Shown one piece after another: positions 1-64,000 of a stretch of 64,000 bases of DNA. The stretch's first letter is position 1, and each line of letters begins with the position of its first letter. The DNA lies in the sequence record NC_135730.1, one strand, 5' to 3'. Both the position numbers and the translations under genes were made by a program. A model generated the notes under the pieces. The model was not told where the DNA came from. It worked only from the letters and a program-made list of their open reading frames with translations, and ran no database searches. The stretch comes from a phage.

Positions 1-4
1 AATT

Positions 5-1435
5 ATGGCAGAATCGCAATCTATGATGGTTGAGGAATTGCGTTGGCCTCAGCTGATTGCCACAGTGGAGACTATGAAATGTGATTCCACAGTTGCTACT
101 GCCTTAGATACAAAATATGTTTTCATCACGAAAGCATTCAATGATTTTAAGATCCTTTATAATGTTAAAAGTGAAGACTCTAAGAAAGCTGCCGAGCTTA
201 TAGAGTATTCTTTGCGTAATTTGGCAAACCAACAAACTCTTCGAGATATTGCAAGAAGCGCAGCTACCTTTAACGAGTATGGTTTTTCACTGTTTGAGAA
301 AGTATACCGCAGAGAGAAAGAAGGTAAATATGCCGGGATGCTTCTTATCGATAAAATTGCATTCCGACCTCAGGCCAGCCTGTCCAGATCAGAGCCGTTT
401 GTTTTTGATAAGAATAGCAGAACACTGACAGGTATTTATCAGTCACCTAATGCATTTCTAAACACTCAGAATGCACGCTGGGCTGGACCTCTTGCTGCAA
501 TGCCTTCAAAAGGCTTTAATGAGCCTGAAATTTTCATCCCTGCTAAAAAGCTTATGCTCATGACCCTGTCAGGAACAGAATCTAACCCTGCAGGTGTGTC
601 ACCTATGATAGGTTGCTACAGATCTTTCCGTGAGAAAGTTCTGATTGAAAACCTTGAGGTTGTTGGCTGTTCCAAAGACCTTGGTGGTGTGCTTGAGCTG
701 AAAATTCCTTCCAATATTTTGAACAAGGCCAGCATTGACCCGAATTCAATGGAAGGGAGAATGGTTGCAGACCTTATGCTTGACGCAGCAAACGCCCATA
801 GTGGTGAGCAAAGTTTCTTTATACTTCCGTCTGATAGAGATAAGTCTGGTAAAGAGCTTTACTCCATGACCCTGAAGGGGGTTGACGGTATGGGTAAGCA
901 GTATTCCACTAAAGATTTGATTGATGCCCGTAAGAAGGCGATTCTTGACCGTTTCGGTGCTGGCTTTATTAACCTCGGTAACGATAACGTTGGATCCTTC
1001 TCTCTGTCTGAGTCAAAACAGTCTATCCATGGTCATTTTGTTCAGCGTGATATAGATATTATCACTGAAGCCTTCAATAAGGATCTTATTCCACAGCTTC
1101 TGGCATTGAATGGTATCATCCTTGAAGATGATGATATGCCTAAACTGAAACCTGGTCTGATTGAAGAAGTGGATATGGAGAGCTTCTCCAAGTTTGTCCA
1201 GAGGATCGGTGCTGTAGGTTACTTGCCAAAAACTCCTGCAGTAATTAATAAGATTCTTGAAGTAGGCGGGTTTGATGAAAGATTTGACGAGGACATGGAT
1301 CAGGAAGAGCTGATGAAGCTCTTGGGCCAGGACATCAGTAGAGCTGGTGATGGAATGGCTGCAGGATCCACTGGCAACGGCACTTCTAAGATATCATCAA
1401 CCAGAGATAATTCCATATCCAACATGGAAAATTAA
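5..1435 (+). CDS. putative portal protein (may be 5'-truncated at window edge)
   Basis: 476-aa ORF at the head of the capsid module, upstream of XkdF-like, scaffold, decoration and capsid genes; the frame is open to the window start. Confidence 0.45.
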   Translation: MAESQSMMVEELRWPQLIATVETMKCDSTVATALDTKYVFITKAFNDFKILYNVKSEDSKKAAELIEYSLRNLANQQTLRDIARSAATFNEYGFSLFEKVYRREKEGKYAGMLLIDKIAFRPQASLSRSEPFVFDKNSRTLTGIYQSPNAFLNTQNARWAGPLAAMPSKGFNEPEIFIPAKKLMLMTLSGTESNPAGVSPMIGCYRSFREKVLIENLEVVGCSKDLGGVLELKIPSNILNKASIDPNSMEGRMVADLMLDAANAHSGEQSFFILPSDRDKSGKELYSMTLKGVDGMGKQYSTKDLIDARKKAILDRFGAGFINLGNDNVGSFSLSESKQSIHGHFVQRDIDIITEAFNKDLIPQLLALNGIILEDDDMPKLKPGLIEEVDMESFSKFVQRIGAVGYLPKTPAVINKILEVGGFDERFDEDMDQEELMKLLGQDISRAGDGMAAGSTGNGTSKISSTRDNSISNMEN

Positions 1436-1502
1436 AAATTATCAACACAGGGGGTTGCAAAACCTCCTTTGGCGTGATAAAATAATCCACATGGGGAATA
1501 AG

Positions 1503-1922
1503 ATGCCACAGGAAGAAATGATTTCCTACGAAATCATCTACGAGCCTGACACTAAAGATGCTCACGGTGAGTGGATGAGTAAAGACACCATCAAAAAGGC
1601 TAAAGATAACTGGGACGCAGCATACGCTGCAGGCCTAGTTTCTGAAAACCTTTTCCACTTGACCTCTACAGATGCTTTCACTATTGAAAAAACGTGGATT
1701 CAAGAAGAGTTTGATGTTGTAGTAATTGGCACTGAGCAGGTCATCAAGGCTGGCTCTTGGGTTGCTAAAGTTAAATACAATAATCCTGAATTATGGGAAG
1801 CTAAGAAGGCTGGCATTGTTGGTGGCCTAAGCATTCAGGCAACAGGTAATGTTGATGAAGAAACTGGTGAAATTACCAACGTAAACTTCGGGATCAGTGT
1901 TGTAGAAGAGGGCAATGAATAA
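1503..1922 (+). CDS. XkdF-like putative prohead protease / head morphogenesis protein
   Basis: Motifs DAHGEWMS and ELWEAKKAGIVGGLSIQATG resemble the XkdF family; start moved to ATG 1503 after GGGG to avoid overlap with the portal ORF (track start 1347). Confidence 0.4.
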   Translation: MPQEEMISYEIIYEPDTKDAHGEWMSKDTIKKAKDNWDAAYAAGLVSENLFHLTSTDAFTIEKTWIQEEFDVVVIGTEQVIKAGSWVAKVKYNNPELWEAKKAGIVGGLSIQATGNVDEETGEITNVNFGISVVEEGNE

Positions 1923-2899
1923 TGTCTGAAAAAACGATTACTATTAAAGAGAAGGGGATTGCCCTGTGCCATAAGGCGCAAGGCTATAGCGCTAACAACA
2001 GACCTGTATCTCTTTTGATGAAGAGTGATCTTAAGCCTGAGCAGTTAACAGACGATATTGTTAAGGCACTTCGCCAAGTTACTGTGGAGCTTAGTTTTGA
2101 AGAATACCTGCGTCGTTTCTTCGATATGTGGTATGATGATGCTAAAGCACTTGCACACATGCTTGGTTTTGAGATTGAAGAGGAGGCTTGGGCTAAAGAG
2201 CATCCTGATTGGGAATGGGCGCAAGCTGACGCAGAGTCTTGTATTGCATGGCTGGAAGAGCGTTGTGATAACGTGACCATTCATAAGGCTGCAAAAGAAG
2301 GCAAGCAGCTTAGTGTGGTAGATCAGTACAGCCTGTTAAAAACACAACAGATTTTTGAACAAGTAACCGCTGATCTCTTCGATAAAGAAGGGAACCTGAT
2401 CAAGGCGGTACAGGAACCTGCTGAGGTGGATAAAACTACCGAGGTGGATGATGTTGCAAAATCCGCAAATACCGAGGAGAATCCGGTGGACGTAACCAAA
2501 ACTAAAGAGTATCTGGATCTGCTGAAGCAAGTAGAAGAGCTGAAAGCAACCCAGAGTAAAGCTGAAGAAATCATCAAGGCCCAGGTTGAAGTTGAAAAAG
2601 CTAAAATGCTGACTAAGGCTCAAGCTTTAAGCTTTGTTGGTGAAGAAGATCACGCAACCCTGGTTGACTTCATGCTGGAAAAAGCTAACGAACCTATCGT
2701 AGCTATGCTGGAGAAAGCTCAAGCAAAAATTGAAGAGCTGGAAGCAGAGGTGCATAAAACTAAAGAAGAGTTTGCCACCACTGAACATGGTAATGATGGC
2801 GAACCTGTTGTGGATGATATTGCGAAATCCGCAGAAGAAATTCTTGCTGAAAACGTTGCAAAAGCACTTGCTCGTGCACGTGCAGAATCTAACAAATAA
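1922..2899 (+). CDS. putative scaffolding protein
   Basis: Acidic, helical/coiled-coil-like 325-aa ORF between the XkdF-like and decoration genes; internal repeat VDDVAKSA / VVDDIAKSA; start overlaps the upstream stop (TAATG). Confidence 0.45.
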   Translation: MSEKTITIKEKGIALCHKAQGYSANNRPVSLLMKSDLKPEQLTDDIVKALRQVTVELSFEEYLRRFFDMWYDDAKALAHMLGFEIEEEAWAKEHPDWEWAQADAESCIAWLEERCDNVTIHKAAKEGKQLSVVDQYSLLKTQQIFEQVTADLFDKEGNLIKAVQEPAEVDKTTEVDDVAKSANTEENPVDVTKTKEYLDLLKQVEELKATQSKAEEIIKAQVEVEKAKMLTKAQALSFVGEEDHATLVDFMLEKANEPIVAMLEKAQAKIEELEAEVHKTKEEFATTEHGNDGEPVVDDIAKSAEEILAENVAKALARARAESNK

Positions 2900-2919
2900 G
2901 ACATTAACGGGGGAAATAA

Positions 2920-3309
2920 ATGATTACCGCTCAATATTCTGATATCGTGCTCGGCAAAGTTGATTCTAGCGATGCTGGCTACAATTTTAAAGAGATGGAA
3001 ATTACACTGACAGAGCACCATCATGCTGGTACTGTTGTAACAAAAACTGGCACTATCGCTAACGATGATGGCTCAGACGTTTATGGTGTTCTTGTAGACC
3101 GAGCTTTGGTAAAAGATGCAGGAAAAGTTCATCTTGCTGAGCCTCTGAAAACAGGTCAGAAATATAAACTGGTTGTTGCAGTTCATGGTGTTACCTTTGC
3201 AAAAGATAAGCTGCTGGGGTCTAACGGTGAAGCAGCTAAGCAGGCTGTTCTTGAAAAGCTGGAAGCTCTGGGTAACAAAGTTCACGTCCAGACTCTTGGT
3301 GAAGAGTAA
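2920..3309 (+). CDS. head decoration protein (lambda gpD-like)
   Basis: 129-aa ORF directly upstream of the gpE-like capsid gene; size and position match the gpD family; RBS ACGGGGG. Confidence 0.55.
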   Translation: MITAQYSDIVLGKVDSSDAGYNFKEMEITLTEHHHAGTVVTKTGTIANDDGSDVYGVLVDRALVKDAGKVHLAEPLKTGQKYKLVVAVHGVTFAKDKLLGSNGEAAKQAVLEKLEALGNKVHVQTLGEE

Positions 3310-3357
3310 GTCCTAAATTGTTCGGGAAAATATTTAAGTTTTACTTTGGAGAAATAA

Positions 3358-4365
3358 ATGATTACTCGTAAAGATGAATTTGGCATTGTTGATTTAGGTG
3401 CTACTCTGGACCTTGTTCCGCGTCAATTTCGCCTGATTACCGGTATGGATCTGTTCGAAACTCGTCTCGGCACCTCAACAATTGCTCAGATCGAGCGTGT
3501 TGATGAAGTTGTAACCGACATTCCGGCACGCCGTCGTGGTGGTGAGCGTAACTACGTTGGTAGTGAACGTGCTCAGGTTAAAAACCTGAACATCCCGTTC
3601 TTCCCTCTGGACAAAGGCATCACTGCCGCAGATGTTCAGAACTTCCGTCGTTACTTCACTCCTGATGCTCCGAAAACTGTTCAGGACGTAGTAACCCGCG
3701 TTGTTCGCCGTATCCGTGTTTCTCATGAAGCACTGCGTGAGAAAGCGCTGTTCCAGGCTATTCTGGGTAAATCCTATGCACCTGGTGACACAACCTGTCA
3801 GTATGACTACTACACTCTGTGGGGCGTAGATCAGAAATCTGTAGAAATCGATCCAGCAAAAGCAGATCAGGACCCGATGGAAGTTCTGGAAGACGCTCGT
3901 CTGCATATCGCCCTGCAAGCTGGTGACAACGCTGCTGGCTACCGTATCGTGGCTCTGTGCTCTCCTGAGTTCTTCAGTGCAATCACTCACCACCCTCTGG
4001 TAGAGCTGGCATACACCTACTACGGCTCTGCTCAGGAACCTCTGCGTCGTCGTCTGGGTGCTGGCGGTCAGGACAGCGTTTATCGTGTGTTCGAACATAA
4101 AGGTATCACCTTTATCGAAGATATCTCTGGCAATATTCCTAAGAAAGAAGCTCGCATTCTGCCGATGGGTATTGATCAGATGTTCCAGCTGCACTTTGCT
4201 CCGGCAGATGATGTTAACGAAGCAAATACCCCAGCACAGGAACTGTATATGTGGTATAAACACTCTGCATACCTGCGTGAAGAGAAGATTGAATCTGAAA
4301 CTTCCATGCTGGCAGTTAACACCCGTCCAGAGCTGGTTGTTAAAGCAACTCTGAAAGGTGAATAA
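3358..4365 (+). CDS. major capsid protein (lambda gpE-like)
   Basis: 335-aa ORF with length and sequence character of the gpE capsid family; followed by a strong intrinsic terminator. Confidence 0.7.
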   Translation: MITRKDEFGIVDLGATLDLVPRQFRLITGMDLFETRLGTSTIAQIERVDEVVTDIPARRRGGERNYVGSERAQVKNLNIPFFPLDKGITAADVQNFRRYFTPDAPKTVQDVVTRVVRRIRVSHEALREKALFQAILGKSYAPGDTTCQYDYYTLWGVDQKSVEIDPAKADQDPMEVLEDARLHIALQAGDNAAGYRIVALCSPEFFSAITHHPLVELAYTYYGSAQEPLRRRLGAGGQDSVYRVFEHKGITFIEDISGNIPKKEARILPMGIDQMFQLHFAPADDVNEANTPAQELYMWYKHSAYLREEKIESETSMLAVNTRPELVVKATLKGE

Positions 4366-4389
4366 TCACTAAGGTGATTCATCCCATAT

Positions 4390-4417
4390 GGGGAGGGGGT
4401 TCTCCCCTCCCCTTTTT
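4390..4417 (+). terminator. intrinsic terminator after the capsid gene
   Basis: GGGGAGGGG-gttct-CCCCTCCCC, 9-bp perfect stem, then TTTTT. Confidence 0.7.
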
Positions 4418-4445
4418 ATTTATTAGGGTTTAACAGGAGTGTCCC

Positions 4446-5291
4446 GTGAAGAGAGCCGTATATCCAGTTGAGTATGATCCGCTATTAAGAGTTTTCAACA
4501 ATCAGTTAAGTTTTTATCAATTTTTAGCACAATATAACCCAGAAATCAATGTTGGTTTATCAGCCCTGCTGCCACCAACAGAATTCGTTATTGGCAGTGT
4601 TCACTATCCATGTAGAACGATTGTAGACTTCTTTGAGAAGATTGCAAAACATACAGGCCTGCCAATTGATACTGGTATTTCAACTATCCGTATGGGTGTT
4701 ATTCTTCTGTTCTTCACAGAGAACCTTGATGAAAGCACTTTAACACTGCAAAGCGGGGATGTCAATATCACCCTCACCCCGTCAGTGTTTAAAGAGGTAG
4801 ATGCTGCTTTCCAAGTTTCCGTGGCAGAGGGGCATCTATGGGACCCTGTAGGGATGCCTAAAAAAGTGACCATAAACGATGAGCAATGCAACATTGTTTA
4901 TGAAGAAGATACCCAAACTTTCACCATTGAGTGGCCTAAGAAACGTTCTCAGGTTGTAAATCTTGGACTGGTTTCTACGATAGCTCCACCGCCTGAACCA
5001 GAACCGGAGCCGCCTGTAGGTCCTACTGAACCTGGTGGTGACGGTGAAGAATCCCCAGATCCGGCTGCACCGGGAGGCACTGAGCAGGATCCTGAACAGG
5101 CACAAGAATCAAGATCTTCTCGCAGTGATATTGATGCCATACTGCAGCAGGCCGCAGCTCTTAACAACGAAGATGACAAAAGTGGTTCAAAAGATGCACT
5201 CCAAACCTTCGCCAAAGAGCACGGTGTTACCTTAAGTAAGGCAAAAACTTTCCAAAATATGATGAAAGATTTTGAGGCTGCACTGGCATAA
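4446..5291 (+). CDS. hypothetical virion-associated protein with Pro/Glu-rich linker
   Basis: GTG start 8 nt after AGGAG; PPPEPEPEPPVGPTEPGG low-complexity linker; followed by a terminator. Confidence 0.4.
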   Translation: MKRAVYPVEYDPLLRVFNNQLSFYQFLAQYNPEINVGLSALLPPTEFVIGSVHYPCRTIVDFFEKIAKHTGLPIDTGISTIRMGVILLFFTENLDESTLTLQSGDVNITLTPSVFKEVDAAFQVSVAEGHLWDPVGMPKKVTINDEQCNIVYEEDTQTFTIEWPKKRSQVVNLGLVSTIAPPPEPEPEPPVGPTEPGGDGEESPDPAAPGGTEQDPEQAQESRSSRSDIDAILQQAAALNNEDDKSGSKDALQTFAKEHGVTLSKAKTFQNMMKDFEAALA

Positions 5292-5298
5292 TTTTGTT

Positions 5299-5336
5299 AA
5301 GGCCCCTTCCAAATCAGGAATGGGGCTTTATTTTTA
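5299..5336 (+). terminator. intrinsic terminator
   Basis: AAGGCCCC ... GGGGCTTT extended hairpin followed by TTTATTTTT. Confidence 0.5.
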
Positions 5337-5350
5337 CGAGGTATTTTCAA

Positions 5351-5971
5351 ATGGCATGGTATGAAGATGAAGAGATTATCCCGTCCCCGCCTAACCATGA
5401 TGGTGTAGTCGATACCCCAGAAGAACCACCAAAAGAAGATCCTGTACTTCCGGAACCTGATCCAGACCAACCTCTTATCAATATTATGAGGTTGTTGCTC
5501 GGCAATGTTGATGAGGAAACTCTCCCTGATGAGGTAATTAAAACATTCCTTGACATGGAGAAGTTGAAACTAAATTATCCGGCAGATCCTGATAAGCTAC
5601 CTCTGCTCAAGTACAATGTGCTTGTGCAACTTGTGCGGTGGCTAATGATGCAGGAAGTGTCCAGCGGTAATGCAAGTATAACTTCCCGTCTGGAAAAAAT
5701 AGGTGATGAGACCATAGAGATTCGTGGTGGATCTTCCTACGCTCAATGGAAAGATTTCCTTGATTGGCTGCTGGCACACCCAGACTATGTAGATTCTGAG
5801 CTAGATGCTTACAGCAGAATGATTATCATTGGTGGTGTTCGTGTAGATGAAGGAATTCGGGTTAAATTTAATGAAAACAGCAACGGGCCGTTCGATGTCC
5901 AGGGTATTACACCTATCAGTGGTCTAAATAACCAACCTCCCCGCCACCCAAGACGCAAACGCAGTTTTTAA
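5351..5971 (+). CDS. hypothetical protein with Pro-rich acidic N-terminal region
   Basis: ATG 5351 downstream of the terminator at 5299-5336; track start 5294 lies inside the terminator hairpin. Confidence 0.35.
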   Translation: MAWYEDEEIIPSPPNHDGVVDTPEEPPKEDPVLPEPDPDQPLINIMRLLLGNVDEETLPDEVIKTFLDMEKLKLNYPADPDKLPLLKYNVLVQLVRWLMMQEVSSGNASITSRLEKIGDETIEIRGGSSYAQWKDFLDWLLAHPDYVDSELDAYSRMIIIGGVRVDEGIRVKFNENSNGPFDVQGITPISGLNNQPPRHPRRKRSF

Positions 5972-5977
5972 AAATTG

Positions 5978-6006
5978 TTGCTTTTGATGTATCTTTGTGG
6001 TAAAAT
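5978..6006 (+). promoter_or_regulatory. sigma70-like promoter with extended -10
   Basis: TTGCTT -17- TGgTAAAAT. Confidence 0.4.
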
Positions 6007-6024
6007 ACATTAGTGAGGGATATA

Positions 6025-6483
6025 ATGCTAAAGGTTAAATGTCAAACAAGGTTCAACCTAAAGCGTTTAGATAGCTTCTACAAAGAACTTGTGAGACTTG
6101 AAAGTAAAACAATAACCTACGGCTTTTATGATGAACCTCACCCGTCAGGCTTAAATATGGCAACATTGGCAGCCATTCACAACTTCGGTTGGAACGGGCT
6201 GCCTGTTCGCAATTTCATGGAGACAGCCTTTGCATTTCACAGCACTCAACTACAGACCTTGACAGAAAAATTGTTGAGAGCTATGGCTAGAGGATCAAGT
6301 GCAGAGGCTATTCTTAAGCAGATGGGGGACACAGGGGCCAAAGCTATCCAGTTTGTTATTGAGGCTGGGCAGTTTAGTAATCCTACTGTTAGCGAGCAGT
6401 GGGCACAAGAGAAAGGCTTCAACGAGGCTATGCGGCATTACGATGTGCTGCTTGAATCTGCAACCTTTAAAATCGGACAGTAA
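6025..6483 (+). CDS. hypothetical head-tail connector protein
   Basis: ORF between capsid and tail genes, downstream of promoter 5978-6006; start taken as ATG 6025 (track GTG 6013). Confidence 0.35.
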   Translation: MLKVKCQTRFNLKRLDSFYKELVRLESKTITYGFYDEPHPSGLNMATLAAIHNFGWNGLPVRNFMETAFAFHSTQLQTLTEKLLRAMARGSSAEAILKQMGDTGAKAIQFVIEAGQFSNPTVSEQWAQEKGFNEAMRHYDVLLESATFKIGQ

Positions 6484-6498
6484 AAATAAGGGGGTTGA

Positions 6499-6924
6499 GT
6501 GGCAGCAGGTTATAAGCTGATAGGAAAGAACAGACTAATACCTCGTAAAACATTCAAAGGTCGCCACAGAGTGTATAACAAAACAGTTGGTGGCCCTTTT
6601 GCCAACGAGGGGTTAGAACTTGAGTATGAAGAGTTTGATGTCTTAGAGTGTGTTGTGCAGCCGTTGACAGGAAGGGCAGCCAAAGATTACTCCTCTCAAA
6701 TAAACCCTGAAGGTGACAGACAGTACGAGGCTTTTACAGTTTACTCCTCAACCAAGTTGTATAGTCCGGATGAAGGAACATATGCAATGGCTGACCAAAT
6801 TCAGCTGCCTGACATCCGTGGTGACTTGAAATGGTTTACCGTTTTAAAATGCGATGCATATGTTACCTCCGGCGGCGGGAGATATAGATTTTTTGTGGTA
6901 GAAGAGCCTGAAGGAGAGAACTGA
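6499..6924 (+). CDS. hypothetical head-tail joining protein
   Basis: 141-aa ORF, GTG start after AGGGGG; position in the connector region. Confidence 0.3.
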   Translation: MAAGYKLIGKNRLIPRKTFKGRHRVYNKTVGGPFANEGLELEYEEFDVLECVVQPLTGRAAKDYSSQINPEGDRQYEAFTVYSSTKLYSPDEGTYAMADQIQLPDIRGDLKWFTVLKCDAYVTSGGGRYRFFVVEEPEGEN

Positions 6925-7475
6925 TGGAAGCTTTCGAAAAAGTTTTTTCTGATCTTGAAACAACCATTGCTAAGCTCGTCAAGGTTGCCACAGGAAGAAC
7001 TGTAGTTCTGGCAGAAAGCTCTACCATACCGAAGCCGGAAGGTGAGTTTGTACTTTTACAAACCTTAGCGATCAATCCCACCACTTGGGAAGATAATGAA
7101 TTTCAAGATGCGGAGGGTAATGCTTACGTCACCCACAGCTACACTGTTACTTATCTATTAACAGCTTATCGTGGCAGGGCATATGCTGCACTTAGCAGAG
7201 TATTGCAAGCAATAAACCTTCCAATGTTTTATGACAAGTATTTCCCTCTGGGATCGTGCTTTGCCTACTCTAACAATTCAACAATCTCACCTCAAAGAGT
7301 GCCGTTGAATAAGCAGACGTATGAAAATAGAGCCACTGTGATGCTGACATTTAACGTAAGGTTTGTTGAAACAGACATTGGGGCTTTTGAGGATCTTGAG
7401 GGAATTAAGGCTGAAATAACCACACACTTCCCTTCACCCAATTCTGGTAAAGCGGTTACAGACAGTGGTCAGTAA
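6924..7475 (+). CDS. putative neck / tail completion protein
   Basis: 183-aa ORF directly upstream of the major tail gene; start overlaps the upstream stop; RBS AAGGAGAG. Confidence 0.35.
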   Translation: MEAFEKVFSDLETTIAKLVKVATGRTVVLAESSTIPKPEGEFVLLQTLAINPTTWEDNEFQDAEGNAYVTHSYTVTYLLTAYRGRAYAALSRVLQAINLPMFYDKYFPLGSCFAYSNNSTISPQRVPLNKQTYENRATVMLTFNVRFVETDIGAFEDLEGIKAEITTHFPSPNSGKAVTDSGQ

Positions 7476-7547
7476 TCGTTATAGTTGTGTAGTGTAATGA
7501 TTACACTGCGTGTTTGATATCCGTGCACAGATATTAAGAGGAAACAA

Positions 7548-8924
7548 ATGCCATATTTAGATAAAGTGGTAGATGTTACAGTTAACCTCGGAACCCAACC
7601 TATTGACACTGTAGGTTTCGAAACTCCCCTGTTCATCGCTATCCACAACAACTTTACTGAGCGAGCTCGCGTATATGCAGAGCTGGATCAGATGGTGGAA
7701 GATGGTTTCGCACAAGGCTCTGCAGCGTATGAGTTTGCAGCAAAAGCTTTTGGTGGTGTATTCCCTCCACAATACGTTATGATCGGCAGACAGGCCAAAG
7801 AAAAGACAACTGTAGATTTTAAAGGTATTGCTGCCGCAGCTGATACCGATGTCGTAATGACTATTGCAAAAGGTAGCTACAATACTTCTTTGATAGTACC
7901 TATCTCTGGTGGAACAGGTGCAACTCAGATTGCAGAGTCAATGAAGACTAAGATCGAAGCAGATGATAACTTGGACGATATCACTGTAGAGGCTGCCGAT
8001 GGTGTTATCACCATCACTGGTGACTGCACTGTTGGTTATCATACTGGTAACTATACAATCAAAAATATCGCCAATGCTGAAAAACCTTCTACAGTAGTTG
8101 ATAAGATCAATGCTGAGCGTGACAATTGGTACTTCCTGTGCCATGAAGACCACACCGACATTGAAGCATGTGCGAAGTGGGCTCAGGCTAACTACAAGCT
8201 GCATGTCTACTCTACTGCAGAAGATGTGACTGGTAAAGATAATAACATCGCCACCAAACTGATGGCTGCACAATATGACAGTGTTGGCATGTACGATCCT
8301 CGTGCTGATAAAGATTTTCCAGAGGGTGGTATCGTAGGCGCTATGGCATCCAACGATCCGTCTTACGGTGACAGCTTGCATTTAAAACAGATGCCTGGTG
8401 TGATTGCACCATCTATGACTTTAACTCAGCGTATGTCGATTTGGGAAAACCACGTTAACTTCTACAGAATGATTAACGGTGTTGGCGCTTTCTGGGAAGG
8501 CAAGTGTGCTTCAGGTCAGTATGCAGACGCTATTCGTTTTGCGCACTGGATCAAGTTCAGATCTGAAGAATCCATGTTTGGGTACATGCATCGTCGCTCT
8601 AATATGGGTTTAAGCATGAAGATGTCTGATGATGATCTTCCGGTTATCAAGTCTGTTCTGATGAACAACCCGATCAATACTGGCATTAAGAATGGCGCGA
8701 TCCTGACAGGTTTTGACGAAGACAACAATGTGTTCTACGACCCGATCATCACAGTTCCTAAACGTGCAGAGATCCCAACCAATCAGTTGGCTGCTCGTGT
8801 TCTGGAAGGTGTGAAAGTAGAACTGGTGTATAATAACGCCCTGCACTTCGTTCGTATCCGGATCAACGTCCTTCTGGACAAAGTTGGTTCTAAATCCACC
8901 AATGCTGTTGCAATGACTGAATAA
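7548..8924 (+). CDS. major tail protein, sheath-like (458 aa)
   Basis: Large ORF followed by a ~157-aa tube-like ORF, chaperones and tape measure, as in contractile-tail gene order; a T5-type long tube protein is not excluded. Confidence 0.4.
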   Translation: MPYLDKVVDVTVNLGTQPIDTVGFETPLFIAIHNNFTERARVYAELDQMVEDGFAQGSAAYEFAAKAFGGVFPPQYVMIGRQAKEKTTVDFKGIAAAADTDVVMTIAKGSYNTSLIVPISGGTGATQIAESMKTKIEADDNLDDITVEAADGVITITGDCTVGYHTGNYTIKNIANAEKPSTVVDKINAERDNWYFLCHEDHTDIEACAKWAQANYKLHVYSTAEDVTGKDNNIATKLMAAQYDSVGMYDPRADKDFPEGGIVGAMASNDPSYGDSLHLKQMPGVIAPSMTLTQRMSIWENHVNFYRMINGVGAFWEGKCASGQYADAIRFAHWIKFRSEESMFGYMHRRSNMGLSMKMSDDDLPVIKSVLMNNPINTGIKNGAILTGFDEDNNVFYDPIITVPKRAEIPTNQLAARVLEGVKVELVYNNALHFVRIRINVLLDKVGSKSTNAVAMTE

Positions 8925-8934
8925 GGAAGACTAG

Positions 8935-9408
8935 ATGGAAACTCAAATTTTAACTCCTTATGCGTATGACCCTAAAAAGGTCAAACTGTACCTGATGCAG
9001 CAGCGTGTCACTGGCTTCGCTGCTGACACCAAGATCGTTGTTTCAAGAAACGAAGACAACATCTACCCTCACGTTGGTGTGGATGGCGAAATGTCTGCGG
9101 CCCTGTCTCGTAACCAATCTGGTGTTATGACTGTATCTTTGCAGAACACTTCTGTATGGAACGCTTACCTTTCTGACTGGCAGAAACAGGCATCGATTAC
9201 TGGTCTGGTATTCTTCCCAGTTCTGCTGGAAGGTAGCCAGGGTCCTGGTATTTCCACAATCGGTTGGATCCAGAAACAGCCTGACCTGACTTACGGAACC
9301 GAAGTAGGTCAACTGGACTGGGATATCGGTATTCTGGATGCATGGCTCAACCGTGATAACATCACTGGTGCTCTTACTGGCCTCGCAGGTCTTGCAGGTA
9401 TTATCTAA
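8935..9408 (+). CDS. putative tail tube protein
   Basis: 157-aa ORF between the sheath-like gene and the tail assembly chaperones; RBS AAGGAAG. Confidence 0.4.
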   Translation: METQILTPYAYDPKKVKLYLMQQRVTGFAADTKIVVSRNEDNIYPHVGVDGEMSAALSRNQSGVMTVSLQNTSVWNAYLSDWQKQASITGLVFFPVLLEGSQGPGISTIGWIQKQPDLTYGTEVGQLDWDIGILDAWLNRDNITGALTGLAGLAGII

Positions 9409-9424
9409 GGGCACACTTTAGCAT

Positions 9425-9451
9425 AAGCCTCACCTTCGGGTGGGGCTTTTT
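9425..9451 (+). terminator. intrinsic terminator (TTCG tetraloop)
   Basis: AAGCCTCACC-ttcg-GGTGGGGCTT then TTTTT. Confidence 0.6.
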
Positions 9452-9498
9452 GCTTTTATGGTTTTGACACACGTTCTTGAATTGCTTGAAAGGTTAAA

Positions 9499-9527
9499 TT
9501 GACAATGCACCGTAATCATGGTAAAAT
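9499..9527 (+). promoter_or_regulatory. sigma70-like promoter with extended -10
   Basis: TTGACA -17- TGgTAAAAT, downstream of terminator 9425-9451. Confidence 0.55.
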
Positions 9528-9570
9528 ACACAAATATGGTGCACAACATGACTAATAAGGATGCTATAAA

Positions 9571-10044
9571 ATGGCTATAAACTTTAGACCTACAACAGAG
9601 ATTGATTTAGCAGGGCACAACTTTGTGATCACCCACTGGGGACCGATGAAAGCAATGAAAAACATGCCTAAAATCGGTAAGATTGTGGCTGTCCCGCTAG
9701 GTGCTATCGGTGGATCTATTATCTCAGGCGGTCAGAACATGGCAGAGGTCCTTCCTACTGCTCTGGCTTACCTGTTCCAAGAACTTGATGATAACTCTAT
9801 TGAAGAGCTATTTAAAATCTTGTTCGAAGATATTACCGTAGATGGTGTGGATAAGCTTAACCCGGATGTTGTGTTTGCGGGGCATCTGCTGGAGATGATT
9901 AAGCTGGCAGGTAAGGTTCTGGAGGTTAACTACGGCTGTTTTTTCACACAAGACGGTTTAGGAAGCCTTCTGGAGATGTTACAGCAGATGGGTATGATTC
10001 AGCAGGTGAACAACCTGGATCAGACTCCGGAAGAGCAGGAATAA
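9571..10044 (+). CDS. tail assembly chaperone (gpG-like)
   Basis: 157-aa acidic C-terminus ORF directly upstream of the tape measure gene; overlapping -1 frame is open through to 10304. Confidence 0.5.
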   Translation: MAINFRPTTEIDLAGHNFVITHWGPMKAMKNMPKIGKIVAVPLGAIGGSIISGGQNMAEVLPTALAYLFQELDDNSIEELFKILFEDITVDGVDKLNPDVVFAGHLLEMIKLAGKVLEVNYGCFFTQDGLGSLLEMLQQMGMIQQVNNLDQTPEEQE

Positions 10045-10304
10045 GCAAGGTTGTTGTGAGGGCCAGTGAGTGGGCAGCCAAGAACAGTTCACTCAACTGG
10101 TTCGACTTTCTTTGGTGCAGGGTGCTCAAGAATTTCAAAGGGGAAAATTTTGAATCGCTAAATCTTGCAGATATGGCGTATTTCCTGAAGCTCTGTGAGT
10201 ATCTTGATATCGAAGAATTCCTAGATACCGTCCAAAACAGGGAAATGGAGCGGGAGCAGAAGGCTGCCGCAGCTGCTGCGAAAGCTAAGCGCAGGAGAGG
10301 ATAA
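9571..10304 (+). CDS. putative -1 frameshift extension of the tail assembly chaperone (gpGT-like fusion)
   Basis: Slippery heptamer T_TTT_TTC at 9939-9945; -1 frame open from 9930 to stop at 10302-10304 with no intervening stop; arrangement analogous to lambda G/GT. Confidence 0.35.
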
Positions 10305-10308
10305 TCTA

Positions 10309-10347
10309 AGGGCCGGATTCCTTTTCTGGGATCTGGCCCTTTTTATT
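10309..10347 (+). terminator. intrinsic terminator before the tape measure gene
   Basis: AGGGCCGGAT ... ATCTGGCCCT hairpin followed by TTTTATT. Confidence 0.45.
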
Positions 10348-10358
10348 ATGAGGAAACC

Positions 10359-12695
10359 ATGGCTACAAACAAAATAGTTGCCACAACAGTCAACAAGATT
10401 GGCTTTGAGATAGAGAACTCCTCCTACAAAAAAGCTGTAGAGAAAATTCGCAGTATTGGGAGGGAGTTCAGGAAACTGGGCGAGGATTTTAACTCAGCCA
10501 ACCCCATGAGTAGATGGCAGGCGGTAGCTGTTAAAACCCAGCAGACAATGCAGAGGGTTGCCAGACAGCAATCTCAGGCAAATGCTAAACTGCACAGAGA
10601 GAGCGTAGCACAGGCCAAGAAAGAGGCTGCAGTAAGGGCTGCAATAGAACGTAGGGAGAATGCGAGACGTAAACAAGCTGTAGGTAATCTTACCGCTAAA
10701 AATCCAGAAATGGCTAGGATGCGTAAGTTCTACCAGCAGCAAGCTAAAGAGGCCAAAAAGGCTGCCAAATCTGCACCAGTGTCTTACGGTGGTTATAAGG
10801 CACCTAAGGCAAGAGTTTTGGCTAATGCCAAATCTTTCAAATATATCCCCGGTAACCCTAATATGGGTGGTGTGGCTTCCGACCCTAACCTTGTGAAAGC
10901 TCAGACAGCCGCTATGAATCGTTATCATAGACAGCTAAGAAGAGACAGTAAAGCTGGTATGGATAATAGGCTTATGTCGGATCGTGAGGCAAGGAGAACC
11001 CACCTCTACAACTCCGCGATAAGACTTTCTGCCAAGTATGGGGCCGGATTCCGTGGAAGCTTGCCAGGATACTCAGAGTTAGAGTCCAGGTTTGCTCGCG
11101 GAGAGATGAAGAAGTCAACCTTTAACGCCCACCTGTCAGCGCTGCAGTCTGGGTTTAAAAGCGCCACCAGCCAAACGCTTACACTAGGCGATGCCATGAG
11201 AGACTTACGTAGATCTGTTATTAATGCAACAGCTGCGTATACAGCTTTTTCTGGATTTGCTGCGGTTAACAGATCTGGTCACATGATGGAGGGGGCAAGT
11301 GCTGCTCTTACTGCTGTTACTGGAGATCCAAACAAAGCCAACAGTGAGGTTGCGTTTGTCCAGCAAGAGGCTATGCGTCTTGGTTTTGATCTCAAATCTG
11401 GTCTTCAAGGTTACGCTCAAATGTCGGTAAACGCCAAAAACCAGATGACAAATCAGGAAGTGCATGAGCTGTTTTCTGCATACTCACAGTATGCTGCTGC
11501 TTATGGTGCCGATGAGGTAAAATACCAGCGCGGTATTATGGCAATCCAACAGATGCTCGGTAAAGGGCAAGTAATGTCTGAAGAACTGAAGCAACAACTT
11601 GCTGAAGCATTGCCTGGTGCATACGAACCTTTTATCAAGGCCACCAAAGAGGCTTTTGGTCTTTCTGAACTCTCCATGGATCAGTTCATGGACATGATGA
11701 AGAAAGGTGAGGTTAAAACAGCCAAGATCATGAAGTATGTGGCTAAGTACATGAACGAGGCATCTGCAGCTGGTTATGAAAGAATGCAGAAGTCTAACGT
11801 GCTGGCAGAAAACAGACTGAAAACCTTCATCGAACTGACTCGTCAGAAACTGTTCACCCGTTGGTCTGACGAACTAACAGAGTTCTATTATACACTAATC
11901 CGCACTGGTGAGACTCTGCAATTTGTGTGGGATGCCTCTGGTGATTTTGTTAGCGGGTTTGTGAGAGGCCTTAACTGGGTAGTTGGTGAACTAAACAACA
12001 CTATAGTCAAGATCCGCATGTTTTTCCTTGAATGGGGGATTAAATGGGGATTCATAACAGCTAAGACGAAGGAATATTCTGAAGAGCTTCATGACACCTT
12101 TAGCTATGCTAAATGGGCAGGGTTTGCTGCTGCCATCATGCTGGTAGTCAACGCCCTAACAAAAGGTTTTGTCATGGCATCCATGCTTGTAAAAACCTTT
12201 AAATTCCTTAACTCTCTAAGGGGTGCAGCTGGAGCAGCGGGTGCCGCTACTACAGAAGGGTCTGGTGGTGGAGCTCCGGCAGGAAAAGGTGGAGGTGGCC
12301 TCAAGACACCTGGTGGCAAAGTTGGTCTGCTCGGTAAGCTGGGCATTATCGGTACAATACTAAGCGCCGGGGAATTATTTAATGACCGTTACAACCCACT
12401 AAGTGAAAGAAATCAGCAGCTGGATACTATCAGCGATATGATTCGCAAAGATATCATATCGGGAGGTAACGGGTTTGTTAATCCTTTGGACACCTTACCT
12501 GGCGGGACTCTTCCGTTGCCAGGTGGCCCTGGTTTTGCTTCTCAATTAAGAACTATGGAAATGCTACCTTTAGAGATCAGTGATGGGAAAATCACGATTT
12601 CAATAGATGAGGGTGAGTTTAACAAAATATTTGATGCAAAACTTGAGTGGGAGAACAATAAAGATATCAACTTCATGTCTACCGACCTTTGGTAA
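10359..12695 (+). CDS. tail tape measure protein
   Basis: 778-aa ORF with helical N-terminal region and Gly-rich segment (GAAGAAGAATTEGSGGGAPAGKGGGG); located after the chaperone pair. Confidence 0.7.
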   Translation: MATNKIVATTVNKIGFEIENSSYKKAVEKIRSIGREFRKLGEDFNSANPMSRWQAVAVKTQQTMQRVARQQSQANAKLHRESVAQAKKEAAVRAAIERRENARRKQAVGNLTAKNPEMARMRKFYQQQAKEAKKAAKSAPVSYGGYKAPKARVLANAKSFKYIPGNPNMGGVASDPNLVKAQTAAMNRYHRQLRRDSKAGMDNRLMSDREARRTHLYNSAIRLSAKYGAGFRGSLPGYSELESRFARGEMKKSTFNAHLSALQSGFKSATSQTLTLGDAMRDLRRSVINATAAYTAFSGFAAVNRSGHMMEGASAALTAVTGDPNKANSEVAFVQQEAMRLGFDLKSGLQGYAQMSVNAKNQMTNQEVHELFSAYSQYAAAYGADEVKYQRGIMAIQQMLGKGQVMSEELKQQLAEALPGAYEPFIKATKEAFGLSELSMDQFMDMMKKGEVKTAKIMKYVAKYMNEASAAGYERMQKSNVLAENRLKTFIELTRQKLFTRWSDELTEFYYTLIRTGETLQFVWDASGDFVSGFVRGLNWVVGELNNTIVKIRMFFLEWGIKWGFITAKTKEYSEELHDTFSYAKWAGFAAAIMLVVNALTKGFVMASMLVKTFKFLNSLRGAAGAAGAATTEGSGGGAPAGKGGGGLKTPGGKVGLLGKLGIIGTILSAGELFNDRYNPLSERNQQLDTISDMIRKDIISGGNGFVNPLDTLPGGTLPLPGGPGFASQLRTMEMLPLEISDGKITISIDEGEFNKIFDAKLEWENNKDINFMSTDLW

Positions 12696-12706
12696 TAAAC
12701 TGTGCA

Positions 12707-12730
12707 GGGGGGCTCCGGCCCCCTTTATTT
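12707..12730 (+). terminator. intrinsic terminator after the tape measure gene
   Basis: GGGGGC-tccg-GCCCCC then TTTATTTT. Confidence 0.6.
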
Positions 12731-12738
12731 TATCGGTG

Positions 12739-12767
12739 TTGTAAAAACGGCTATTTTATGATACAAT
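12739..12767 (+). promoter_or_regulatory. sigma70-like promoter with extended -10
   Basis: TTGTAA -17- TGaTACAAT, immediately after the tape-measure terminator. Confidence 0.45.
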
Positions 12768-12800
12768 ATCTAGATGGTATCGGAGTGTCCTGGAGAGGTT

Positions 12801-13685
12801 ATGCCAAGCAATATAGTTGATGAAAAAGACCTGTACAAGCCTCAAGAGGTTAAATCTCCAAAGGCTGAAAAGGCAGAGCAGCAAACTGAAAGCGATGTAA
12901 AGTACACTATGTTTGTCAGCGGTCTTAACTATGGCGGTCGCAATACGGAGATGAAGGGTAAAAACTTTACTAACGATCTTGCCATTATCTTCGATCAGGT
13001 TGAGAATTACTCTTTCAAACATTCTGTTGATAAGACTGGGTTTGCGGTGGAAGATAAATCTACCCTGTCAGACCACGCTGTAATTAAAGATGGTGTATTT
13101 TCTTTTACTGGTAGGGTAAATACATCCCCACACATAATCTATGAGCAAAACTACATTGATAGGAATACTGACTCTAAAAACCCTGCAGCATCTATGCGAC
13201 CAGGCGCTGCATTGGAGGCTTTGACTGAGATTATCAATAAGCGACAGTTGGTTTCTTTGGTTACCGAGGAGAGACTTCTTGAGAACTACATCATAACCAG
13301 TCTTTCTGCCAACAAGTCTGTTGGTGAAGGAGCTGCAATGGTGTTTGATGTAGAACTTACAGAGTTCCGCACATTCTACTTGAATAAGGTTGTTAATGCA
13401 ACTGTATACAGCAATCCTAAGAAAGTAGGCAAGACCCAACAAAAAGGCGCTGTCAACGACTGTAAGAATGGTAGTAACGTAGGTAACAAGAGGGACACAG
13501 GAGCATTCGCAGACACTGCATCCACAAACGCTGCAGAGGAGTGGCAGCCATACAAATCTATGATGTGGACAGATGAAAACGGTGTTACCCAATCGGCTGC
13601 GGATTGGTATTATCAGGAATATGGAAGACCTTCTACCATAGTCCCATCTGAGCAGGGAAACTACAACAAAGTTAACGGGAAATAA
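12801..13685 (+). CDS. putative baseplate / tail protein
   Basis: First ORF after the tape measure; ATG 12801 with RBS GGAGAGG downstream of promoter 12739-12767 (track start 12774). Confidence 0.3.
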   Translation: MPSNIVDEKDLYKPQEVKSPKAEKAEQQTESDVKYTMFVSGLNYGGRNTEMKGKNFTNDLAIIFDQVENYSFKHSVDKTGFAVEDKSTLSDHAVIKDGVFSFTGRVNTSPHIIYEQNYIDRNTDSKNPAASMRPGAALEALTEIINKRQLVSLVTEERLLENYIITSLSANKSVGEGAAMVFDVELTEFRTFYLNKVVNATVYSNPKKVGKTQQKGAVNDCKNGSNVGNKRDTGAFADTASTNAAEEWQPYKSMMWTDENGVTQSAADWYYQEYGRPSTIVPSEQGNYNKVNGK

Positions 13686-13697
13686 GGGGAGCGTATA

Positions 13698-14078
13698 ATG
13701 GAGCTTAAAGATTGGTGCATAATCACCTTTGTGTGGGACATTGACGGCTTTCCTGACCAAACCATGCGTGTTGTTTTAGACAATGAAACGTATGAAATGC
13801 GTATGCAATGGAATGAGAGGGATGAGTCCTGGTGGTTATCTCTTGGTCCAGTAGGTGATAGCCCTTTAGTAACCAGAAAAGTAACAGCTTGTCAAGATAT
13901 TTTAGACGGACTGCATTACAGAGATGATTTACCGAAAGGAAGACTGATGGCGCTGTCGTTTAAAGACGATCAATATTGGGGTAGAGTTGGAAGATATAAC
14001 CTTGGGGCGAGATCTGAGCTACAACTTGTATACGGCACCCCGGTTGATCTTTACAAGGAACAGCAAGGGTTAGAATAA
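13698..14078 (+). CDS. hypothetical tail protein
   Basis: 126-aa ORF with RBS AAGGGGA, inside the baseplate gene run. Confidence 0.3.
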   Translation: MELKDWCIITFVWDIDGFPDQTMRVVLDNETYEMRMQWNERDESWWLSLGPVGDSPLVTRKVTACQDILDGLHYRDDLPKGRLMALSFKDDQYWGRVGRYNLGARSELQLVYGTPVDLYKEQQGLE

Positions 14079-15082
14079 TGGCAGAGTACAGACGTAGAAC
14101 ATGGCGATTATTGTTTGGTCGTCCGGTAGAGCATGGTGGTAAATCAAAAACCAATATCCCAAAATCTGTTGAAAAGAAAGGGGAGAGTGATTCCGGAGTT
14201 TATGAAGTTAGCTCAGACACTGGTGCTGCCAATATAGAGTTTGACATACAAAAGGACAATACCAAAGAGCCAAACAAAGGTTATGTGACAGTTTACAACC
14301 TGTCTGACGATACAGTTAACTATCTGGATATGCATCAGGCTGATGCCCTTGCAGTTATGTTTGAGGCTGGCTATGATGATGAGAACCAGTTAATATTCTC
14401 CGGAACTGTGGAGTTTGTTGAAGACAGATGGGAAGGTCCGACCAGAAAAACTAAGTTCATCTTCGGGGATGGCACTGAGAACATCATTAAGTGCCAAAGC
14501 ACAAGATCTTATCAGAAAGGCACACCTCTGAACTCTGTGCTTAATGACCTGCTGAAGGATATGAACTTGCCAAAAGGTAGGGTTGTTGGTTTTGGAAACC
14601 AGACTTTGCAATACTCTATGGCTTTCTCTGGAAACACTGCAGAGAACCTCCGCAGGTTTGCAAGGCTGACCAACTCCACATTTAGCGTTCAGGATGGGGC
14701 TTTGTATTGGACCAAGGTTGGAAAAAGGTTCAAAGACTCTGTGTTTGAAATAAGTGCAGAGTCTGGGATGCACGGATCTCCTACCCCTAAAAACCCAGAA
14801 CCTGCTAAAAAACGAAAAGCTAAAGCTGCTGCCAAAGGTGGTTCGACATCTAAAAAGAAAAAGAAAAACCCGAGAGAGGATGTTGGCCTTACTGTAACCA
14901 CATGCCTTAACGGAGCTATCCTCCCAGAGTCCACTATTTATCTTAAAAGCAAGCAATATACAGGATTCTATAAGGTGATCACGGTGCATCATAAGGGCAC
15001 CATAGAAGGAGGTGATTACACTACAGAGCTTGGCCTTGGGGAAACAGTGGGTGGAGTTGTTGACAAAACTGAGGAGGTATAA
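14078..15082 (+). CDS. putative baseplate hub protein
   Basis: 334-aa ORF directly upstream of the gpV-like spike gene; start overlaps the upstream stop. Confidence 0.3.
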   Translation: MAEYRRRTWRLLFGRPVEHGGKSKTNIPKSVEKKGESDSGVYEVSSDTGAANIEFDIQKDNTKEPNKGYVTVYNLSDDTVNYLDMHQADALAVMFEAGYDDENQLIFSGTVEFVEDRWEGPTRKTKFIFGDGTENIIKCQSTRSYQKGTPLNSVLNDLLKDMNLPKGRVVGFGNQTLQYSMAFSGNTAENLRRFARLTNSTFSVQDGALYWTKVGKRFKDSVFEISAESGMHGSPTPKNPEPAKKRKAKAAAKGGSTSKKKKKNPREDVGLTVTTCLNGAILPESTIYLKSKQYTGFYKVITVHHKGTIEGGDYTTELGLGETVGGVVDKTEEV

Positions 15083-15759
15083 TGGCAATAAATAGGAAAG
15101 ATGCTGCTGTAAGATCCTTTATAGAAAAAATAATGAGGGACTACCACACCAGTATCAGGGCCAGAGTTGTCAGTGTTGACTACAGTATACCTTCTGCAGC
15201 CGTGCAGCCAATAGCTGAAACTACGTTTGATGACGGAGATGTGGAGAGATACCCTCTTATCTATGACGTTCCAATTCAGGTGATGTCTGCAAACAGCGGA
15301 AAGGCAAGGTTAACACTTCCTATTAAGGCTGGAGATGTTGTAGGATTACAGTTTTCAGAGAGAAATGAAAACAATAACGACGATCAACAAACTCACGGCC
15401 TGTTTCCAGGGTGGGCAATCACCTCTGTCCATTCAGACTCAAACGCTTTACAGATCGATCCTGATAACGTAGAGTTATGGAATGATAGGGTTTATTTTAA
15501 ACTGACACCTTCTGGCGATTTTGAGCTTCAAACACCTGGTGGGACATTACGGTGCGACAGCAGCGGGGAGTTTTCTTTCACTAACGGGGCTGCCAATTTG
15601 CGAGCTGCTGTGGATGGGAATATCAGAATGAATGGTGCCACAATAGACCCATCTGGTAGAATTATAACTGCTGCTGGTGTGGATTTGGATTCATTCTATG
15701 CAGAATATAAAGGTCATACCCACTCTTGCCCTGATGGCGAGACAAGTGGACCGCACTAA
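15082..15759 (+). CDS. baseplate spike protein (gpV / gp5-like)
   Basis: C-terminal apex motif GHTHSCPDGETSGPH resembles the HxH apex of P2 gpV-type spikes; N-terminal OB-fold-like region. Confidence 0.5.
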   Translation: MAINRKDAAVRSFIEKIMRDYHTSIRARVVSVDYSIPSAAVQPIAETTFDDGDVERYPLIYDVPIQVMSANSGKARLTLPIKAGDVVGLQFSERNENNNDDQQTHGLFPGWAITSVHSDSNALQIDPDNVELWNDRVYFKLTPSGDFELQTPGGTLRCDSSGEFSFTNGAANLRAAVDGNIRMNGATIDPSGRIITAAGVDLDSFYAEYKGHTHSCPDGETSGPH

Positions 15760-15771
15760 TAGAGGGCTTTC

Positions 15772-16488
15772 ATGGCTACGCTTTACAGTGATATATTGAT
15801 GGACCCACAGACAGGTGATTTGGCGATAGACAAAGGTCTTGAGTTGATAGATTCAAACCAGGTAAGTCTGCGCCAGCGCTTGTGGATGAGGTTTAATACG
15901 TGGAAGGGGAGCTGGTACTTTGACGAGTTGTTTGGCTTCCCTTATATGGACTTTCTCAGTAAGAAGGTCATGAAGACTGTTCTTGATAACAAGATTATGG
16001 AAGTGGCAAGACAAGAGCCGGATGTGCTAAACATCATAAACTTCCAGTCTACCATGGATCGAAGATCGAGAACATACCAAGCGTTCTTTGAGGTTGTTAC
16101 CAAAGAGAACGAGATTGTAAGGCTGGCTTTCGTAGGTCTTGATCAGTTCACCTACCCACAGCCTGATTCTGGGACAACCTCTCTCTGTGATGATGAGGGT
16201 TGGATTAAGTGGGCTAATAAACTGTACTATCTGATCAACTTCAGGTTGCCTAGAACCGGAGATGCCACATGGTGGAACCAGTATGCTGGTCCTGAGATGG
16301 AAAACCCGATCCCTGTAGGCTCTCTGTTGACTCAGGATAAAGATCTGCTGATGACTGAGGCAGAACAAACCATTAACCGCAATACCTGGACGCTTGCTCC
16401 AGATGAGCGCGAATACTCTGGTGTTATTGCTACCTCCAATGACGAGGCTATTGCCAACCAGTCTGGTCGTGCTATTGATGTTAACTAA
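15772..16488 (+). CDS. putative baseplate wedge protein (gp25 / gpW-like N-terminus)
   Basis: N-terminal pattern DPQTGDL...GSWYFDELFGFPY resembles gp25-like proteins; follows the spike gene. Confidence 0.35.
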   Translation: MATLYSDILMDPQTGDLAIDKGLELIDSNQVSLRQRLWMRFNTWKGSWYFDELFGFPYMDFLSKKVMKTVLDNKIMEVARQEPDVLNIINFQSTMDRRSRTYQAFFEVVTKENEIVRLAFVGLDQFTYPQPDSGTTSLCDDEGWIKWANKLYYLINFRLPRTGDATWWNQYAGPEMENPIPVGSLLTQDKDLLMTEAEQTINRNTWTLAPDEREYSGVIATSNDEAIANQSGRAIDVN

Positions 16489-16497
16489 GGAGAAATC

Positions 16498-17166
16498 ATG
16501 GCTGTAGCTTATCCTACAATACCAATTCCAGATCTTGAAGATGCAGAAACAGTCCTGAGTGATGACTTCTTGGTTGTCAACCAGACTGATGGGACAAGAA
16601 AGGCTAAGATTGACGATGTTGTCAACGATCTTAGCATTACTAAGATAGTCTATTTCACAGAGGGTGGTTATCTTAAGAGCAAGAAGGACTTTGCTTATGA
16701 TCCAGAAACTAAGCGCTACTACACGTGGAACGGGGATTATCCTAAAATAATCCTCCCAGACTCCACGGTAGAGGGCGCTGGGGGTGTGTCTGCAAATGCC
16801 TGGTCTGTTTTTGGTGAGCTTGCTGCAACTTCTTCTGGCAGAATAGTTGATTACGGATCTATCGGTGGTCAGCTTGATATGGATCTTGAAGTTGCGGATA
16901 CCTTTAAAGTTCGACTAACTTCAAATACCACAATCTCTTTTGAAAATCAAACAGAAGGTCTTGAAGGGGTGGCGAGAACTATAACCGTATGCATTACTCA
17001 GACCTCTGGCGGCAACAAAGTCTATTGGCCTGGTAATGTTAAATGGTCCTACGGAAGAGATCCTATCCTAACATTTACAGCTGGTGCAACAGACATTTTC
17101 AAGTTGGAAACCTACGACAACGGGTTAACTTGGTACGGGGCACTGATTATCGCAGGAGCTATCTAA
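16498..17166 (+). CDS. short tail fibre / tailspike-like protein with shared N-terminal anchor domain
   Basis: N-terminal ~100 aa align with the N-terminus of the 1266-aa fibre (DDFLVV..D.TR.KI.DVV...EGG.L...DFAY...AW). Confidence 0.45.
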   Translation: MAVAYPTIPIPDLEDAETVLSDDFLVVNQTDGTRKAKIDDVVNDLSITKIVYFTEGGYLKSKKDFAYDPETKRYYTWNGDYPKIILPDSTVEGAGGVSANAWSVFGELAATSSGRIVDYGSIGGQLDMDLEVADTFKVRLTSNTTISFENQTEGLEGVARTITVCITQTSGGNKVYWPGNVKWSYGRDPILTFTAGATDIFKLETYDNGLTWYGALIIAGAI

Positions 17167-17167
17167 G

Positions 17168-19765
17168 ATGCGTATTCAACATAACATTGATAACGTATTT
17201 CAGATGATTGAGGGGCACAGGAAGTGCCTCGATAACAACACAGGTATTACCAACACCCCTACACAAAATAAGCTAGTAAACCCTGATGGTCTTATAGCTG
17301 CAGGGTGGGCAGGTAATAAGATAAATAATGATTGGGCAATGCATGAGTCCCAAGCTGTGTTGATTCTGGGATACATTGAAGCATACAGAGCATCGAAAAG
17401 CGATTTCTATCTGGATAGGGCAAAAGATGCTTGGGAAGCTTACAATAGTCATCTTCTGGGTGCATATGCAGTAGAAAGTAAAATGCAAAGATTGTCCCAC
17501 TACCCTCTATCCACAGATGGGGTTCCATCACATGGTGGGTTTAAAGATGTGGTGGTGTCTTTTACCAATGGTAGAGGAAAAATCCCAGCTGGATCTCCGA
17601 CATGGGGGGAATACCTGGACAAGGCATTCCAAGCGTATAACGGCGTGTTAGGAAGAAACACTGTAGACTCTGATGTTTACGGCGGCACAGATGCTAACCC
17701 AGATTGGACAACATCCGGATTAAGTTGGTGGGTTGAGTGGTATATAGCATGGGATGGTAATCGCTATTGGGCTAACGGTAGTATAGCTGATAGTGGTCAT
17801 ACGTCTGTAGAGTTTGGCACAATCCAATTACAAGATAAGGGTGTTACAGGCAACCACAAAGTGACCTATTGTGTAAGATTACCTCAAGAGCAGGGTGGAT
17901 CGGTGATACCTGCAGGATCCCCTGTAATTGTAAATCCCATAAACGTGGTTGCAGATAATCAGGCCCCAGAGTTGGACGGGGAAGAAATGTGGTGTGACGC
18001 TTGTTATCAACTCTACACCTTGACAGGTGAGGAAAAGTATTACACCGCGTTTGAACAGTCTTACAACAAGTTGCTTAATTTCAGTGATATAAACGCCTAC
18101 GACAAACTGTTTAGGAAGACCACGTTGATTAAGGCACCGTTTACAGATGGTACTTGTCTTGTTGCAGGAACAGTTCCTGTCATGAGCAGGGACAGTGACG
18201 GATATATCAATTTTAGAATGAACGCACGCCAGCCTTGCGAAATAATTCAAAAAGGGACTACATACAAAATAGGCAGAGATGCTGAAATTGTTATGAATTT
18301 CGGAGGAGAAGGGGTTCTGTTCCAGCCACATTTCATCATTAATGATGGCAACAATAACAAAAAACAGTACAGGATAGGTGTTCCTTTTGGAGGGGCAGAG
18401 GTAACAGAAATAGTTGCCAAGGTTACCGATTTCGTAGAGGTGGTTGGTAAAGACGGTAATCCATATCTCTTACCTAAAGAGGAAAACATTGTCGTAAGTG
18501 GTGGCGCTAGTGTTAGTATGCAGTATGATACCGACATTTACAACCACTCTGACAACTTCACCCGTTGTAATATAGCAAGAGGTAAAGTAACTTTCAATTT
18601 TGGAAGAGAGATTTCTTTAAACTCAGTAACTTATCGATCAGATGATGAGATGGTAAGGGTCAAATTTCTTGACAAAGACAGGTGGTTATGGTATGCTGAT
18701 CTATATGCCACTAATGGACAATGGATAACAGAAACTCTTACTCTAGGAGATTTCAAACTAGATCCGACACAACCTCATCACACTGAAGAAGAGATTAAAC
18801 CTTTCTTTGCTAATCCTAAGGGGCTCACCTCTGTAGATTTCAGCCTAAGCGACAGGCAGATAGGTAATGGCTTGTTTGATCTATATTGCGTCAACACGCT
18901 GCCGCAATTCTATATTGCAGATAGGGATGCTTATCTAATCTGGTTTAGCGTATGGATGGCAAGCAAGACAGAATCAACCGCTAAGGTTGGCGATTGCTAT
19001 GTCAGAAACTACAAGCAAGGTGCATACAGGCACACACCAGGTGTGTTCCCTGCCGGAAAGGTGATAGATAAGGAAAACTATCTCTTAGAGGAAAGGCCAA
19101 ATTGGCCCTACCCAGGCATGCAATACCCGGCAGTCTACTGCATGGGTGCAGAAAACATAGATCGCCATAGATTGTCAAATACAATAGGCTTTCTGTATGA
19201 CGCTCAAGTCTGGTATAATAATACATTTAAGACAGAGGGTCCAGTTGCCTCACGTTATGTATGGCAAAGAGGTAATGAAGGGTTGACTGGTTGGTGGGAG
19301 ATGGTAGATAACTCCAAGCTCCAGTCAAGATCTTTTGTTGCTGCGTGCCGCACAATCTATGAGCTCAAGAAACATAAAGAACCTGTTGATGAAAGATTAT
19401 TCCTGTTCTGCCAGAAATGGGCATGGTTCCTCAACAGATTCCAGTCATCTCATTCAGGAAATCTGCCTACAGACTTTAACACCTCTGGGGGATATTCTTA
19501 TCAAGACAGAGGGGACAGGATGTGGGTGGTAGGTGAATGGCTTGCAGGTTGCTGCTGGCTAGGTCTGTGCGGGTATTCAGAGACAATACCTCAAATAGAT
19601 ATTGTTGTAGAAGCCTGTATGAAGCTACTGCAAAAGCACCACTTCATCAATGGTGATAATGTTTTAAACGGCTGCTGGGCAGTTTCTGACCCGGTGGGCT
19701 ATCACTCTGGCGAAATCCTTCGCGGTCTGGGCCTCTATGCTCAATACCGTGGATTGTACCTTTAA
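17168..19765 (+). CDS. tail-associated protein with (alpha/alpha)6 glycosidase-like domain
   Basis: 865-aa ORF in the tail operon; segments such as ESQAVLILGYIEAYRASKSDFYLDRAKDAWEAY resemble six-hairpin glycosidase folds. Confidence 0.35.
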   Translation: MRIQHNIDNVFQMIEGHRKCLDNNTGITNTPTQNKLVNPDGLIAAGWAGNKINNDWAMHESQAVLILGYIEAYRASKSDFYLDRAKDAWEAYNSHLLGAYAVESKMQRLSHYPLSTDGVPSHGGFKDVVVSFTNGRGKIPAGSPTWGEYLDKAFQAYNGVLGRNTVDSDVYGGTDANPDWTTSGLSWWVEWYIAWDGNRYWANGSIADSGHTSVEFGTIQLQDKGVTGNHKVTYCVRLPQEQGGSVIPAGSPVIVNPINVVADNQAPELDGEEMWCDACYQLYTLTGEEKYYTAFEQSYNKLLNFSDINAYDKLFRKTTLIKAPFTDGTCLVAGTVPVMSRDSDGYINFRMNARQPCEIIQKGTTYKIGRDAEIVMNFGGEGVLFQPHFIINDGNNNKKQYRIGVPFGGAEVTEIVAKVTDFVEVVGKDGNPYLLPKEENIVVSGGASVSMQYDTDIYNHSDNFTRCNIARGKVTFNFGREISLNSVTYRSDDEMVRVKFLDKDRWLWYADLYATNGQWITETLTLGDFKLDPTQPHHTEEEIKPFFANPKGLTSVDFSLSDRQIGNGLFDLYCVNTLPQFYIADRDAYLIWFSVWMASKTESTAKVGDCYVRNYKQGAYRHTPGVFPAGKVIDKENYLLEERPNWPYPGMQYPAVYCMGAENIDRHRLSNTIGFLYDAQVWYNNTFKTEGPVASRYVWQRGNEGLTGWWEMVDNSKLQSRSFVAACRTIYELKKHKEPVDERLFLFCQKWAWFLNRFQSSHSGNLPTDFNTSGGYSYQDRGDRMWVVGEWLAGCCWLGLCGYSETIPQIDIVVEACMKLLQKHHFINGDNVLNGCWAVSDPVGYHSGEILRGLGLYAQYRGLYL

Positions 19766-19769
19766 CATA

Positions 19770-19789
19770 GGGGGCTGTTTGCCCCCTTT
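19770..19789 (+). terminator. GC hairpin / weak terminator
   Basis: GGGGGC-tgttt-GCCCCC followed by only TTT, then the RBS of the next gene. Confidence 0.3.
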
Positions 19790-19800
19790 CAGGAGAAAGA

Positions 19801-22800
19801 ATGGCTGATATTAAAGTTGTCAGAATTGAATCTCTTCCTGCCACTACCGCAGTGACAGAGGATGATTACCTGGTTGTTCAACAACCAGACCTGACCCGTC
19901 GTGTAAAAATTGGCGATGTTGTCCATGTTGATGGGACTGTTTCTCATGTAATCTCCTTTAAGGAAGGTGGTAAGTTAAACGGCCCAATGGATTTTGCCTA
20001 CTTCGAAGAGGAAGACCTCTACCTGCGTTGGAAAGGCGAATTTCCGCACACTGTTCCTGCATTGTCTTCACCGTACTCCGATGGTGGGATTACTGACGCT
20101 GCATGGACGGTATATACAGACCCGTCCTTAAGGGAGGAGCTGGAATCTACCATTGGCGCATCTATGATCATGACAGCCGAAGGGCAGTCTGTCCAGGATG
20201 TAATGGATGTTACTGTTCAGACAGCTAACGATGCCAAAGCACTTGCACAGCGTGTAGATTTTGGTACAGTGCACACTGTAGGCGATGTTATTCACCTTGA
20301 TAACTTTGTTGGCCCTGCAGTTATTGAAGAGGGAAGAACTACCAACTACCCTTCTGCAGCAGCTGGTGAAAAATTTCTGAACGGTGTGGTATCTCGTCGT
20401 GATACTACAACTGTTGATGGTATTTTCCGTGGCGCTACCACCGGAGCCATGTACACCATTGCAGTAACCAACGGTGTAGCAACAACGAAAAGAATAGCAC
20501 TTCGTGATGAATTTAAACGCCTGGAGGCAAACAACCCAACAAGAACAGTTATCCGTGCTGGAGATGATTTAAACACGGCAGGGTACTTGCAGCTTGACGC
20601 AACAGGCCGTTGGGGTATGTGGAACCAACAAACAGCCTCGTGGCAACCTCTTGCTATAGAGCAAGGAGGCACAGGGGCTAGAGATGCCGCTGGAGTCCGT
20701 ATCAATATCGGTGCTTTCTATAAGCAACGTGCAGCCCTTGAGCCAAATTTCAATATCAATAACTTGACTGGTAATCAGGATGGTGTATACTACCAGCCGA
20801 TGACTGCTTATGCAACTGAGGCAAATGGTTACCCTGCAGGTTCTGGTGCTGGTCACCTGATTGTTTGGCAGAACAATGCTAACGGCGGTACAGGTTGTCG
20901 TCAGGAATACTATCCATTCTCTAACGTAGATGTTTGGTATTTAAGAACCTATCAGGCCAACACAAATCAGTGGACTGCATGGCAGCCGATGGTCAGACCT
21001 CGTAACGATGATACCTTTAGAGCGCACATCGGTCTCGGGTCTAGAAACTCCCCTACCTTTGGGCACCTTTACCTGTCTCAAAGTTCTGCTGATGTTAAGT
21101 CAGCATCAGGTATTGTTAACGGGGACAAATACAGCGCTGACGGTGTCCTTGAGCATGGATATAGGATCTACTCTGAGGTAAGAAACGACAATAAGGCTTG
21201 GTTGACAATCCACCTGCACAAAGGTGCAAAAGGATCTGAAACTCATAGATATTTAGGTTTCCGCGAAGATGGCGTGTTAGACTGCCCTAAATACATGCAG
21301 GTTGGGGATCTTACTGGTCAGCTGACAAACTGGGGTCTTGGAGAATGGATCCGTAGTTCAGGGGCAGAAAGAGGCTTCTGGGGGTCCAAGAAAGCCGCCA
21401 AGATGGTTGTCTGGGATGGTGGGATGGACGAATCCGGTAACGGCACTCTGGAATGGGGTGTTTATAACAACCGGAAGGCCAAGTGGGAACCTTTACCTCA
21501 AGCCGCAGGTGGTACTGGGGCTACAACTTTAGCAGATGCTCAGAATCTGTTCAAAGTTCCTATAGCAGCAGGTGTGAAAGACTTCTTAACACTGCCAAGA
21601 ACCGCAGGGATGGAAGATGGGAAATACTACCCGATCATCGTTAGAACAGATCCGTACTATGCTCCAGCAACTGGTACTGATATTACCATAGTTACCAGAT
21701 CGTCATCTGGAAATGACCCTATGAACTGTGCTACCTTACAGTGTCACTATAGAACTGGTGGTTGGACAGACAGAGGAGACTCTTTCTACGGGGTAGTAAA
21801 TTTCTACCAGAATGAAAAAGCACTTCTTGGGATGGTTGCTCCAACAAGGGGTAAACAAGAGTATGTTGCTTTCTATGTAGAGGCTCGTGCTTTCCCTGTC
21901 AGCATATACGCAAGTAGAAATGTTATCGAAGTGTTTACCAGAGAGCAAGATTACCAGGTCGGCTCTGTAACAAACAATCAGGATGGGGTTAAGTTCGTTG
22001 CACCTCTCCAGTCAGCAGATTTGAATCTTGCTATTCTTGGAGATAACAACACCAATACCAGACCTATTGTTGACTTCAAAGGTACTTCAGGGTTCTACAC
22101 TGGCGGCGGCACACAGTGGCACTATATAGGCACTGCTGAACGCTATGCTGTGATGAGCAAAATGAATATGCCAAAAGTCGAGCTATGGGCAGACGGTCTT
22201 GACTATTTGTGCTACGGCAGTCCTAGAAAGGCGTTATTCTCTAATGCAGGATTCCAGTGTGCATCCGATGGGACAGAGGATCTGACTAACGGTACGTTTA
22301 CCTCTAAATGCGGTAATGGTGCTGGTCTCAAAGGTCAGGCAGAGTTCAGATCTACTCCGGAAGCGGGTCAAGTTATTGTTCGCGATGTTGTAGGCACAGC
22401 TCATAGATTCTACAACTTCAACAAGGATGGTACTTTCTCAGCTCCTGGTGGTTTTGTATGCCATACTGGTGCAGACTGGAACAACCAGTTTGGGCCTAAC
22501 AACCCATCCAAAATAATGGCAGGCAATGTCAACGGACCTGAAGGATCGATGGTTGTTGGTGGGTTGTCTGTAGCGTTTTCTGGAAACTATGCCTTCCAAA
22601 TGGCTGGTCGCCTTGATCAGTTATACACCAGATCTATCGAGGGTGGTAACCATAGGGCATGGAACAAGGTTATACAGCACAGAGGACAGGGTCTTGGGAC
22701 AAACGACCTTAACGACTACAAAGGAGATAGGGAGGGTTTTTATCATCAGGAGACCAATGCTCAAGCCGCACTTGATAAAAACTACCCATGCTCCCAGGCA

Positions 22801-23601
22801 GGTACTCTCGTTGTCTACAGAAACTATGCCAACGTTCCAGAGAGTTGCGTACAGGAATATACAACATATCTTGGAGAAAAATTCCTGCGTTATGGAACAA
22901 CGATAGGTGGTGTTTTCACATGGGGCCATTGGCAGCAGCTTGGTGGTAAGGGTATCACTCTAAAAACTCAAGGATCCAATCTTGAACCGGAGTTCACAAT
23001 ACACACGGGTGGTGGGACGGATGTTACCAACACTTCCAACATGCCTTCTAATACAGGCAGGTTGTACTATTGGGGTAATGGCGCAGATAGGAAGAATGTG
23101 CTGGAGTTTCAGATAAGTGATAACTCAACAGTCGCCAACTGGGTATTCCACTGTGGCGCTAAGGCAGATGAGGCTAAATCAAGATATTTTGCTGTCAACG
23201 GCACGGTAGAATGTACTACTGTTAGCCAAAGTTCCGATAGGGACCTGAAGGATAACATAGAGGTCATACCTAACGCTCTGGAAGCAATTAGAAAAATGAA
23301 AGGCTATACCTACACCTTGAAAGAGAATGGTATGCCTTATGCAGGCGTGATTGCTCAAGAGGTTATGGAAGCATTGCCAGAGGCAGTAGGATCTTTCGTG
23401 AAAAGGAAGGAAATAGAAGGTCCTACTCAAGACGGCATTCCTTTGATGACCGAGGAAAGGTTCTATAACGTTGACTACGCAGCTGTAACAGGCTTGCTTG
23501 TCCAGGTTTGCAGGGAACAGGACGATAAAATAACCGCCCTTGAGGAGCAGGTTAAAAAATTGACAGAGGTTGTTACTGGGTTGCAAGAGAAACTGAAGTA
23601 A
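19801..23601 (+). CDS. tail fibre / tailspike with C-terminal intramolecular chaperone (peptidase S74-like) domain
   Basis: C-terminal SDRDLKDNIE...GYTYTLKENG...GVIAQEV matches the auto-cleaving chaperone domain of endosialidase / L-shaped fibre proteins; N-terminal anchor domain shared with 16498-17166. Confidence 0.65.
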   Translation: MADIKVVRIESLPATTAVTEDDYLVVQQPDLTRRVKIGDVVHVDGTVSHVISFKEGGKLNGPMDFAYFEEEDLYLRWKGEFPHTVPALSSPYSDGGITDAAWTVYTDPSLREELESTIGASMIMTAEGQSVQDVMDVTVQTANDAKALAQRVDFGTVHTVGDVIHLDNFVGPAVIEEGRTTNYPSAAAGEKFLNGVVSRRDTTTVDGIFRGATTGAMYTIAVTNGVATTKRIALRDEFKRLEANNPTRTVIRAGDDLNTAGYLQLDATGRWGMWNQQTASWQPLAIEQGGTGARDAAGVRINIGAFYKQRAALEPNFNINNLTGNQDGVYYQPMTAYATEANGYPAGSGAGHLIVWQNNANGGTGCRQEYYPFSNVDVWYLRTYQANTNQWTAWQPMVRPRNDDTFRAHIGLGSRNSPTFGHLYLSQSSADVKSASGIVNGDKYSADGVLEHGYRIYSEVRNDNKAWLTIHLHKGAKGSETHRYLGFREDGVLDCPKYMQVGDLTGQLTNWGLGEWIRSSGAERGFWGSKKAAKMVVWDGGMDESGNGTLEWGVYNNRKAKWEPLPQAAGGTGATTLADAQNLFKVPIAAGVKDFLTLPRTAGMEDGKYYPIIVRTDPYYAPATGTDITIVTRSSSGNDPMNCATLQCHYRTGGWTDRGDSFYGVVNFYQNEKALLGMVAPTRGKQEYVAFYVEARAFPVSIYASRNVIEVFTREQDYQVGSVTNNQDGVKFVAPLQSADLNLAILGDNNTNTRPIVDFKGTSGFYTGGGTQWHYIGTAERYAVMSKMNMPKVELWADGLDYLCYGSPRKALFSNAGFQCASDGTEDLTNGTFTSKCGNGAGLKGQAEFRSTPEAGQVIVRDVVGTAHRFYNFNKDGTFSAPGGFVCHTGADWNNQFGPNNPSKIMAGNVNGPEGSMVVGGLSVAFSGNYAFQMAGRLDQLYTRSIEGGNHRAWNKVIQHRGQGLGTNDLNDYKGDREGFYHQETNAQAALDKNYPCSQAGTLVVYRNYANVPESCVQEYTTYLGEKFLRYGTTIGGVFTWGHWQQLGGKGITLKTQGSNLEPEFTIHTGGGTDVTNTSNMPSNTGRLYYWGNGADRKNVLEFQISDNSTVANWVFHCGAKADEAKSRYFAVNGTVECTTVSQSSDRDLKDNIEVIPNALEAIRKMKGYTYTLKENGMPYAGVIAQEVMEALPEAVGSFVKRKEIEGPTQDGIPLMTEERFYNVDYAAVTGLLVQVCREQDDKITALEEQVKKLTEVVTGLQEKLK
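23233..23598 (+). other. intramolecular chaperone auto-processing domain (within the 19801-23601 CDS)
   Basis: Last ~122 residues starting at SDRDLKDNIE; predicted self-cleavage at the Ser preceding DRDLKDNIE. Confidence 0.5.
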
Positions 23602-23608
23602 CTGTTTT

Positions 23609-23636
23609 GCCCTCGCTTCGGCGGGGGCTTTTTGTT
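23609..23636 (+). terminator. intrinsic terminator (TTCG tetraloop)
   Basis: GCCCTCGC-ttcg-GCGGGGGC then TTTTTGTTTG. Confidence 0.65.
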
Positions 23637-23640
23637 TGTA

Positions 23641-23669
23641 TTGCGTATTAACTCAAAATCTGGTAAAAT
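23641..23669 (+). promoter_or_regulatory. sigma70-like promoter with extended -10
   Basis: TTGCGT -17- TGgTAAAAT, immediately after terminator 23609-23636. Confidence 0.5.
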
Positions 23670-23700
23670 AACTATCATGATTGTTTAACCTGGAGGCACA

Positions 23701-24291
23701 ATGTTTTTATGGGAAAGGCCTAGATACCTTCCAGATATTAGATTGGAGCTGCTGGCAGATATTGTTACGTTTAAAAGTCCGTTTACAGGTAAAACGCAAA
23801 AAGTAACCTATGCCACACCTAACTGGAAAGGCACTTTGACGGTTTCCAATATCAGCGAGTCACAGTTGCTAGAGCTTAAGAGCTTTGTTGATCAGGTGTA
23901 TAAAGATGGAAACATCTTTCTTATTAAAACTTACGGTCACTCAGTTACAGCTAATGAGCCAATCGCCCTTGGGCCTACTGGTAACGACGATTTTTTGAAG
24001 ACGGTTGGGTGGGAGCCAAACAGAGACATAGCCAGAGCTGGGGATAAAATATCTGTCAATGATGAATTGAAAGTGGTAACAGCTCCAGTGCGTAGCGATG
24101 GTGTTGGGTCTGCTGTTATAAGCATATCTCCAAGACTTAGAAAACCTATTGCCGCAGGGGACACTATGAAGATAATAACTCAATCCCCGAAGGGTAGGTT
24201 TCATATCAGAGATATTTATAAAATTAAGCAAAAAGTCGATGCTATGCAAAAAGGTGATAATATAGTTATCAACTTCTTTGAGGATTTCTAA
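23701..24291 (+). CDS. putative minor tail protein (gpM / distal tail protein-like position)
   Basis: 196-aa ORF, first gene after promoter 23641-23669, upstream of the L/K/J-like genes; call is by position only. Confidence 0.3.
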   Translation: MFLWERPRYLPDIRLELLADIVTFKSPFTGKTQKVTYATPNWKGTLTVSNISESQLLELKSFVDQVYKDGNIFLIKTYGHSVTANEPIALGPTGNDDFLKTVGWEPNRDIARAGDKISVNDELKVVTAPVRSDGVGSAVISISPRLRKPIAAGDTMKIITQSPKGRFHIRDIYKIKQKVDAMQKGDNIVINFFEDF

Positions 24292-24292
24292 G

Positions 24293-24844
24293 ATGATCAG
24301 AGCGCCATTAGATAATTTATTTCTTGAAAAGCTGGAGCTTGATGGTGTTGAGATCTTAATTGCTGCAAAGCTGGAGCTACCGACAGGAACTGTCAGGGTG
24401 TGCTCAGGCACTGGTGTTGTAGTAATTGAGGGGCAACATTTTATAGGGATAGGGGGATCAGCAACATTAACTGCTGTGTCTGAGAAAGATGCCACCAACT
24501 TCGGATCTGTGGTAGCGACATTGAACGGGTTTGATCCTAAGTATGTGGGTGATCTGCTGAAGACGGAGTATTCTGGTTGTCGTGCCACGTTGTACATTAC
24601 CGCTATGGAGAATGGTCTACCTGTCACAACTAATGGCTTGTTTGACGGCCTTATAACAGATATGGCTATTCAGACAGGTGAGAATAGTGCTTTGTCAATA
24701 TCCATCTCTTCCATCTTCAACAGTTGGTTAAGAGGTTTTCCTTATCGGTACACGGAGGAAAGCCACAGCTCAAGAAACGATAATGACAGATTTTTTAAAT
24801 ATGTGGATCAGGTGGCGAGCCGCCCGATCATTTGGGAGGTTTAA
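24293..24844 (+). CDS. putative minor tail protein (gpL-like position)
   Basis: ATG 24293 with RBS GAGGA (track TTG 24278); position between M-like and K-like genes. Confidence 0.3.
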   Translation: MIRAPLDNLFLEKLELDGVEILIAAKLELPTGTVRVCSGTGVVVIEGQHFIGIGGSATLTAVSEKDATNFGSVVATLNGFDPKYVGDLLKTEYSGCRATLYITAMENGLPVTTNGLFDGLITDMAIQTGENSALSISISSIFNSWLRGFPYRYTEESHSSRNDNDRFFKYVDQVASRPIIWEV

Positions 24845-25269
24845 TGAGCACACACCCTCGTTTAGTGGATTGGCAAGAAAGATTGTGGAAAGTGTTTGAC
24901 GAAGAGGCCACCATACCTTTTGAATGGGGATTCCACGATTGCTGCACCTTTGCAGCTAAGTGTGTTGATGCCCAATACGGAACAGATTTTCTTTCCAACT
25001 TCGAAGGAACGTATAAAACAGAGTTGGAAAGCAAAAGATGGTGCATGCTTCGTTTCAAAACTACACACCTGCCTACTATTTTTGATCTCTTTATGACTCG
25101 ACTGGATACTCCTAAACAGGTTCAGCGTGGCGATATTGTTATTTTCGAAGGTCTGAACGGGCTCACCGCTGGTGTGTTCTGGAACAACCAGATTTGGGCG
25201 AAAGGTGATAAAGGGGTCTTTATGTTCGACATGAAAGATTCTATCGTTGTTGATGTCTGGAGGTATTAA
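24844..25269 (+). CDS. putative tail assembly protein with Cys-His peptidase-like motif (gpK-like position)
   Basis: ATG 24844 with RBS GGGAGG; HDCC motif; directly upstream of the J-like gene. Confidence 0.3.
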   Translation: MSTHPRLVDWQERLWKVFDEEATIPFEWGFHDCCTFAAKCVDAQYGTDFLSNFEGTYKTELESKRWCMLRFKTTHLPTIFDLFMTRLDTPKQVQRGDIVIFEGLNGLTAGVFWNNQIWAKGDKGVFMFDMKDSIVVDVWRY

Positions 25270-28200
25270 TGCCAATTGCAATGATTGATAACATCGTTGC
25301 TTCTGCAAGATCTTCAAGTTATGACTGGAACGCATCCAAGGCAGCTCTGGCTGACAGCCTGAACACTGTGACCACCAGAACTTTGGATAAGATTTTTGAG
25401 GGCAACAAATCTTACAGAAGTCAGCAAGATAGACAAAAGCTTCTCAGATCTTCTGCTGCACCTTGCTCTGTAGTGTATGGAAAGACACGCACATCTGGAT
25501 TGCTTGCGTTTTTGGAGCAGGATAGCGACAGAACCCTCCATTGTGCTATTGTTCTTGCCAATCACCCTCTGGAAGGTATAGAAGATATACTTATCGACGG
25601 TAATCCTATTTCCTCGTATGGAGATCTGGTATCGTGGGAGCTACATAACGACAGAAAAACATCTGATCCTTTCATGGGTACACACTGCCCATCATGGTCA
25701 CCTGACATGATAGGTAGAGGGATCAGTTGGCTACGTGCCAGCTTCAGGTTTGACCCTAACAAGTTTCCTTTTGGGTTGCCAAACGTTACACTCGTCAAGA
25801 TTGGTAAAAAATGCTATGATCCTCGTATCAGTAAAGAGGTGTACACCAATAACGCTGCCTTGGTGATCCTAGACTATTTAAGAACGTACCTTAAATGTCC
25901 TGACGAAACCATCAACTGGGAGTCCTTCAAGGAGGCTGCCAACATATGCGACGAGGCGGTAAAAAACGCAGACGGAACCAGTGAGCGCCGTTACACCATT
26001 AACGGTGAGTTTGACATGGATGAGGCCCCAGCAAGTATTATGGCAGAAATGCTGAAAGCTTGCGGTGCAGATCTTAGTTATGTTGCTGGTAAGTATGGTT
26101 TGCTGGTTGGTGCATACTATGGCCCAGCAACAATGACACTTAGTGAGGACTGTGTCTGTGGTGAGGTTAAGATCTATCCGGAAGCCTCATTTGACAAAAG
26201 ATCCAACACAATAACTGGCAGATTCACTAGCCCGACCAAAGGGTATTCTGAAACAGATTTTCCATCAGTGTTTGTCCCAGAGTGGATAGAGAAGGATGGA
26301 GAAAGAAAGATAATCGATATAGACTATCGCTTTGTTACCAGCCCTTATCAAGCTCAGCGTGTTTCTGCAATCTTCTTAAGACGTGCTAGAGCTGGCAGGA
26401 TTATTGAAGTCACCTGCAATATGCGAGGTTTTAAATTTAAGCCTGGCCGTTATGTTACAATGGACCTCCCAAGTATTGGTATAGTGGGCCAAGAAATGAG
26501 GGTTCTTGAATGGGAGTTCACCAAAAAGGGCGGTGTCAAGGTAAAACTTCGTCAAGATGCTAAAGAGTGGAATGATGCCACAGGGCAACTTCCGGATTCC
26601 GGCGATGTAGATATTCCGATATCCCCGTCCGGTGTAGCTCAGCCGCAAAACTTCAGATACTCAGTTCTCCAAGCTGGGGAAGTAACTCACGGTGTTTTGG
26701 CCTGGGACAACGTTGGGACTTACGCTCAAAATATTGTGCAGGTAAGAAAGAACGGAGAGATTGTTTGGACAGCACAGACAGTTGAGCAGTTTGTCCGTGT
26801 TGAAGGTCTGACTAAAGGTTCCTACACAGCCACTGTTGTTGCAACATCTTATAAAGGTGGTGTATCTCCAGAAGCGTATTGTGAGTTTAACATTCAGGCA
26901 CCTGAAGCTCCGGTTTCTGTAGAGGTTAAGCAAGGATACTTTGCTATCACCTTGATTCCGCATAGTAGGGATTTAGCAAGTGTTAGCACCCAGTATGACT
27001 TTTGGACATCCGGTATGACAAGGTTGCCCGACACCAGTGATGCAACCGTTACTTCAAACGCCACCCGTATGGGTGTTGGTTCAACTTGGACATCTGAAGG
27101 TCTGCAGAACGATAAGGTTTATTATTGGTATATTCGAACCACAAACGCTTTTGGTAGTTCTCAGTTTGTAGAATGCGCTGCACGCTGCTACACCTCTATT
27201 GAGGATTTGATGCCTCAGATAGATGCTGAATTCAAAAAGACAGAAACTTATAAAGAGTTGATGAGCACTTTGGATTCCTCTATTGAAGAGGTTGAAAATC
27301 GTGTCACAGAACTTAACAGGTACATGGATGGTAGGGTAGATGAGGCATTCCAGCAACTTGGAGACAGAATAGGTGCGGTAGTTACAGAGACAACTCAGAA
27401 GTTTGAGGATGTCAATGGCAATATCACAGCGCTGGATAGGAAACTTGTTGCTGCACAGAACAAGTTCACCAACGATCTGAACACTGAAAGTGGAAGATTG
27501 GCATCCCTGATTGAGACAACCAATAAAGCAACTACTGATCTTCTGAACAAAAAGACAGAGGCTTTAGATGAGAAATTGGTTGCCGCCAAAGGTGAGCTGG
27601 TAGAGCAGATAGAGGGAGTTGAGAGCGGGTATTTAGCCGGAGATAAAACTCTGGATGGTAAGATCAATACTCAGAGAACAGAACTTGACGCAAGCATCTT
27701 GAGCACTAACCAGGCCACTGTGGATCTTTTGAACAGGACATCTGAAACTCTGGATCAAAAGATTAGTCAGACAAACGCGACGGTATCTAAAAACTATACC
27801 ACCCTTGACGGCAAGATAACTACCGCAAAAACTGACCTCAACACCTTGATTGCCAATACCAACAAGGCCACCACTGACTTGTTGAATCAGAAAACATCTG
27901 CACTGTCAGAGCAGATAACTTCTGCACGTGGGGAGATTTCTACCAACAAGCAAGCGATTGATGCTTTGGATGGAAAACTGACCTCCACAAAAACAGCGCT
28001 GGATGCTACAATTTCCGATACCAATAAAGCCACTGTGGACCTTATCAACGGCACAGCGTCAGCTATTCGTCAAGAACTTGCTGTTGCTAAGCAGGAGATC
28101 ATTGATGATGTTGGGGATGTGTCTGAGATCAGGGCTGCAGTAGCTACAACATCTAAGGCTGTAACCGACTTAGAGGGTAAAGTAAATGCTCAATGGGGCA

Positions 28201-29108
28201 CAAAAATACAGGTAGACTCCGCAGGGAATAAATATGTTGCAGGTATCCAGCTGGGGATGGAAGGGTCTGGGGGCCAAGTTCAATCCTACTTCATGGTTAG
28301 TGCAAACAATTTTGCGGTATACAACCCAGGAAATGGAACAGCAACCCTTGCTTTCGCAATCAAGAACAACCAAGCGTTCTTGAAAGACGCTTTTATAGAG
28401 AATGGCACGATCTCCTCTGCCAAGATCGCACAAGAAATTTCGTCAAACAACTACGATGGCAACGGGTACCATAAATACGGTTGGTATATTAATAAGAACG
28501 GGCACGCCCAATTTATGGATGTGTGGGTGAAAGGCAACATCAACGCCAGTTCTGGTAACTTCACAGGGGCAGTTAACGCCACTAGTGGTACCTTCCGTGG
28601 AGATGTTTATGCCAATAATGGCAGCTTTAGAGGCACCATAGATGCAACCGGAGGTACCTTCCGTGGTCGTGTAGAAGCTTCTGTTATCCGCGCTAACCAG
28701 TTCGAAGGTGCAATTGTTGCACACAGGACTTACGGGGATTGTGCTCCAGTATATAACTCCCAGCAAAGGGTTTGCCGTTGGAGGTGGAGATACGTAGATA
28801 ACGTTTCAGGTCAGGGTAAGAACGTAACATTCTTCTTTAAACTGAATGGTACTCTTGCCAGCTCCCAGCTCAACGTTTGGATAGCCGGACATCAAATCCT
28901 TGCAGGTAAGAAGTACGGAAACGACAACAACGGCATGTGTGCGGTAGGGATAACAGGTCTTGGTGAACAAACCATAGATATTGTTGTTGAAATCTACACA
29001 CCATGGTCAACGTCTTCTGTAACAGGGGTCGCAATATCCTGTCCTACTGTTGTGGTAAGCCGTTCTAACTCAAGCTTCCAAGGACCTTGGAACGAGTCTC
29101 ACGACTAA
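25269..29108 (+). CDS. tail tip / central fibre protein, lambda gpJ-like (host specificity protein)
   Basis: Similarity along the whole protein to lambda J as recalled from memory (YTNNAALVILDYL vs YSNNMAWCLWDML; GYFAITLIPH vs GYFQITATPH; YYWYIRTTNAFG vs YYFYIRSVNTVG; QWGTKIQVD..YVAGIQLGMEG vs MWAVKIEQT..YVAGIGLSMED). Confidence 0.65.
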   Translation: MPIAMIDNIVASARSSSYDWNASKAALADSLNTVTTRTLDKIFEGNKSYRSQQDRQKLLRSSAAPCSVVYGKTRTSGLLAFLEQDSDRTLHCAIVLANHPLEGIEDILIDGNPISSYGDLVSWELHNDRKTSDPFMGTHCPSWSPDMIGRGISWLRASFRFDPNKFPFGLPNVTLVKIGKKCYDPRISKEVYTNNAALVILDYLRTYLKCPDETINWESFKEAANICDEAVKNADGTSERRYTINGEFDMDEAPASIMAEMLKACGADLSYVAGKYGLLVGAYYGPATMTLSEDCVCGEVKIYPEASFDKRSNTITGRFTSPTKGYSETDFPSVFVPEWIEKDGERKIIDIDYRFVTSPYQAQRVSAIFLRRARAGRIIEVTCNMRGFKFKPGRYVTMDLPSIGIVGQEMRVLEWEFTKKGGVKVKLRQDAKEWNDATGQLPDSGDVDIPISPSGVAQPQNFRYSVLQAGEVTHGVLAWDNVGTYAQNIVQVRKNGEIVWTAQTVEQFVRVEGLTKGSYTATVVATSYKGGVSPEAYCEFNIQAPEAPVSVEVKQGYFAITLIPHSRDLASVSTQYDFWTSGMTRLPDTSDATVTSNATRMGVGSTWTSEGLQNDKVYYWYIRTTNAFGSSQFVECAARCYTSIEDLMPQIDAEFKKTETYKELMSTLDSSIEEVENRVTELNRYMDGRVDEAFQQLGDRIGAVVTETTQKFEDVNGNITALDRKLVAAQNKFTNDLNTESGRLASLIETTNKATTDLLNKKTEALDEKLVAAKGELVEQIEGVESGYLAGDKTLDGKINTQRTELDASILSTNQATVDLLNRTSETLDQKISQTNATVSKNYTTLDGKITTAKTDLNTLIANTNKATTDLLNQKTSALSEQITSARGEISTNKQAIDALDGKLTSTKTALDATISDTNKATVDLINGTASAIRQELAVAKQEIIDDVGDVSEIRAAVATTSKAVTDLEGKVNAQWGTKIQVDSAGNKYVAGIQLGMEGSGGQVQSYFMVSANNFAVYNPGNGTATLAFAIKNNQAFLKDAFIENGTISSAKIAQEISSNNYDGNGYHKYGWYINKNGHAQFMDVWVKGNINASSGNFTGAVNATSGTFRGDVYANNGSFRGTIDATGGTFRGRVEASVIRANQFEGAIVAHRTYGDCAPVYNSQQRVCRWRWRYVDNVSGQGKNVTFFFKLNGTLASSQLNVWIAGHQILAGKKYGNDNNGMCAVGITGLGEQTIDIVVEIYTPWSTSSVTGVAISCPTVVVSRSNSSFQGPWNESHD

Positions 29109-29113
29109 CCTTT

Positions 29114-29143
29114 AAAGCCCCGCTTCGGCGGGGTTTATTTTTA
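29114..29143 (+). terminator. intrinsic terminator (TTCG tetraloop)
   Basis: AAAGCCCCGC-ttcg-GCGGGGTTT then ATTTTTA. Confidence 0.65.
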
Positions 29144-29151
29144 TGCTCAGA

Positions 29152-29180
29152 TTGACTATTGTTACAAAATTTGGTAAAAT
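29152..29180 (+). promoter_or_regulatory. sigma70-like promoter with extended -10
   Basis: TTGACT -17- TGgTAAAAT, immediately after terminator 29114-29143. Confidence 0.55.
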
Positions 29181-29213
29181 ACCTTGTAGAGATTTTCATA
29201 CCGGAGGAGTGAC

Positions 29214-30704
29214 GTGGCTAAGTATGGATTGACAGAGGCTGGTTTCGTTATACCAACCCTAAATGACCTAATCGTTGAAACTAAGCAAAGCCTGATCCGT
29301 GCTTTTGGCGAAAACTTCAACGTACAGAGTAACTCCGTTGCAGATAAGCTGACCACTATCTTCAACGAGCGAGAGTATCAACTTATTCTTATGGCAGCAT
29401 CTGTATACGCATCACAGACGCTGTATGGGGCAGAAGGTATTTACCTGGATGAGCTTCTTGGAAGACAGGGTATTTACCGAAGAGGCCGTTCTAAATCATC
29501 AGGTACCTGCCAGTTGACAATCAACACAACTGTGCCGTACAATATGATTTATGATTCCAAAACTTATACGCTGGACAGTGGCAACTTTGTTCTTAGTAAT
29601 GATGTGCAAGTAGCAGGGAATCTTATTGCTCACAGAATAAATGCTCCGGACCTAAGGATTGGTAAATACAACTTTCAAATTACCAACCAGACAGATGGAA
29701 GTATCAAAACAAAAAGCCTGGTTTTAACAGATAAGTCTCTGGACTCTTCTGATTTGCCAAGCTTTTACGGAGAGATTAAGCAATTCATTGTCGATAATAC
29801 AACCCTGTTGAACGACGATTTGATTCAGATCGATATGTTGACAGGAACGTTGTGGATAGGGTACAATTCGAATCTTGATCAAGTTGGACTTAATAGCAGG
29901 GTAGATTTCAGAGTATCCCCGATTGTAGGGGAAAGAACTATCACACTGGATGTTATCGCTAACGAGGCTGGTGAGCTGTCAAGAGAGGCAGAAACCGTGA
30001 CAACAATGTCACCTACTCCCAGTGGATTCATCAAGCTTACCAACCGAGAAAGATTCAATGAGGGCAGGGATGTTGAGAAAGACTCAGAGTATCGCTTAAG
30101 AGCTTCCAGCACAAAACAGTTAACATCTAAGGCTACCCGTCCTGCAATCCTTAGCGCTGTAAGCGAGGTGAAAGGTGTTGAGAAAGTGAGAGTGTTCTCT
30201 AACAATACCGATAAAACTGATGCTAAAGGTATACCTCCTTACAAGTTCCAAGTGGTTGTGTTTGGTGGTGCAACGGAGGACATTTGCCAAGCACTTTACC
30301 AAACTATAGCCTGTACGAACAGGACTTATGGTAATATTTTCTACGATGTCGCTACATCTGACGGTCAAACTGAAAGAATTTATTACTCCAAGGCAAATAC
30401 CTACCGCCTAGATGTAAGAATTACCTATTCCGGCGCTGCGCTTTCCACAACCGAAAAAGATGCCATTGTAGAGGCTCTTTTGCAGGTTGTTAACGGACTG
30501 GATGTTGCAGATACGTTGTACAATATCCAATTGGTCGGTGCTGCATCCGCTGCTGTGTCGATAGGTAGATTTAATAGACTGGTAATTCAAGTTAAACCAG
30601 TAGGAGCTTCTGATGAAGCTTACACTACAAACGATATTGTTGCGAACATGACCGAGGTGTTTGACCTCGACGAAAGTAATATAACTTTCCAACAAACTAT
30701 TTAA
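29214..30704 (+). CDS. baseplate wedge protein (Baseplate_J / gp6-like)
   Basis: GTG start after GGAGGAG; conserved DSEYRLRA motif matching DTDYRLRI of P2 gpJ; downstream of promoter 29152-29180. Confidence 0.45.
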   Translation: MAKYGLTEAGFVIPTLNDLIVETKQSLIRAFGENFNVQSNSVADKLTTIFNEREYQLILMAASVYASQTLYGAEGIYLDELLGRQGIYRRGRSKSSGTCQLTINTTVPYNMIYDSKTYTLDSGNFVLSNDVQVAGNLIAHRINAPDLRIGKYNFQITNQTDGSIKTKSLVLTDKSLDSSDLPSFYGEIKQFIVDNTTLLNDDLIQIDMLTGTLWIGYNSNLDQVGLNSRVDFRVSPIVGERTITLDVIANEAGELSREAETVTTMSPTPSGFIKLTNRERFNEGRDVEKDSEYRLRASSTKQLTSKATRPAILSAVSEVKGVEKVRVFSNNTDKTDAKGIPPYKFQVVVFGGATEDICQALYQTIACTNRTYGNIFYDVATSDGQTERIYYSKANTYRLDVRITYSGAALSTTEKDAIVEALLQVVNGLDVADTLYNIQLVGAASAAVSIGRFNRLVIQVKPVGASDEAYTTNDIVANMTEVFDLDESNITFQQTI

Positions 30705-30715
30705 GGCGGCGAGAT

Positions 30716-31402
30716 ATGGCAGAGATTAAGTCGGATGTTAACCACATCCACACTCTGCCAGATTTTGTTCAGGGAGGTCTTGACTACCTACCTGGAGATT
30801 TTCTGGCTGAGAAGGTTAATTTAGTCACATTCTTAACCGTATACCTTAAAAGGTTGGAGGATGTTGATAAGATGCTGGTAGGTTTGGCTGAAGGAAGATT
30901 GCTTAACAATGCCAGCGGAAGATACCTTGACGAAGTTGGTAATCAACTTGGTATTCTTAGGAATGGACTTTCAGATGCTGATTTTCGTGCCACACTAATT
31001 ATTCAGCAGGCCGCAGCATCAAGGGGCGGGACTCGCGAAGATGTCATCTCCACCTTGCGACAATTGTTCGGAAGAGACAATTTCGATACGTGGAAAGGAG
31101 ACAACTTCAGGTTTGACATAAATATTAGAAAAACTTGCTTTGACATATTGCAGTCTATCGATCAGATCTTAGATATGCTACCATTACCTTGTCATTTGCG
31201 TCTTACAGAATCGCAAGGGCAAGCTTTTGGTTTTGAAGGGGACTCTACAGCTCTTGGCTTCGGATCAGTGTGGGAAGAAAGCCAATTCGGAGTTGGTGGG
31301 CTGGCTACTTTGCTATATGTTCCTGACGTAAGACCTGATTGGGACACCACAACCATTTATTGTGAAAGTATTACAGTAAACGCAACTAGACAGGAGGGTT
31401 AA
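30716..31402 (+). CDS. putative tail protein I-like baseplate protein
   Basis: 228-aa ORF following the Baseplate_J-like gene; motif LDEVGNQLGILRNGLSDADFR resembles gpI-family proteins. Confidence 0.35.
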   Translation: MAEIKSDVNHIHTLPDFVQGGLDYLPGDFLAEKVNLVTFLTVYLKRLEDVDKMLVGLAEGRLLNNASGRYLDEVGNQLGILRNGLSDADFRATLIIQQAAASRGGTREDVISTLRQLFGRDNFDTWKGDNFRFDINIRKTCFDILQSIDQILDMLPLPCHLRLTESQGQAFGFEGDSTALGFGSVWEESQFGVGGLATLLYVPDVRPDWDTTTIYCESITVNATRQEG

Positions 31403-33474
31403 TGGCAACAGCTGTTTTTAAACCTTACCGTGATTACTCTACAATGGCTGCACAGTTTCATTACCGAACAGTTCAGGATACTGCCGTTCCTGGTAGGGAT
31501 TATAATCATGTTGAGGGCGATGTAACTATCCCAATTGGGGCAACCAGTATTGAGATCCCCGTGGAAATTGTTGACAAATTACCCAACAGGTTGCCAAGAA
31601 GCTTCTTTATGGAGTTTTCATCAAAATCTCAAGGGGTGATGATTGGAACACAAAGGGCGAAATGTACAATAGTTTCAGATGAGAATCTTGACAGGATATC
31701 TTGGGATACTGTTGAGGAGAGAATGTTTCACCCAAGGTATTGGGTTACAACTACTCAGCAGACTGAAAGTACCTGTATTGTTGCAGATAACAACTGTTGT
31801 ATTAACCGTTTAGTGTCAAGAACATATGGAGGTATGGCTGGGTGCATTTGGGAAACAGTTGACAAGTATGACCATTTCGGTATTGGGTTTGATGATCACT
31901 ATGAGATGAGAAACACCAAGCTTTGGTTCAGAATGTCAATAACCAATGCCAGCAACTTCTCCACCCCTGAAAAGATGATTATGACTGTAGACCTTGTTGA
32001 TGGCACAATCATCTATGTTCCTTTAGCTCAATATGCTGTCAGCATCTCAGAGGATAAGAATGTTGCAGAGATTCATATTGATTTCGAGGACTGCGTCGGG
32101 ATGGATCAGAACAACAACATGATGGGTGTTGATCCTCGGCAGGTGAGAAGGATTTTAATACCGCTTATGCCTAAAGACTGGGTAAGTAATAGCACAGACC
32201 CGAGAACGGAAAATGTAGAGTGTGAGTTGCGCCTAGATCTGCTTCAGCCAGACACGGGCTGGAAAATGATGGAACTTAACAATATTCAGGTTAAAGAGCA
32301 CGACGTCGGGATCTGCACCGCATATGACGATATGTGGAACGTATCTCCTTTAAGGGTGTTGAACAATATCAAGCGTCTGGGCTATACCGGAACCATAAAC
32401 CATTATGTTGGTATGAGTCATTATTATGACTACACATGGTCAGGAACCCAATGGTCTATAAACAGAACAGGGGCGCTAAACGCTGCAGCTTATAAATGGC
32501 ATGATGATTTTATGTACAATGCCAAACGACATAACTTCGACGTTATGCAATCTGTAAGTTTTGAGCTTTTCAGCGATGCCTGCCCGTTGGAATGGACCCA
32601 AAGAGACTGGAACGATAACTACGCTAAAACAGGGTATACACCCTGTAGCTACCTCCTGTCTCCAACCATTGAAGAGGGTATGAATTTCCTTACTGCAGTA
32701 TTTAAGAATTTTGCATCAGCCGCTATGAGAAACAACCTGCCAGTGATTATGCAGGTTGGTGAACCATGGTGGTGGTACAATACCGATACTCGTAGACCTT
32801 GTATTTATGATTACCCTACAAAGCAGGCGTTTTATGATGAGACAGGTGAGTATGCATTAGATATTGGGACTATTGACGATCCTAAAACTGGCGGTGTTTA
32901 CGACAAGTATGTAGCATTTTGTCGTGGTAAGCTTGGAGCTCGTATTGCGGCTATTTCAAAGGCAATAAAGGCACACGCTGCATCAGCTCAGATGACAGCT
33001 CTGCTGTTTTTCCCAACCATTATGGAAACCGAGCTTACGCAAAAGCTGAACCTTGCTGACCAATATAAAAAGGAAGCAGGTGCTCTTGATTTCTTCTGCA
33101 CCGAGTGCTACGATTGGGTGATGCAGGGAGGTATTGAAAAGGCAAAAGAGTCTGTAAACATACCTATCGTTAAGTTAGGTTGGCAACCGTCTGAAATACA
33201 ATACCTTGCAGGGTTCGTTCCTAGTAAAGAGCTTGCTCCGGTATATGGCTACGACCCAACCAGGAATTACCAAGAATTTTTATGGAGATGTATCTGCGGA
33301 AACATGGCAACCATAGAGTATAGATACCCTGAGGTAAAACAGTATGTGTGGGCATACCCGCAAGTAATGTCTGACAGCATCACTGTTACAGCCAGAGATT
33401 CTACCGTGCTTCATATGGGGCAGGTTGCTCTGAAAGGGTATGTAGAAGATGTTGTCCCTCCAGACTTCTCATAA
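31402..33474 (+). CDS. tail-associated protein with Calx-beta-like N-terminal domain
   Basis: N-terminal pattern DYNHVEGDVTIPIGATSIEIPVEIVDK resembles Calx-beta; large C-terminal domain of unknown, possibly enzymatic, function. Confidence 0.35.
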   Translation: MATAVFKPYRDYSTMAAQFHYRTVQDTAVPGRDYNHVEGDVTIPIGATSIEIPVEIVDKLPNRLPRSFFMEFSSKSQGVMIGTQRAKCTIVSDENLDRISWDTVEERMFHPRYWVTTTQQTESTCIVADNNCCINRLVSRTYGGMAGCIWETVDKYDHFGIGFDDHYEMRNTKLWFRMSITNASNFSTPEKMIMTVDLVDGTIIYVPLAQYAVSISEDKNVAEIHIDFEDCVGMDQNNNMMGVDPRQVRRILIPLMPKDWVSNSTDPRTENVECELRLDLLQPDTGWKMMELNNIQVKEHDVGICTAYDDMWNVSPLRVLNNIKRLGYTGTINHYVGMSHYYDYTWSGTQWSINRTGALNAAAYKWHDDFMYNAKRHNFDVMQSVSFELFSDACPLEWTQRDWNDNYAKTGYTPCSYLLSPTIEEGMNFLTAVFKNFASAAMRNNLPVIMQVGEPWWWYNTDTRRPCIYDYPTKQAFYDETGEYALDIGTIDDPKTGGVYDKYVAFCRGKLGARIAAISKAIKAHAASAQMTALLFFPTIMETELTQKLNLADQYKKEAGALDFFCTECYDWVMQGGIEKAKESVNIPIVKLGWQPSEIQYLAGFVPSKELAPVYGYDPTRNYQEFLWRCICGNMATIEYRYPEVKQYVWAYPQVMSDSITVTARDSTVLHMGQVALKGYVEDVVPPDFS

Positions 33475-33486
33475 TCAGGAGATAAA

Positions 33487-34527
33487 ATGTCAAAACCTAG
33501 TTTTCCATTAGAGATTTGGGCAGAGGAGGATCAGGTTCTGCCTAACACCCACAGACAGAACAGGCTACGCCCGATTGATGATTTGTGGAGAAAAGGTTGG
33601 GATCTTGGTCAAAAGCCATCCTGTGAAGAACTTAACTATATTTTCAATATGCTCGGAACTTGGGCAAAATACATTGCTGACGAGCAGATCCCCGCTCAAG
33701 AAGGCCGTTATCTGGTACGTGATAATAACTTGAGCGATCTTTTGAACATCCCTGTTGCCCGTAGAAACCTTGGGATTATCACTAAGGAAGAGGCAGACGC
33801 CAGGTATGTAAAAGTTACAGGTGATACAATGACAGGCCCCTTGGGGTTGCAACGTATCAACTTTAAAGCTGCCGAGACAGATAAGGCTTGGATAGAGACA
33901 ACTATTGGCCCGGATAAGACAACTCTCGACTTTGGGTTAAGTGATAATGCTGGGTCGTTTGATGATGGTGGTACATCTACGGTAGATGCGTTTCGTTGGA
34001 GATTCCAGCCAACTCAGCCGGATATTAATCCAGAGTTCACTTTGATGTACCTTAACGCGATCACGGCTAATCGTGCGCTGTTGAAAGTGGTAGGCAATGT
34101 TGAAGTTGTCGATAACATGAGGTGCAATAACCTTACTATCAGCAATACAGCAACATTCACCAACTGTAATGTGGCTAGTCAGTTGACGGCTGGGTCAGTA
34201 TATGTTAATGGTGGTGCAAGTTGTGACAGTATGGTTGTAAGAAGTCAGCACTGTGTTGTCGGTAACAGAAATGTGGTGCGCTCTGTGAATGGAGTGACGG
34301 CTAACGGTAACGGTGATGTAACAATCACTATCCCGCAGACAGGTGTGCAAGACATCAGAATCGGTGCAAGACTTGTTGACGGCGTTTCCGAATCTCCAAT
34401 TCGCAACGGCTACGTTGTCACAGGCTGGCATTTCGGTGACAAAAAAGAGATGCGTGGTTCAACCTACTGGGCAGGACCTTTACAAAAACTTGTAAACGGT
34501 CAATGGATCACTGTTAATTATGCATAG
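33487..34527 (+). CDS. tail fibre protein (paralog 1)
   Basis: 346-aa ORF sharing N-terminus (PLEIWA..D.VL.NT) and C-terminus (QKLVNGQWIT..YA) with 35542-36585; followed by a Tfa-like gene. Confidence 0.5.
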   Translation: MSKPSFPLEIWAEEDQVLPNTHRQNRLRPIDDLWRKGWDLGQKPSCEELNYIFNMLGTWAKYIADEQIPAQEGRYLVRDNNLSDLLNIPVARRNLGIITKEEADARYVKVTGDTMTGPLGLQRINFKAAETDKAWIETTIGPDKTTLDFGLSDNAGSFDDGGTSTVDAFRWRFQPTQPDINPEFTLMYLNAITANRALLKVVGNVEVVDNMRCNNLTISNTATFTNCNVASQLTAGSVYVNGGASCDSMVVRSQHCVVGNRNVVRSVNGVTANGNGDVTITIPQTGVQDIRIGARLVDGVSESPIRNGYVVTGWHFGDKKEMRGSTYWAGPLQKLVNGQWITVNYA

Positions 34528-34541
34528 ATCGGAGGACTAGC

Positions 34542-35126
34542 ATGAAAATACTTCAAGAGTTTAAACTTTACCAACCGGGATCTGGCGAATACCACTCCAA
34601 CAAGGAAACCAAGGAGCTGACCCCTCAAGAGGTTGAGGATTACACCGCATACACTGGGTATTTTTTACGTAATGATGATGGCGATTGGTATGTGCAGTCA
34701 CGAACATTACGACAAGAAAATCCGGGTTGTATCTTCCTACTTGTTGACGAGAAGGGAATTCTTAAGACATCTACAGAAGAACCTGATGCCTTATGGCCTG
34801 CTCCAGGTCTTCGTGTGGTTATCGCCAAAAAAGAAGAGGTACCAGAAAACATTATGCTTCACCACGACGCTTTGCGTTTAGTTGGTGATGAATTTGTCAC
34901 AGATAATGAATTCTTTGTTCAACAGGCAGAGGGTGTCATAGAGACAGAACTTGCTTGGGCTACTGCTAGAATTGGTGCCTATCAAGACATGATTGACCTT
35001 GAATATGATCTTACTGATGACCAGAAACGTAACATCAGAGATTTGAAAATGTACAGGGTAAAACTTCTTGAAATAGATACATCTAAAGCCCCTGACATTT
35101 TCTTCCCGGAGCGACCTACCCTCTAA
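34542..35126 (+). CDS. tail fibre assembly protein (Tfa / gpG-like)
   Basis: C-terminal motif MYRVKLLEIDTSKAPDIFFPERP typical of caudoviral tail fibre assembly chaperones. Confidence 0.55.
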   Translation: MKILQEFKLYQPGSGEYHSNKETKELTPQEVEDYTAYTGYFLRNDDGDWYVQSRTLRQENPGCIFLLVDEKGILKTSTEEPDALWPAPGLRVVIAKKEEVPENIMLHHDALRLVGDEFVTDNEFFVQQAEGVIETELAWATARIGAYQDMIDLEYDLTDDQKRNIRDLKMYRVKLLEIDTSKAPDIFFPERPTL

Positions 35127-35137
35127 GAGGAGGTGTT

Positions 35138-35452
35138 GTGGAGTTGGATTTGGCGGCATTGTACGGTATCTGCATGGGTACCGTTGTCCCGATCTGTGTA
35201 TGGGCTTTCAACCAGTGGCACACCAAATGGAAAGGCATTTCCAAGAGGTTGGATGAACTGGAGAAAGACCTCATCTTAGTGAAAAACAGTATGGTTACAA
35301 AAGATAAACTTGATTCCGTTATCGAGACCCGGTTAAGCAAGCTAGAGGCCGATATTAACGACCTTAAGCAGGATGTCAGGACAGATGTCTCCGGTATCCG
35401 AGCTGATGTACAAAAGATTTTGCACATGCTCGTAGAGCATAGTAAAAGGTAA
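35138..35452 (+). CDS. small membrane protein with N-terminal TM helix and coiled-coil tail
   Basis: GTG start after AAGAGGAGG; hydrophobic LAALYGICMGTVVPICVWAF segment followed by a heptad-rich region. Confidence 0.35.
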   Translation: MELDLAALYGICMGTVVPICVWAFNQWHTKWKGISKRLDELEKDLILVKNSMVTKDKLDSVIETRLSKLEADINDLKQDVRTDVSGIRADVQKILHMLVEHSKR

Positions 35453-35461
35453 ACAAAGGTC

Positions 35462-35493
35462 AGAACGGAAAGGACTCCGTTCTTGCATTTTGT
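35462..35493 (+). terminator. intrinsic terminator
   Basis: AGAACGGA ... TCCGTTCT hairpin followed by TGCATTTTG. Confidence 0.45.
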
Positions 35494-35511
35494 TCTCTAA
35501 AGTGTTAAAAT
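35483..35511 (+). promoter_or_regulatory. sigma70-like promoter with extended -10
   Basis: TTGCAT -17- TGtTAAAAT, overlapping the 3' arm of terminator 35462-35493. Confidence 0.45.
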
Positions 35512-35541
35512 AGTCCTAAGGAATTTTCTCAGGAGAACGCG

Positions 35542-36585
35542 ATGACTAAACCAGTTATCCCTCTTGATATTTGGGCCAATCAGGATGTTGTGCTTGAAAA
35601 TACGGGAGAGTTGAATAAGTCTCAACCAAAAAAAGAAGAGAGATTGAAAGGTTGGGATATGACACAAAGAGTGGCATGTGAAGTTGTTAACTTTGAACTT
35701 CACATGCTTTCTGCGTGGTTAAAGCATCTAACAGAAGATGTTGTCCCAGGATGGGATAATAGATTCTTAAGGGTCACTAATAATCTAGCAGACGTTCCAG
35801 ACAAAGCTGCTGCACGTCAAGTTCTCAACGTATACTCGCCTGAAGAAATGGACGATCTGTATGTTGACAAGTCTGGAGACATAATGACTCAGACTCAAAC
35901 TTTAGGCCTTCAAAGAATCGAGTTTGCATCTGCGTCGACAGACAATGCGGCAATATATACCACCATAACCTCAGACAAGACGATGATGGATTTCTGGATT
36001 ATGGACAACATCGGTGGTGCTGACGGCACAGATCTTGATGATCCTTCCCACCAAATAGACGGGTTCCGTTGGAGATTTCAGCCTTCTGGTGGGCAGCCTG
36101 TGTTTTCGGCTATGAAGCTCAATGCTATAACTGCCAACCGTGCAAGACTGGCTATCCAAGGAAATCTTGAATGCAACGATGCAAAAAGTTCCTCTGCAAA
36201 TGCCAATGCAGTTACTATACCAAGAGCCACTGTTAATGGACAACAATCCTGTGGAAGCGCTCAAATAGGTGGAAGAGTTGATTGTAACGATGAAACCGTC
36301 AGGGGCCAATATGCAACAGTTGGTGGAAGAAACGTGGTCCGTAGGGTAAATGGTAACAGCGCAGACGGTAGTGGTAACCTTACTATCCCTATGCCCAGCA
36401 GAGGGGTTGATGATGTAAGGATAGCAAACCGTTTCAAAACCACCTACAGAGAGTCAAGGGTCTACCCCGGACATGTGATGTGCTCTGGTAACTACGCTTA
36501 TAAACACCCTTATCAAGGTGATTACTGGACAGGTGCTATCCAAAAACTTGTAAATGGTCAATGGATCACCATATCTTATGCTTAA
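35542..36585 (+). CDS. tail fibre protein (paralog 2)
   Basis: 347-aa ORF with termini homologous to 33487-34527 and a divergent central region; own promoter at 35483-35511. Confidence 0.5.
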   Translation: MTKPVIPLDIWANQDVVLENTGELNKSQPKKEERLKGWDMTQRVACEVVNFELHMLSAWLKHLTEDVVPGWDNRFLRVTNNLADVPDKAAARQVLNVYSPEEMDDLYVDKSGDIMTQTQTLGLQRIEFASASTDNAAIYTTITSDKTMMDFWIMDNIGGADGTDLDDPSHQIDGFRWRFQPSGGQPVFSAMKLNAITANRARLAIQGNLECNDAKSSSANANAVTIPRATVNGQQSCGSAQIGGRVDCNDETVRGQYATVGGRNVVRRVNGNSADGSGNLTIPMPSRGVDDVRIANRFKTTYRESRVYPGHVMCSGNYAYKHPYQGDYWTGAIQKLVNGQWITISYA

Positions 36586-36596
36586 AAAGAGGGTAA

Positions 36597-36863
36597 ATGA
36601 AACTAACTCAGTTTTTATGGGGACTGGTTGCGGCATCTGATGACCCTACGAAAGTGTCCCAATCTAAGCTATGGTCGAACATAGGCATGGCGGTGATGAC
36701 TGGGGTGTTTATTCATATGGGGTATAATGATACGCTTCCTGAATGGTATGCGTGGATATACGCGCCTTCAGTAGCTTGCCCCCAGCTTATTAGCAAATTC
36801 ATCTCGCTCCGGTGGGGTTGCCAGCACCCTGACCACGTTAAAAACGAAGAGCAAAAAGCTTAA
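36597..36863 (+). CDS. small hydrophobic protein
   Basis: 88-aa ORF with hydrophobic stretches (IGMAVMTGVFIHMG); RBS AGAGGG. Confidence 0.3.
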   Translation: MKLTQFLWGLVAASDDPTKVSQSKLWSNIGMAVMTGVFIHMGYNDTLPEWYAWIYAPSVACPQLISKFISLRWGCQHPDHVKNEEQKA

Positions 36864-36872
36864 GGAGAAATC

Positions 36873-38618
36873 ATGGCGCAAGACATGACAAGCTTTGAGC
36901 AGGCGGTAGATCAAGTAATTGTTGATTCTGAACGTTTGCACCTGATTGTCAACGGTAACGCTGTGGATGAAGTTGTCGTAGAGGATGGGACCACCATCCC
37001 TACGGTACGAAAAGCCATGCTTGACACCCTTTATTTTAAAACGCCACCGATCCCTTGGGCGTATGGTGCATCCACAACAGTTTTTAACCAGCTGTATGAG
37101 TTTAAAGGGGATACAGGCCCTCAGTGGTGGTACGCTCCCGCAGCATCAAAATCTAACCCGGTTAGAATGCCAGCAGATCCTTCACAATCTCCAAACTGGA
37201 GATTATACACCGACTCTGCAGTAATGGCAAAATACTACGCAAAACTTAACAGCCCAAGGTTCGAAGGTGACCCGCGAGTACCTACACCTCCAATGGACGA
37301 TAAGTCAGAGTCCATAGCAAACACAGAGTTTGTTGTTGACTATGTTGATAGCATATTTAAAGCCATGGAAGGGATGAAAGTTACTGTAGGGTCTTTGGTG
37401 GTAAAAGGTCTTACAGAACTCGCTAACACTATAGTTGGTGGCACCCTTACCTTACATGGACCTGTTAATGGGGCAGATTCTACTGCACGCTTCAGGAATC
37501 TAATCCTCACGGCAAATACTTCTACACTTACTTTTGCGTGGAGCGATCCTAAGCATGCAGACTGGAGAAGCACAGAGCTGCAACCTCATGAAGTGTCCAC
37601 CCACAGGATTATAGCTGACACTATAACTTCTGGGAAACCAGTGGCTAATAATAACGATGTGCATTTTGATGGTCTAGGTAATAACTTTTTTGACTACGTG
37701 TACATTCGTGGTAATGCCATGAAGGCAGCAACCGAACCGACATTACAGGTTGATGGGACCACCAGGGTTAAGAACCTTGAGGTGACAGGTACCGTTACAG
37801 GGATAACCTACTCTGTCGATGGCACCATGATCTACCCTAGCTATATTGAAAGCACGGGTGATGCATTGATAAATGGCGATTTGGAGGTTGGCGGGTCTGT
37901 AGTTATTCGAGGTACAGCCTCTATCCAAAATATAGCTCTGAATACTCTAAGAGTCAATGAGCGTGCAACTTTTGAAGGAGAAGGGCTTACAGCTAATAAA
38001 GGTACAATTACCGAGCTGACAACCACCACTTTAACTGCAACAACTGCAAACTCTGAAAACTGCAACGTTACCAGAAACTTGCAGGTAAATGGAGATGTTA
38101 GTTTAAACGCAGCAGGGACGGGCACCACCTACCTTCACAACCTTGAAATATCCGGCACAGTGACTGGGTGGCTGCCAGACTTCTCTAATGTCAACTTTGT
38201 TTGTAATGGCATTAACTCCAGTGGCAAGATAACCACCTCTCAAGAAATTGAGGCGGGTAAAACCATTACTGCCCCTACTTTCCACGCAGGAAAGGTAGAT
38301 TTTGATTTAGAGGAGGTTGACGCGTCCAGTGGGACATGGACACCTAACGGGCAGGCCAGTATGTATGTTGTCCACGCGAAAGGGGATTTTACAATAGGAC
38401 AATGGCCTGGTACATCAGCGGAAGATAAACCTTATCCATTCACTGCGGTTATCTATGTCATTCAGGATGCTGTAGGTCACAACGTGACTTTGCACGATAA
38501 GTATGCTATCCTGTCGGCAACGCCTGTTATTAATAACAAGGCTAATAGTGTTACCTTGCTGCAATTAACATATTGTGGTGTTGGTGATATCGTAGACGTA
38601 GTAATTGCACAACGTTAA
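36873..38618 (+). CDS. tail fibre protein
   Basis: 581-aa ORF with fibre-like N-terminal motif (SIANTEFVVDYV) and Thr/Gly-rich repetitive beta segments; RBS AAGGAGA. Confidence 0.45.
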   Translation: MAQDMTSFEQAVDQVIVDSERLHLIVNGNAVDEVVVEDGTTIPTVRKAMLDTLYFKTPPIPWAYGASTTVFNQLYEFKGDTGPQWWYAPAASKSNPVRMPADPSQSPNWRLYTDSAVMAKYYAKLNSPRFEGDPRVPTPPMDDKSESIANTEFVVDYVDSIFKAMEGMKVTVGSLVVKGLTELANTIVGGTLTLHGPVNGADSTARFRNLILTANTSTLTFAWSDPKHADWRSTELQPHEVSTHRIIADTITSGKPVANNNDVHFDGLGNNFFDYVYIRGNAMKAATEPTLQVDGTTRVKNLEVTGTVTGITYSVDGTMIYPSYIESTGDALINGDLEVGGSVVIRGTASIQNIALNTLRVNERATFEGEGLTANKGTITELTTTTLTATTANSENCNVTRNLQVNGDVSLNAAGTGTTYLHNLEISGTVTGWLPDFSNVNFVCNGINSSGKITTSQEIEAGKTITAPTFHAGKVDFDLEEVDASSGTWTPNGQASMYVVHAKGDFTIGQWPGTSAEDKPYPFTAVIYVIQDAVGHNVTLHDKYAILSATPVINNKANSVTLLQLTYCGVGDIVDVVIAQR

Positions 38619-38628
38619 TATATATCTA

Positions 38629-38655
38629 ACCGCTCCTGACGGGGCGGTTTTCTTA
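38629..38655 (+). terminator. intrinsic terminator
   Basis: ACCGCTCC-tgac-GGGGCGGT then TTTCTT. Confidence 0.5.
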
Positions 38656-38668
38656 TCTGGAGAACACA

Positions 38669-41600
38669 ATGCTTCCAATCCCTTTGCTAAAACTTGGTCG
38701 TCATTTCCTCGATAAGAGGGGTGGAATTAAGGAACTTGCTGTTCTGTCATACCCAATAGACAACAGTGATGGTACAAGCAACACAGTATCCTATGTAAAT
38801 AGCTTAGCTATACTTTTTGATGATGGTCAGCTTAATATTACTGGCTATAATAGGTTCGGGGAGTGTCGGACTGGAGATCTTGATACAATAAACTATCCTA
38901 ATGAGGCAGCTTGGAACGTAGACCATGTTTGGAGAGCTGACCGTGCATTTGTAATCCGCACATTCGATAATAAATTTTTCTATATTGGTTGCACAGCTGG
39001 TCTTATCGGATCGGAGGCAGCAGGTGGAAACGATGTTTGTGTCAGAGAGTGGACACCTTTGCCGGAACAGATCGTAACAGGGTTGCATTTGGACACCCAT
39101 CCTGAGAGACTTGTTGAAGTAATGGGTGGCGTAAACAATACAGTGTGGGTAATTGCTGCACCAGAGGCTGATGGTATGCTTCACCTGTACGGCTCTGGCA
39201 ATAATACTTACGGCTCTCTTCATGTTGACAAAAATCAGCATGCAACCCCTGTAAAGATTGGTGAGACATCGGAAAATCCTGAAACAGGTCCTTGGAAAAA
39301 CCCAAGCATCAACTGCGAGGTGCATGACAACTCTGTTATTTTCGGTGGTCCTAGAGGTTTCTGGATTGCTGGATACGACTTTCTGAGAAATAACAGTAGA
39401 AACGACCTTGTTTGGCCTCCTGTGCAGATTACTCGTAACGATTTGAGGGGCATTCCTGCAGATGAGGAGTGGAAAGGGTTTATGTGCGGTCCTAACGGGG
39501 CAATAATTGCCACACAGAGGATGCATAGACCCGATGACCAGCAGCTTGTTAACGTATTTTATGGTCAAAACATTTGGGGAGATGATACATGGCGGGAACT
39601 GAATATCACCTACACCCATGAGGTAATAATGGCTCGTGGGTACGGCACAAGTGGCATTTTCTTCAATAATGGCACCAAGCAGTATCGTGGATTCTCTCGC
39701 AACTTGTGTAATGATATTGGTGCACAATCTGCAAACAATAGTCCTAGGTCCGATTTTATCCACTATCAAGCTCTTGCTACAGCTAAATATGTTGAGCAAC
39801 GCCTGCCAGTTAGCTGGACAGAGAGTGTTTATTTCCAAGGCATCCATAGAGAAGGTTTCTTAGGGACCTTTACTGTTGTTAATGGTAAACTTTGGTGGTC
39901 AGGCATCCCAAGGGGAAGTTTTGCAGGCTCTAACAACCTGTTTGGAGGCAGACTTAATAGCCAGGGGTTCACAGAGGTTCCTGAGAATTGGTATAAAAAT
40001 GTCCCGGTAGACAGTTGGGGTGTTGAGGATATTTTCGACGTTAACGGTGTTAGCAGCGTTAGCAATATTTACATTGGTGACACGGTCAAGATGAAGTTGA
40101 AGCCTCAGCCAGAGGGGGCTACGTTCATTATTGACAAGATTGAACTGGTAAATGCTGCAGGTACGGTTGTTACAGATGCAAATTACCAATTCTCCACCAA
40201 CTGGAACCACGGCGGGGCCAACGAAGTTGTTGTTACCCAGTATAACAGAAATGTTAACAGACGTGGCCTGTACTCTGTAAAAATAACCTATCATGACAAG
40301 CATGGCACAGGCAGAACCCATACGACAAGGACTTTGAACTGGAACACCATAGTTCCTGCGTATCCGTCCAACGGCAAGTGGCATACTGTCGGTAGAAACA
40401 AACAGTTCCATGTCAACGATACTGTATACTTCGGGCTTAACGCAGCTCAACCTGCTGTAGAAGGCGATACATCGTATATAGTACGACTCCATAGAATGGA
40501 TGCCGGGTCTGTAACCTACGATGTGACTCAGGAGATCTACGATCAGAGACGTACCACGTATGACAATGTTGTGAAAACACAAGCCTTGTGGGAGTTCAAC
40601 CCTAACGGCAGAGGCGGTAAAATGTTGCAGGTCAACGAGCAAAACGGGACATCGTTGACTGTCCATGAACATCCAGATCCTTGGCCTGATCCTGGAAAAC
40701 CTAACTCTGGTGCTCGTACACTGAAAATTGTTAGCCATGATGCAGGATATTTCGGAATACGCTGGGAAGCCACAGTAAGATATGCCGACGGGACAACAAA
40801 CAACATAGGGATCACCCTTGGTGGCACTAGTGAGGATAACTCCCTGAAAATTGCCTACACCCCTAGGGGCATCTCTATTGACAACATAGATGTTGTTCGC
40901 AACGGTTACGGCGATGTGAATGTCAAAGTTACTCTTGGCGAACATCTTGGTGGGGAAAGGATCATCATGTATGCCTTTGATCATGATCCGCGCACCAATG
41001 GGACTTATGCAAATCAGGCATGGAGTTATCTGATAAATGCACCTGAGCCGAATACTAAAGAGTTCTACTACGGTATGAAGCGAGATGTGTGCAAGAAAAC
41101 AGGAACACATGATTGGATTGCTATCTGCGTTAAAGATGAGCGCACAGCTTGGGATGAGCCTGTTAACAGATGGTTCATAGGTATTCCTACCAGAAGTGAT
41201 AAGTATGTCGCAGAATATATTGTATGCATGGGCGGTACCAACCTAAACATGTGTTGGAACGAAGATGTAAACAAATACTCTGATTATGACTATATGAGGG
41301 ATTACTCTTGTAATTTGTGGTTTAACCAAACTACAGGTTACCCTCCGCGTCAGGTAAGGGTAAATCCTGCAATCTTTACAGATACGCAGGTTTTCTTGAC
41401 AAAACAGGCCAACGAGGTCCGGACCTTCAAGAACAAATACGACCCTAATAAGTGGTTCTATAACTGCTATGGGGCATTTTTCTGGGGACCTGGAGAATTA
41501 CCTGGTGGTGGCTCTTGTTTTGAGGCTGCAACTTACGCCAGTGACAGATTTATGGGCCAGGTCAAGAAATACAAGATAATTCCAGGGCCTGAAACTTTAG

Positions 41601-44305
41601 GTAACGCTGTCGACCCCTATATCATCATGAGTGATCTAAGATCGAACATGGATGGAACATCCATATCTATGCAAGTTCCGGTAACAAACGGATACAAGCG
41701 TGTTGTGATGATCATTAAGTGCGATCTGATAGGTAAGCAAGTTCTTGCAGAGAACGGAACTTCCACCCACCTATTTGAGACTGCTCTGCACTATCAGTTT
41801 GCTGATTCACCTTTTGCAGGGGATAAGAGAATATCTGACACAGACGCTGTGCGATGCAAGAAATTTATGCTAGGTGGTGGGTGGTGGTGGTATGAATTTG
41901 ACTTAACAGACAAATTCACCGACACATCTAAAGTGGTGACAGGACTTCGTCTAGACCTGGGTGAGAACATGCATAAAAGTGTTTGTGATGGCACCTACGG
42001 TGATCCTACGGTATACTTGAAGTATGTTTCTTTTGAGCACCCTGAAGATGTTGTTTATGGTCCAAAACTGAGGCTGTTTGGCAATTGGATTGCTAAAGAC
42101 AGAGAAGGGATGGGTAGGAAGGTAAGAGGCTTCCTGGTCGATGCTGGCACAGAGGATATGCTGGTGAATGCGGTGTGGCCTGAATTACCGGGAACTCAGT
42201 GGGACAATTCTGCTAAGTCTATAAACTGGTTCAATATCCACAGAGCTATGTGGGCAACTAACTGCTATCTGTGGAAAGAGTTGAATGACGGCGCTTTCGG
42301 GTTTACTGGTGGCAGAAGAATGGCAATCATTTGCTGGACAACGCTGCAGAGATGTTATGACCATGACTATGAGATTGGAGGCAGGGCATGGAAAAATATA
42401 AGGGATAGAATCATAACTAACTTTGCAGATCCTAACGGTGGCGGGGCGTATGGTTTCGACTGCAGCAGACTTATCCATTTGAACGGATCTTCGGCCTATA
42501 AGAAAGAAGGCTACTCCGGGTCCATGATTGAATGGGGCTTGGTAAAAGATGCTCGTGTGTTGATGGGTCAGCAACTTGCTGCTGCAATAGGACCGAACGC
42601 AGTACAATCTGTTAAACCAGCGTGGTTCGATATCCCATTATGGTCCTCTGGAACACCGGGAACTGCTGCAATCAACCCTACCACTGGGGATCTGGAAATC
42701 TCCTGGGAGGACTTGAAGCAGGTCGGTGGTTGGGACAAAACAGGGTATCAGGTTCAGTGGTGGAGAGCTGATGGATCTTTAGCTGCTGATGAGTTTGTTA
42801 AGGACAATTTCTACACTATGTCCTCTGCAAAAGCACAGCAATTATTTGGTCAGGCCACTCCGTCAACGATCACCATGTCTATGTGCTGTAAAGACAACAG
42901 GACTGGAGCTTTGGGGCCAAGGGTTGCTAAGGTTTTCTCAGGTATTAAATGGAATCTTCCTGTTCAAAGTGTTTCATGGAAGCAAATAGGTGATAACAAG
43001 CTGCTGGTTACCCCTGCCTGTCAGTTCAACGCAACTCTTAACGTTGATCCTGCTGTTGCGGCAAACTCAGCTAAAGCTTCTGACTTCTCTGTGTCTAACA
43101 CTGCTATGGCAGATGTGAGGAAGATTGACACACTGAACGCCAGAATTACCTGTAAAAACACTTATGGCACATTCCAAATCATCAACAACTTCACAGATGC
43201 TGATTCTAAGGTAGTGAGGACAGCAAGCCAGACTCTGAGTTTAGGAACTCTGGCCTATGCGGCACTGATCACCGAACAGTCGGCAACACTCCAAGGAGGC
43301 GGTGTAGGCAAGTCCATTGCAACACCTGTGTGGAAGCCGAATGAGTGGGTTGTGTTTGATTTGACTGTGGACTTCTCCAGTGATAATAACTGGACATGGG
43401 TAAGGAATTGTTTGTCACAGTTGATGGGCGGTACAAGCTCCATTAGCGATAGTCACGACTCTACCGACCCGAGCGTGTTCCAGGTGGGTAAAACTCACCC
43501 AGAGACTGGAGAAACGTTGCCTGACAGGAAGTATGCTTTGGTTTGCATCTCTTACGGGAAGGCAGATGTCACATTCTCAGGGACACACACTTATAACGGA
43601 ACTTACAACTTCTCAAGGAAGTATAGTCTCAAAGCAGGGAACATTATAGACGAGGTCGGTGTGCTGTATAATCCGGGCAACGGCATAGGGATTGTGGGCG
43701 GTAAACTGCAGATGCAGGAACCTTCTATCACCCCTTCCAACGTATCCGGGATTAGAAAGACTTGGGAAAGTAGTAATACCAACATTGCAACAGTGGATGC
43801 CACCACAGGGCTGGTAACATTTAAAGCTACTGGGAATGTCACCATAAAGTTTGTAGTTACAGATGATGCAGGCCGCAAAACGTCTTCAACATCGTTTACT
43901 GTCAAACAGATGGCACCACAGTGGAGAATGTGGATAGGTACAGCAACAAACGGGGCATACCCTAATCCGGCAGGTACTTCTGGTATGAAGACTTTCTCTA
44001 CAAGCAAACCGATGGAGTACGGCAGCGGTCCTAAGGTAGGGCAGATGGTGTACTTTGGTGCGTATATTCCTGAAATTATAGGGCTTCCGAGAAGTCAGCT
44101 TCAGTTGCTGTTTGGGGCTGGTGTTGACGATCTTGCCACTTTCGGGTATAGCGACAACATCGAGGCTGCAAGGAGTTCAGGATGGGTAGGGTTCAGAATG
44201 GAGTCTGGAAAGGAAGGCAGGATTCTAGGGACAGCCTCTATAGGTGTTATGTTCCCTGGTGACCAGCAGTATCGTCTAGAAGCCTACGCAACCTTTTCTC
44301 GTTAA
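38669..44305 (+). CDS. giant virion-associated protein with bacterial Ig-like (Big_2-like) domain
   Basis: 1878-aa ORF, last gene of the structural operon; Big_2-like segment IATVDATTGLVTFKATGNVTIKFVVTDDAGRKTSSTSFTV near the C-terminus. Confidence 0.55.
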   Translation: MLPIPLLKLGRHFLDKRGGIKELAVLSYPIDNSDGTSNTVSYVNSLAILFDDGQLNITGYNRFGECRTGDLDTINYPNEAAWNVDHVWRADRAFVIRTFDNKFFYIGCTAGLIGSEAAGGNDVCVREWTPLPEQIVTGLHLDTHPERLVEVMGGVNNTVWVIAAPEADGMLHLYGSGNNTYGSLHVDKNQHATPVKIGETSENPETGPWKNPSINCEVHDNSVIFGGPRGFWIAGYDFLRNNSRNDLVWPPVQITRNDLRGIPADEEWKGFMCGPNGAIIATQRMHRPDDQQLVNVFYGQNIWGDDTWRELNITYTHEVIMARGYGTSGIFFNNGTKQYRGFSRNLCNDIGAQSANNSPRSDFIHYQALATAKYVEQRLPVSWTESVYFQGIHREGFLGTFTVVNGKLWWSGIPRGSFAGSNNLFGGRLNSQGFTEVPENWYKNVPVDSWGVEDIFDVNGVSSVSNIYIGDTVKMKLKPQPEGATFIIDKIELVNAAGTVVTDANYQFSTNWNHGGANEVVVTQYNRNVNRRGLYSVKITYHDKHGTGRTHTTRTLNWNTIVPAYPSNGKWHTVGRNKQFHVNDTVYFGLNAAQPAVEGDTSYIVRLHRMDAGSVTYDVTQEIYDQRRTTYDNVVKTQALWEFNPNGRGGKMLQVNEQNGTSLTVHEHPDPWPDPGKPNSGARTLKIVSHDAGYFGIRWEATVRYADGTTNNIGITLGGTSEDNSLKIAYTPRGISIDNIDVVRNGYGDVNVKVTLGEHLGGERIIMYAFDHDPRTNGTYANQAWSYLINAPEPNTKEFYYGMKRDVCKKTGTHDWIAICVKDERTAWDEPVNRWFIGIPTRSDKYVAEYIVCMGGTNLNMCWNEDVNKYSDYDYMRDYSCNLWFNQTTGYPPRQVRVNPAIFTDTQVFLTKQANEVRTFKNKYDPNKWFYNCYGAFFWGPGELPGGGSCFEAATYASDRFMGQVKKYKIIPGPETLGNAVDPYIIMSDLRSNMDGTSISMQVPVTNGYKRVVMIIKCDLIGKQVLAENGTSTHLFETALHYQFADSPFAGDKRISDTDAVRCKKFMLGGGWWWYEFDLTDKFTDTSKVVTGLRLDLGENMHKSVCDGTYGDPTVYLKYVSFEHPEDVVYGPKLRLFGNWIAKDREGMGRKVRGFLVDAGTEDMLVNAVWPELPGTQWDNSAKSINWFNIHRAMWATNCYLWKELNDGAFGFTGGRRMAIICWTTLQRCYDHDYEIGGRAWKNIRDRIITNFADPNGGGAYGFDCSRLIHLNGSSAYKKEGYSGSMIEWGLVKDARVLMGQQLAAAIGPNAVQSVKPAWFDIPLWSSGTPGTAAINPTTGDLEISWEDLKQVGGWDKTGYQVQWWRADGSLAADEFVKDNFYTMSSAKAQQLFGQATPSTITMSMCCKDNRTGALGPRVAKVFSGIKWNLPVQSVSWKQIGDNKLLVTPACQFNATLNVDPAVAANSAKASDFSVSNTAMADVRKIDTLNARITCKNTYGTFQIINNFTDADSKVVRTASQTLSLGTLAYAALITEQSATLQGGGVGKSIATPVWKPNEWVVFDLTVDFSSDNNWTWVRNCLSQLMGGTSSISDSHDSTDPSVFQVGKTHPETGETLPDRKYALVCISYGKADVTFSGTHTYNGTYNFSRKYSLKAGNIIDEVGVLYNPGNGIGIVGGKLQMQEPSITPSNVSGIRKTWESSNTNIATVDATTGLVTFKATGNVTIKFVVTDDAGRKTSSTSFTVKQMAPQWRMWIGTATNGAYPNPAGTSGMKTFSTSKPMEYGSGPKVGQMVYFGAYIPEIIGLPRSQLQLLFGAGVDDLATFGYSDNIEAARSSGWVGFRMESGKEGRILGTASIGVMFPGDQQYRLEAYATFSR

Positions 44306-44320
44306 CAAGTGGGTAAATAA

Positions 44321-44349
44321 AAAGGGGCCAAACGGCCCCTTTCTTTTTA
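44321..44349. terminator. bidirectional intrinsic terminator between convergent operons
   Basis: AAAGGGGCC-aaac-GGCCCCTTT flanked by an A-run upstream and a T-run downstream. Confidence 0.65.
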
Positions 44350-44352
44350 TAA

Positions 44353-44553
44353 TTAGTAATATTCCCAACACGACCCATCTTCAGACGGCTGGACACGCTT
44401 ACCTTCATGATCGACATAGGTGTAACCACAGCCTTCACAGATAACAGGTGCTGCATAGCCTTCCTTCCACTGATCCTCAGTGATCAATCCTTTCAGATCT
44501 CCGCAGTCACGACCAAACAACTCTTCAGAACAGTCTTTACAAAAATCAGCCAT
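44353..44553 (-). CDS. small Cys-rich (zinc-ribbon-like) protein
   Basis: 66-aa ORF with CKDC...CEGC pairs; RBS GGAGAC. Confidence 0.35.
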   Translation of the reverse strand: MADFCKDCSEELFGRDCGDLKGLITEDQWKEGYAAPVICEGCGYTYVDHEGKRVQPSEDGSCWEYY

Positions 44554-44622
44554 CTCTATCAGTCTCCATATTTAACCAATCTATATTACATATTGCCGAA
44601 GAAACAGTATTTCATTTCATCA

Positions 44623-44841
44623 TCACAGATCTCCAACAACTTCCCAAATACCCCAGTGAGCATCTATATCCTTGATAAAGTATCTTTCTCCACGGTTTGT
44701 CCACACACCTATCCCACCTTTACCATCTATCCCATTGTATACATCTGCCTCATACTCTTTGCCCGGTGTAAAGTGTACACCCATCATAAGGGCTGTTATT
44801 CCATTAGGATTTTTAAATTTAACAAATTTTACTTTGCTCAT
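44623..44841 (-). CDS. hypothetical protein
   Basis: 72-aa ORF, ATG start with upstream purine-rich RBS. Confidence 0.3.
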   Translation of the reverse strand: MSKVKFVKFKNPNGITALMMGVHFTPGKEYEADVYNGIDGKGGIGVWTNRGERYFIKDIDAHWGIWEVVGDL

Positions 44842-44842
44842 A

Positions 44843-45172
44843 TTACTTAATCCTTGCAGTTACAGTAGCGCTATACCCCATGTAGTTATGAGACATAAAG
44901 AATGTAAGCCCTTTAAGTTCAGGATTCTTTCTAAGAAATCGTTTCAATTTTCGAATGCAATTAACACCATGATCATAGTTTGAGAAATTAAATTTAATAC
45001 CCTGCTCCATCATAGTGCACACTTCTTCATGGGTATGCCATTGTCTATCGTGGTCACAAAACCAGTAACCAATACCTTCTTTTTCTTGGATATGCAATCC
45101 CCAAAATACTTTATGCATTGGATATTTTGGTTTTCTACCATGATAGTGTAGTTTAATATTCACATGTGCCAT
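44843..45172 (-). CDS. hypothetical His/Cys-rich protein
   Basis: 109-aa ORF; RBS ACGGAG. Confidence 0.3.
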   Translation of the reverse strand: MAHVNIKLHYHGRKPKYPMHKVFWGLHIQEKEGIGYWFCDHDRQWHTHEEVCTMMEQGIKFNFSNYDHGVNCIRKLKRFLRKNPELKGLTFFMSHNYMGYSATVTARIK

Positions 45173-45205
45173 TTTTTGTTACTCCGTTCTGTATCTGTGA
45201 TAATG

Positions 45206-45235
45206 AGAATAGCAAACTGGGGTGTGTGCTGTCAA
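45206..45235 (-). promoter_or_regulatory. candidate internal promoter in the minus-strand block
   Basis: On the minus strand TTGACA -18- TATTCT in the 168-bp intergenic region. Confidence 0.2.
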
Positions 45236-45340
45236 CAACATTTTTAAGCGTTTTGGGGAAGTTTTTTGAAAGGTGGGTGTAATCACAAGAGAGGGTGGAG
45301 TTATTGAAGGCACAGGCCTCTTTTGAGGCCTTAAAATCGA

Positions 45341-45721
45341 TTATGACACTTTGACGTAGCGCTCTGACAGAGCTGGAAAGCCAAAAGCAGTACCTATACT
45401 ACCGTATGCTACCCACCATTGAAGTTCATCGTGACACCATTTTCCGATCAGGAAGGTGCTGGGGTAGCGGGTCAGTATTTTGGCATAAGCTTTAGGGTCT
45501 GCATCTTCTGGGATAATGATACTTGGAACATCTTTGTTATGGCCACAGCAGCAGTTTAGAGTTTTCAATCCTGCCGCCCATAGACTCATGATAGGCTTAG
45601 CCATACACTTATCAAGGCACACACGTTTTTTGCCGTCACGGAGCTTTTTAGGCACATCAACGATAACATTTTGATGCTTGGCACCTTTCACTTTCCAATT
45701 ATAGGATTTACACTTGCACAT
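45341..45721 (-). CDS. hypothetical Cys-rich protein
   Basis: 126-aa ORF with several Cys clusters (CKCK, CLDKC, CCCGH); RBS GGAGAC. Confidence 0.35.
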   Translation of the reverse strand: MCKCKSYNWKVKGAKHQNVIVDVPKKLRDGKKRVCLDKCMAKPIMSLWAAGLKTLNCCCGHNKDVPSIIIPEDADPKAYAKILTRYPSTFLIGKWCHDELQWWVAYGSIGTAFGFPALSERYVKVS

Positions 45722-45751
45722 TTAATCAGTCTCCATCTAGAAAGCAATACT

Positions 45752-45922
45752 TTACTTAAAATCTTTGTCACCTATTACGATTGCACGAATCCACTCATTG
45801 TGATGTTCAATGGCGGTAAGGTGTAACATAATACAGTGATTGTCATTACCAAACACGGTGCGGTAAGCTTTAGCAGCACCATGATATAACTTCCACATCA
45901 GGTAATGATATCTTCGCCTCAT
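45752..45922 (-). CDS. small hypothetical protein (56 aa, not in ORF track)
   Basis: Hand translation gives MRRRYHYLMWKLYHGAAKAYRTVFGNDNHCIMLHLTAIEHHNEWIRAIVIGDKDFK; ATG overlaps the stop of the upstream HAD gene; RBS GGAGAAAGAG. Confidence 0.25.
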   Translation of the reverse strand: MRRRYHYLMWKLYHGAAKAYRTVFGNDNHCIMLHLTAIEHHNEWIRAIVIGDKDFK

Positions 45923-46398
45923 GGCTCTTTCTCCGGTTCAGGATCTGGGTAATCTTCAATAATAAAGGGCCATCCGTTCCGCTTAGCCTCAGACTTGTAC
46001 TCAATCTCCTTCATTGCAAACTCTAACTGATTTTTAGCCGGAATACATGCCGGAGAATCATCAACCCAGATATCTGGGTAGATATCAAACTGCGCCAGAT
46101 AGGCTGCCTTCTGAACACCACCAGTATAAAACACACCAACATCGAGCTCCTTGCGCCAATACTCAATGTCCACATTGTCTTGAGTAATGAATCGGAAAGT
46201 CACAAGGTATACTGTCCACCCCTCCTTCTTCAGGTCCCTGATCAGGCGGGAGAAGATGAAAGGGCTCGCATTAAACGTTCCATCAAAGTCAATGGCAACG
46301 ATGTGCGTGCCGTGGCGAGTCTCATATGGATTGCTTGTGGTAAGATTGCTGTAGTTAAAAGGGACCTCTTCCCCGCAGTAGCTGTAGTCCATATTCAC
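45919..46398 (-). CDS. HAD-superfamily phosphatase (nucleotidase-like)
   Basis: Motif I IDFDGTF (DxDGT) and C-terminal VDDSP (DD motif). Confidence 0.5.
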   Translation of the reverse strand: MNMDYSYCGEEVPFNYSNLTTSNPYETRHGTHIVAIDFDGTFNASPFIFSRLIRDLKKEGWTVYLVTFRFITQDNVDIEYWRKELDVGVFYTGGVQKAAYLAQFDIYPDIWVDDSPACIPAKNQLEFAMKEIEYKSEAKRNGWPFIIEDYPDPEPEKEP

Positions 46399-46670
46399 AC
46401 CTTCTCGTTGATAAATTTACGGGCGGTTTGGTGAGTTGTTTCTGCTGTCTTCAGAATAATATTAATTTTATCGTCAAGATCATTCATCTCAGCAGTTAAT
46501 TCAGGAATCTCTCCGGCATGCATAGTGAAATCATACATAGACATGCCAAGAATCTCATTGATTCGGCGGTTGCATTCTGCAGCACGCTGGTTCATTTTCC
46601 AAGCTAACACCAGAGCCTCTTGCGTAGCCTCCAGTGCAAAGTCTAATACGTCAGCTTCTTCTTTCGTCAT
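46395..46670 (-). CDS. hypothetical helical protein
   Basis: 91-aa ORF overlapping the downstream gene by 4 nt. Confidence 0.3.
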   Translation of the reverse strand: MTKEEADVLDFALEATQEALVLAWKMNQRAAECNRRINEILGMSMYDFTMHAGEIPELTAEMNDLDDKINIILKTAETTHQTARKFINEKV

Positions 46671-46725
46671 CTCAGTCTCTCTTGTTGTATTGTTGGTAGG
46701 TGCATGAACACCTTATATCTCACTT

Positions 46726-47292
46726 TTATTCAAACTGCAATAGTAAGTCCACCACCGCGCTAGGTCTGTCAACAAATTCCCCAGGTCCACATGCCCACAG
46801 AGGGTATCCGTCTACATACCGCCAAATCCAACCTGCAGTGTGTAGCTCAAGCAGGGCAGTACCGTCCTTACTGTCAACCACTCTTTCCCACAGTGTTGGG
46901 CAGCGAAGCTTGAGAATCGGATCACCTCCCTTATACCCGTCCATGTAGATACCCATTGCAAAGTTCAGCATCATCTTTTTGTGCACTGATCTCTTACTGA
47001 GAGTGCTCATCACTTCCTCTTTGTGAATGTTTGTAAGCTTCTCTTTGGCTACCCGCAGATCGTTGCAACCATTGTTCAGCAGATCTTCCAGACACTTGAT
47101 CCGAAGGTCGTGAATGTCTTTGTCGTGTACCGTTGGCACAGGGTCGTAGCGGTATAGCACTGTTGATACAAGGTTGCTCGGGTGTGGGTCTGACAGCAAC
47201 CCATAACCCCAATACTCTTCTGTATCTGAAAGGACAAGACACCCAATGTCTCTGTCAAGCTTTCCTGTGTTGTAAGCCACATTGACCGCCAT
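46726..47292 (-). CDS. hypothetical protein
   Basis: 188-aa ORF in the co-directional minus-strand block. Confidence 0.35.
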   Translation of the reverse strand: MAVNVAYNTGKLDRDIGCLVLSDTEEYWGYGLLSDPHPSNLVSTVLYRYDPVPTVHDKDIHDLRIKCLEDLLNNGCNDLRVAKEKLTNIHKEEVMSTLSKRSVHKKMMLNFAMGIYMDGYKGGDPILKLRCPTLWERVVDSKDGTALLELHTAGWIWRYVDGYPLWACGPGEFVDRPSAVVDLLLQFE

Positions 47293-47294
47293 GA

Positions 47295-47540
47295 CTATAG
47301 CTCCACTAACAAAGTGCTTTCAAAGTGCCGTTCATGCAGACCGTTGTAAGGGACCACTTCTACAACGCCATCACGGACATATGGGGCCATCATGGTGGTA
47401 TAATCTCCAAACGGGTTGGTATTGTCACTAACCACAACCACCTTCTGCCCTTCCTTGGCAGAGTGCCAAATAGATCTGCACTTCATTAGGTGTTCGAGAG
47501 CTCCAGGTAAAATTTTGTTACGTTCTTTACGGGTCTTCAT
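47295..47540 (-). CDS. hypothetical protein
   Basis: 81-aa ORF tightly packed with flanking genes. Confidence 0.3.
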   Translation of the reverse strand: MKTRKERNKILPGALEHLMKCRSIWHSAKEGQKVVVVSDNTNPFGDYTTMMAPYVRDGVVEVVPYNGLHERHFESTLLVEL

Positions 47541-47986
47541 AATAGGTATAGCTCCTTATGAAAGTAGTCTTTTAATTTCTCACTGAGAAACCTCTTGATA
47601 CCTTCCTCTAAAGTGTTTTCGATGTAGTCCAGCTTAACTGCTTCGATGGACATATCATAGATCGCCAGCTCTAAGCTGTCAAGTCCCATCATAGCATGAA
47701 CCATAAGATTTTCATCTTCAGATACATTCAGGGGGCTTCCTATAACATCTGGAGGCAGAATAGTTTCCCAATTATTCTGGGCGGTAGTTCTCCCTCCCTC
47801 TACTTTACGGCGCAGTTCGAATGTGTTCTTAGTGTAGAACACTTCATAAGAAACGATACGACTGTCGCTCTCATAATAAACAAAGTTCAGGTAGGAGCCT
47901 AGCCGCAGTCGGCAAACTTCCACCCCAAACCATTGTTTCTTATAAGAATTCAGGCTAATGCTGTCGCATTCACGTTTGCTCAACAC
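47537..47986 (-). CDS. hypothetical protein
   Basis: 149-aa ORF overlapping the downstream gene by 4 nt. Confidence 0.35.
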   Translation of the reverse strand: MLSKRECDSISLNSYKKQWFGVEVCRLRLGSYLNFVYYESDSRIVSYEVFYTKNTFELRRKVEGGRTTAQNNWETILPPDVIGSPLNVSEDENLMVHAMMGLDSLELAIYDMSIEAVKLDYIENTLEEGIKRFLSEKLKDYFHKELYLL

Positions 47987-48001
47987 GGCTCTCTCCTTTT
48001 A

Positions 48002-48235
48002 TTAATCTTCGTAAATCAGGATTTCTGCTTTAGGTTTTCGTGCTTTCAGGTCCAGCTCTATCCAGTGCACCATAGCTGTTTCAAGAAAAACAGCTTGGAT
48101 GCATCCGTCCTCAGCGTGCCCCACCAACATAACGAGATCTTCACCTTCGTCATCTGCATCACGAACATAAAGAATCTCTCCAGATTCAAAGTCTTTCACA
48201 ACCTGATTGCTAGATAATTTACGAATTTTTGCCAT
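48002..48235 (-). CDS. small protein, paralog family member 4
   Basis: 77 aa; RBS GAGGG; shares the GEIL/GTVV-centred pattern with the three upstream 87-aa ORFs. Confidence 0.4.
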   Translation of the reverse strand: MAKIRKLSSNQVVKDFESGEILYVRDADDEGEDLVMLVGHAEDGCIQAVFLETAMVHWIELDLKARKPKAEILIYED

Positions 48236-48236
48236 A

Positions 48237-48500
48237 TCAGAAACCCTCTAAAAAGCTCTTGTAGAAAACAATCTCAGTATCCACACCAGTCACAATCTTG
48301 TCGTTCCTGATTTCATCGGTAAGATAGGTGTCAAAACGCAGAACCTGTGTGGTGTTGTCACACATCCACTCAGCTGTGACCATTGCGAAAATCTTAGCAT
48401 CTTCATTATCTGGTGTGAATGTTACCACCTCACCGCACTTAAACTTTTCGATAGGTTGAGTGTTAGCTTTCGGTTCTGCGATAGTGATTTTTGTGGTCAT
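48237..48500 (-). CDS. small protein, paralog family member 3
   Basis: 87 aa; start overlaps the upstream stop; motif KCGEVVTF. Confidence 0.4.
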   Translation of the reverse strand: MTTKITIAEPKANTQPIEKFKCGEVVTFTPDNEDAKIFAMVTAEWMCDNTTQVLRFDTYLTDEIRNDKIVTGVDTEIVFYKSFLEGF

Positions 48501-48763
48501 TATTCTCCTCCTTCTTTTGAATAGCTTGTCTCTCCAAGGATGGTAATTTTGGTGTCAAGCTCTGTAACTTTCATGTTTGGTGGCAGATCGTACAACTCAT
48601 TATTTTCTAAATCGAACCCCCACACACAATGTTCTCCTGTTTTGACAATCATAACTATGTTTTGAATGCCGTCTCCGTCGCAACTTACCACGGTCCCACA
48701 CGGAAAGCTGTCTGCACGCTTTTTGTTCTTCACCTTAGAATTGAATACAATGCTGGTAGCCAT
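48500..48763 (-). CDS. small protein, paralog family member 2
   Basis: 87 aa; MAT...GTVV...VTELD..ILGE pattern shared with member 1. Confidence 0.4.
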   Translation of the reverse strand: MATSIVFNSKVKNKKRADSFPCGTVVSCDGDGIQNIVMIVKTGEHCVWGFDLENNELYDLPPNMKVTELDTKITILGETSYSKEGGE

Positions 48764-49026
48764 TATTGTTCCTCCACCATAACTTCGCCAAGAATTTCTA
48801 TGCAGGCATCCATTTCTGTAACAACCAAACTGTGAGGTAGTTCTACAAACACCTTTCTGAACAGGTCAAATACCCCAACATATATGTTTGCAGGATGTGA
48901 TTTTACAACAAGTGCTGTATTCACATCCCCAAGTTCATCAACAAACATCACCACAGTGCCTGGAGCTACTGAGGACAGATACTTCTTAGTTTTACGGTTT
49001 GATGCAAATTTTAACTCTGTTGCCAT
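48763..49026 (-). CDS. small protein, paralog family member 1
   Basis: 87 aa; strong RBS GAGGAGG; MAT...GTVV...VTEMD..ILGE. Confidence 0.4.
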   Translation of the reverse strand: MATELKFASNRKTKKYLSSVAPGTVVMFVDELGDVNTALVVKSHPANIYVGVFDLFRKVFVELPHSLVVTEMDACIEILGEVMVEEQ

Positions 49027-49041
49027 AAATAACCTCCTCTC

Positions 49042-50523
49042 TTACTTAGCGTACTCGATTAATTCCACAGTTTTCCCAAAGCTCGGGATATAATTTTTAT
49101 TATACCCCTCAGTGAGGACCCATAGAGTATCGTACTTTTTCCACTTGTTGTCAACAACCTTTTGTTCAAAGTTATGCTCAAAGTATAGGTCGGTCAGGAC
49201 GATGACATCTTTTGCATTTGGTATGTTGGCATCCAGATACTCGAACACGCAAGCAGCTGTTGTTCCCCATGTCGAGTGGACCTCATAGTTGATCATTTCG
49301 TCTATGTTGCCGCGAGTGTATACTTTAACCTCTCCAACCTCAGTTGACCAACAGAACATTGTAACCTTAAATTCTTTATACAGATTGCACAATCCGGTGA
49401 TTTCATTGAACATTTTCTTTAAAGTTCTTTGAGAGATCGAGCCAGAAACGTCTAAAGCCACCACAATATCTATAGTGTTTTCCGGATTACGACCAGGAAC
49501 AATAACGTGCTGGTTCTTGTTTATAGCTCCGACTTTTCGCATTGTGCTGGTCAAAGACCCAGATCGGCGACCAGGTTTTCTGTAGGTCAGTTCAGCCTTT
49601 CGTTTAGACAACATGCGTTGCTTGATGATGTCTATATAATTGATTACAGGCTTACCTCTATTCTTGACAAACTCACGAACCGCCTCAGGGCAACGACCTC
49701 CGGAAGCTTGCATTGCTGCCTCAAGCATGTCACCAGAGTCCTGCATGGCCTGATCTTTATCAGATTGGCTGATTACAGGTTGTGGCTGATCATACCCCAT
49801 AGCCTTTCCAAGATCATCACTGGTGCCACCGTTCCCACTCATGTGATCATCGGTTTGTCGCTTATCTCCTTGAGAGTTCTCACCTTTACCGCTCTTACTT
49901 TTACCGTTATTCTGATCTCTTTGCTTATCAAGAACTGCATAGACGTTCTCAGCAATCCATCCATGAAACTTCATGTCGCAGTAGCAGTTAGCTAAGAAGC
50001 CAAAAGGCTTGCCTTTCACGAACGTAGTGCTTTTCCCCTTCGGGAAGAAAACACAAGGAGGCTTGCTAAAGTCAACCACAAGACCTGTGTTGATAACGTG
50101 ATCACAAGCAATATTGAACAGTTCCGGCTCAAAGCTTTTACCACGGACCAGGTGATCACAGATAATATGCCCCACCTCATGTGACAGAAGGAAGGCCACC
50201 TCTTTCACAGATTTTGGGGAATAGAAAACTTCAGCCATCTCAAACTGCTCGTCAGTTAGAGAAGCCTTAAGAATAGCCTTGCGTTCATCAGCCAATCCCA
50301 TAATGAACTCAGGGCTGTAATAAATGCGTTTATGGTCGGTTGCCATGGTGGAGCACCATGTGTGGTTTTCTACGAACTGCAACCCTGACAGCAGTGTGCC
50401 ATAAAACGGCAGCTTTTCAAGGAGATACATACGTGCAGCCTGCAACATTCTCAGGGCATCATCTTTCTGTGAGGCAATGATTTCTGAACTTCTGCTATCC
50501 ATTAAAACTCCAGAAGGGGCCAT
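49042..50523 (-). CDS. metallopeptidase-like / VWA-like domain protein (DUF2201-type)
   Basis: N-terminal HEVGHIICDH (HExxH zinc-peptidase motif); C-terminal IDIVVALDVSGSIS (VWA MIDAS-like DxSxS). Confidence 0.55.
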   Translation of the reverse strand: MAPSGVLMDSRSSEIIASQKDDALRMLQAARMYLLEKLPFYGTLLSGLQFVENHTWCSTMATDHKRIYYSPEFIMGLADERKAILKASLTDEQFEMAEVFYSPKSVKEVAFLLSHEVGHIICDHLVRGKSFEPELFNIACDHVINTGLVVDFSKPPCVFFPKGKSTTFVKGKPFGFLANCYCDMKFHGWIAENVYAVLDKQRDQNNGKSKSGKGENSQGDKRQTDDHMSGNGGTSDDLGKAMGYDQPQPVISQSDKDQAMQDSGDMLEAAMQASGGRCPEAVREFVKNRGKPVINYIDIIKQRMLSKRKAELTYRKPGRRSGSLTSTMRKVGAINKNQHVIVPGRNPENTIDIVVALDVSGSISQRTLKKMFNEITGLCNLYKEFKVTMFCWSTEVGEVKVYTRGNIDEMINYEVHSTWGTTAACVFEYLDANIPNAKDVIVLTDLYFEHNFEQKVVDNKWKKYDTLWVLTEGYNKNYIPSFGKTVELIEYAK

Positions 50524-50535
50524 TGGCCCCTGTCA

Positions 50536-51513
50536 TTATTTAACGTGTTTGAAAATACCTGCCAACTCGGTCATTGTCATGCGGGTGGTCTTCATAAGAT
50601 CTGTCATAGCTTTCTCCATAATTGGAGATACTACCATAAAGTTTCCTTTAGTGAAACCTTTATTCCAGTCGGTCACCAACAGTGGTTTAAGTCCAGCTCC
50701 GAGACGTTCACCAGTTAAAGCACAGCATTTGCGAATATACGAACTCTTAAATTGGCTGAACGACAGATCAACTTTCATACCTGCATCGTAGAACGTTTGA
50801 CAATAGAAAGTGTAAGCCTTAGCAATCTCAACATCATCAGGCAGTGCAGGAACTTCTTCTGCAATCTCCTCTTCGACCTCCTGAGGATCTTTTTCCTCTT
50901 CAGAGTTCTGTTCTTCAATTTCTTCTGCCACAGTCTCGTTTACGATGTCTGAAATGTGTTTGTTGGCTGCACGATCAGCCATGAAATTTTTAAAGTCCTG
51001 CATTGGTGACATATCTTCCTCCTCTTCGTCAAATAGTGCTAGTTTATCTTCTTCTGTCCCGTATTGCAAGATGAAATCTTCAAAAGTATAATCACCTTTC
51101 AATTTCTCCATACGCTCTTCGCTCAGGTGGAGCATCATCTGCTGGACAATTTTTCGATCAGTTTTGTCTTTAATCAGGATTGCAGTCTTTTTATCTACCA
51201 GACAGTCTTTCAGAGCATTGCACCTCAACCCTACCACACAACAATTATCAATTGCGTAAGGACCTTCATCATCTATCCGCTCCAGAGATGGGTAGAAAGG
51301 ATTTCCCAGTCCGTTTTCATCTGTGTGCATGTCGAAAGGTATAAGGGTGTAGTCGCATACCCCCTCCCCTAAAAGTTTTTTACCAAATAGGAGGTATTCT
51401 TCCCACGACAGGTCGAACTCTATATCTCGTTTCCGTGCATTATTCTGTTTGCGTCTATATTTTTTGAGCAGGCGCTCTAACTCTTCTGGTGTATAATATT
51501 TTTCAAGATTCAT
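50536..51513 (-). CDS. HNH-like endonuclease domain protein with acidic linker
   Basis: PSLERIDDEGPYAIDNCCVVGLRCNALK resembles the SIDRID...GY...N...C..CN..K HNH variant; ATG 51513 with RBS GAGAGA preferred over track TTG 51579. Confidence 0.4.
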   Translation of the reverse strand: MNLEKYYTPEELERLLKKYRRKQNNARKRDIEFDLSWEEYLLFGKKLLGEGVCDYTLIPFDMHTDENGLGNPFYPSLERIDDEGPYAIDNCCVVGLRCNALKDCLVDKKTAILIKDKTDRKIVQQMMLHLSEERMEKLKGDYTFEDFILQYGTEEDKLALFDEEEEDMSPMQDFKNFMADRAANKHISDIVNETVAEEIEEQNSEEEKDPQEVEEEIAEEVPALPDDVEIAKAYTFYCQTFYDAGMKVDLSFSQFKSSYIRKCCALTGERLGAGLKPLLVTDWNKGFTKGNFMVVSPIMEKAMTDLMKTTRMTMTELAGIFKHVK

Positions 51514-51544
51514 GAGTTGTCTCTCGTGCTCTGTAGGTGAAGAA

Positions 51545-51573
51545 ATCTTATCAAGTGCCTCGACAGATGTCAA
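51545..51573 (-). promoter_or_regulatory. divergent promoter for the minus-strand block
   Basis: On the minus strand TTGACA -17- TAAGAT; its -35 forms an inverted repeat with the plus-strand -35. Confidence 0.4.
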
Positions 51574-51586
51574 CCTCAAAAACGTG

Positions 51587-51615
51587 TTGACTTTACTATA
51601 AATCTACGATATAGT
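51587..51615 (+). promoter_or_regulatory. early promoter for the plus-strand block
   Basis: TTGACT -17- TATAGT, 40 nt upstream of ATG 51656. Confidence 0.55.
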
Positions 51616-51655
51616 GCACCCATTCGAAAGAAAACGAACACAGGAGCACTTAATC

Positions 51656-52555
51656 ATGGCAAATCTTAACAGCTTTAGCACTCGGTGGAAACAAGATATC
51701 ACAACCAATCTCTCAGCAGGTGATATCCTTTCTGCAATTTACGAGGCTTTGGATGATAAAGCTACTTCAAAATCGGTTTGTACCAACCCCCTAATTCCTA
51801 TAGTGATGAAGGTGATTGAGCGTAGATTGGTATCTGGGTCTGATAAGTGGACATATTTAGATAATGAAGGACACACCTATTCCAACGGGTATGTCGATAT
51901 AAAAGTAGAATACGCGGTATCATACCGCCGGAGCGGTTCTGTGACTTTCAACTTTTCTGGAGGTTTCCGATCTCTGGCAACTTCACCTTTTGTTTCCTCA
52001 GAAGAGAAGTTTGAACTTCCGTTCCTTTGGATGATGGCTAACGCGACAGGAAAAACCCCCGTGAGTATTCGCGTAAAATACAACTACAACGGGTCCAGTA
52101 AGATATATGCCGAGAGTATCTCAGCAAGTTTTTATTTTGTGATGGGAGATGGAATCCTCAAGCATATAAAGATGTGCGATATGCACGATGTTATAAATGA
52201 AGTGACTGATAAGAATGTTCTGGTGAAGGACCTCAACAATTTCTATACACCTGGAGACTATTACGTCAACCGCCCACTGTGCATCTTTAATGCCGCACAC
52301 CCTTTGGGTGAATACCTGATCGTTAATAGTGACATTGCTAACAACATTTTTGAACTGGCAAGAGTACAAAATGAGGTATTGACATCCTGCAAGAGTGGTG
52401 ATAAATTCACTGATGAAGAGATGGGCGTTTTAGAAATGATGGGGTATAAATGCAGTCTTTGGGTAGATGAGGTGTTTAATGACTACATCTACGGACAGGA
52501 TATTTACCCGTTAAAGAAGTATACTGATACAAGTTTAATTTATGCGGGGATTTGA
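51656..52555 (+). CDS. hypothetical early protein
   Basis: ATG 51656 preceded by AGGAG and promoter 51587-51615; track GTG 51614 lies inside the -10 element. Confidence 0.4.
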   Translation: MANLNSFSTRWKQDITTNLSAGDILSAIYEALDDKATSKSVCTNPLIPIVMKVIERRLVSGSDKWTYLDNEGHTYSNGYVDIKVEYAVSYRRSGSVTFNFSGGFRSLATSPFVSSEEKFELPFLWMMANATGKTPVSIRVKYNYNGSSKIYAESISASFYFVMGDGILKHIKMCDMHDVINEVTDKNVLVKDLNNFYTPGDYYVNRPLCIFNAAHPLGEYLIVNSDIANNIFELARVQNEVLTSCKSGDKFTDEEMGVLEMMGYKCSLWVDEVFNDYIYGQDIYPLKKYTDTSLIYAGI

Positions 52556-52557
52556 CT

Positions 52558-52830
52558 ATGATGAAGGCATGTGGTAATGTATATTACGTCGGTGAACATG
52601 TTCAGGCAGACAGTGTGTGGAAATCTATTAAGTCCACCACTGACGATGCCTTTCTGAGTGGACTATGTTTCCCCAATCCGGGAGACATCCTCCCTCATCC
52701 TGGAGATTTTGTTGTCAACAAGATGGACGGTTATACCGTGTGCCTGATGGTTGAAAAAATCTTTTTAGACACTAGACACAATCACCGTCTTGTGTTAAAA
52801 TTTCAAGAATGTAAAATGACAATTGCCTAA
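52558..52830 (+). CDS. hypothetical protein
   Basis: First ATG of the ORF (track TTG 52552); overlaps the upstream stop. Confidence 0.3.
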   Translation: MMKACGNVYYVGEHVQADSVWKSIKSTTDDAFLSGLCFPNPGDILPHPGDFVVNKMDGYTVCLMVEKIFLDTRHNHRLVLKFQECKMTIA

Positions 52831-52843
52831 GGAGACCTTACCG

Positions 52844-53200
52844 ATGTCTAAAGTTACTTATCGTGCAGCTATTTACTGCAATGAACACCCAATCAATAAT
52901 GATGGTCACTGCCTTTTTAAAGAAAATCAGTTGGGATGTATTGTCCTCCCTGATGAAGGGAAAGGTTATCTGATTGCATTGACAGGGTTTGAACCTGAAG
53001 CTCTGGAAGCCAATCTGGACTACCTGGTAGAAGAGGGTGCTGCAGACCTGGTTGCCAATGGCTTCTCCATAAGCCTTGACGAAGTGGAGCGCTTCATGGG
53101 CAATTACCGTGTAGTGCGTGAGTTTACTATCGAGGTGGAAACTCCAGAGTGGGGTAGCCATGAAACTAATGCCGAAGAAAAAGAAGAGGAGGTAGAATAA
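52844..53200 (+). CDS. hypothetical acidic protein
   Basis: ATG 52844 with RBS AAGGAGA (track TTG 52823); acidic C-terminus EEKEEEVE. Confidence 0.35.
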   Translation: MSKVTYRAAIYCNEHPINNDGHCLFKENQLGCIVLPDEGKGYLIALTGFEPEALEANLDYLVEEGAADLVANGFSISLDEVERFMGNYRVVREFTIEVETPEWGSHETNAEEKEEEVE

Positions 53201-53457
53201 TGAAAGTGCAGATCTTGACTAATGCCGAGAAGATGTTTATTGAAGATACACCTTTTGAAGCTGGTGAGCTACAGTTCATTTATTTTGTTGACTTAGATAA
53301 GGTGTTCCCTGCACTGAATCTTGGTCTGGATGAAGTTCCTCATAAGGTTTTGTGCCAAGTTGTTCGTGCATTAGCGGCAGATGGGGAGTTCCACACCCTT
53401 GAAGATGTCCAGACCTACGGGTATCTTGAACTACAACGAGAAGAAGAGGTGAACTGA
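53200..53457 (+). CDS. hypothetical small acidic protein
   Basis: 85-aa ORF; start overlaps the upstream stop. Confidence 0.35.
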   Translation: MKVQILTNAEKMFIEDTPFEAGELQFIYFVDLDKVFPALNLGLDEVPHKVLCQVVRALAADGEFHTLEDVQTYGYLELQREEEVN

Positions 53458-53459
53458 TA

Positions 53460-53840
53460 ATGGCCCAGTGGAAGACAACAGTTGACCTTCATGATCAGTG
53501 GTTAGGACGCATCACTGAAGACGGGAAGCTAGTGGAGTGGGACAATAAGCATGTTAGCGAGTTGGCAAGTATTGTGGCTGGCAAGTTACGCTCCAAGTTC
53601 CCTGAACAACTGGATCCTGATAGTTCAAAGTTCGATCCTGAGTTGGAGGATGTTGTATACTACTTCGACACCGTTGATGACTACGACGCGTGGTTTGCAG
53701 CACAGGAGCTTTACCCACAAGGCTCTGCTATGCGCCAGATGGAAGAAGATTATCCTCCGTGTGAGCAATTCAATAGTGCAATGACTTGCCTCTATGATTG
53801 GGCAGATAAGAACCTTGTCTGGATTCGGACCGTATTCTAG
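53460..53840 (+). CDS. hypothetical protein
   Basis: 126-aa ORF in the tightly packed early operon. Confidence 0.35.
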   Translation: MAQWKTTVDLHDQWLGRITEDGKLVEWDNKHVSELASIVAGKLRSKFPEQLDPDSSKFDPELEDVVYYFDTVDDYDAWFAAQELYPQGSAMRQMEEDYPPCEQFNSAMTCLYDWADKNLVWIRTVF

Positions 53841-53846
53841 CAAGTA

Positions 53847-54149
53847 GTGGCAAGGATGCCACTTAAAAGAGTAATAAACATGTTATACCAGCAATATGAA
53901 CTTCGTGCAGAAAAAGAGTTAAATTTTGACAAAGATATTCACAGATATTATTATGGGAAAGTTAGAGGGCAAGCAAGAAAGTGTACTCCAACACTCTTTT
54001 ATGCCAGCAGACGACTAGCGCCAGAAGAGGCAACAGCAGAAAGGGTTGCGTACAACTGGAGAGTCACGTATGATATTGACAGATCCGATGTGATATCTGT
54101 TTTGGAAAACTTTGAAAACACTTACACACAAGTAGAGGACTTTTACTAA
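53847..54149 (+). CDS. hypothetical protein
   Basis: 100-aa ORF; end overlaps the next start. Confidence 0.35.
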   Translation: MARMPLKRVINMLYQQYELRAEKELNFDKDIHRYYYGKVRGQARKCTPTLFYASRRLAPEEATAERVAYNWRVTYDIDRSDVISVLENFENTYTQVEDFY

Positions 54150-55333
54150 TGTCAAGAAACGTATTCGAAAGTGGTCAAATCACTGTCCGTGAGTTGCCAG
54201 CTATTATTCAGTTTGCCCAACGTCATAGCCGATCTGTCCTAATTTTGGGACCAATGGGTGTGGGTAAAAGCCAGGTGATGAAGCAGATCGCTGATAATAT
54301 GTTCGGTGAGCGAGATGACAACCTTGTTGACGTGCGACTGTCAGATAAAGATCCTGCCGACTTATCTGGGCTACCTATCCCTGTAGAAGCGGATGGAACT
54401 ACACGTACAGTGTTTGCAATTCCAGAATTTTGGCCTGCTGATCCTGACTGGAGCGGAATTATCTTTCTGGATGAGCTCACTCATGCAGATAACTACCTGC
54501 AAAAGGTTGCAATGCAAATTATGCTTGACCACAAGTGCGGTACCTATGCATTCCCTAAGGGTTCTGTTTTTGTGGCTGCTGGTAACCGTTCTACAGATGG
54601 TGCGGTTCTTTCGGCGCTCGAAGCCCCTCTGGCTAACCGTTTTATCATTGTAGAGGTTACAAGCAATGCAGAGGTGTTTATTGAGGACTACGCATTCCTT
54701 AATGGGGTGCACTCCTCTGTAATTGGATATCTGAAAAGAGTTCCATCAGCTATCGATAATTATGAGGCCATGGCTGAGATTAATTGTCCATCTTTTGCCA
54801 CACCACGATCTTGGGTTGCTGCATCTGACATCTTGCACGATTTTGACAGCGGTATTATTTCTGACGCTATGGCCCGTGTTCTTCTGCAAGGTGCTATTGG
54901 TCACACTGCAGCGGTAGAGATCTGGACCTACCACACCAAGAAACGCAATTTACCGGAAATCGGTCGGATTATGGCAGGTGGCTGCAAAGAATACGTAGGC
55001 CCTAAGCAGCCAGACATTTTGTGGATTCTTGGATCTGAAGGTTGTATCGCTATTCGTAATATGATGGAAAATGCAAGTATCTCAGACGAAGATCTTGTCA
55101 GCTGCGTGGCAAACTTCCTCGATTTCCTTTGGGAAAACTTCAAGGACGAGAACCGAGATTTTGTATTCTCAGTCTTTATGGCGATGATGAAGCCTAATGC
55201 CTTAGGAAATGCCTTGCTTATCGGTAAAGGTCGTGACAAGATTGTTGCTCAGCTGATCAAAGCATACCCAAACCTGATGAAGATTGTAAAAGAGTTTGGT
55301 GAAGAGTTTAGCGCCATTTTGGCTAAAGCTTAA
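54149..55333 (+). CDS. MoxR / CobS-like AAA+ ATPase
   Basis: Walker A GPMGVGKS and Walker B IIFLDELTHAD; length and layout of AAA_5 / MoxR family. Confidence 0.6.
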   Translation: MSRNVFESGQITVRELPAIIQFAQRHSRSVLILGPMGVGKSQVMKQIADNMFGERDDNLVDVRLSDKDPADLSGLPIPVEADGTTRTVFAIPEFWPADPDWSGIIFLDELTHADNYLQKVAMQIMLDHKCGTYAFPKGSVFVAAGNRSTDGAVLSALEAPLANRFIIVEVTSNAEVFIEDYAFLNGVHSSVIGYLKRVPSAIDNYEAMAEINCPSFATPRSWVAASDILHDFDSGIISDAMARVLLQGAIGHTAAVEIWTYHTKKRNLPEIGRIMAGGCKEYVGPKQPDILWILGSEGCIAIRNMMENASISDEDLVSCVANFLDFLWENFKDENRDFVFSVFMAMMKPNALGNALLIGKGRDKIVAQLIKAYPNLMKIVKEFGEEFSAILAKA

Positions 55334-55342
55334 GGGGGTTGT

Positions 55343-55723
55343 ATGGCTAAAGTAGGTAAGCGGGGAAACTACCTGGTGGTATTGACCGAGGAGCCGGAGA
55401 AGGAGTACGAATGCAGCTCCACTTGCGTGATCGATATCCGAGAAAAAGATGTAGATGAAATCTGGTTTAAAATATTGGACGCTTGCGACAGCAGTGATTA
55501 TTTCTTCATCTATGTCAACGATAAGGCTGGGTTCTTCCATGACGACGGAGAGTTGCCGTATGAAATCTATGAACTTGTAGAGGCTTGCCATCGTGGAGAT
55601 GCGGAGTTGTTTGGCTTACGGCTGAAAAGCGGTAAATTCTTCTATCAAGATGAGTGCATGAATCTTCATAACTTTGTAGAGGGAACTTGCAACGATGGAG
55701 AGATTTTGGCACACTACGATTAA
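55343..55723 (+). CDS. hypothetical protein
   Basis: 126-aa ORF followed by an intrinsic terminator. Confidence 0.35.
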   Translation: MAKVGKRGNYLVVLTEEPEKEYECSSTCVIDIREKDVDEIWFKILDACDSSDYFFIYVNDKAGFFHDDGELPYEIYELVEACHRGDAELFGLRLKSGKFFYQDECMNLHNFVEGTCNDGEILAHYD

Positions 55724-55736
55724 TTTCTAAGACCTC

Positions 55737-55762
55737 CCCCGCTTCGGCGGGGATTTTCTATT
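55737..55762 (+). terminator. intrinsic terminator (TTCG tetraloop)
   Basis: CCCCGC-ttcg-GCGGGG then ATTTTCTATTT. Confidence 0.55.
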
Positions 55763-55772
55763 TGGAGTTATT

Positions 55773-56273
55773 GTGAAAATTAAGATCTTTGCTATTATTT
55801 TGAGCGCATTTTTATCGCTGCCTGTTGTTGCAGCACCAAAACAAAAAGTATATCATACTTGCAAGCCCTCAGATACTAAGGAAAACATTCTGGCATGCAA
55901 TATCTACAGGGAGGCTAGAGGGGATGGCACGATGGGTATGCTGGCATCCGGGTTTGCCACACTAAACAGGAAATCTCACCCCAAATACCCAGACACTATA
56001 AGAAAGATTGTCTACCAACCTAACCAGTTTTCGTGGACAAACCACGGCAAAACTTTTAAGGTGACAGAAAAAGATTCATGGGATCACGCTAAAAGTCTTG
56101 CAAAGATGCTTCTAAAGGTCTATAATAACAACCATGTTGCATACATGGCTATGGACATAACAGGTGGAGCAACACACTACCATACAACCAAAGTACGACC
56201 GAAATGGGCAAAAAAGATGCAGAGGACAGCTCAATTCGGGAGTCATATCTACTACAAGGAGCGCAATAAATGA
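55773..56273 (+). CDS. secreted cell-wall hydrolase (SleB / Hydrolase_2-like)
   Basis: N-terminal signal peptide MKIKIFAIILSAFLSLPVVAA; family-like motifs NIYREARGD, QPNQFSW, GGATHYH; GTG start. Confidence 0.55.
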   Translation: MKIKIFAIILSAFLSLPVVAAPKQKVYHTCKPSDTKENILACNIYREARGDGTMGMLASGFATLNRKSHPKYPDTIRKIVYQPNQFSWTNHGKTFKVTEKDSWDHAKSLAKMLLKVYNNNHVAYMAMDITGGATHYHTTKVRPKWAKKMQRTAQFGSHIYYKERNK

Positions 56274-57389
56274 TTGTAAACAGTAATGAAACTAAAGCAG
56301 TACTAACCGGAAATATGGAGGTCACCAGGGGCTCAATTTCTCTGAACAAAGAGACTTTTGGGCTAATCATTAAAGGGATTTACGAAGATAAGGTGCTGGC
56401 AAGCTGCCGTGAACCAATCTTCAATGCTGTGGACTCTCATGTTGAGTCTGGACGGGGTGATGTGCCGATCATTATTCACTCTCCTACAGACCTTGAACCA
56501 TACTTCTTTGTGCAGGACGTTGGATTGGGCATGTCAGAAGAGATGGTCCGCAACACTTTCATGAACCTCGGTGAGTCAACCAAGCGCAACAGCAACGCTC
56601 TGGTTGGCAATAAAGGTGTTGGTTCAAAGGCTCCGTTCAGCATGGTGGACACTTTCGATGTTATCAGTGTGCACAATGGTATTGAAAGCACATATCTATT
56701 GTTCTTGGATCAGGGTATCCCAAACGTTACCAAGATCCGCGAGCGGAAGACTGAAGAGCACAACGGGGTAAAAGTTCAGTTCCATGTTAAGAAAGAGCAT
56801 GTCCTGAAATATCGCACTGCTATTGCATCGTGCTTACGCTATGCGAAGTTTCCGTTCATCGTCACCGATCCCATGACCAGTAAGATGTTAGAAGGTGACA
56901 AGGTTGAGGCACAGTATCATTACGAGAAGGATGGCTGGAAAATGACCATCCTGAAAGGTTATACCAGTTCTGATGAGAGCCGTGTTGTGATGGGTCACCA
57001 ACCTTACCGCTCCAAGTTCCTGGAGACATTGACCGATTACCCTGCAATCTGCGTGGAAATTCCTATTGGGGATTGCAATATTAACCCTGGGCGTGAATGG
57101 ACCATAGAGGGCCATGACGACGGTGGATTCCAGGATCGCCTGGAGGCATTTGTCAAAGAAGGTATACGTCTTCGCGGGGCAGAAGTTGTTGCAGAACTGG
57201 AGACGGCAAAAACCTCCGCAGAAGCACGTGAAATGATGAAGAATAGTGGAGTGTTCGGACACATCTTCGGCAAGAACTTTATGTGGAACCGTTGGGAAGA
57301 AACAGGGCTTGGCGACTTAGGCGATTGTGAAATTTTCGCTGGCGGCTTAAATAAAGGCCGCATAGGCTATGCTTGTTACGGAAAGTCGG
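56270..57389 (+). CDS. GHKL-family (Bergerat-fold) ATPase, N-terminal portion; 3' end runs into the assembly gap
   Basis: N-box REPIFNAVDS (ExxxNAxD), G1 box DVGLGMS (DxGxG), G2 box GNKGVGSKAPF; ORF continues into the N run at 57390. Confidence 0.5.
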
Positions 57390-57399
57390 NNNNNNNNNN
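57390..57399. other. assembly gap (10 N)
   Basis: Run of ten n characters in the sequence. Confidence 0.99.
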
Positions 57400-58262
57400 A
57401 GTTCTTACGAGGTGTATACCTTGTATTTAACGACGGAGACGGCAAATATAACCGGAATAAGTGTAACTACTTAAGCGAGATCACCGGACGCAACGTTTTC
57501 TATTGCCGGAACACGGATCTGGTGAAAGAGTTTAAAGAGGCGGCACACCATCCGTTCTTTGCAGATACGGTCAAATTGTTATCGGAGCTTCCACGCCGAC
57601 CTGCGAAGAAAGGTGAAACCAAAACTCGTTACGAGCCAGGCTACTGGGTTAAGAAGCTTAGAGAGGATGGCTACTTCCATCGTGAGCGCCTCACGAAGGC
57701 AGAGTTCAAGAAGATTAAGCATTGCATCCCTTATGAGGGGGATATCCAACGGGGAAGCTGCTGGCTGGGCCAGATGAGTAACATCTACCAGCAAAATTAT
57801 GACCGTGTGCGTGCTGCACTCCAGATTCCTGAAGGTGAAGATCTGTACCTGGTATCAGAATCTCGTCTGCTTTGGACTGATCCTGATTGCCAGTATGTTA
57901 CAGAGAAGAATGTGGAACATTTGTTGAAAGAGGATGCTTGGAAATTCTTACTGACTCGCGCAGCAAATGAAACTTCATATGACAGCCTGTATAGACAATT
58001 AGGGAAAATTATCCCCATGCAGGATTTTGGAAATTATCGGCCACATTTCCACAAGTGGGAAGGTAACACCGCGTGGAAGCACAGTGAGCTAAATCATCGT
58101 GCCAAAATCTTAATCGCCAACCGGGTTAAGTGCGGGAAGGCCTATATTGCAAGATTGGAAAAGAAATATCCACTTTTGAAGCATGTGGGCTTGAAATATT
58201 GGGACACTCCTGCTATGATTGAATACCGTGAACTGATCGATACAAAGAATAACATCAAATAA
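57400..58262 (+). CDS. hypothetical protein, post-gap portion (possibly the C-terminal part of the GHKL ATPase gene)
   Basis: Open frame from the gap to the stop at 58262; reading-frame relationship to the upstream ORF cannot be determined across the gap. Confidence 0.35.
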
Positions 58263-58272
58263 GGAGACCAAG

Positions 58273-59478
58273 ATGATTTTCATCTACGAACATTTCAAAA
58301 CCCGTAAAGAAGCACGAGACCGCCGTGCAGAACTTGAGAAGAAGGGTTTCACATGTGCCATTGAGAAAGGCGACACAACCTGGACACTGGCAGTTGGTGC
58401 CCCAGAGTTGTTCGATCCTGACCGTGACAGCGTCTGCTACACCCGTGAGGATTTTGAAACCCGCGAAGAGGCCCGTTTATTTCGATACGGTCTGGAAGAT
58501 AACGGTAAGTACGCTATGATCTTAGATTTAGGCGAAGGTTCCGTTAAACGTTGGGGCGTGGTATACCCACTGTGTGTTGTTCACGGTGTGGGGTTCACTG
58601 GGGTAGCAATCAAGTCAGAAGAACCTTTAGTAGAAGTCAAAGATCCGGTGCTGGAGGTGGTGAGCAGTGTGTCTCAGCAACAGTCTCGAAGCATCGAGCC
58701 TTTGGTAGTTATTTGTGGGGAACTCCTCCAGATCACCTGCAACGAAGGCATTTTTGAAATTCGCCGCAGCGAAAGTGAGGAAGTTTACCAGAAAGTCTTC
58801 GACCATATCTCTGTTCAGGAATATGATGAGGCAATTGGTGAAATCCTTGTCTGGCTGGAACGCAAGAATGAGTTCACCACACTTGCAGACAACCTGATCA
58901 TGAAAGATGGCAAGCTCTACTACTACGGTGTAGAGATGCGATCCACCATTGCAAAGAAAATTGAGAAAGATTATGCAGACGGAACGCTGGATGACCGCTA
59001 TGTGAAATTCCTCGTTCGCCTGCTACGCAATCCTTCTGCAAAATCTGTAAACATGCTCTACGATTTTATGCAGGCCAACGATATCCAGATTGCAGAAGAT
59101 GGTCGAATCATTTGCTACAAAGGGGTTCAGTTTAACGGCAGCAAGTGGGTGGATTGGCACAGTGGTAAAGTTCCACAATACCAGGGTGCTTTTGTATCCA
59201 TGCCTCGTAACTTTGTAGAGGATGATCCTGAAGCTGCGTGCTCCTATGGCTTACACTGCGCCAGCAAGGAGTATGCAAAGAGCTACGGCACTGTAATGAC
59301 TGTTATGGTTGATCCTGCAGATGTGGTTAGTGTGCCATACCAACACAATAGCGCTAAATGCCGTGCATGCCGCTATGAGATTGTGGTAGCTCCGGAAGCA
59401 CGCAAAGATGGAGACCCTATTGAATATGTAGTTGATCGTGACGGTAATACTATCGACATTCTTTACGAGGAGGCGTAA
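58273..59478 (+). CDS. hypothetical protein with two N-terminal ~45-aa tandem repeats
   Basis: Repeats EHFKTRKEARDRRAELEKKGFTCAIEKGDTTWTL and EDFETREEARLFRYGLEDNGKYAMILDLGEG; RBS AAGGAGA. Confidence 0.35.
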   Translation: MIFIYEHFKTRKEARDRRAELEKKGFTCAIEKGDTTWTLAVGAPELFDPDRDSVCYTREDFETREEARLFRYGLEDNGKYAMILDLGEGSVKRWGVVYPLCVVHGVGFTGVAIKSEEPLVEVKDPVLEVVSSVSQQQSRSIEPLVVICGELLQITCNEGIFEIRRSESEEVYQKVFDHISVQEYDEAIGEILVWLERKNEFTTLADNLIMKDGKLYYYGVEMRSTIAKKIEKDYADGTLDDRYVKFLVRLLRNPSAKSVNMLYDFMQANDIQIAEDGRIICYKGVQFNGSKWVDWHSGKVPQYQGAFVSMPRNFVEDDPEAACSYGLHCASKEYAKSYGTVMTVMVDPADVVSVPYQHNSAKCRACRYEIVVAPEARKDGDPIEYVVDRDGNTIDILYEEA

Positions 59479-60848
59479 TGGAAAAAGGGCAGTATGATGT
59501 AGGCACAGATGCTGCCCTCGTTGCAATCATGAGCGGTGAGAATGTCTTCGTTTCAGGACCCGCAGGTTGTGGGAAGACGTACCTCATCAACATGATCCAG
59601 TCAATGTATGGAGACTCTTGCATAACGGTTGCCCCGACAGGGGTAGCCGCTTTAAACGTTAATGGAGCAACAGCACACCGAACCTTCGATCTTGCAGCAG
59701 GTGTGAGCATGGAGTCGGACTGGACCGCAATAAGGGCAAAAACAGCAAAGCCTTTGAAAAGCAAGGCATTTACCATCCTAATTATCGATGAAATCTCTAT
59801 GATTCGTGCTGATAAGTTTATAGAGATGGATAGGAAACTCCGCTTCCTTCGAAAAAATGACAAACCTTTCGGGGGCATACAGGTCATATTGTTTGGCGAT
59901 TTTTACCAGGCACCTCCTGTTGTCTCTTCTATGGAGAAGGAAGCCTACTTCAACTTCTACCATACGGACCTGTGTTGCTATACCGAATCTTGGAAAGAGC
60001 TTGACCTCCACAACATAGCCCTAATAGATCAGTTCCGACAGGAGTCTATTCGATTTGCTACAATGCTCAACTGTGTTCGTGAGGGTCGTCGCATAAAAGA
60101 GGTTGTAGCAGAACTTAATGCTCGCTGTTACAAAGGAGGTGTACCAACAGACGCTCTCACAATTTGCGCCACCAACAAACAAGCAGAGGAAGTGAACAGA
60201 AGGTTCTATGATGCCATCAACGCCCCAGAGAAGGTATACACTGGTGAAATGAAGGGTAAGTTTCCCTCCACCCTGCCAGTTGAGCAGGAGATGAAGTTGA
60301 AAATTGGCATGAAAGTTATGATAACCGCCAACGATGTTGACCCGACGCACAAAGTACCTTATTATGTTAACGGAACACGTGCCACAATTGTTAAATTTAA
60401 GAACAAGGCGGTGGTGGTAGAGCTTGAAGATGGAACACAGGTTGACATAGAGCAGAGGTTGTGGGAGAATAACGAGTATAAGCCCTCTCAGAGATACAAC
60501 ATTGCAGAAAGGAAGATGGAGAAGTTTATAGAGAGGGTAGTGATTGGGTCATACAAGCAACTTCCTCTGAAATCTGGGTACGCCGTAACATCTCATAAAA
60601 GTCAAGGACTTACGCTAGATTGTTACAACCTAGACCTTGGAAAGAACGGAGCTTTCTCTCCTGGGATGACGTATGTCGCTTTGAGTAGAGTTAAGACAAT
60701 ACAAGGAATAAACTTGTTGCGTCCACTAAGAGAAGTTGACATTATTGTTGACCCGCGAGTCGTAGAGTTTTACAATACAACATTCCCTGACTTAGACAAA
60801 ATTGTCAGGAAAGATTTTGAAACCAGAGCAGAAGAGGGGGACGTATGA
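59478..60848 (+). CDS. SF1 DNA helicase (PIF1 / RecD / Dda-like)
   Basis: Walker A GPAGCGKTY, motif VAPTGVAA, Walker B IIDEISMI, GDFYQAPPV. Confidence 0.6.
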   Translation: MEKGQYDVGTDAALVAIMSGENVFVSGPAGCGKTYLINMIQSMYGDSCITVAPTGVAALNVNGATAHRTFDLAAGVSMESDWTAIRAKTAKPLKSKAFTILIIDEISMIRADKFIEMDRKLRFLRKNDKPFGGIQVILFGDFYQAPPVVSSMEKEAYFNFYHTDLCCYTESWKELDLHNIALIDQFRQESIRFATMLNCVREGRRIKEVVAELNARCYKGGVPTDALTICATNKQAEEVNRRFYDAINAPEKVYTGEMKGKFPSTLPVEQEMKLKIGMKVMITANDVDPTHKVPYYVNGTRATIVKFKNKAVVVELEDGTQVDIEQRLWENNEYKPSQRYNIAERKMEKFIERVVIGSYKQLPLKSGYAVTSHKSQGLTLDCYNLDLGKNGAFSPGMTYVALSRVKTIQGINLLRPLREVDIIVDPRVVEFYNTTFPDLDKIVRKDFETRAEEGDV

Positions 60849-61186
60849 GTTTGTGGAGAAATATCGTTAACTACGTGTGTGGCAATCCAACTCCTGAAGA
60901 GAAGGATGTTGTGATTCACGATTTTACTAAAAGATCTCGTGAAAAAGATCTACTGCTAACAAAGGTGACTGATAAAGATCCTGCAGTAGGGGACTGGGCA
61001 GGTTTTGCGTTTACATCGGACAAATACACCTTTAACAAAGGTGACTATCTTGTTGTGGATTTTAACGAAGACATCGAGGGTGCTGAACCTTACTATCAGA
61101 CCCTTATCGTTGCAGGGTGTGTTGATCTCTCTGCAGGTATGCACAGTTTGATTCTTTTTGAGCTTGACTCTGAAGACCTCCAGTAG
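60845..61186 (+). CDS. hypothetical protein
   Basis: 113-aa ORF overlapping the helicase stop by 4 nt. Confidence 0.35.
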   Translation: MSLWRNIVNYVCGNPTPEEKDVVIHDFTKRSREKDLLLTKVTDKDPAVGDWAGFAFTSDKYTFNKGDYLVVDFNEDIEGAEPYYQTLIVAGCVDLSAGMHSLILFELDSEDLQ

Positions 61187-61192
61187 TAAGAT
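61164..61192 (+). promoter_or_regulatory. candidate promoter for the methyltransferase gene
   Basis: TTGACT -17- TAAGAT overlapping the 3' end of the upstream ORF. Confidence 0.35.
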
Positions 61193-61203
61193 GTAAGTAT
61201 AAA

Positions 61204-61221
61204 GGGGAGGCACTCCTCCCC
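61204..61221 (+). promoter_or_regulatory. perfect GC-rich hairpin in the methyltransferase 5' leader
   Basis: GGGGAGG-cact-CCTCCCC, 7-bp stem, no 3' U-run on the plus strand; lies between the candidate promoter and the RBS. Confidence 0.3.
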
Positions 61222-61247
61222 ACAAAAACTAAGGAGAGCACCAAACG

Positions 61248-62573
61248 ATGAGTAAAACCAAATTAGAACTTACCTGGATAGGTAAAAACGAGCGCAAAAA
61301 GTTAGAGCCGCACATTTTGTTAGAAGATTCTAGCAAGTCTTACCACAGCCAGAAAGTGACCGAAAACGATATTTTTGATAATAAACTGATTTTTGGAGAT
61401 AACTTATTAGCATTGAAGGCGCTAGAGCAAGAGTACGCAGGCAAAGTGAAGTGTGTTTACATAGACCCACCATTCAATACCGGGAGGGCTTTTGAGCACT
61501 ACGATGATAGCCTGGAGCATTCCATTTGGCTGGGCTTAATGAGGGATAGGTTAGAAATAATTCGTAATCTTCTAAGTGATGATGGGGTAATATTCGTTCA
61601 CTTAGATGATTGCGAAATGGCGTATTTAAAAGTTTTGATGGACGAGATTTTTGGTCGTGCAAATCAGTTAAATACCATATCGATGACCACAAATTCCCCT
61701 TCGGGATTTAAGGCAACGGGAGCCACAGTTTTCTCCACAGCAAACTTTTTGCTTGTATATGCAAAAGATCGCACCCAGAAACCGCTTAACAAAATCTATA
61801 TACCTAAAGGGTATGATACCGGATATAACAAATACCTATTAAACCCGGATGATCATTATAAAAATTGGACGTGGTGCGGTATTGCCGATGCGTTTGCAAA
61901 GGCCAATGGCTACAAAGATGCAAAAGAAGCCAAGAAAAAACTGCCTGACACATTCGAGGATGAATTAGCACAATTTGCAATTGATAATGCAGAACGTGTA
62001 TTTCAATCTGTTGCAATTGGTGGTGGTGCTAAAATAAAGAGAAAAGAAACTATAGAGAAGTCAAAGAAAGATAGGGATAAGGTTTATGTACATCCAAATG
62101 AGGATGTTGAAGGATTTTATATCGCAAATGGTAGGCAAATGGTCTTTTACTCCAACAGGCTTTTGGAAATTGACGGTGATATGCAACCTGCGGAACTAAT
62201 AACTGATGTTTGGACAGACATTAGTTGGAATGGAATAGCAAATGAAGGCGGCGTTAGTTTCAAAAATGGTAAAAAACCAGAAGCGCTTTTGAAGCGGATT
62301 TTCGAAATGTGTACGCGAGAAGGTGATTTGGTATTGGATTCATTCGGTGGTTCGGGAACTACTGCCGCTGTAGCTCACAAGATGAAAAGACGTTGGATCT
62401 CCATCGAGATCGGTGATCATTGCCATACCCATATTATTCCGCGCTTGGAAAAAGTGATCGATGGGGAAGATCAAGGTGGTATTTCTAAGTCTGTAAACTG
62501 GCAAGGTGGTGGTGGCTTCCGTTATTACAAACTTGCCCCGACCTTAATTGCGAAAGATAAGTCTGATCAATAA
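61248..62573 (+). CDS. DNA methyltransferase, beta-class (N6-adenine or N4-cytosine)
   Basis: Motif IV IDPPFNTG precedes motif I LDSFGGSGTT with a long intervening region; RBS AAGGAGAG. Confidence 0.65.
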   Translation: MSKTKLELTWIGKNERKKLEPHILLEDSSKSYHSQKVTENDIFDNKLIFGDNLLALKALEQEYAGKVKCVYIDPPFNTGRAFEHYDDSLEHSIWLGLMRDRLEIIRNLLSDDGVIFVHLDDCEMAYLKVLMDEIFGRANQLNTISMTTNSPSGFKATGATVFSTANFLLVYAKDRTQKPLNKIYIPKGYDTGYNKYLLNPDDHYKNWTWCGIADAFAKANGYKDAKEAKKKLPDTFEDELAQFAIDNAERVFQSVAIGGGAKIKRKETIEKSKKDRDKVYVHPNEDVEGFYIANGRQMVFYSNRLLEIDGDMQPAELITDVWTDISWNGIANEGGVSFKNGKKPEALLKRIFEMCTREGDLVLDSFGGSGTTAAVAHKMKRRWISIEIGDHCHTHIIPRLEKVIDGEDQGGISKSVNWQGGGGFRYYKLAPTLIAKDKSDQ

Positions 62574-62586
62574 AGAGTACAATCAA

Positions 62587-62892
62587 ATGATGAAACGTTA
62601 TAAACCATACACTTTTGAAATCGATTTCGAACTTGACGATATGTTCACTGTAGAAGCTCAGGCAGTTGTCCAGTTGCCAGACCCGGAGTGCCGTGATTCT
62701 GATGTTGACTATTACGGATTTAGACAGATCACTGATGTGCATGTTTACCACAACGGTGAAGAGGTGGACTTCCACCAACTGCCAAACGATATTCGCCACT
62801 CAATTTACAAACGTGCAGCCCGTGAACTAGAGTCCTATCTGGATGCAGCGACGACAGCAGCTGCATTTGCTGAAGAAGTGGGAGGTTTCTGA
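62587..62892 (+). CDS. hypothetical protein
   Basis: First ATG after the methyltransferase stop (track start 62548 overlaps the upstream gene); weak RBS. Confidence 0.3.
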   Translation: MMKRYKPYTFEIDFELDDMFTVEAQAVVQLPDPECRDSDVDYYGFRQITDVHVYHNGEEVDFHQLPNDIRHSIYKRAARELESYLDAATTAAAFAEEVGGF

Positions 62893-63287
62893 TGATTACA
62901 GGTGTGAAGATTATCCAATACCACTTAACCAAATTGGAAGATGCTGAAAAAGAGCTTGCAGAAGTTCTAAATAGTGGATATACTTTGCTATCATGCGCCT
63001 GCTCAGACACCTACGCTGTGTGGACACTTATCTGGAAGGAGGAGCCTGCAGGGATCTTGGTGCCAAACCCTAAGATTATCAGTGAAGTGGAGGACTGCTC
63101 TCAGGACGGCCTGTCAGAAGACTGGGAAGCATGGGAAGGTGGTGAAAACCCTGCACCAGGTAAGTGGGTAAAATACAAACTACGTAGCGGTGCACAGCAC
63201 GCTGGATACTCTGATAACCTGGACTGGAGTCATTCTTCACCGGAATCATTGGTAAGTGCATATGATATCGTTGCTTTTCAGGAATAA
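62892..63287 (+). CDS. hypothetical protein
   Basis: 131-aa ORF; start overlaps the upstream stop. Confidence 0.35.
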   Translation: MITGVKIIQYHLTKLEDAEKELAEVLNSGYTLLSCACSDTYAVWTLIWKEEPAGILVPNPKIISEVEDCSQDGLSEDWEAWEGGENPAPGKWVKYKLRSGAQHAGYSDNLDWSHSSPESLVSAYDIVAFQE

Positions 63288-63299
63288 GGAGAGAGTGTT

Positions 63300-63782
63300 A
63301 TGTCAGATTTTATGTGGAAAGTAGGTTATGCCTCTCCTGAAATGTGCGAGGCTTGCTTTGTAAAAATAGGCCGCGAGGATATTGACAAAGTGATCTTTAA
63401 GTTTCGTGATGTATCTGTGATCGGCAACCGAGTGCTTAAGCACTTAAAGAATCTGAAGCTCACCAAAAAGAAGTTCTTCGGACTTTTCGAAGAGAAAGTT
63501 GATGCTTGGACCCATTGCATTCAGGAAGCTAAATCTCACTACAGTGCTATCGTTACCCCAGAACGGGTAGCCAAGATGGAAGGATTCATCAACAGCACAG
63601 AGTTTGAGTGCCTAAAGGCTGCCCTTAATAGTTATCCAAAGTGCCTCAAACACCTTGACAAGTATGTAGAAAAGGATGGGGAAATGTATCTCACCCTGGA
63701 TGCATACTATGAGATGCAAGAAATTTTAAATTTAGATTTGACATTGGTATCCACCGAGTATACAATAGGTATCCGGGTTTAA
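63300..63782 (+). CDS. hypothetical protein
   Basis: 160-aa ORF with RBS AGGAGAGAG; followed by a terminator. Confidence 0.35.
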   Translation: MSDFMWKVGYASPEMCEACFVKIGREDIDKVIFKFRDVSVIGNRVLKHLKNLKLTKKKFFGLFEEKVDAWTHCIQEAKSHYSAIVTPERVAKMEGFINSTEFECLKAALNSYPKCLKHLDKYVEKDGEMYLTLDAYYEMQEILNLDLTLVSTEYTIGIRV

Positions 63783-63788
63783 CACTAG

Positions 63789-63816
63789 GTCCTGCCCGAA
63801 AGGGTGGGGCTTTTTG
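63789..63816 (+). terminator. intrinsic terminator
   Basis: CCTGCCC-gaaa-GGGTGGGGC hairpin (with wobble pairs) followed by TTTTT. Confidence 0.45.
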
Positions 63817-64000
63817 CATTAGGAGACAGCAAATTGAAATTTATCTATAAAGAACACTACCACAAAGGTGTTGTGTGGAGTCTATTTGACGGATCTGGCG
63901 GTGCAGTCATTGACTAGGCAAAAGCTGGATATCTGTGCCTGTGCTTTAACGCAGAAGGTGCTGACCACGGCAGTTATGCAGAGGTGATCACCGATCATCC

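Follow-up and report, generated by a model that had tools for sequence, protein, structure and literature searches.

A predicted Sec-exported SleB-family enzyme, gp2, in the early region of an rV5-like coliphage and its possible accessory role in murein breakdown

A phage gene whose product combines an export signal with a cell wall hydrolase domain, and which is located in an early/replication block, raises the question of whether it encodes an endolysin that reaches the murein by secretion or a factor that remodels peptidoglycan during infection. Such a gene had been predicted in a 64,000-nucleotide stretch of phage DNA (sequence record NC_135730.1), called here the window, and its location in an early/replication block is confirmed by the present analysis.

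Between positions 54000 and 58500 the window shares 97-99.4% DNA identity with more than 100 rV5-like phages of the genus Vequintavirus. By this similarity the window is part of a Vequintavirus, that is, an rV5-like phage of E. coli, and the gene is that of rV5 gp2. Both proteins have 166 residues, both genes occupy the same position with respect to gp3 and rIIA and are preceded by the same terminator (t003), and the copy in the window differs from that of rV5 by a residue or two. The feature is known already: gp2 has been annotated since 2013 as a "cell wall hydrolase" of 166 residues with PF07486 (Kropinski et al. 2013), and a signal peptide and toxicity were published for the subfamily in 2020. 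Thus, the SleB-like CB7_83, with homologues in all the genera of the Vequintavirinae, possesses a signal peptide and proved toxic on expression in E. coli (given as data not shown), while a part in host lysis is ascribed to CR3_087 (Buttimer et al. 2020). The Vequintavirinae orthologues CB7_83, CR3_087 and bas59_0064 are the same gene. Those of Certrevirus differ in lacking a rIIA neighbour and in having beside the gene a small holin candidate with two transmembrane domains (TMDs), a class II holin candidate whose gene, in most Certrevirus phages, overlaps that of the hydrolase (Buttimer et al. 2020).

The hydrolase domain that was originally predicted is clearly present. The Pfam profile Hydrolase_2 (PF07486) matches residues 51-161 of gp2 with an E value of 2.1e-19 and a score of 70.4 bits, the curated gathering score being 27 bits, and positions 2-100 of the 100 in the profile are covered. 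PHROG 938, called "endolysin", matches gp2 with an E value of 1.7e-27. Both matches are far beyond chance. The name "endolysin" is applied to gp2 homologues in PHROG 938 and also in many GenBank records.

Direct sequence matches were obtained to the SleB catalytic domains 4f55 (E 2.5e-6) and 4fet (E 1.8e-5). An AlphaFold2 model of gp2, made from an alignment of 51 homologues, has a mean pLDDT of 92.6, and a Foldseek search of the PDB with this model returned the same two structures only (probability 1.0, target TM 0.72-0.79), the next matches in that database all having E values above 2. The catalytic groove of B. subtilis SleB contains E203, R222, Y278 and H301 (PMC13556211). In the alignment, E47, R66, Y136 and H158 of gp2 are the counterparts of the groove residues of the B. 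cereus and B. anthracis SleB proteins, and the spacing between the glutamate and the arginine is 19 residues in gp2 as in SleB. E47 and R66 are invariant among the 51 homologues and H158 is nearly so. By homology, gp2 would be a lytic transglycosylase. Since muramic-delta-lactam is absent from E. coli murein, activity of gp2 on the host murein is assumed, and its substrate recognition must differ from that of SleB and CwlJ. The substrate of the latter two is the spore cortex, which contains this lactam (PMC13556211).

With the Bacillus SleB and CwlJ proteins gp2 shares the catalytic fold, the catalytic glutamate and the groove of arginine, tyrosine and histidine. It is a single-domain protein, like CwlJ, and has an N-terminal signal peptide, like SleB. 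However, it is only about 21-24% identical to SleB, contains an additional helical stretch inserted around residues 98-127, and has neither the N-terminal peptidoglycan (PG)-binding domain, which was absent in a Pfam scan, nor a YpeB-type gene nearby. Against TIGR02869, the NCBIfam SleB equivalog, gp2 scores 48.3 bits where the cut-off is 236.5, and the C-terminal catalytic part alone aligns. The equivalog score, the missing PG-binding domain and the missing YpeB partner led us to reject gp2 as SleB proper. A search of the literature yielded no biochemical or genetic work on phage proteins of the Hydrolase_2 family, nor any characterised endolysin with this domain from a Gram-negative phage; Lysqdvp001, considered as a precedent for the latter, is in fact composed of PG_binding and CHAP domains.

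The N-terminus of gp2, MKIKIFAIILSAFLSLPVVA/APKQK, has the features of a classical Sec type I signal peptide. It carries two lysines (K2 and K4), followed by about 15 residues of hydrophobic core (residues 5-16 in the n/h/c test; Kyte-Doolittle value of 2.7-2.95 over 10-12 residues) and then by P17, at position -4, and V18-V19-A20. A20/A21 is the sole signal peptidase I site permitted by the -3/-1 rule with proline barred at +1. Hydrophobicity, rule and single site together bear out the cleavable-looking signal peptide of the original prediction, and the predicted mature protein would have 146 residues, 16.9 kDa, a pI of about 10 and exactly two cysteines. A signal-anchor-release (SAR) endolysin was also considered and rejected, since the N-terminus is not a weakly hydrophobic TMD rich in Gly, Ala and Ser: the core, IFAIILSAFLSL, is strongly hydrophobic, Gly, Ala and Ser account for only about 31% of positions 5-20, and the core is followed by a canonical cleavage site.

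An export signal is a property of the whole group of proteins and not of gp2 alone. A profile search for relatives yielded 1,798 proteins at E<1e-6, the best 120 of which were inspected, and every full-length homologue among these 120 has an N-terminal hydrophobic signal. Across the full-length homologues this signal is conserved as a property, without a shared sequence. Two subgroups can be distinguished among the best 120: one of rV5 type, with 166-181 residues and type I signal peptides that end in A-x-A before K-E/D, and another of about 154 residues, found on phage-like contigs, with a lipobox-like LLSTAS/C. N-terminal hydrophobic segments are also present in the translated homologues of T5-like phages (IrisVonRoten), Mydovirus (KpS8), Certrevirus (CR9), Phapecoctavirus (Nernie), Pakpunavirus (PAK_P4), Menderavirus (Mendera) and Plateaulakevirus (Aeromonas phage 2L372X), and in those of Vibrio phage F95 and the Pseudomonas jumbo phage phi30-2; phages of Stenotrophomonas, Aeromonas, Vibrio and Pseudomonas are thus among those with such a segment. 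Every homologue examined has an export or anchor segment, and about ten phage lineages are represented. In PAK_P4 and phi30-2 the N-terminal transmembrane segment is uncharged and looks like an anchor rather than a cleavable signal, so that homologues of the PAK_P4 type may be anchored in the membrane.

The cysteines are consistent with this destination. Residues 30 and 42, which could form a disulfide next to the active-site helix, are both cysteines in 31 of the 51 aligned homologues; the other 20, including T5-like and lipobox-type members, have cysteines at 39 and 77 instead, and two of these 20 also keep Cys 42. The existence of two mutually exclusive pairs, the members of each always occurring together, argues for periplasmic disulfides. 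Taken as a statement about what the protein is, the identification of the gene as rV5 gp2, a Sec-exported, single-domain enzyme of the SleB family, is made with high confidence.

The genomic surroundings differ in part from those first described. The original prediction placed the gene between an AAA+ ATPase and a GHKL ATPase. The AAA+ ATPase is real, a MoxR-type protein encoded at 54149-55333, but it is not adjacent: it lies two genes upstream, and gp3 (55343-55723) is found in between. The supposed GHKL ATPase is the N-terminal part of rIIA, which directly follows gp2 (PHROG 612, E 8.5e-102; HATPase_c_3 in the N-terminal part). This part seems to be a separate ORF of 386 residues only because the rIIA frame is split by ten consecutive N at 57390-57399, an insertion relative to a related genome. 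In EduardKellenberger, a phage with 98.9% identity, the order of genes is MoxR ATPase, hypothetical protein, "putative cell wall hydrolase", rIIA, rIIB and helicase. In the window, the stop codon of gp2 and the start codon of rIIA overlap, and translation of the two genes is probably coupled through this overlap (Table 1).

Table 1. Positions of gp2 and of the elements in and around it within the window
Feature	Position	Strand	Basis and details
Sigma-70 promoter P010 of rV5 (candidate)	51587..51615	+	TTGACT-17-TATAGT; match with 2 mismatches to the published sequence, 0 expected by chance
Strong promoter-like site	53926-53954	+	11/12 consensus matches
Predicted intrinsic terminator	55737..55762	+	CCCCGC-TTCG-GCGGGG + ATTTTCTATT; terminator scan; t003 of rV5, -16 kcal/mol
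Shine-Dalgarno GGAG	55761..55764	+	8 nt 5' of the GTG start; read from the sequence
gp2-type gene, SleB/CwlJ family (Hydrolase_2)	55773..56273	+	GTG start at 55773, precursor of 166 aa, read from the sequence; ORF listing, Pfam, AF2, Foldseek
Predicted signal peptide, residues 1-20 (MKIKIFAIILSAFLSLPVVA)	55773..55832	+	Predicted signal peptidase I cut A20/A21; hydrophobicity, -3/-1 rule
C30 to C42 segment, putative periplasmic disulfide beside the active-site helix	55860..55898	+	The only two Cys of the protein
Codon of E47, predicted catalytic Glu	55911..55913	+	Motif NIYRE47ARGD; aligns with the Glu of YGESRGE in 4f55/4fet
ATGA overlap, gp2 stop / rIIA start	56270..56273	+	Sequence, ORF coordinates, PHROG 612

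A conserved partner for the enzyme was sought among the neighbours. In seven lineages the genes up- and downstream have no mutual similarity and none of them encodes a transmembrane segment; this comparison led us to reject a conserved inhibitor, holin or YpeB-like partner gene. Nor could gp3 be accepted as a partner on account of T5.083, since T5.083 is the Hydrolase_2 gene itself and gp3 has no match in a T5-like locus. The supplementary table for rV5 pairs T5.083 with gp3, which is due to a row shift in that table.

The signals around the gene bear on the time of its expression. The hairpin of the terminator, CCCCGCTTCGGCGGGG, is followed by a T-tract, and some 10 nt separate the end of the terminator from the Shine-Dalgarno sequence of gp2; between the terminator and gp2 there is no promoter and no room for one. 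P010 heads the operon that leads into the terminator and gp2, being the first promoter upstream of it on the same strand. The "late" motif of rV5, TGGTAAAATA, searched on the + strand with up to one mismatch, has 17 matches, 14 of them at 1.5-42.5 kb and three at 62.0-63.2 kb; under these same conditions no match occurs between 42.6 and 62 kb. From this layout of promoters, terminator and late motifs we infer that gp2 would be transcribed early by the host polymerase, through attenuated read-through of the terminator. Pairing of the Shine-Dalgarno sequence and the start codon with upstream sequence is rich in wobble pairs and contributes just about 4 kcal/mol beyond the terminator hairpin.

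In other lineages the arrangement of these signals varies. Hairpins equivalent to t003 precede the KpS8, CR9 and PAK_P4 orthologues, and a consensus sigma-70 promoter lies directly upstream of the Hydrolase_2 homologue in Nernie, Mendera and F95. The terminator as a universal damping device had to be discarded: Nernie and Mendera add a promoter after the hairpin, F95 has the promoter only, and the T5-like phages, 2L372X and phi30-2 have neither. A non-late class of the gene is also suggested in other lineages: by the sigma-70 promoters of Nernie, Mendera and F95, by the PAK_P4 homologue, gp154, which belongs neither to the early region (gp80-124) nor to the late one (gp1-34), the latter containing the endolysin gp29 together with holin and spanin candidates, and by the map position of T5.083, which falls in the early region of T5.

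The absence of holin and spanin genes next to gp2 had been used as an argument in the original prediction. This argument is moot because rV5-like phages have no lysis cassette, so that missing neighbours of this kind are uninformative. In EduardKellenberger the spanins adjoin terL, a holin candidate is found at 84 kb, about 26 kb away, and the canonical endolysin is encoded at 120 kb, about 62 kb away, among genes for an exonuclease, a ligase and homing endonucleases. This endolysin is a lysozyme of lambda-R type (1am7, E 6e-31) with a hydrophilic N-terminus and no signal. The idea that gp2 is the sole or main non-virion murein hydrolase is therefore not upheld, the 98.9%-identical phage encoding this second enzyme. 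A canonical endolysin accompanies the Hydrolase_2 gene in PAK_P4, Phapecoctavirus and T5 as well.

The reading that we prefer, tentatively and with somewhat less than even confidence in the statement as a whole, its role included, is that gp2 is an exported accessory transglycosylase that is made early and placed in the periplasm in advance, without a holin. Host RNA polymerase would start at early sigma-70 promoters (P010 and possibly the promoter-like site at 53926) and most transcripts would end at the terminator, read-through carrying gp2, rIIA, rIIB and the helicase gene. Translation would begin at a weak GTG and would therefore give little gp2 protein. The precursor would be exported by Sec and cut after A20, and the mature enzyme, with a disulfide between C30 and C42, would remain in the periplasm, where E47 would catalyse the cut of the MurNAc-GlcNAc bond in the host murein, no holin being needed for access. 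At low dose gp2 would be tolerated while the cell is energised and repairs its wall, and it would add to wall breakdown once the holin has collapsed the membrane potential. As the phage also has a cytoplasmic, holin-dependent lysozyme of lambda-R type, the exported enzyme is most likely accessory.

Murein enzymes that reach the wall by means of Sec, without a holin, have precedents in Lys44 of the Oenococcus phage fOg44 and in the SAR endolysins P1 Lyz and R21. The logic of a pre-positioned enzyme would be that of Lys44 and, by analogy with Lys44 and the SAR endolysins, a Sec-delivered gp2 would have to be kept in check up to the moment at which the membrane is de-energised. Unlike these enzymes, gp2 belongs to another catalytic family and coexists with a normal cytoplasmic endolysin. 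It also differs from the SAR endolysins in its strongly hydrophobic N-terminus and V-x-A site, there being no releasable anchor rich in Gly and Ala.

A different possibility, which we hold to be real though rather unlikely, is that gp2 has no part in lysis and remodels peptidoglycan during infection, bringing about an early change in the sacculus of the living cell. Its purpose could be to loosen the wall of a swelling cell, to interfere with septation, to change the envelope against superinfecting phages, or to work together with the membrane-associated rIIA and rIIB. The best argument for this alternative is that the canonical endolysin is already of the lytic transglycosylase type, so that the exported enzyme would differ from it in location and timing only: a second lytic transglycosylase would bring no new bond specificity, which would weaken a function as simple helper endolysin and favour a role set by place and time. 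Moreover, at least five unrelated lineages of large virulent phages possess both a cytoplasmic endolysin and an exported Hydrolase_2 protein encoded in an early or nucleotide-metabolism block. The genes of T5 (T5.083), Phapecoctavirus, Pakpunavirus and Menderavirus, with 33-41% identity to gp2, all encode stand-alone proteins with an export or anchor segment and paired cysteines, lie in such blocks and are found besides a canonical endolysin; several of these lineages use a sigma-70 promoter of their own for the gene, whereas gp2 would depend on read-through of a terminator. The ATGA overlap with rIIA and the lack of a holin-like neighbour in most lineages point in the same direction. However, the bona fide endolysin genes of these phages are also located in non-late blocks, and position can therefore not separate lysis from remodelling. 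Adjacency to rIIA is seen only in Vequintavirus and phages closely related to it, and Certrevirus, which has no rII genes, still keeps the enzyme; the class II holin candidate beside the Certrevirus gene points to lysis. In EdH4, another rV5-like phage, knock-downs of rIIA and rIIB matter on Rex lysogens only.

It is improbable that gp2 is idle on E. coli murein, either as a moron that is maintained because of a different host or substrate, or as a wall-binding protein. The cortex-specific substrate requirement of SleB and CwlJ would fit with this, as would the distance of gp2 from the SleB equivalog (48 bits against 236.5 for TIGR02869) and the dispensability of the T5 homologue in a knock-down screen. 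In that screen (T5 CRISPRi-ART) T5.083 was scored as "Not Fit", but so was the T5 endolysin; a screen in which knock-down of the endolysin causes no fitness defect either is insensitive and cannot decide on T5.083. In addition, the catalytic glutamate and the groove residues are strictly kept in lineages that infect only non-sporulating Gram-negative hosts, gp2 is retained intact, at 95-100% identity, in more than 100 Vequintavirus genomes, and phages of Gram-negative bacteria employ the Hydrolase_2 domain in polyvalent proteins that are injected. The reported toxicity of CB7_83 also speaks against an idle protein.

The same toxicity, the report that CR3_087 is implicated in host lysis and the "endolysin" labels of PHROG 938 and many GenBank records could suggest that gp2 is the principal endolysin of the phage, delivered by Sec and independent of a holin. 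We consider this very unlikely. The closest annotated relative possesses the lambda-R-type lysozyme, spanins and the holin candidate described above. Kropinski et al. assigned the lysin to gp89, not to gp2, and LysECP26, an endolysin of the lambda-R type purified from an rV5-like phage, lysed 29/29 Gram-negative strains in vitro. Besides, a main lytic enzyme that is exported early without regulation would kill the host before progeny is formed.

Finally, a virion-associated lysin that opens the wall at DNA injection, a function for which Hydrolase_2 domains in large injected "DarB-like" or polyvalent proteins could be invoked, is hardly credible, as a cleavable Sec signal is incompatible with virion assembly in the cytoplasm, the gp2-type protein is absent from the virion mass-spectrometry lists of rV5 and CB7, the gene is outside the structural block, and the phage is already equipped with a gp25-like protein and with a baseplate spike that bears the annotation tail lysozyme.

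For the window itself the analysis means very little, its gene being a near-identical and correctly annotated copy of rV5 gp2. However, among the sequenced phages that infect enterobacteria, Pseudomonas, Vibrio and other bacteria, hundreds encode an exported SleB-like enzyme alongside a regular endolysin, and the label "endolysin" that databases attach to the exported enzymes rests on homology alone. It is conceivable, although we are inclined to doubt it, that an early function is shared by Vequintavirinae, Phapecoctavirus, T5-like phages, Pakpunavirus, Menderavirus and others, in which an exported or anchored, disulfide-bonded enzyme of the SleB family edits the living sacculus. It may be expressed with restraint from promoters of host type, besides a holin-dependent endolysin, and may serve for envelope conditioning, for blocking division or in the interplay with defence and superinfection. 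If the enzyme does act before lysis, this would be a new kind of early manipulation of the host envelope; if, instead, it serves as a helper lysin independently of a holin, it would bear on the timing of lysis and on which enzymes are chosen for use as enzybiotics.

The rV5 paper (Kropinski et al. 2013) gives T5.083 as the homologue of gp3 in its Supplementary Table S3. This assignment is ruled out, since T5.083 carries the Hydrolase_2 domain and is a homologue of gp2 (window 55773-56273), while no match to gp3 (window 55343-55723) could be detected in a T5-like locus. Judged from these matches, the published pairing is a row shift. The Hydrolase_2 proteins related to gp2 contain one of two mutually exclusive pairs of cysteines, as deduced from alignment A2 of the homologues. 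The pair 30+42 is that of the rV5 type, represented in the window by C30 and C42, and the pair 39+77 is found in the T5-like and lipobox types; both members of either pair invariably co-occur. The two pairs suggest two independent solutions for a periplasmic disulfide that stabilises the protein.

The canonical endolysin of EduardKellenberger, a close annotated relative, is encoded by bas59_0188. The product matches lambda lysozyme 1am7 (E 6e-31) and had no Pfam match at E<=0.01 in the Pfam copy searched; in the rV5 paper, gp89, the lysin named there, was put in PF00959.

With respect to late transcription, a + strand search of the window for TGGTAAAATA, the rV5 "late promoter" motif, gives 17 hits with at most one mismatch, 14 of them in the structural block (1.5-42.5 kb); no + strand match at this threshold is present from 42.6 to 62 kb. 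This distribution fits a real class of late promoters. Homologues of T4 gp33/45/55 are absent from rV5 despite the late-promoter-like motif.

Features located in the window and in related phages
Feature	Sequence	Coordinates	Strand	Remark
DUF2201 protein	window	49042-50523	-	DUF2201_N metallopeptidase-like + VWA-like
MoxR-type AAA+ ATPase	window	54149-55333	+	
Apparent rIIA ORF	window	56270-57430		produced by gap; piece of one gene
Apparent rIIA ORF	window	57369-58262		produced by gap; piece of the same gene
441-aa ORF	window	61248-62573	+	DPPF motif (…VYIDPPFNTG…)
Canonical endolysin	EduardKellenberger (L003)	47549-48028		bas59_0188
Upstream region, gp2 homologue	Nernie (L007)	4908-5001		
Upstream region, gp2 homologue	Mendera (L010)	2393-2486		
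Upstream region, gp2 homologue	Vibrio phage F95 (L012)	2407-2468		

VWA proteins are the usual working partners of MoxR ATPases. The DUF2201 protein and the MoxR-type ATPase are encoded on opposite strands, about 3.6 kb apart. The PHROGs label of the DUF2201 protein, "HNH endonuclease", looks like a mislabel. The 441-aa ORF looks like an N6/N4 DNA methyltransferase and may be a strain-specific anti-restriction insertion; at the matching position after the helicase, EduardKellenberger has only small hypothetical genes.

A run of ten N (57390-57399) lies within rIIA. It is an insertion relative to EduardKellenberger, where GGAAAGTCGG and AGTTCTTACG are contiguous, and on this comparison it is a scaffold gap, which shifts the frame.

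Among the best DNA matches of window 54000-58500 are unannotated records with the names "Campylobacter phage C5" and "A140", whose host is given as C. jejuni. These records are >99% identical to rV5-like phages of E. coli. The host label on those 16 "Campylobacter" records looks doubtful.

The start codon of the gp2 homologue is TTG in KpS8, a Mydovirus phage, and in Nernie, and GTG in the window. In Nernie and Mendera a terminator hairpin lies upstream of the gene, with a consensus sigma-70 promoter between hairpin and gene; Vibrio phage F95 has the promoter alone, without the hairpin. As predicted from these elements, the gp2 homologue of the three phages is a self-contained, moron-like transcription unit.

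Follow-up and report, generated by a model that had tools for sequence, protein, structure and literature searches.

A predicted orphan methylase of an rV5-like phage as an apparent, shortened Escherichia coli type III Mod behind a backbone leader

A methylase gene without a partner nuclease in the early region of a lytic phage raises the question of where it came from, what it is for and whether it is controlled by signals of its own. The gene considered here lies in a 64,000-nucleotide stretch of DNA (the window) from a Vequintavirus (rV5-like) phage of E. coli with ∼99% identity to the phages PDX and RudolfGeigy, inside the rIIA-rIIB-helicase-...-primase-polymerase early/replication block. 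Phages of the rV5 type are used in O157 typing and in therapy cocktails. A preliminary description had treated the methylase and an upstream helicase as a single feature, and had credited the methylase with its own promoter and leader hairpin. The reading that we favour, with a probability of about 0.7, is that the phage carries a shortened host type III Mod for pre-methylation, that the leader belongs to the phage backbone and that the core helicase is unlinked to the methylase. Three open reading frames (456, 113 and 441 amino acids) were confirmed. The helicase stop overlaps the start of the second frame through an ATGA, and the genes around the methylase are all on the plus strand.

Table 1. 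Features of the methylase locus, in window coordinates
Feature	Coordinates	Strand	Basis and remarks
PIF1/Dda-like SF1B DNA helicase, rV5 ORF237 equivalent, replication-module core gene	59478..60848	+	Pfam, PHROG
Small conserved ORF, rV5 ORF236 equivalent	60845..61186	+	PHROG 11869 (function unannotated), 3.1e-78
Promoter-like site TTGACT-17 nt-TAAGAT	61164..61192	+	9/12 consensus match; -35 element within the end of ORF236
Backbone intercistronic hairpin GGGGAGG-CACT-CCTCCCC	61204..61221	.	7-bp GC stem, 4-nt loop
Shine-Dalgarno region AAGGAGAG	61231..61238	+	Leader alignment; serves methylase here, ORF234 in methylase-free genomes
DNA homology to E. coli mod	61235..62582	+	14 nt upstream of start to ∼codon 450; megablast, pairwise BLAST, junction alignment
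Orphan type III Mod-derived N6-adenine DNA methyltransferase (predicted), no C-terminal Res-docking domain	61248..62573	+	Pfam, PADLOC, PDB
ORF234 equivalent	62590..62892	+	Annotations/sequences of AlexBoehm, LL12, navn, ECP32, MaxTheCat and HeinrichReichert

The upstream gene encodes an SF1 helicase, as had been claimed, and can be placed more closely among the SF1B enzymes of the PIF1/Dda type. Its translation contains a Walker A motif (GPAGCGKT) and a Walker B motif (IIDEISM), and it matches Pfam PIF1 (1.1e-32; 113.9 bits, cut-off 25.9) and PHROG 325, 'Dda-like helicase' (6.4e-112). With T4 Dda and the PIF1 and RecD2 SF1B helicases, and with the accessory helicase ICP1 HelB, it has in common PIF1 and AAA_30 domain matches, the Dda-like PHROG family and the location within a phage replication module, although it is just 28.7% identical to ICP1 HelB, compared with 49–52% across other Vequintavirinae genera. 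The gene is kept in genera that lack this methylase. It is thus a core accessory helicase, functionally unlinked to the methylase, and combining the two into one feature is unwarranted. The intervening ORF236 equivalent has no Pfam match, and relatives list it as a hypothetical protein.

The methylase carries the motifs CVYIDPPFNTG near residue 70 (DPPF at ∼74) and DSFGGSGTT near residue 365 (FGGSGTT at ∼367). Motif IV precedes motif I by ∼290 residues with the recognition domain between them, which is the beta order. Together with a match to Pfam N6_N4_Mtase over residues 67–393 (1.8e-42; 146.2 bits, cut-off 26.7), this order upholds the beta-class assignment that had been made from DPPF followed by FGGSGTT. 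The catalytic motif residues are invariant in an alignment of 47 sequences. PADLOC assigns the protein to MTase_III (1.3e-204), covering profile positions 2–444 of 575, and the best sequence matches in the PDB are the Mod chains 6k0w (1.2e-28), 4zcf (2.8e-24) and 7dsu (5.7e-19). With the Mod subunits of type III enzymes (EcoP15I and EcoP1I; 4zcf, 6k0w and 7dsu) it has in common an N-terminal domain, the beta-class core and a recognition domain inserted between motifs VIII and X. It differs from them in lacking a C-terminal Res-docking domain and a res gene, and in its location in the replication operon of a lytic phage.

The methylase is 96% identical in amino-acid sequence to residues 1–439 of the 567-residue E. 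coli Mod P0003, with four conservative substitutions in the central recognition region, and megablast found E. coli mod DNA to be 94.4% identical over positions 61235–62565. Near-identical mod genes are present in 24–29 of 5,426 complete E. coli genomes (∼0.5%), always on the chromosome, and are followed by an intact Res of 910–912 amino acids, the pair being recognized by PADLOC as MTase_III (6.1e-284) and REase_III (8.8e-191). This E. coli system is uncharacterised. In the phage, an 11-nt deletion near position 62563 shifts the frame into a TAA stop, after which ∼19 nt of mod coding sequence remain, showing that the phage copy was derived from a longer gene. From these alignments the phage gene can be recognized as a fragment of an E. 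coli type III mod gene that reaches from about position −14 to codon 450, and, to judge by the 94% DNA identity to the host gene, the capture is visibly recent.

The E. coli Mod runs ∼130 residues (128) beyond the end of the phage protein. The AlphaFold model of P0003 contains a separate alpha/beta domain at residues ∼443–540, and in Foldseek the entire model aligns with two Mod chains, 6k0w and 4zcf. This alignment, which is full-length and gives no residue-level output, suggests that the C-terminal domain of P0003 corresponds to that of EcoP15I. Aligned to EcoP15I Mod, the phage protein stops level with residue ∼522, ahead of the C-terminal domain (residues 539–644) with which ModA makes extensive contacts to Res (PMC4490356). 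In EcoP15I the N-terminal domain and the catalytic domain form the Mod dimer, and Mod2 by itself is a methylase (PMC4490356). The phage methylase retains the N-terminal dimerisation domain, a complete catalytic domain and the target-recognition domain, and is devoid of the Res-contact domain (the profile stops at 444 of 575); the truncation coincides with a domain boundary. By analogy with the EcoP15I structure, a Mod without its C-terminal domain would be expected to be active. Loss of the domain could merely mirror the position of the capture recombination.

The methylase has no adjacent nuclease gene, as initially noted, its neighbours being the ORF236 and ORF234 equivalents. A cognate nuclease beyond the window had been named as counter-evidence to its orphan status, and tblastn with the cognate E. 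coli Res found a homologue in none of 50,697 phage records, Vequintavirus included. The methylase is maintained as a functional gene, since dN/dS values of 0.05–0.22 in all pairs, phage versus phage included, and the invariant catalytic residues indicate purifying selection; its reading frame is intact in ∼85 genomes. It is also an accessory gene. About a quarter of the Vequintavirus records (∼30 of 116) cleanly lack it, and these phages are viable and otherwise ∼95% identical. Three different junction types are found among Vequintavirus genomes, and presence is polymorphic within species, as in Murica, which has the methylase, versus LL12 and HeinrichReichert, which do not, or APECc02 and JeffSchatz versus the methylase-free MaxTheCat. 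The syntenic block of the Avunavirus Av-05 is likewise without the methylase.

The promoter-like site and the 7-bp hairpin upstream of the methylase are located where they had first been placed, and the remaining question is to whom they belong. If the methylase were a unit in itself, equipped with a sigma-70 promoter and a 5′-leader hairpin and regulated separately from its neighbours as had been supposed, a transcript from ∼61199 would open with a stable stem-loop, as the promoter-like site ends 11 nt before the hairpin. A stem-loop at the 5′ end of a transcript can stabilise E. coli mRNAs, and TAAGAT is also the −10 element of the predicted rV5 promoter P220. However, in every methylase-free Vequintavirus genome examined ORF234 is directly preceded by an identical leader with promoter-like site, hairpin and ribosome-binding site. 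This leader is therefore part of the backbone, and no such hairpin precedes the mod gene in E. coli. Sites with a 9/12 match are at chance frequency (17 found in a 9-kb scan, 15.3±4.1 expected), so that the site is no better than chance. It is missing from the promoter table of the rV5 authors, and although it is kept in most genomes, with or without the methylase, it is broken in the methylase-containing FV3 clade by a 21-nt spacer and TAAGAC. There is also no terminator between the upstream operon and the methylase. An own promoter with separate regulation is hence improbable, and neither of these claims is borne out. The methylase fragment lies between a pre-existing leader and the ORF234 start codon. 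In the window ORF234 follows the methylase after a spacer of just 13–16 nt, and a clear Shine-Dalgarno site is absent.

The hairpin folds with −14.6 kcal/mol and leaves the Shine-Dalgarno site unpaired (z=−1.86; 11 of 200 shuffles were equally stable). A search of the window for perfect GC-rich hairpins with stems of 7 bp or more gave eight matches (six distinct sites), where 20 shuffles averaged 2.6. The stem upstream of the methylase shows no change across 14 genomes, methylase-carrying or not, whereas its flanks are variable. Constraint is thus argued by the intergenic position and the invariance across genomes and not by the existence of a hairpin, which has no match in Rfam. We consider it unlikely that the hairpin, instead of being a leader element, terminates or attenuates transcription at the end of the rIIA-rIIB-helicase-ORF236 unit or blocks antisense transcripts, even though exactly this hairpin is annotated as a terminator in the vB_Eco_Alma record and the rV5 terminators t060 and t099 have similar GGGGAGG stems. 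On the coding strand ACAAAAAC comes after the stem, and the U-tract of an intrinsic terminator is missing. A scan gave the hairpin a terminator-like score for the minus strand, with TTTATACTT behind it as a marginal T-rich tail, and in ECP32 a run of 12 A before the hairpin produces a canonical T12 terminator on that strand; however, with all neighbours on the plus strand there is no known minus-strand transcript to stop. The hairpin is not among the 20 terminators of the rV5 authors, and similar hairpins without a proper U-tract at the cistron junctions 19769–19787 and 50515–50531 suggest a general intercistronic element. Most likely it is such an element of the backbone, acting at the RNA level in mRNA stability or pausing, or as a weak terminator.

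The leader invites comparison with the PeSLs of T4-type phages, units of promoter and stem-loop through which genes are gained and lost (PMC2839356, PMC4122927). In common with these cassettes it combines a conserved intergenic promoter-like site with a stem-loop and borders a gene that some close relatives have and others lack. In FV3-type genomes, and only in these, the methylase is flanked on both sides, a degenerate second copy of the leader lying on its other side. PeSLs have strong promoters, effective terminators and many copies per genome (PMC2839356, PMC4122927), whereas the unit described here has a weak promoter and a stem-loop without U-tract, and occurs just once in the 64-kb window.

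We propose that the purpose of the captured gene is probably to pre-methylate phage DNA against the cognate host system. The truncated Mod would still dimerise and would methylate one strand of the asymmetric site of the host enzyme, and it would be expressed from the leader and operon where it landed, without signals of its own. Progeny from any host would leave already marked, as a 'Trojan horse', and would remain uncut on next meeting an E. coli strain with the cognate system. Without a Res-docking domain, assembly into a restriction complex would be impossible. The original suggestion of a protective orphan methylase is supported and made specific, since the protein is a truncated and nearly identical version of the Mod from a complete type III system of E. 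coli. Since that system occurs in ∼0.5% of E. coli genomes, the gene would pay only in some niches, which fits its repeated precise loss.

The published BASEL plating data describe phages of the genus Vequintavirus as 'exceptionally susceptible' to restriction systems. The methylase-containing Bas52/53, 54 and 55 are as sensitive as the methylase-free Bas56–59 to EcoKI, EcoCFT_I, EcoRI and EcoRV and likewise to the type III system EcoCFT_II, and sensitivity to EcoPI varies independently of methylase presence. Any protection must therefore be narrow. The lack of protection against all six systems, the purifying selection and the location in the replication block could also indicate a role in phage physiology (replication, packaging or gene regulation, as for Dam in P1) instead of anti-restriction. 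Such a role is highly improbable, given that so many viable and closely similar phages, same-species members included, do without the methylase and that its recognition domain is nearly identical to that of a restriction-system Mod. The missing C-terminal residues, the frameshifting deletion and the frequent loss might alternatively mark the gene as a decaying, inactive remnant of the captured mod. That interpretation is very probably wrong, as the frame has stayed intact, dN/dS is low among the phage copies themselves, every catalytic motif residue is invariant and the truncation falls at a domain boundary.

Pre-methylation against the cognate system, the purpose that we favour, would resemble that of other orphan methylases of phages, whose use as pre-emptive protection has been described as a 'Trojan horse' strategy (review PMC12707154, citing Murphy et al. 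2013). Most of those enzymes belong to type II, and the specificity of some is broad or degenerate (PMC12707154). The methylase described here is like them in being phage-encoded, lacking a partner nuclease, originating from a bacterial restriction system and being expected to mark DNA before export. It differs in being type III-derived, probably narrow and apparently a recent capture, and in giving no protection against six common systems. It is an ordinary but well-resolved orphan-methylase capture, a traceable and dated case in which a lytic phage appears to have acquired the protecting half of a restriction system from its host while dropping the nuclease-recruiting part. The public BASEL collection contains near-isogenic phages with (Bas52–55) and without (Bas56–59) the methylase and so provides a natural experiment, for which the cognate mod-res pair is available in sequenced E. 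coli strains such as 2014C-3011, and the gene may explain some strain-specific host-range differences of rV5-type phages. The locus also teaches that a 'promoter plus hairpin' beside an accessory gene should be compared with gene-free relatives before regulators are named.

Besides methylating DNA, the phage protein might act as a subunit poison by forming mixed dimers with host Mod that are unable to dock Res, which would directly lower the type III activity of the host in the course of infection. Such dimers are conceivable because of the 96% identity to host Mod in the dimer-forming domains, and we give the idea a slim chance. L023, an unrelated uncultured phage, has a second copy of the methylase that is likewise without the C-terminal domain; if the protein did act as a poison, this copy would reflect selection for the truncated form, not an accident of recombination.

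The helicase, ORF236 and methylase reading frames of the preliminary description were each recovered where it had placed them (see table), in a 3.1-kb region shared at 98–99.4% identity by more than 80 Vequintavirus genomes in GenBank (rV5, PDX, RudolfGeigy and others). Annotated relatives carry, in order, genes for rIIA, rIIB, DNA helicase, a hypothetical protein, a putative N6-adenine methyltransferase, three hypothetical proteins, a Dcm-like C5 methyltransferase, primase/helicase and DNA polymerase. Every gene of this block is on the same strand, and the rV5 genome paper assigns the block to a single long transcription unit. An ORF236 query of IMG/VR matched just two loci, and related loci were instead compared among GenBank phage records.

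Coordinates of features in the window
Feature	Position	Strand	Detail
Intercistronic hairpin	19769-19787		perfect 7-bp GC stem
Intercistronic hairpin	50515-50531		perfect 7-bp GC stem
rIIA, first apparent ORF	56270-57430		
rIIA, second apparent ORF	57369-58262		
Run of N in rIIA	57390-57399		10 N
Helicase	59478-60848	+	
ORF236	60845-61186	+	
Promoter-like site	61164-61192		TTGACT-17-TAAGAT
Leader hairpin	61204-61221		GGGGAGG-CACT-CCTCCCC
Methylase	61248-62573	+	441 aa
ORF234	62590-62892	+	
P231, t232 (rV5 authors' predictions)	63738-63812		
Dcm-like methyltransferase	63834-64000		TTG start at 63834
In-frame amber TAG in Dcm-like gene	63915-63917		codon 28

The methylase belongs to the beta class, as had been claimed: it matches N6_N4_Mtase (1.8e-42) and its DPPF motif lies N-terminal to FGGSGTT, which is the beta order. 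No NCBIfam family scored above its cut-off for either the methylase or the helicase. The closest solved structures are all type III Mod subunits (6k0w, 1.2e-28; EcoP15I Mod 4zcf, 2.8e-24; Mbo45V, 5.7e-19), and PADLOC assigns the protein to MTase_III (1.3e-204), with only positions 2–444 of the 575 in the profile spanned. A large protein search identified a 567-residue E. coli Mod (P0003) that is 96% identical to the phage protein over 439 residues; the remaining homologues are mostly 560–600 residues long and 58–76% identical. An intact ResIII gene (910–912 aa; PADLOC REase_III, 8.8e-191) directly follows that for P0003 in E. coli. The pair resides in a defence island adjoining tRNA-Sec (locus L015, 3919-14464; locus L020, 4129-13478), whose other genes encode a mad1-like HTH protein, a DrmD-like SNF2 helicase (964 aa), AbiD and AbiU/AIPR. 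The mad1-like gene made the island a candidate MADS system, but by score the methylase–nuclease pair is a classical type III system. At both loci the island is bordered by IS66 fragments or by degraded integrase and ArdA genes. At the DNA level, 24 complete E. coli genomes carry a mod that is 94.4% identical to the phage gene; any match at all was confined to 29 of 5,426 such genomes, always on the chromosome. Strains with the type III system include 2014C-3011, SMN152SH1 and CFSAN004176.

Homology to mod begins 14 nt 5' of the start codon and runs to position 62562, where 11 nt of the E. coli sequence are skipped before it resumes for ∼19 nt. The 11-nt deletion causes a frameshift that creates the phage stop codon, and residual mod coding sequence lies 3' of that stop. 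The phage gene is therefore a descendant of a longer mod, cut short at about codon 450. In EcoP15I Mod, residues 14–60 mediate dimerisation, residues 62–262 and 390–516 form the catalytic domain for methyl transfer and also part of the dimer interface, residues 263–384 read the DNA site, and the C-terminal domain (539–644) makes, in ModA, extensive contacts with Res, the cognate nuclease-helicase subunit; the Mod2 dimer on its own is an active methylase (PMC4490356). The end of the phage protein aligns with EcoP15I residue ∼522. The AlphaFold model of P0003 (mean pLDDT 80), which Foldseek aligned over its whole length to the Mod chains 6k0w and 4zcf, contains a separate alpha/beta domain at residues ∼443–540, and this is exactly the portion absent from the phage protein.

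The absence of a partner nuclease, proposed from the window alone, extends to the whole genus: tblastn with the cognate Res gave zero matches in any Vequintavirus, and its sole match in the whole phage collection was a weak one to a Vibrio phage helicase. The methylase is predicted to be functional, with invariant catalytic residues and a dN/dS of 0.05–0.22 in all pairs of copies, phage–phage pairs included. It is also dispensable. About 30 of 116 Vequintavirus records match only the flanks of the gene, as two pieces that lie 1.35 kb closer together, and the polymorphism occurs within species (Murica with the methylase, LL12 and HeinrichReichert without; APECc02 and JeffSchatz with, MaxTheCat without). 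Three types of junction were found, namely the AlexBoehm type, the ECP32 type, in which a leader like that of the FV3 clade is fused to ORF234, and that of an IMG/VR contig, which points to several independent losses or exchanges.

How often mod was captured was considered from synonymous divergence and from other copies of similar length. The dS is 0.22–0.23 between the E. coli gene and either phage clade and 0.38 between the clades, values in keeping with one old capture after which the phage copies evolved faster; two separate captures by the two clades may instead have taken place. A second copy without the C-terminal domain (444 aa, 88.7% identical in DNA to the E. coli gene) occupies 8001-9335 of L023, a 38.7-kb Logan contig (SRR16894903) of an uncultured, unrelated phage, and its flanks have no match in the phage collection. 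As its stretch of homology does not extend beyond the Vequintavirus cassette, this copy may derive from phage-to-phage transfer rather than independent capture. Two further homologues of ∼440 residues were rejected as phage captures: in P0030 the mod gene of a bacterial type III system is split, and P0050 is surrounded by bacterial sequence, with another gene downstream. The L023 genome also encodes PhoH, ClpP, Dam and an NrdD split by HNH endonucleases, and a canonical terminator (GGGGGCTGCGGCCCCC TTTTTT) lies 5' of its methylase copy.

The leader had been read as a hint of separate regulation of the methylase, and this reading is not supported. In all eight methylase-less genomes examined, the TTGACT...TAAGAT site, the hairpin and the ribosome-binding leader run directly into ATGAAACGT, the start of ORF234, and upstream of the E. 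coli mod gene there is no such hairpin. The mod fragment thus lies between the leader and ORF234 and uses the leader, and the promoter-like site and hairpin are, to judge from these genomes, elements of the phage backbone. The promoter-like site itself exists as described, but matches the consensus at only 9 of 12 positions, and such sites are at chance level (17 in a 9-kb scan against 15.3±4.1 expected). The rV5 authors, who required a 10/12 match, list neither a promoter nor a terminator at the methylase leader, their closest predictions being P231 and t232. Where the methylase is present as in the window, ORF234 has a 13–16-nt spacer and no clear Shine-Dalgarno site. The FV3 type has a second, degenerate leader 3' of the methylase with a 6-bp GGGGAG/CUCUCC stem; direct leader repeats flanking the methylase would permit its precise deletion, and ECP32 looks like the product of such an event.

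The hairpin proved to be as proposed, with a predicted fold of −14.6 kcal/mol that leaves the ribosome-binding site unpaired. Its stem is identical in 14 of 14 genomes, while several of the preceding 12 nt, the loop and the flanks vary, which suggests that the stem is under constraint. With the stem invariant, no covariation was seen in these 14 genomes; the degenerate FV3 copy keeps its 6-bp stem with a different 3' arm, weakly supporting pairing. Rfam gave zero matches at E≤1 across 60500-63000, and no further copy of the hairpin or leader was found within the window. One public record annotates the hairpin as a terminator; on the coding strand there is no U-tract. The window is only mildly enriched in perfect GC-rich hairpins with stems of 7 bp or more (8 hits, 6 distinct sites; shuffles averaged 2.6), and two others without a proper U-tract lie exactly at junctions of co-oriented ORFs (see table). 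Our best guess is that the methylase-leader hairpin represents a general type of intercistronic RNA element that affects RNA stability, induces pausing or terminates transcription weakly, and these two may belong to the same class. At the more 5' of the two, the junction reads stop codon, hairpin, Shine-Dalgarno site, start codon between two large ORFs of tail-fibre size. In ECP32 (about 880-900 of its locus), a 12-A run immediately 5' of the hairpin makes a canonical minus-strand terminator with a T12 tail; an assembly error, polymerase slippage or genuine variation could account for this run.

The BASEL paper describes Vequintavirinae as exceptionally sensitive to restriction systems, and its raw plating data comprise methylase carriers (Bas54, Bas55 and the block that precedes Bas54) and non-carriers (Bas56-59). 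Efficiencies of plating were about 1e-4 to 2e-3 in all phages for EcoRI, at or below detection in all for EcoRV and EcoCFT_II, 0.06–0.8 in all for EcoKI and about 0.2–4.7 for EcoCFT_I; for EcoPI they were 0.001–0.03 in carriers, 0.1–0.6 in Bas56 and Bas57 and 0.004 or less in Bas58 and Bas59. For none of the six systems is there a link to the methylase or any protection by it in these data. A methylase with the specificity of another, rare system would be expected to behave in this way. Since the recognition regions of the phage and E. coli proteins differ at just four positions, all conservative, we infer that the phage enzyme shares the specificity of the E. coli Mod. Sequence comparison partly supports the initial reading of a protective orphan under its own regulation: the orphan, protective part is supported and sharpened by the origin in an intact E. 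coli type III system, although the six tested systems are unaffected, and separate regulation is unsupported.

Sensitivity to EcoPI, itself a type III system, spreads ∼100-fold among these near-identical phages (PMC8594841 supplement 7 parts 17-18), and the EcoPI site count is apparently 204 for both Bas52 and Bas56 (PMC8594841 table, column headers unseen). Sensitisation by the phage Mod was considered, as Bas56 plates ∼100-fold better than Bas53-55, and rejected because the non-carriers Bas58 and Bas59 are equally or more sensitive; the spread is not caused by the methylase. Some type III Mods trigger the type IV enzyme Mrr (PMC3152355), and, only as a lead, such triggering is a possible cost of carrying the gene.

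That phages use orphan methylases to pre-empt restriction is well documented, most such enzymes being type II according to a recent review (PMC12707154). The present gene is already annotated as a type III methylation subunit in several GenBank records. In the literature searched, no report was found of its near-identity to an intact E. coli type III system, of the loss of the Res-docking domain, of the presence/absence polymorphism with a shared leader or of its lack of effect on the six tested systems. The nearest analogues of the leader, as a regulatory unit bordering a variable gene, are the PeSL cassettes of T4-type phages (PMC2839356), but PeSLs are defined by their many copies, strong promoter and effective terminator, none of which applies to the leader. 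The methylase is a well-resolved case of a phage orphan whose type III origin is traced to an E. coli system.

The helicase is a core gene and a separate matter. Its assignment to SF1 was borne out by Pfam PIF1 (1.1e-32) and the PHROG 'Dda-like helicase' (6.4e-112). Its identity is 94% or higher across 115 Vequintavirus records, 49–52% in Avunavirus, Seunavirus-like and Mydovirus phages and about 40% in Certrevirus; with ICP1 helB it is 28.7%. Avunavirus Av-05 retains the rIIA-rIIB-helicase-...-Dcm-like-primase synteny and has no Mod-like methylase. Elsewhere in the block, the N run that splits rIIA into two apparent ORFs is an assembly gap of no biological meaning. The amber codon in the Dcm-like gene, where RudolfGeigy and PDX have TGG (Trp), reflects a nonsense mutation or pseudogene, or else a sequencing error. 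HeinrichReichert carries a putative homing endonuclease gene (5632-6303 of its locus) between the Dcm-like methylase and primase/helicase genes, an insertion not found in the other genomes examined. Sixteen unannotated GenBank records (MG0656xx, for example MG065659.1 and MG065646.1) titled 'Campylobacter phage', with host C. jejuni, are 98–99% identical to E. coli Vequintavirus genomes across this region and look mislabelled or contaminated; the Mod-like methylase of genuine Campylobacter phages (CP81, NCTC12673 and others) is merely 38–42% identical.
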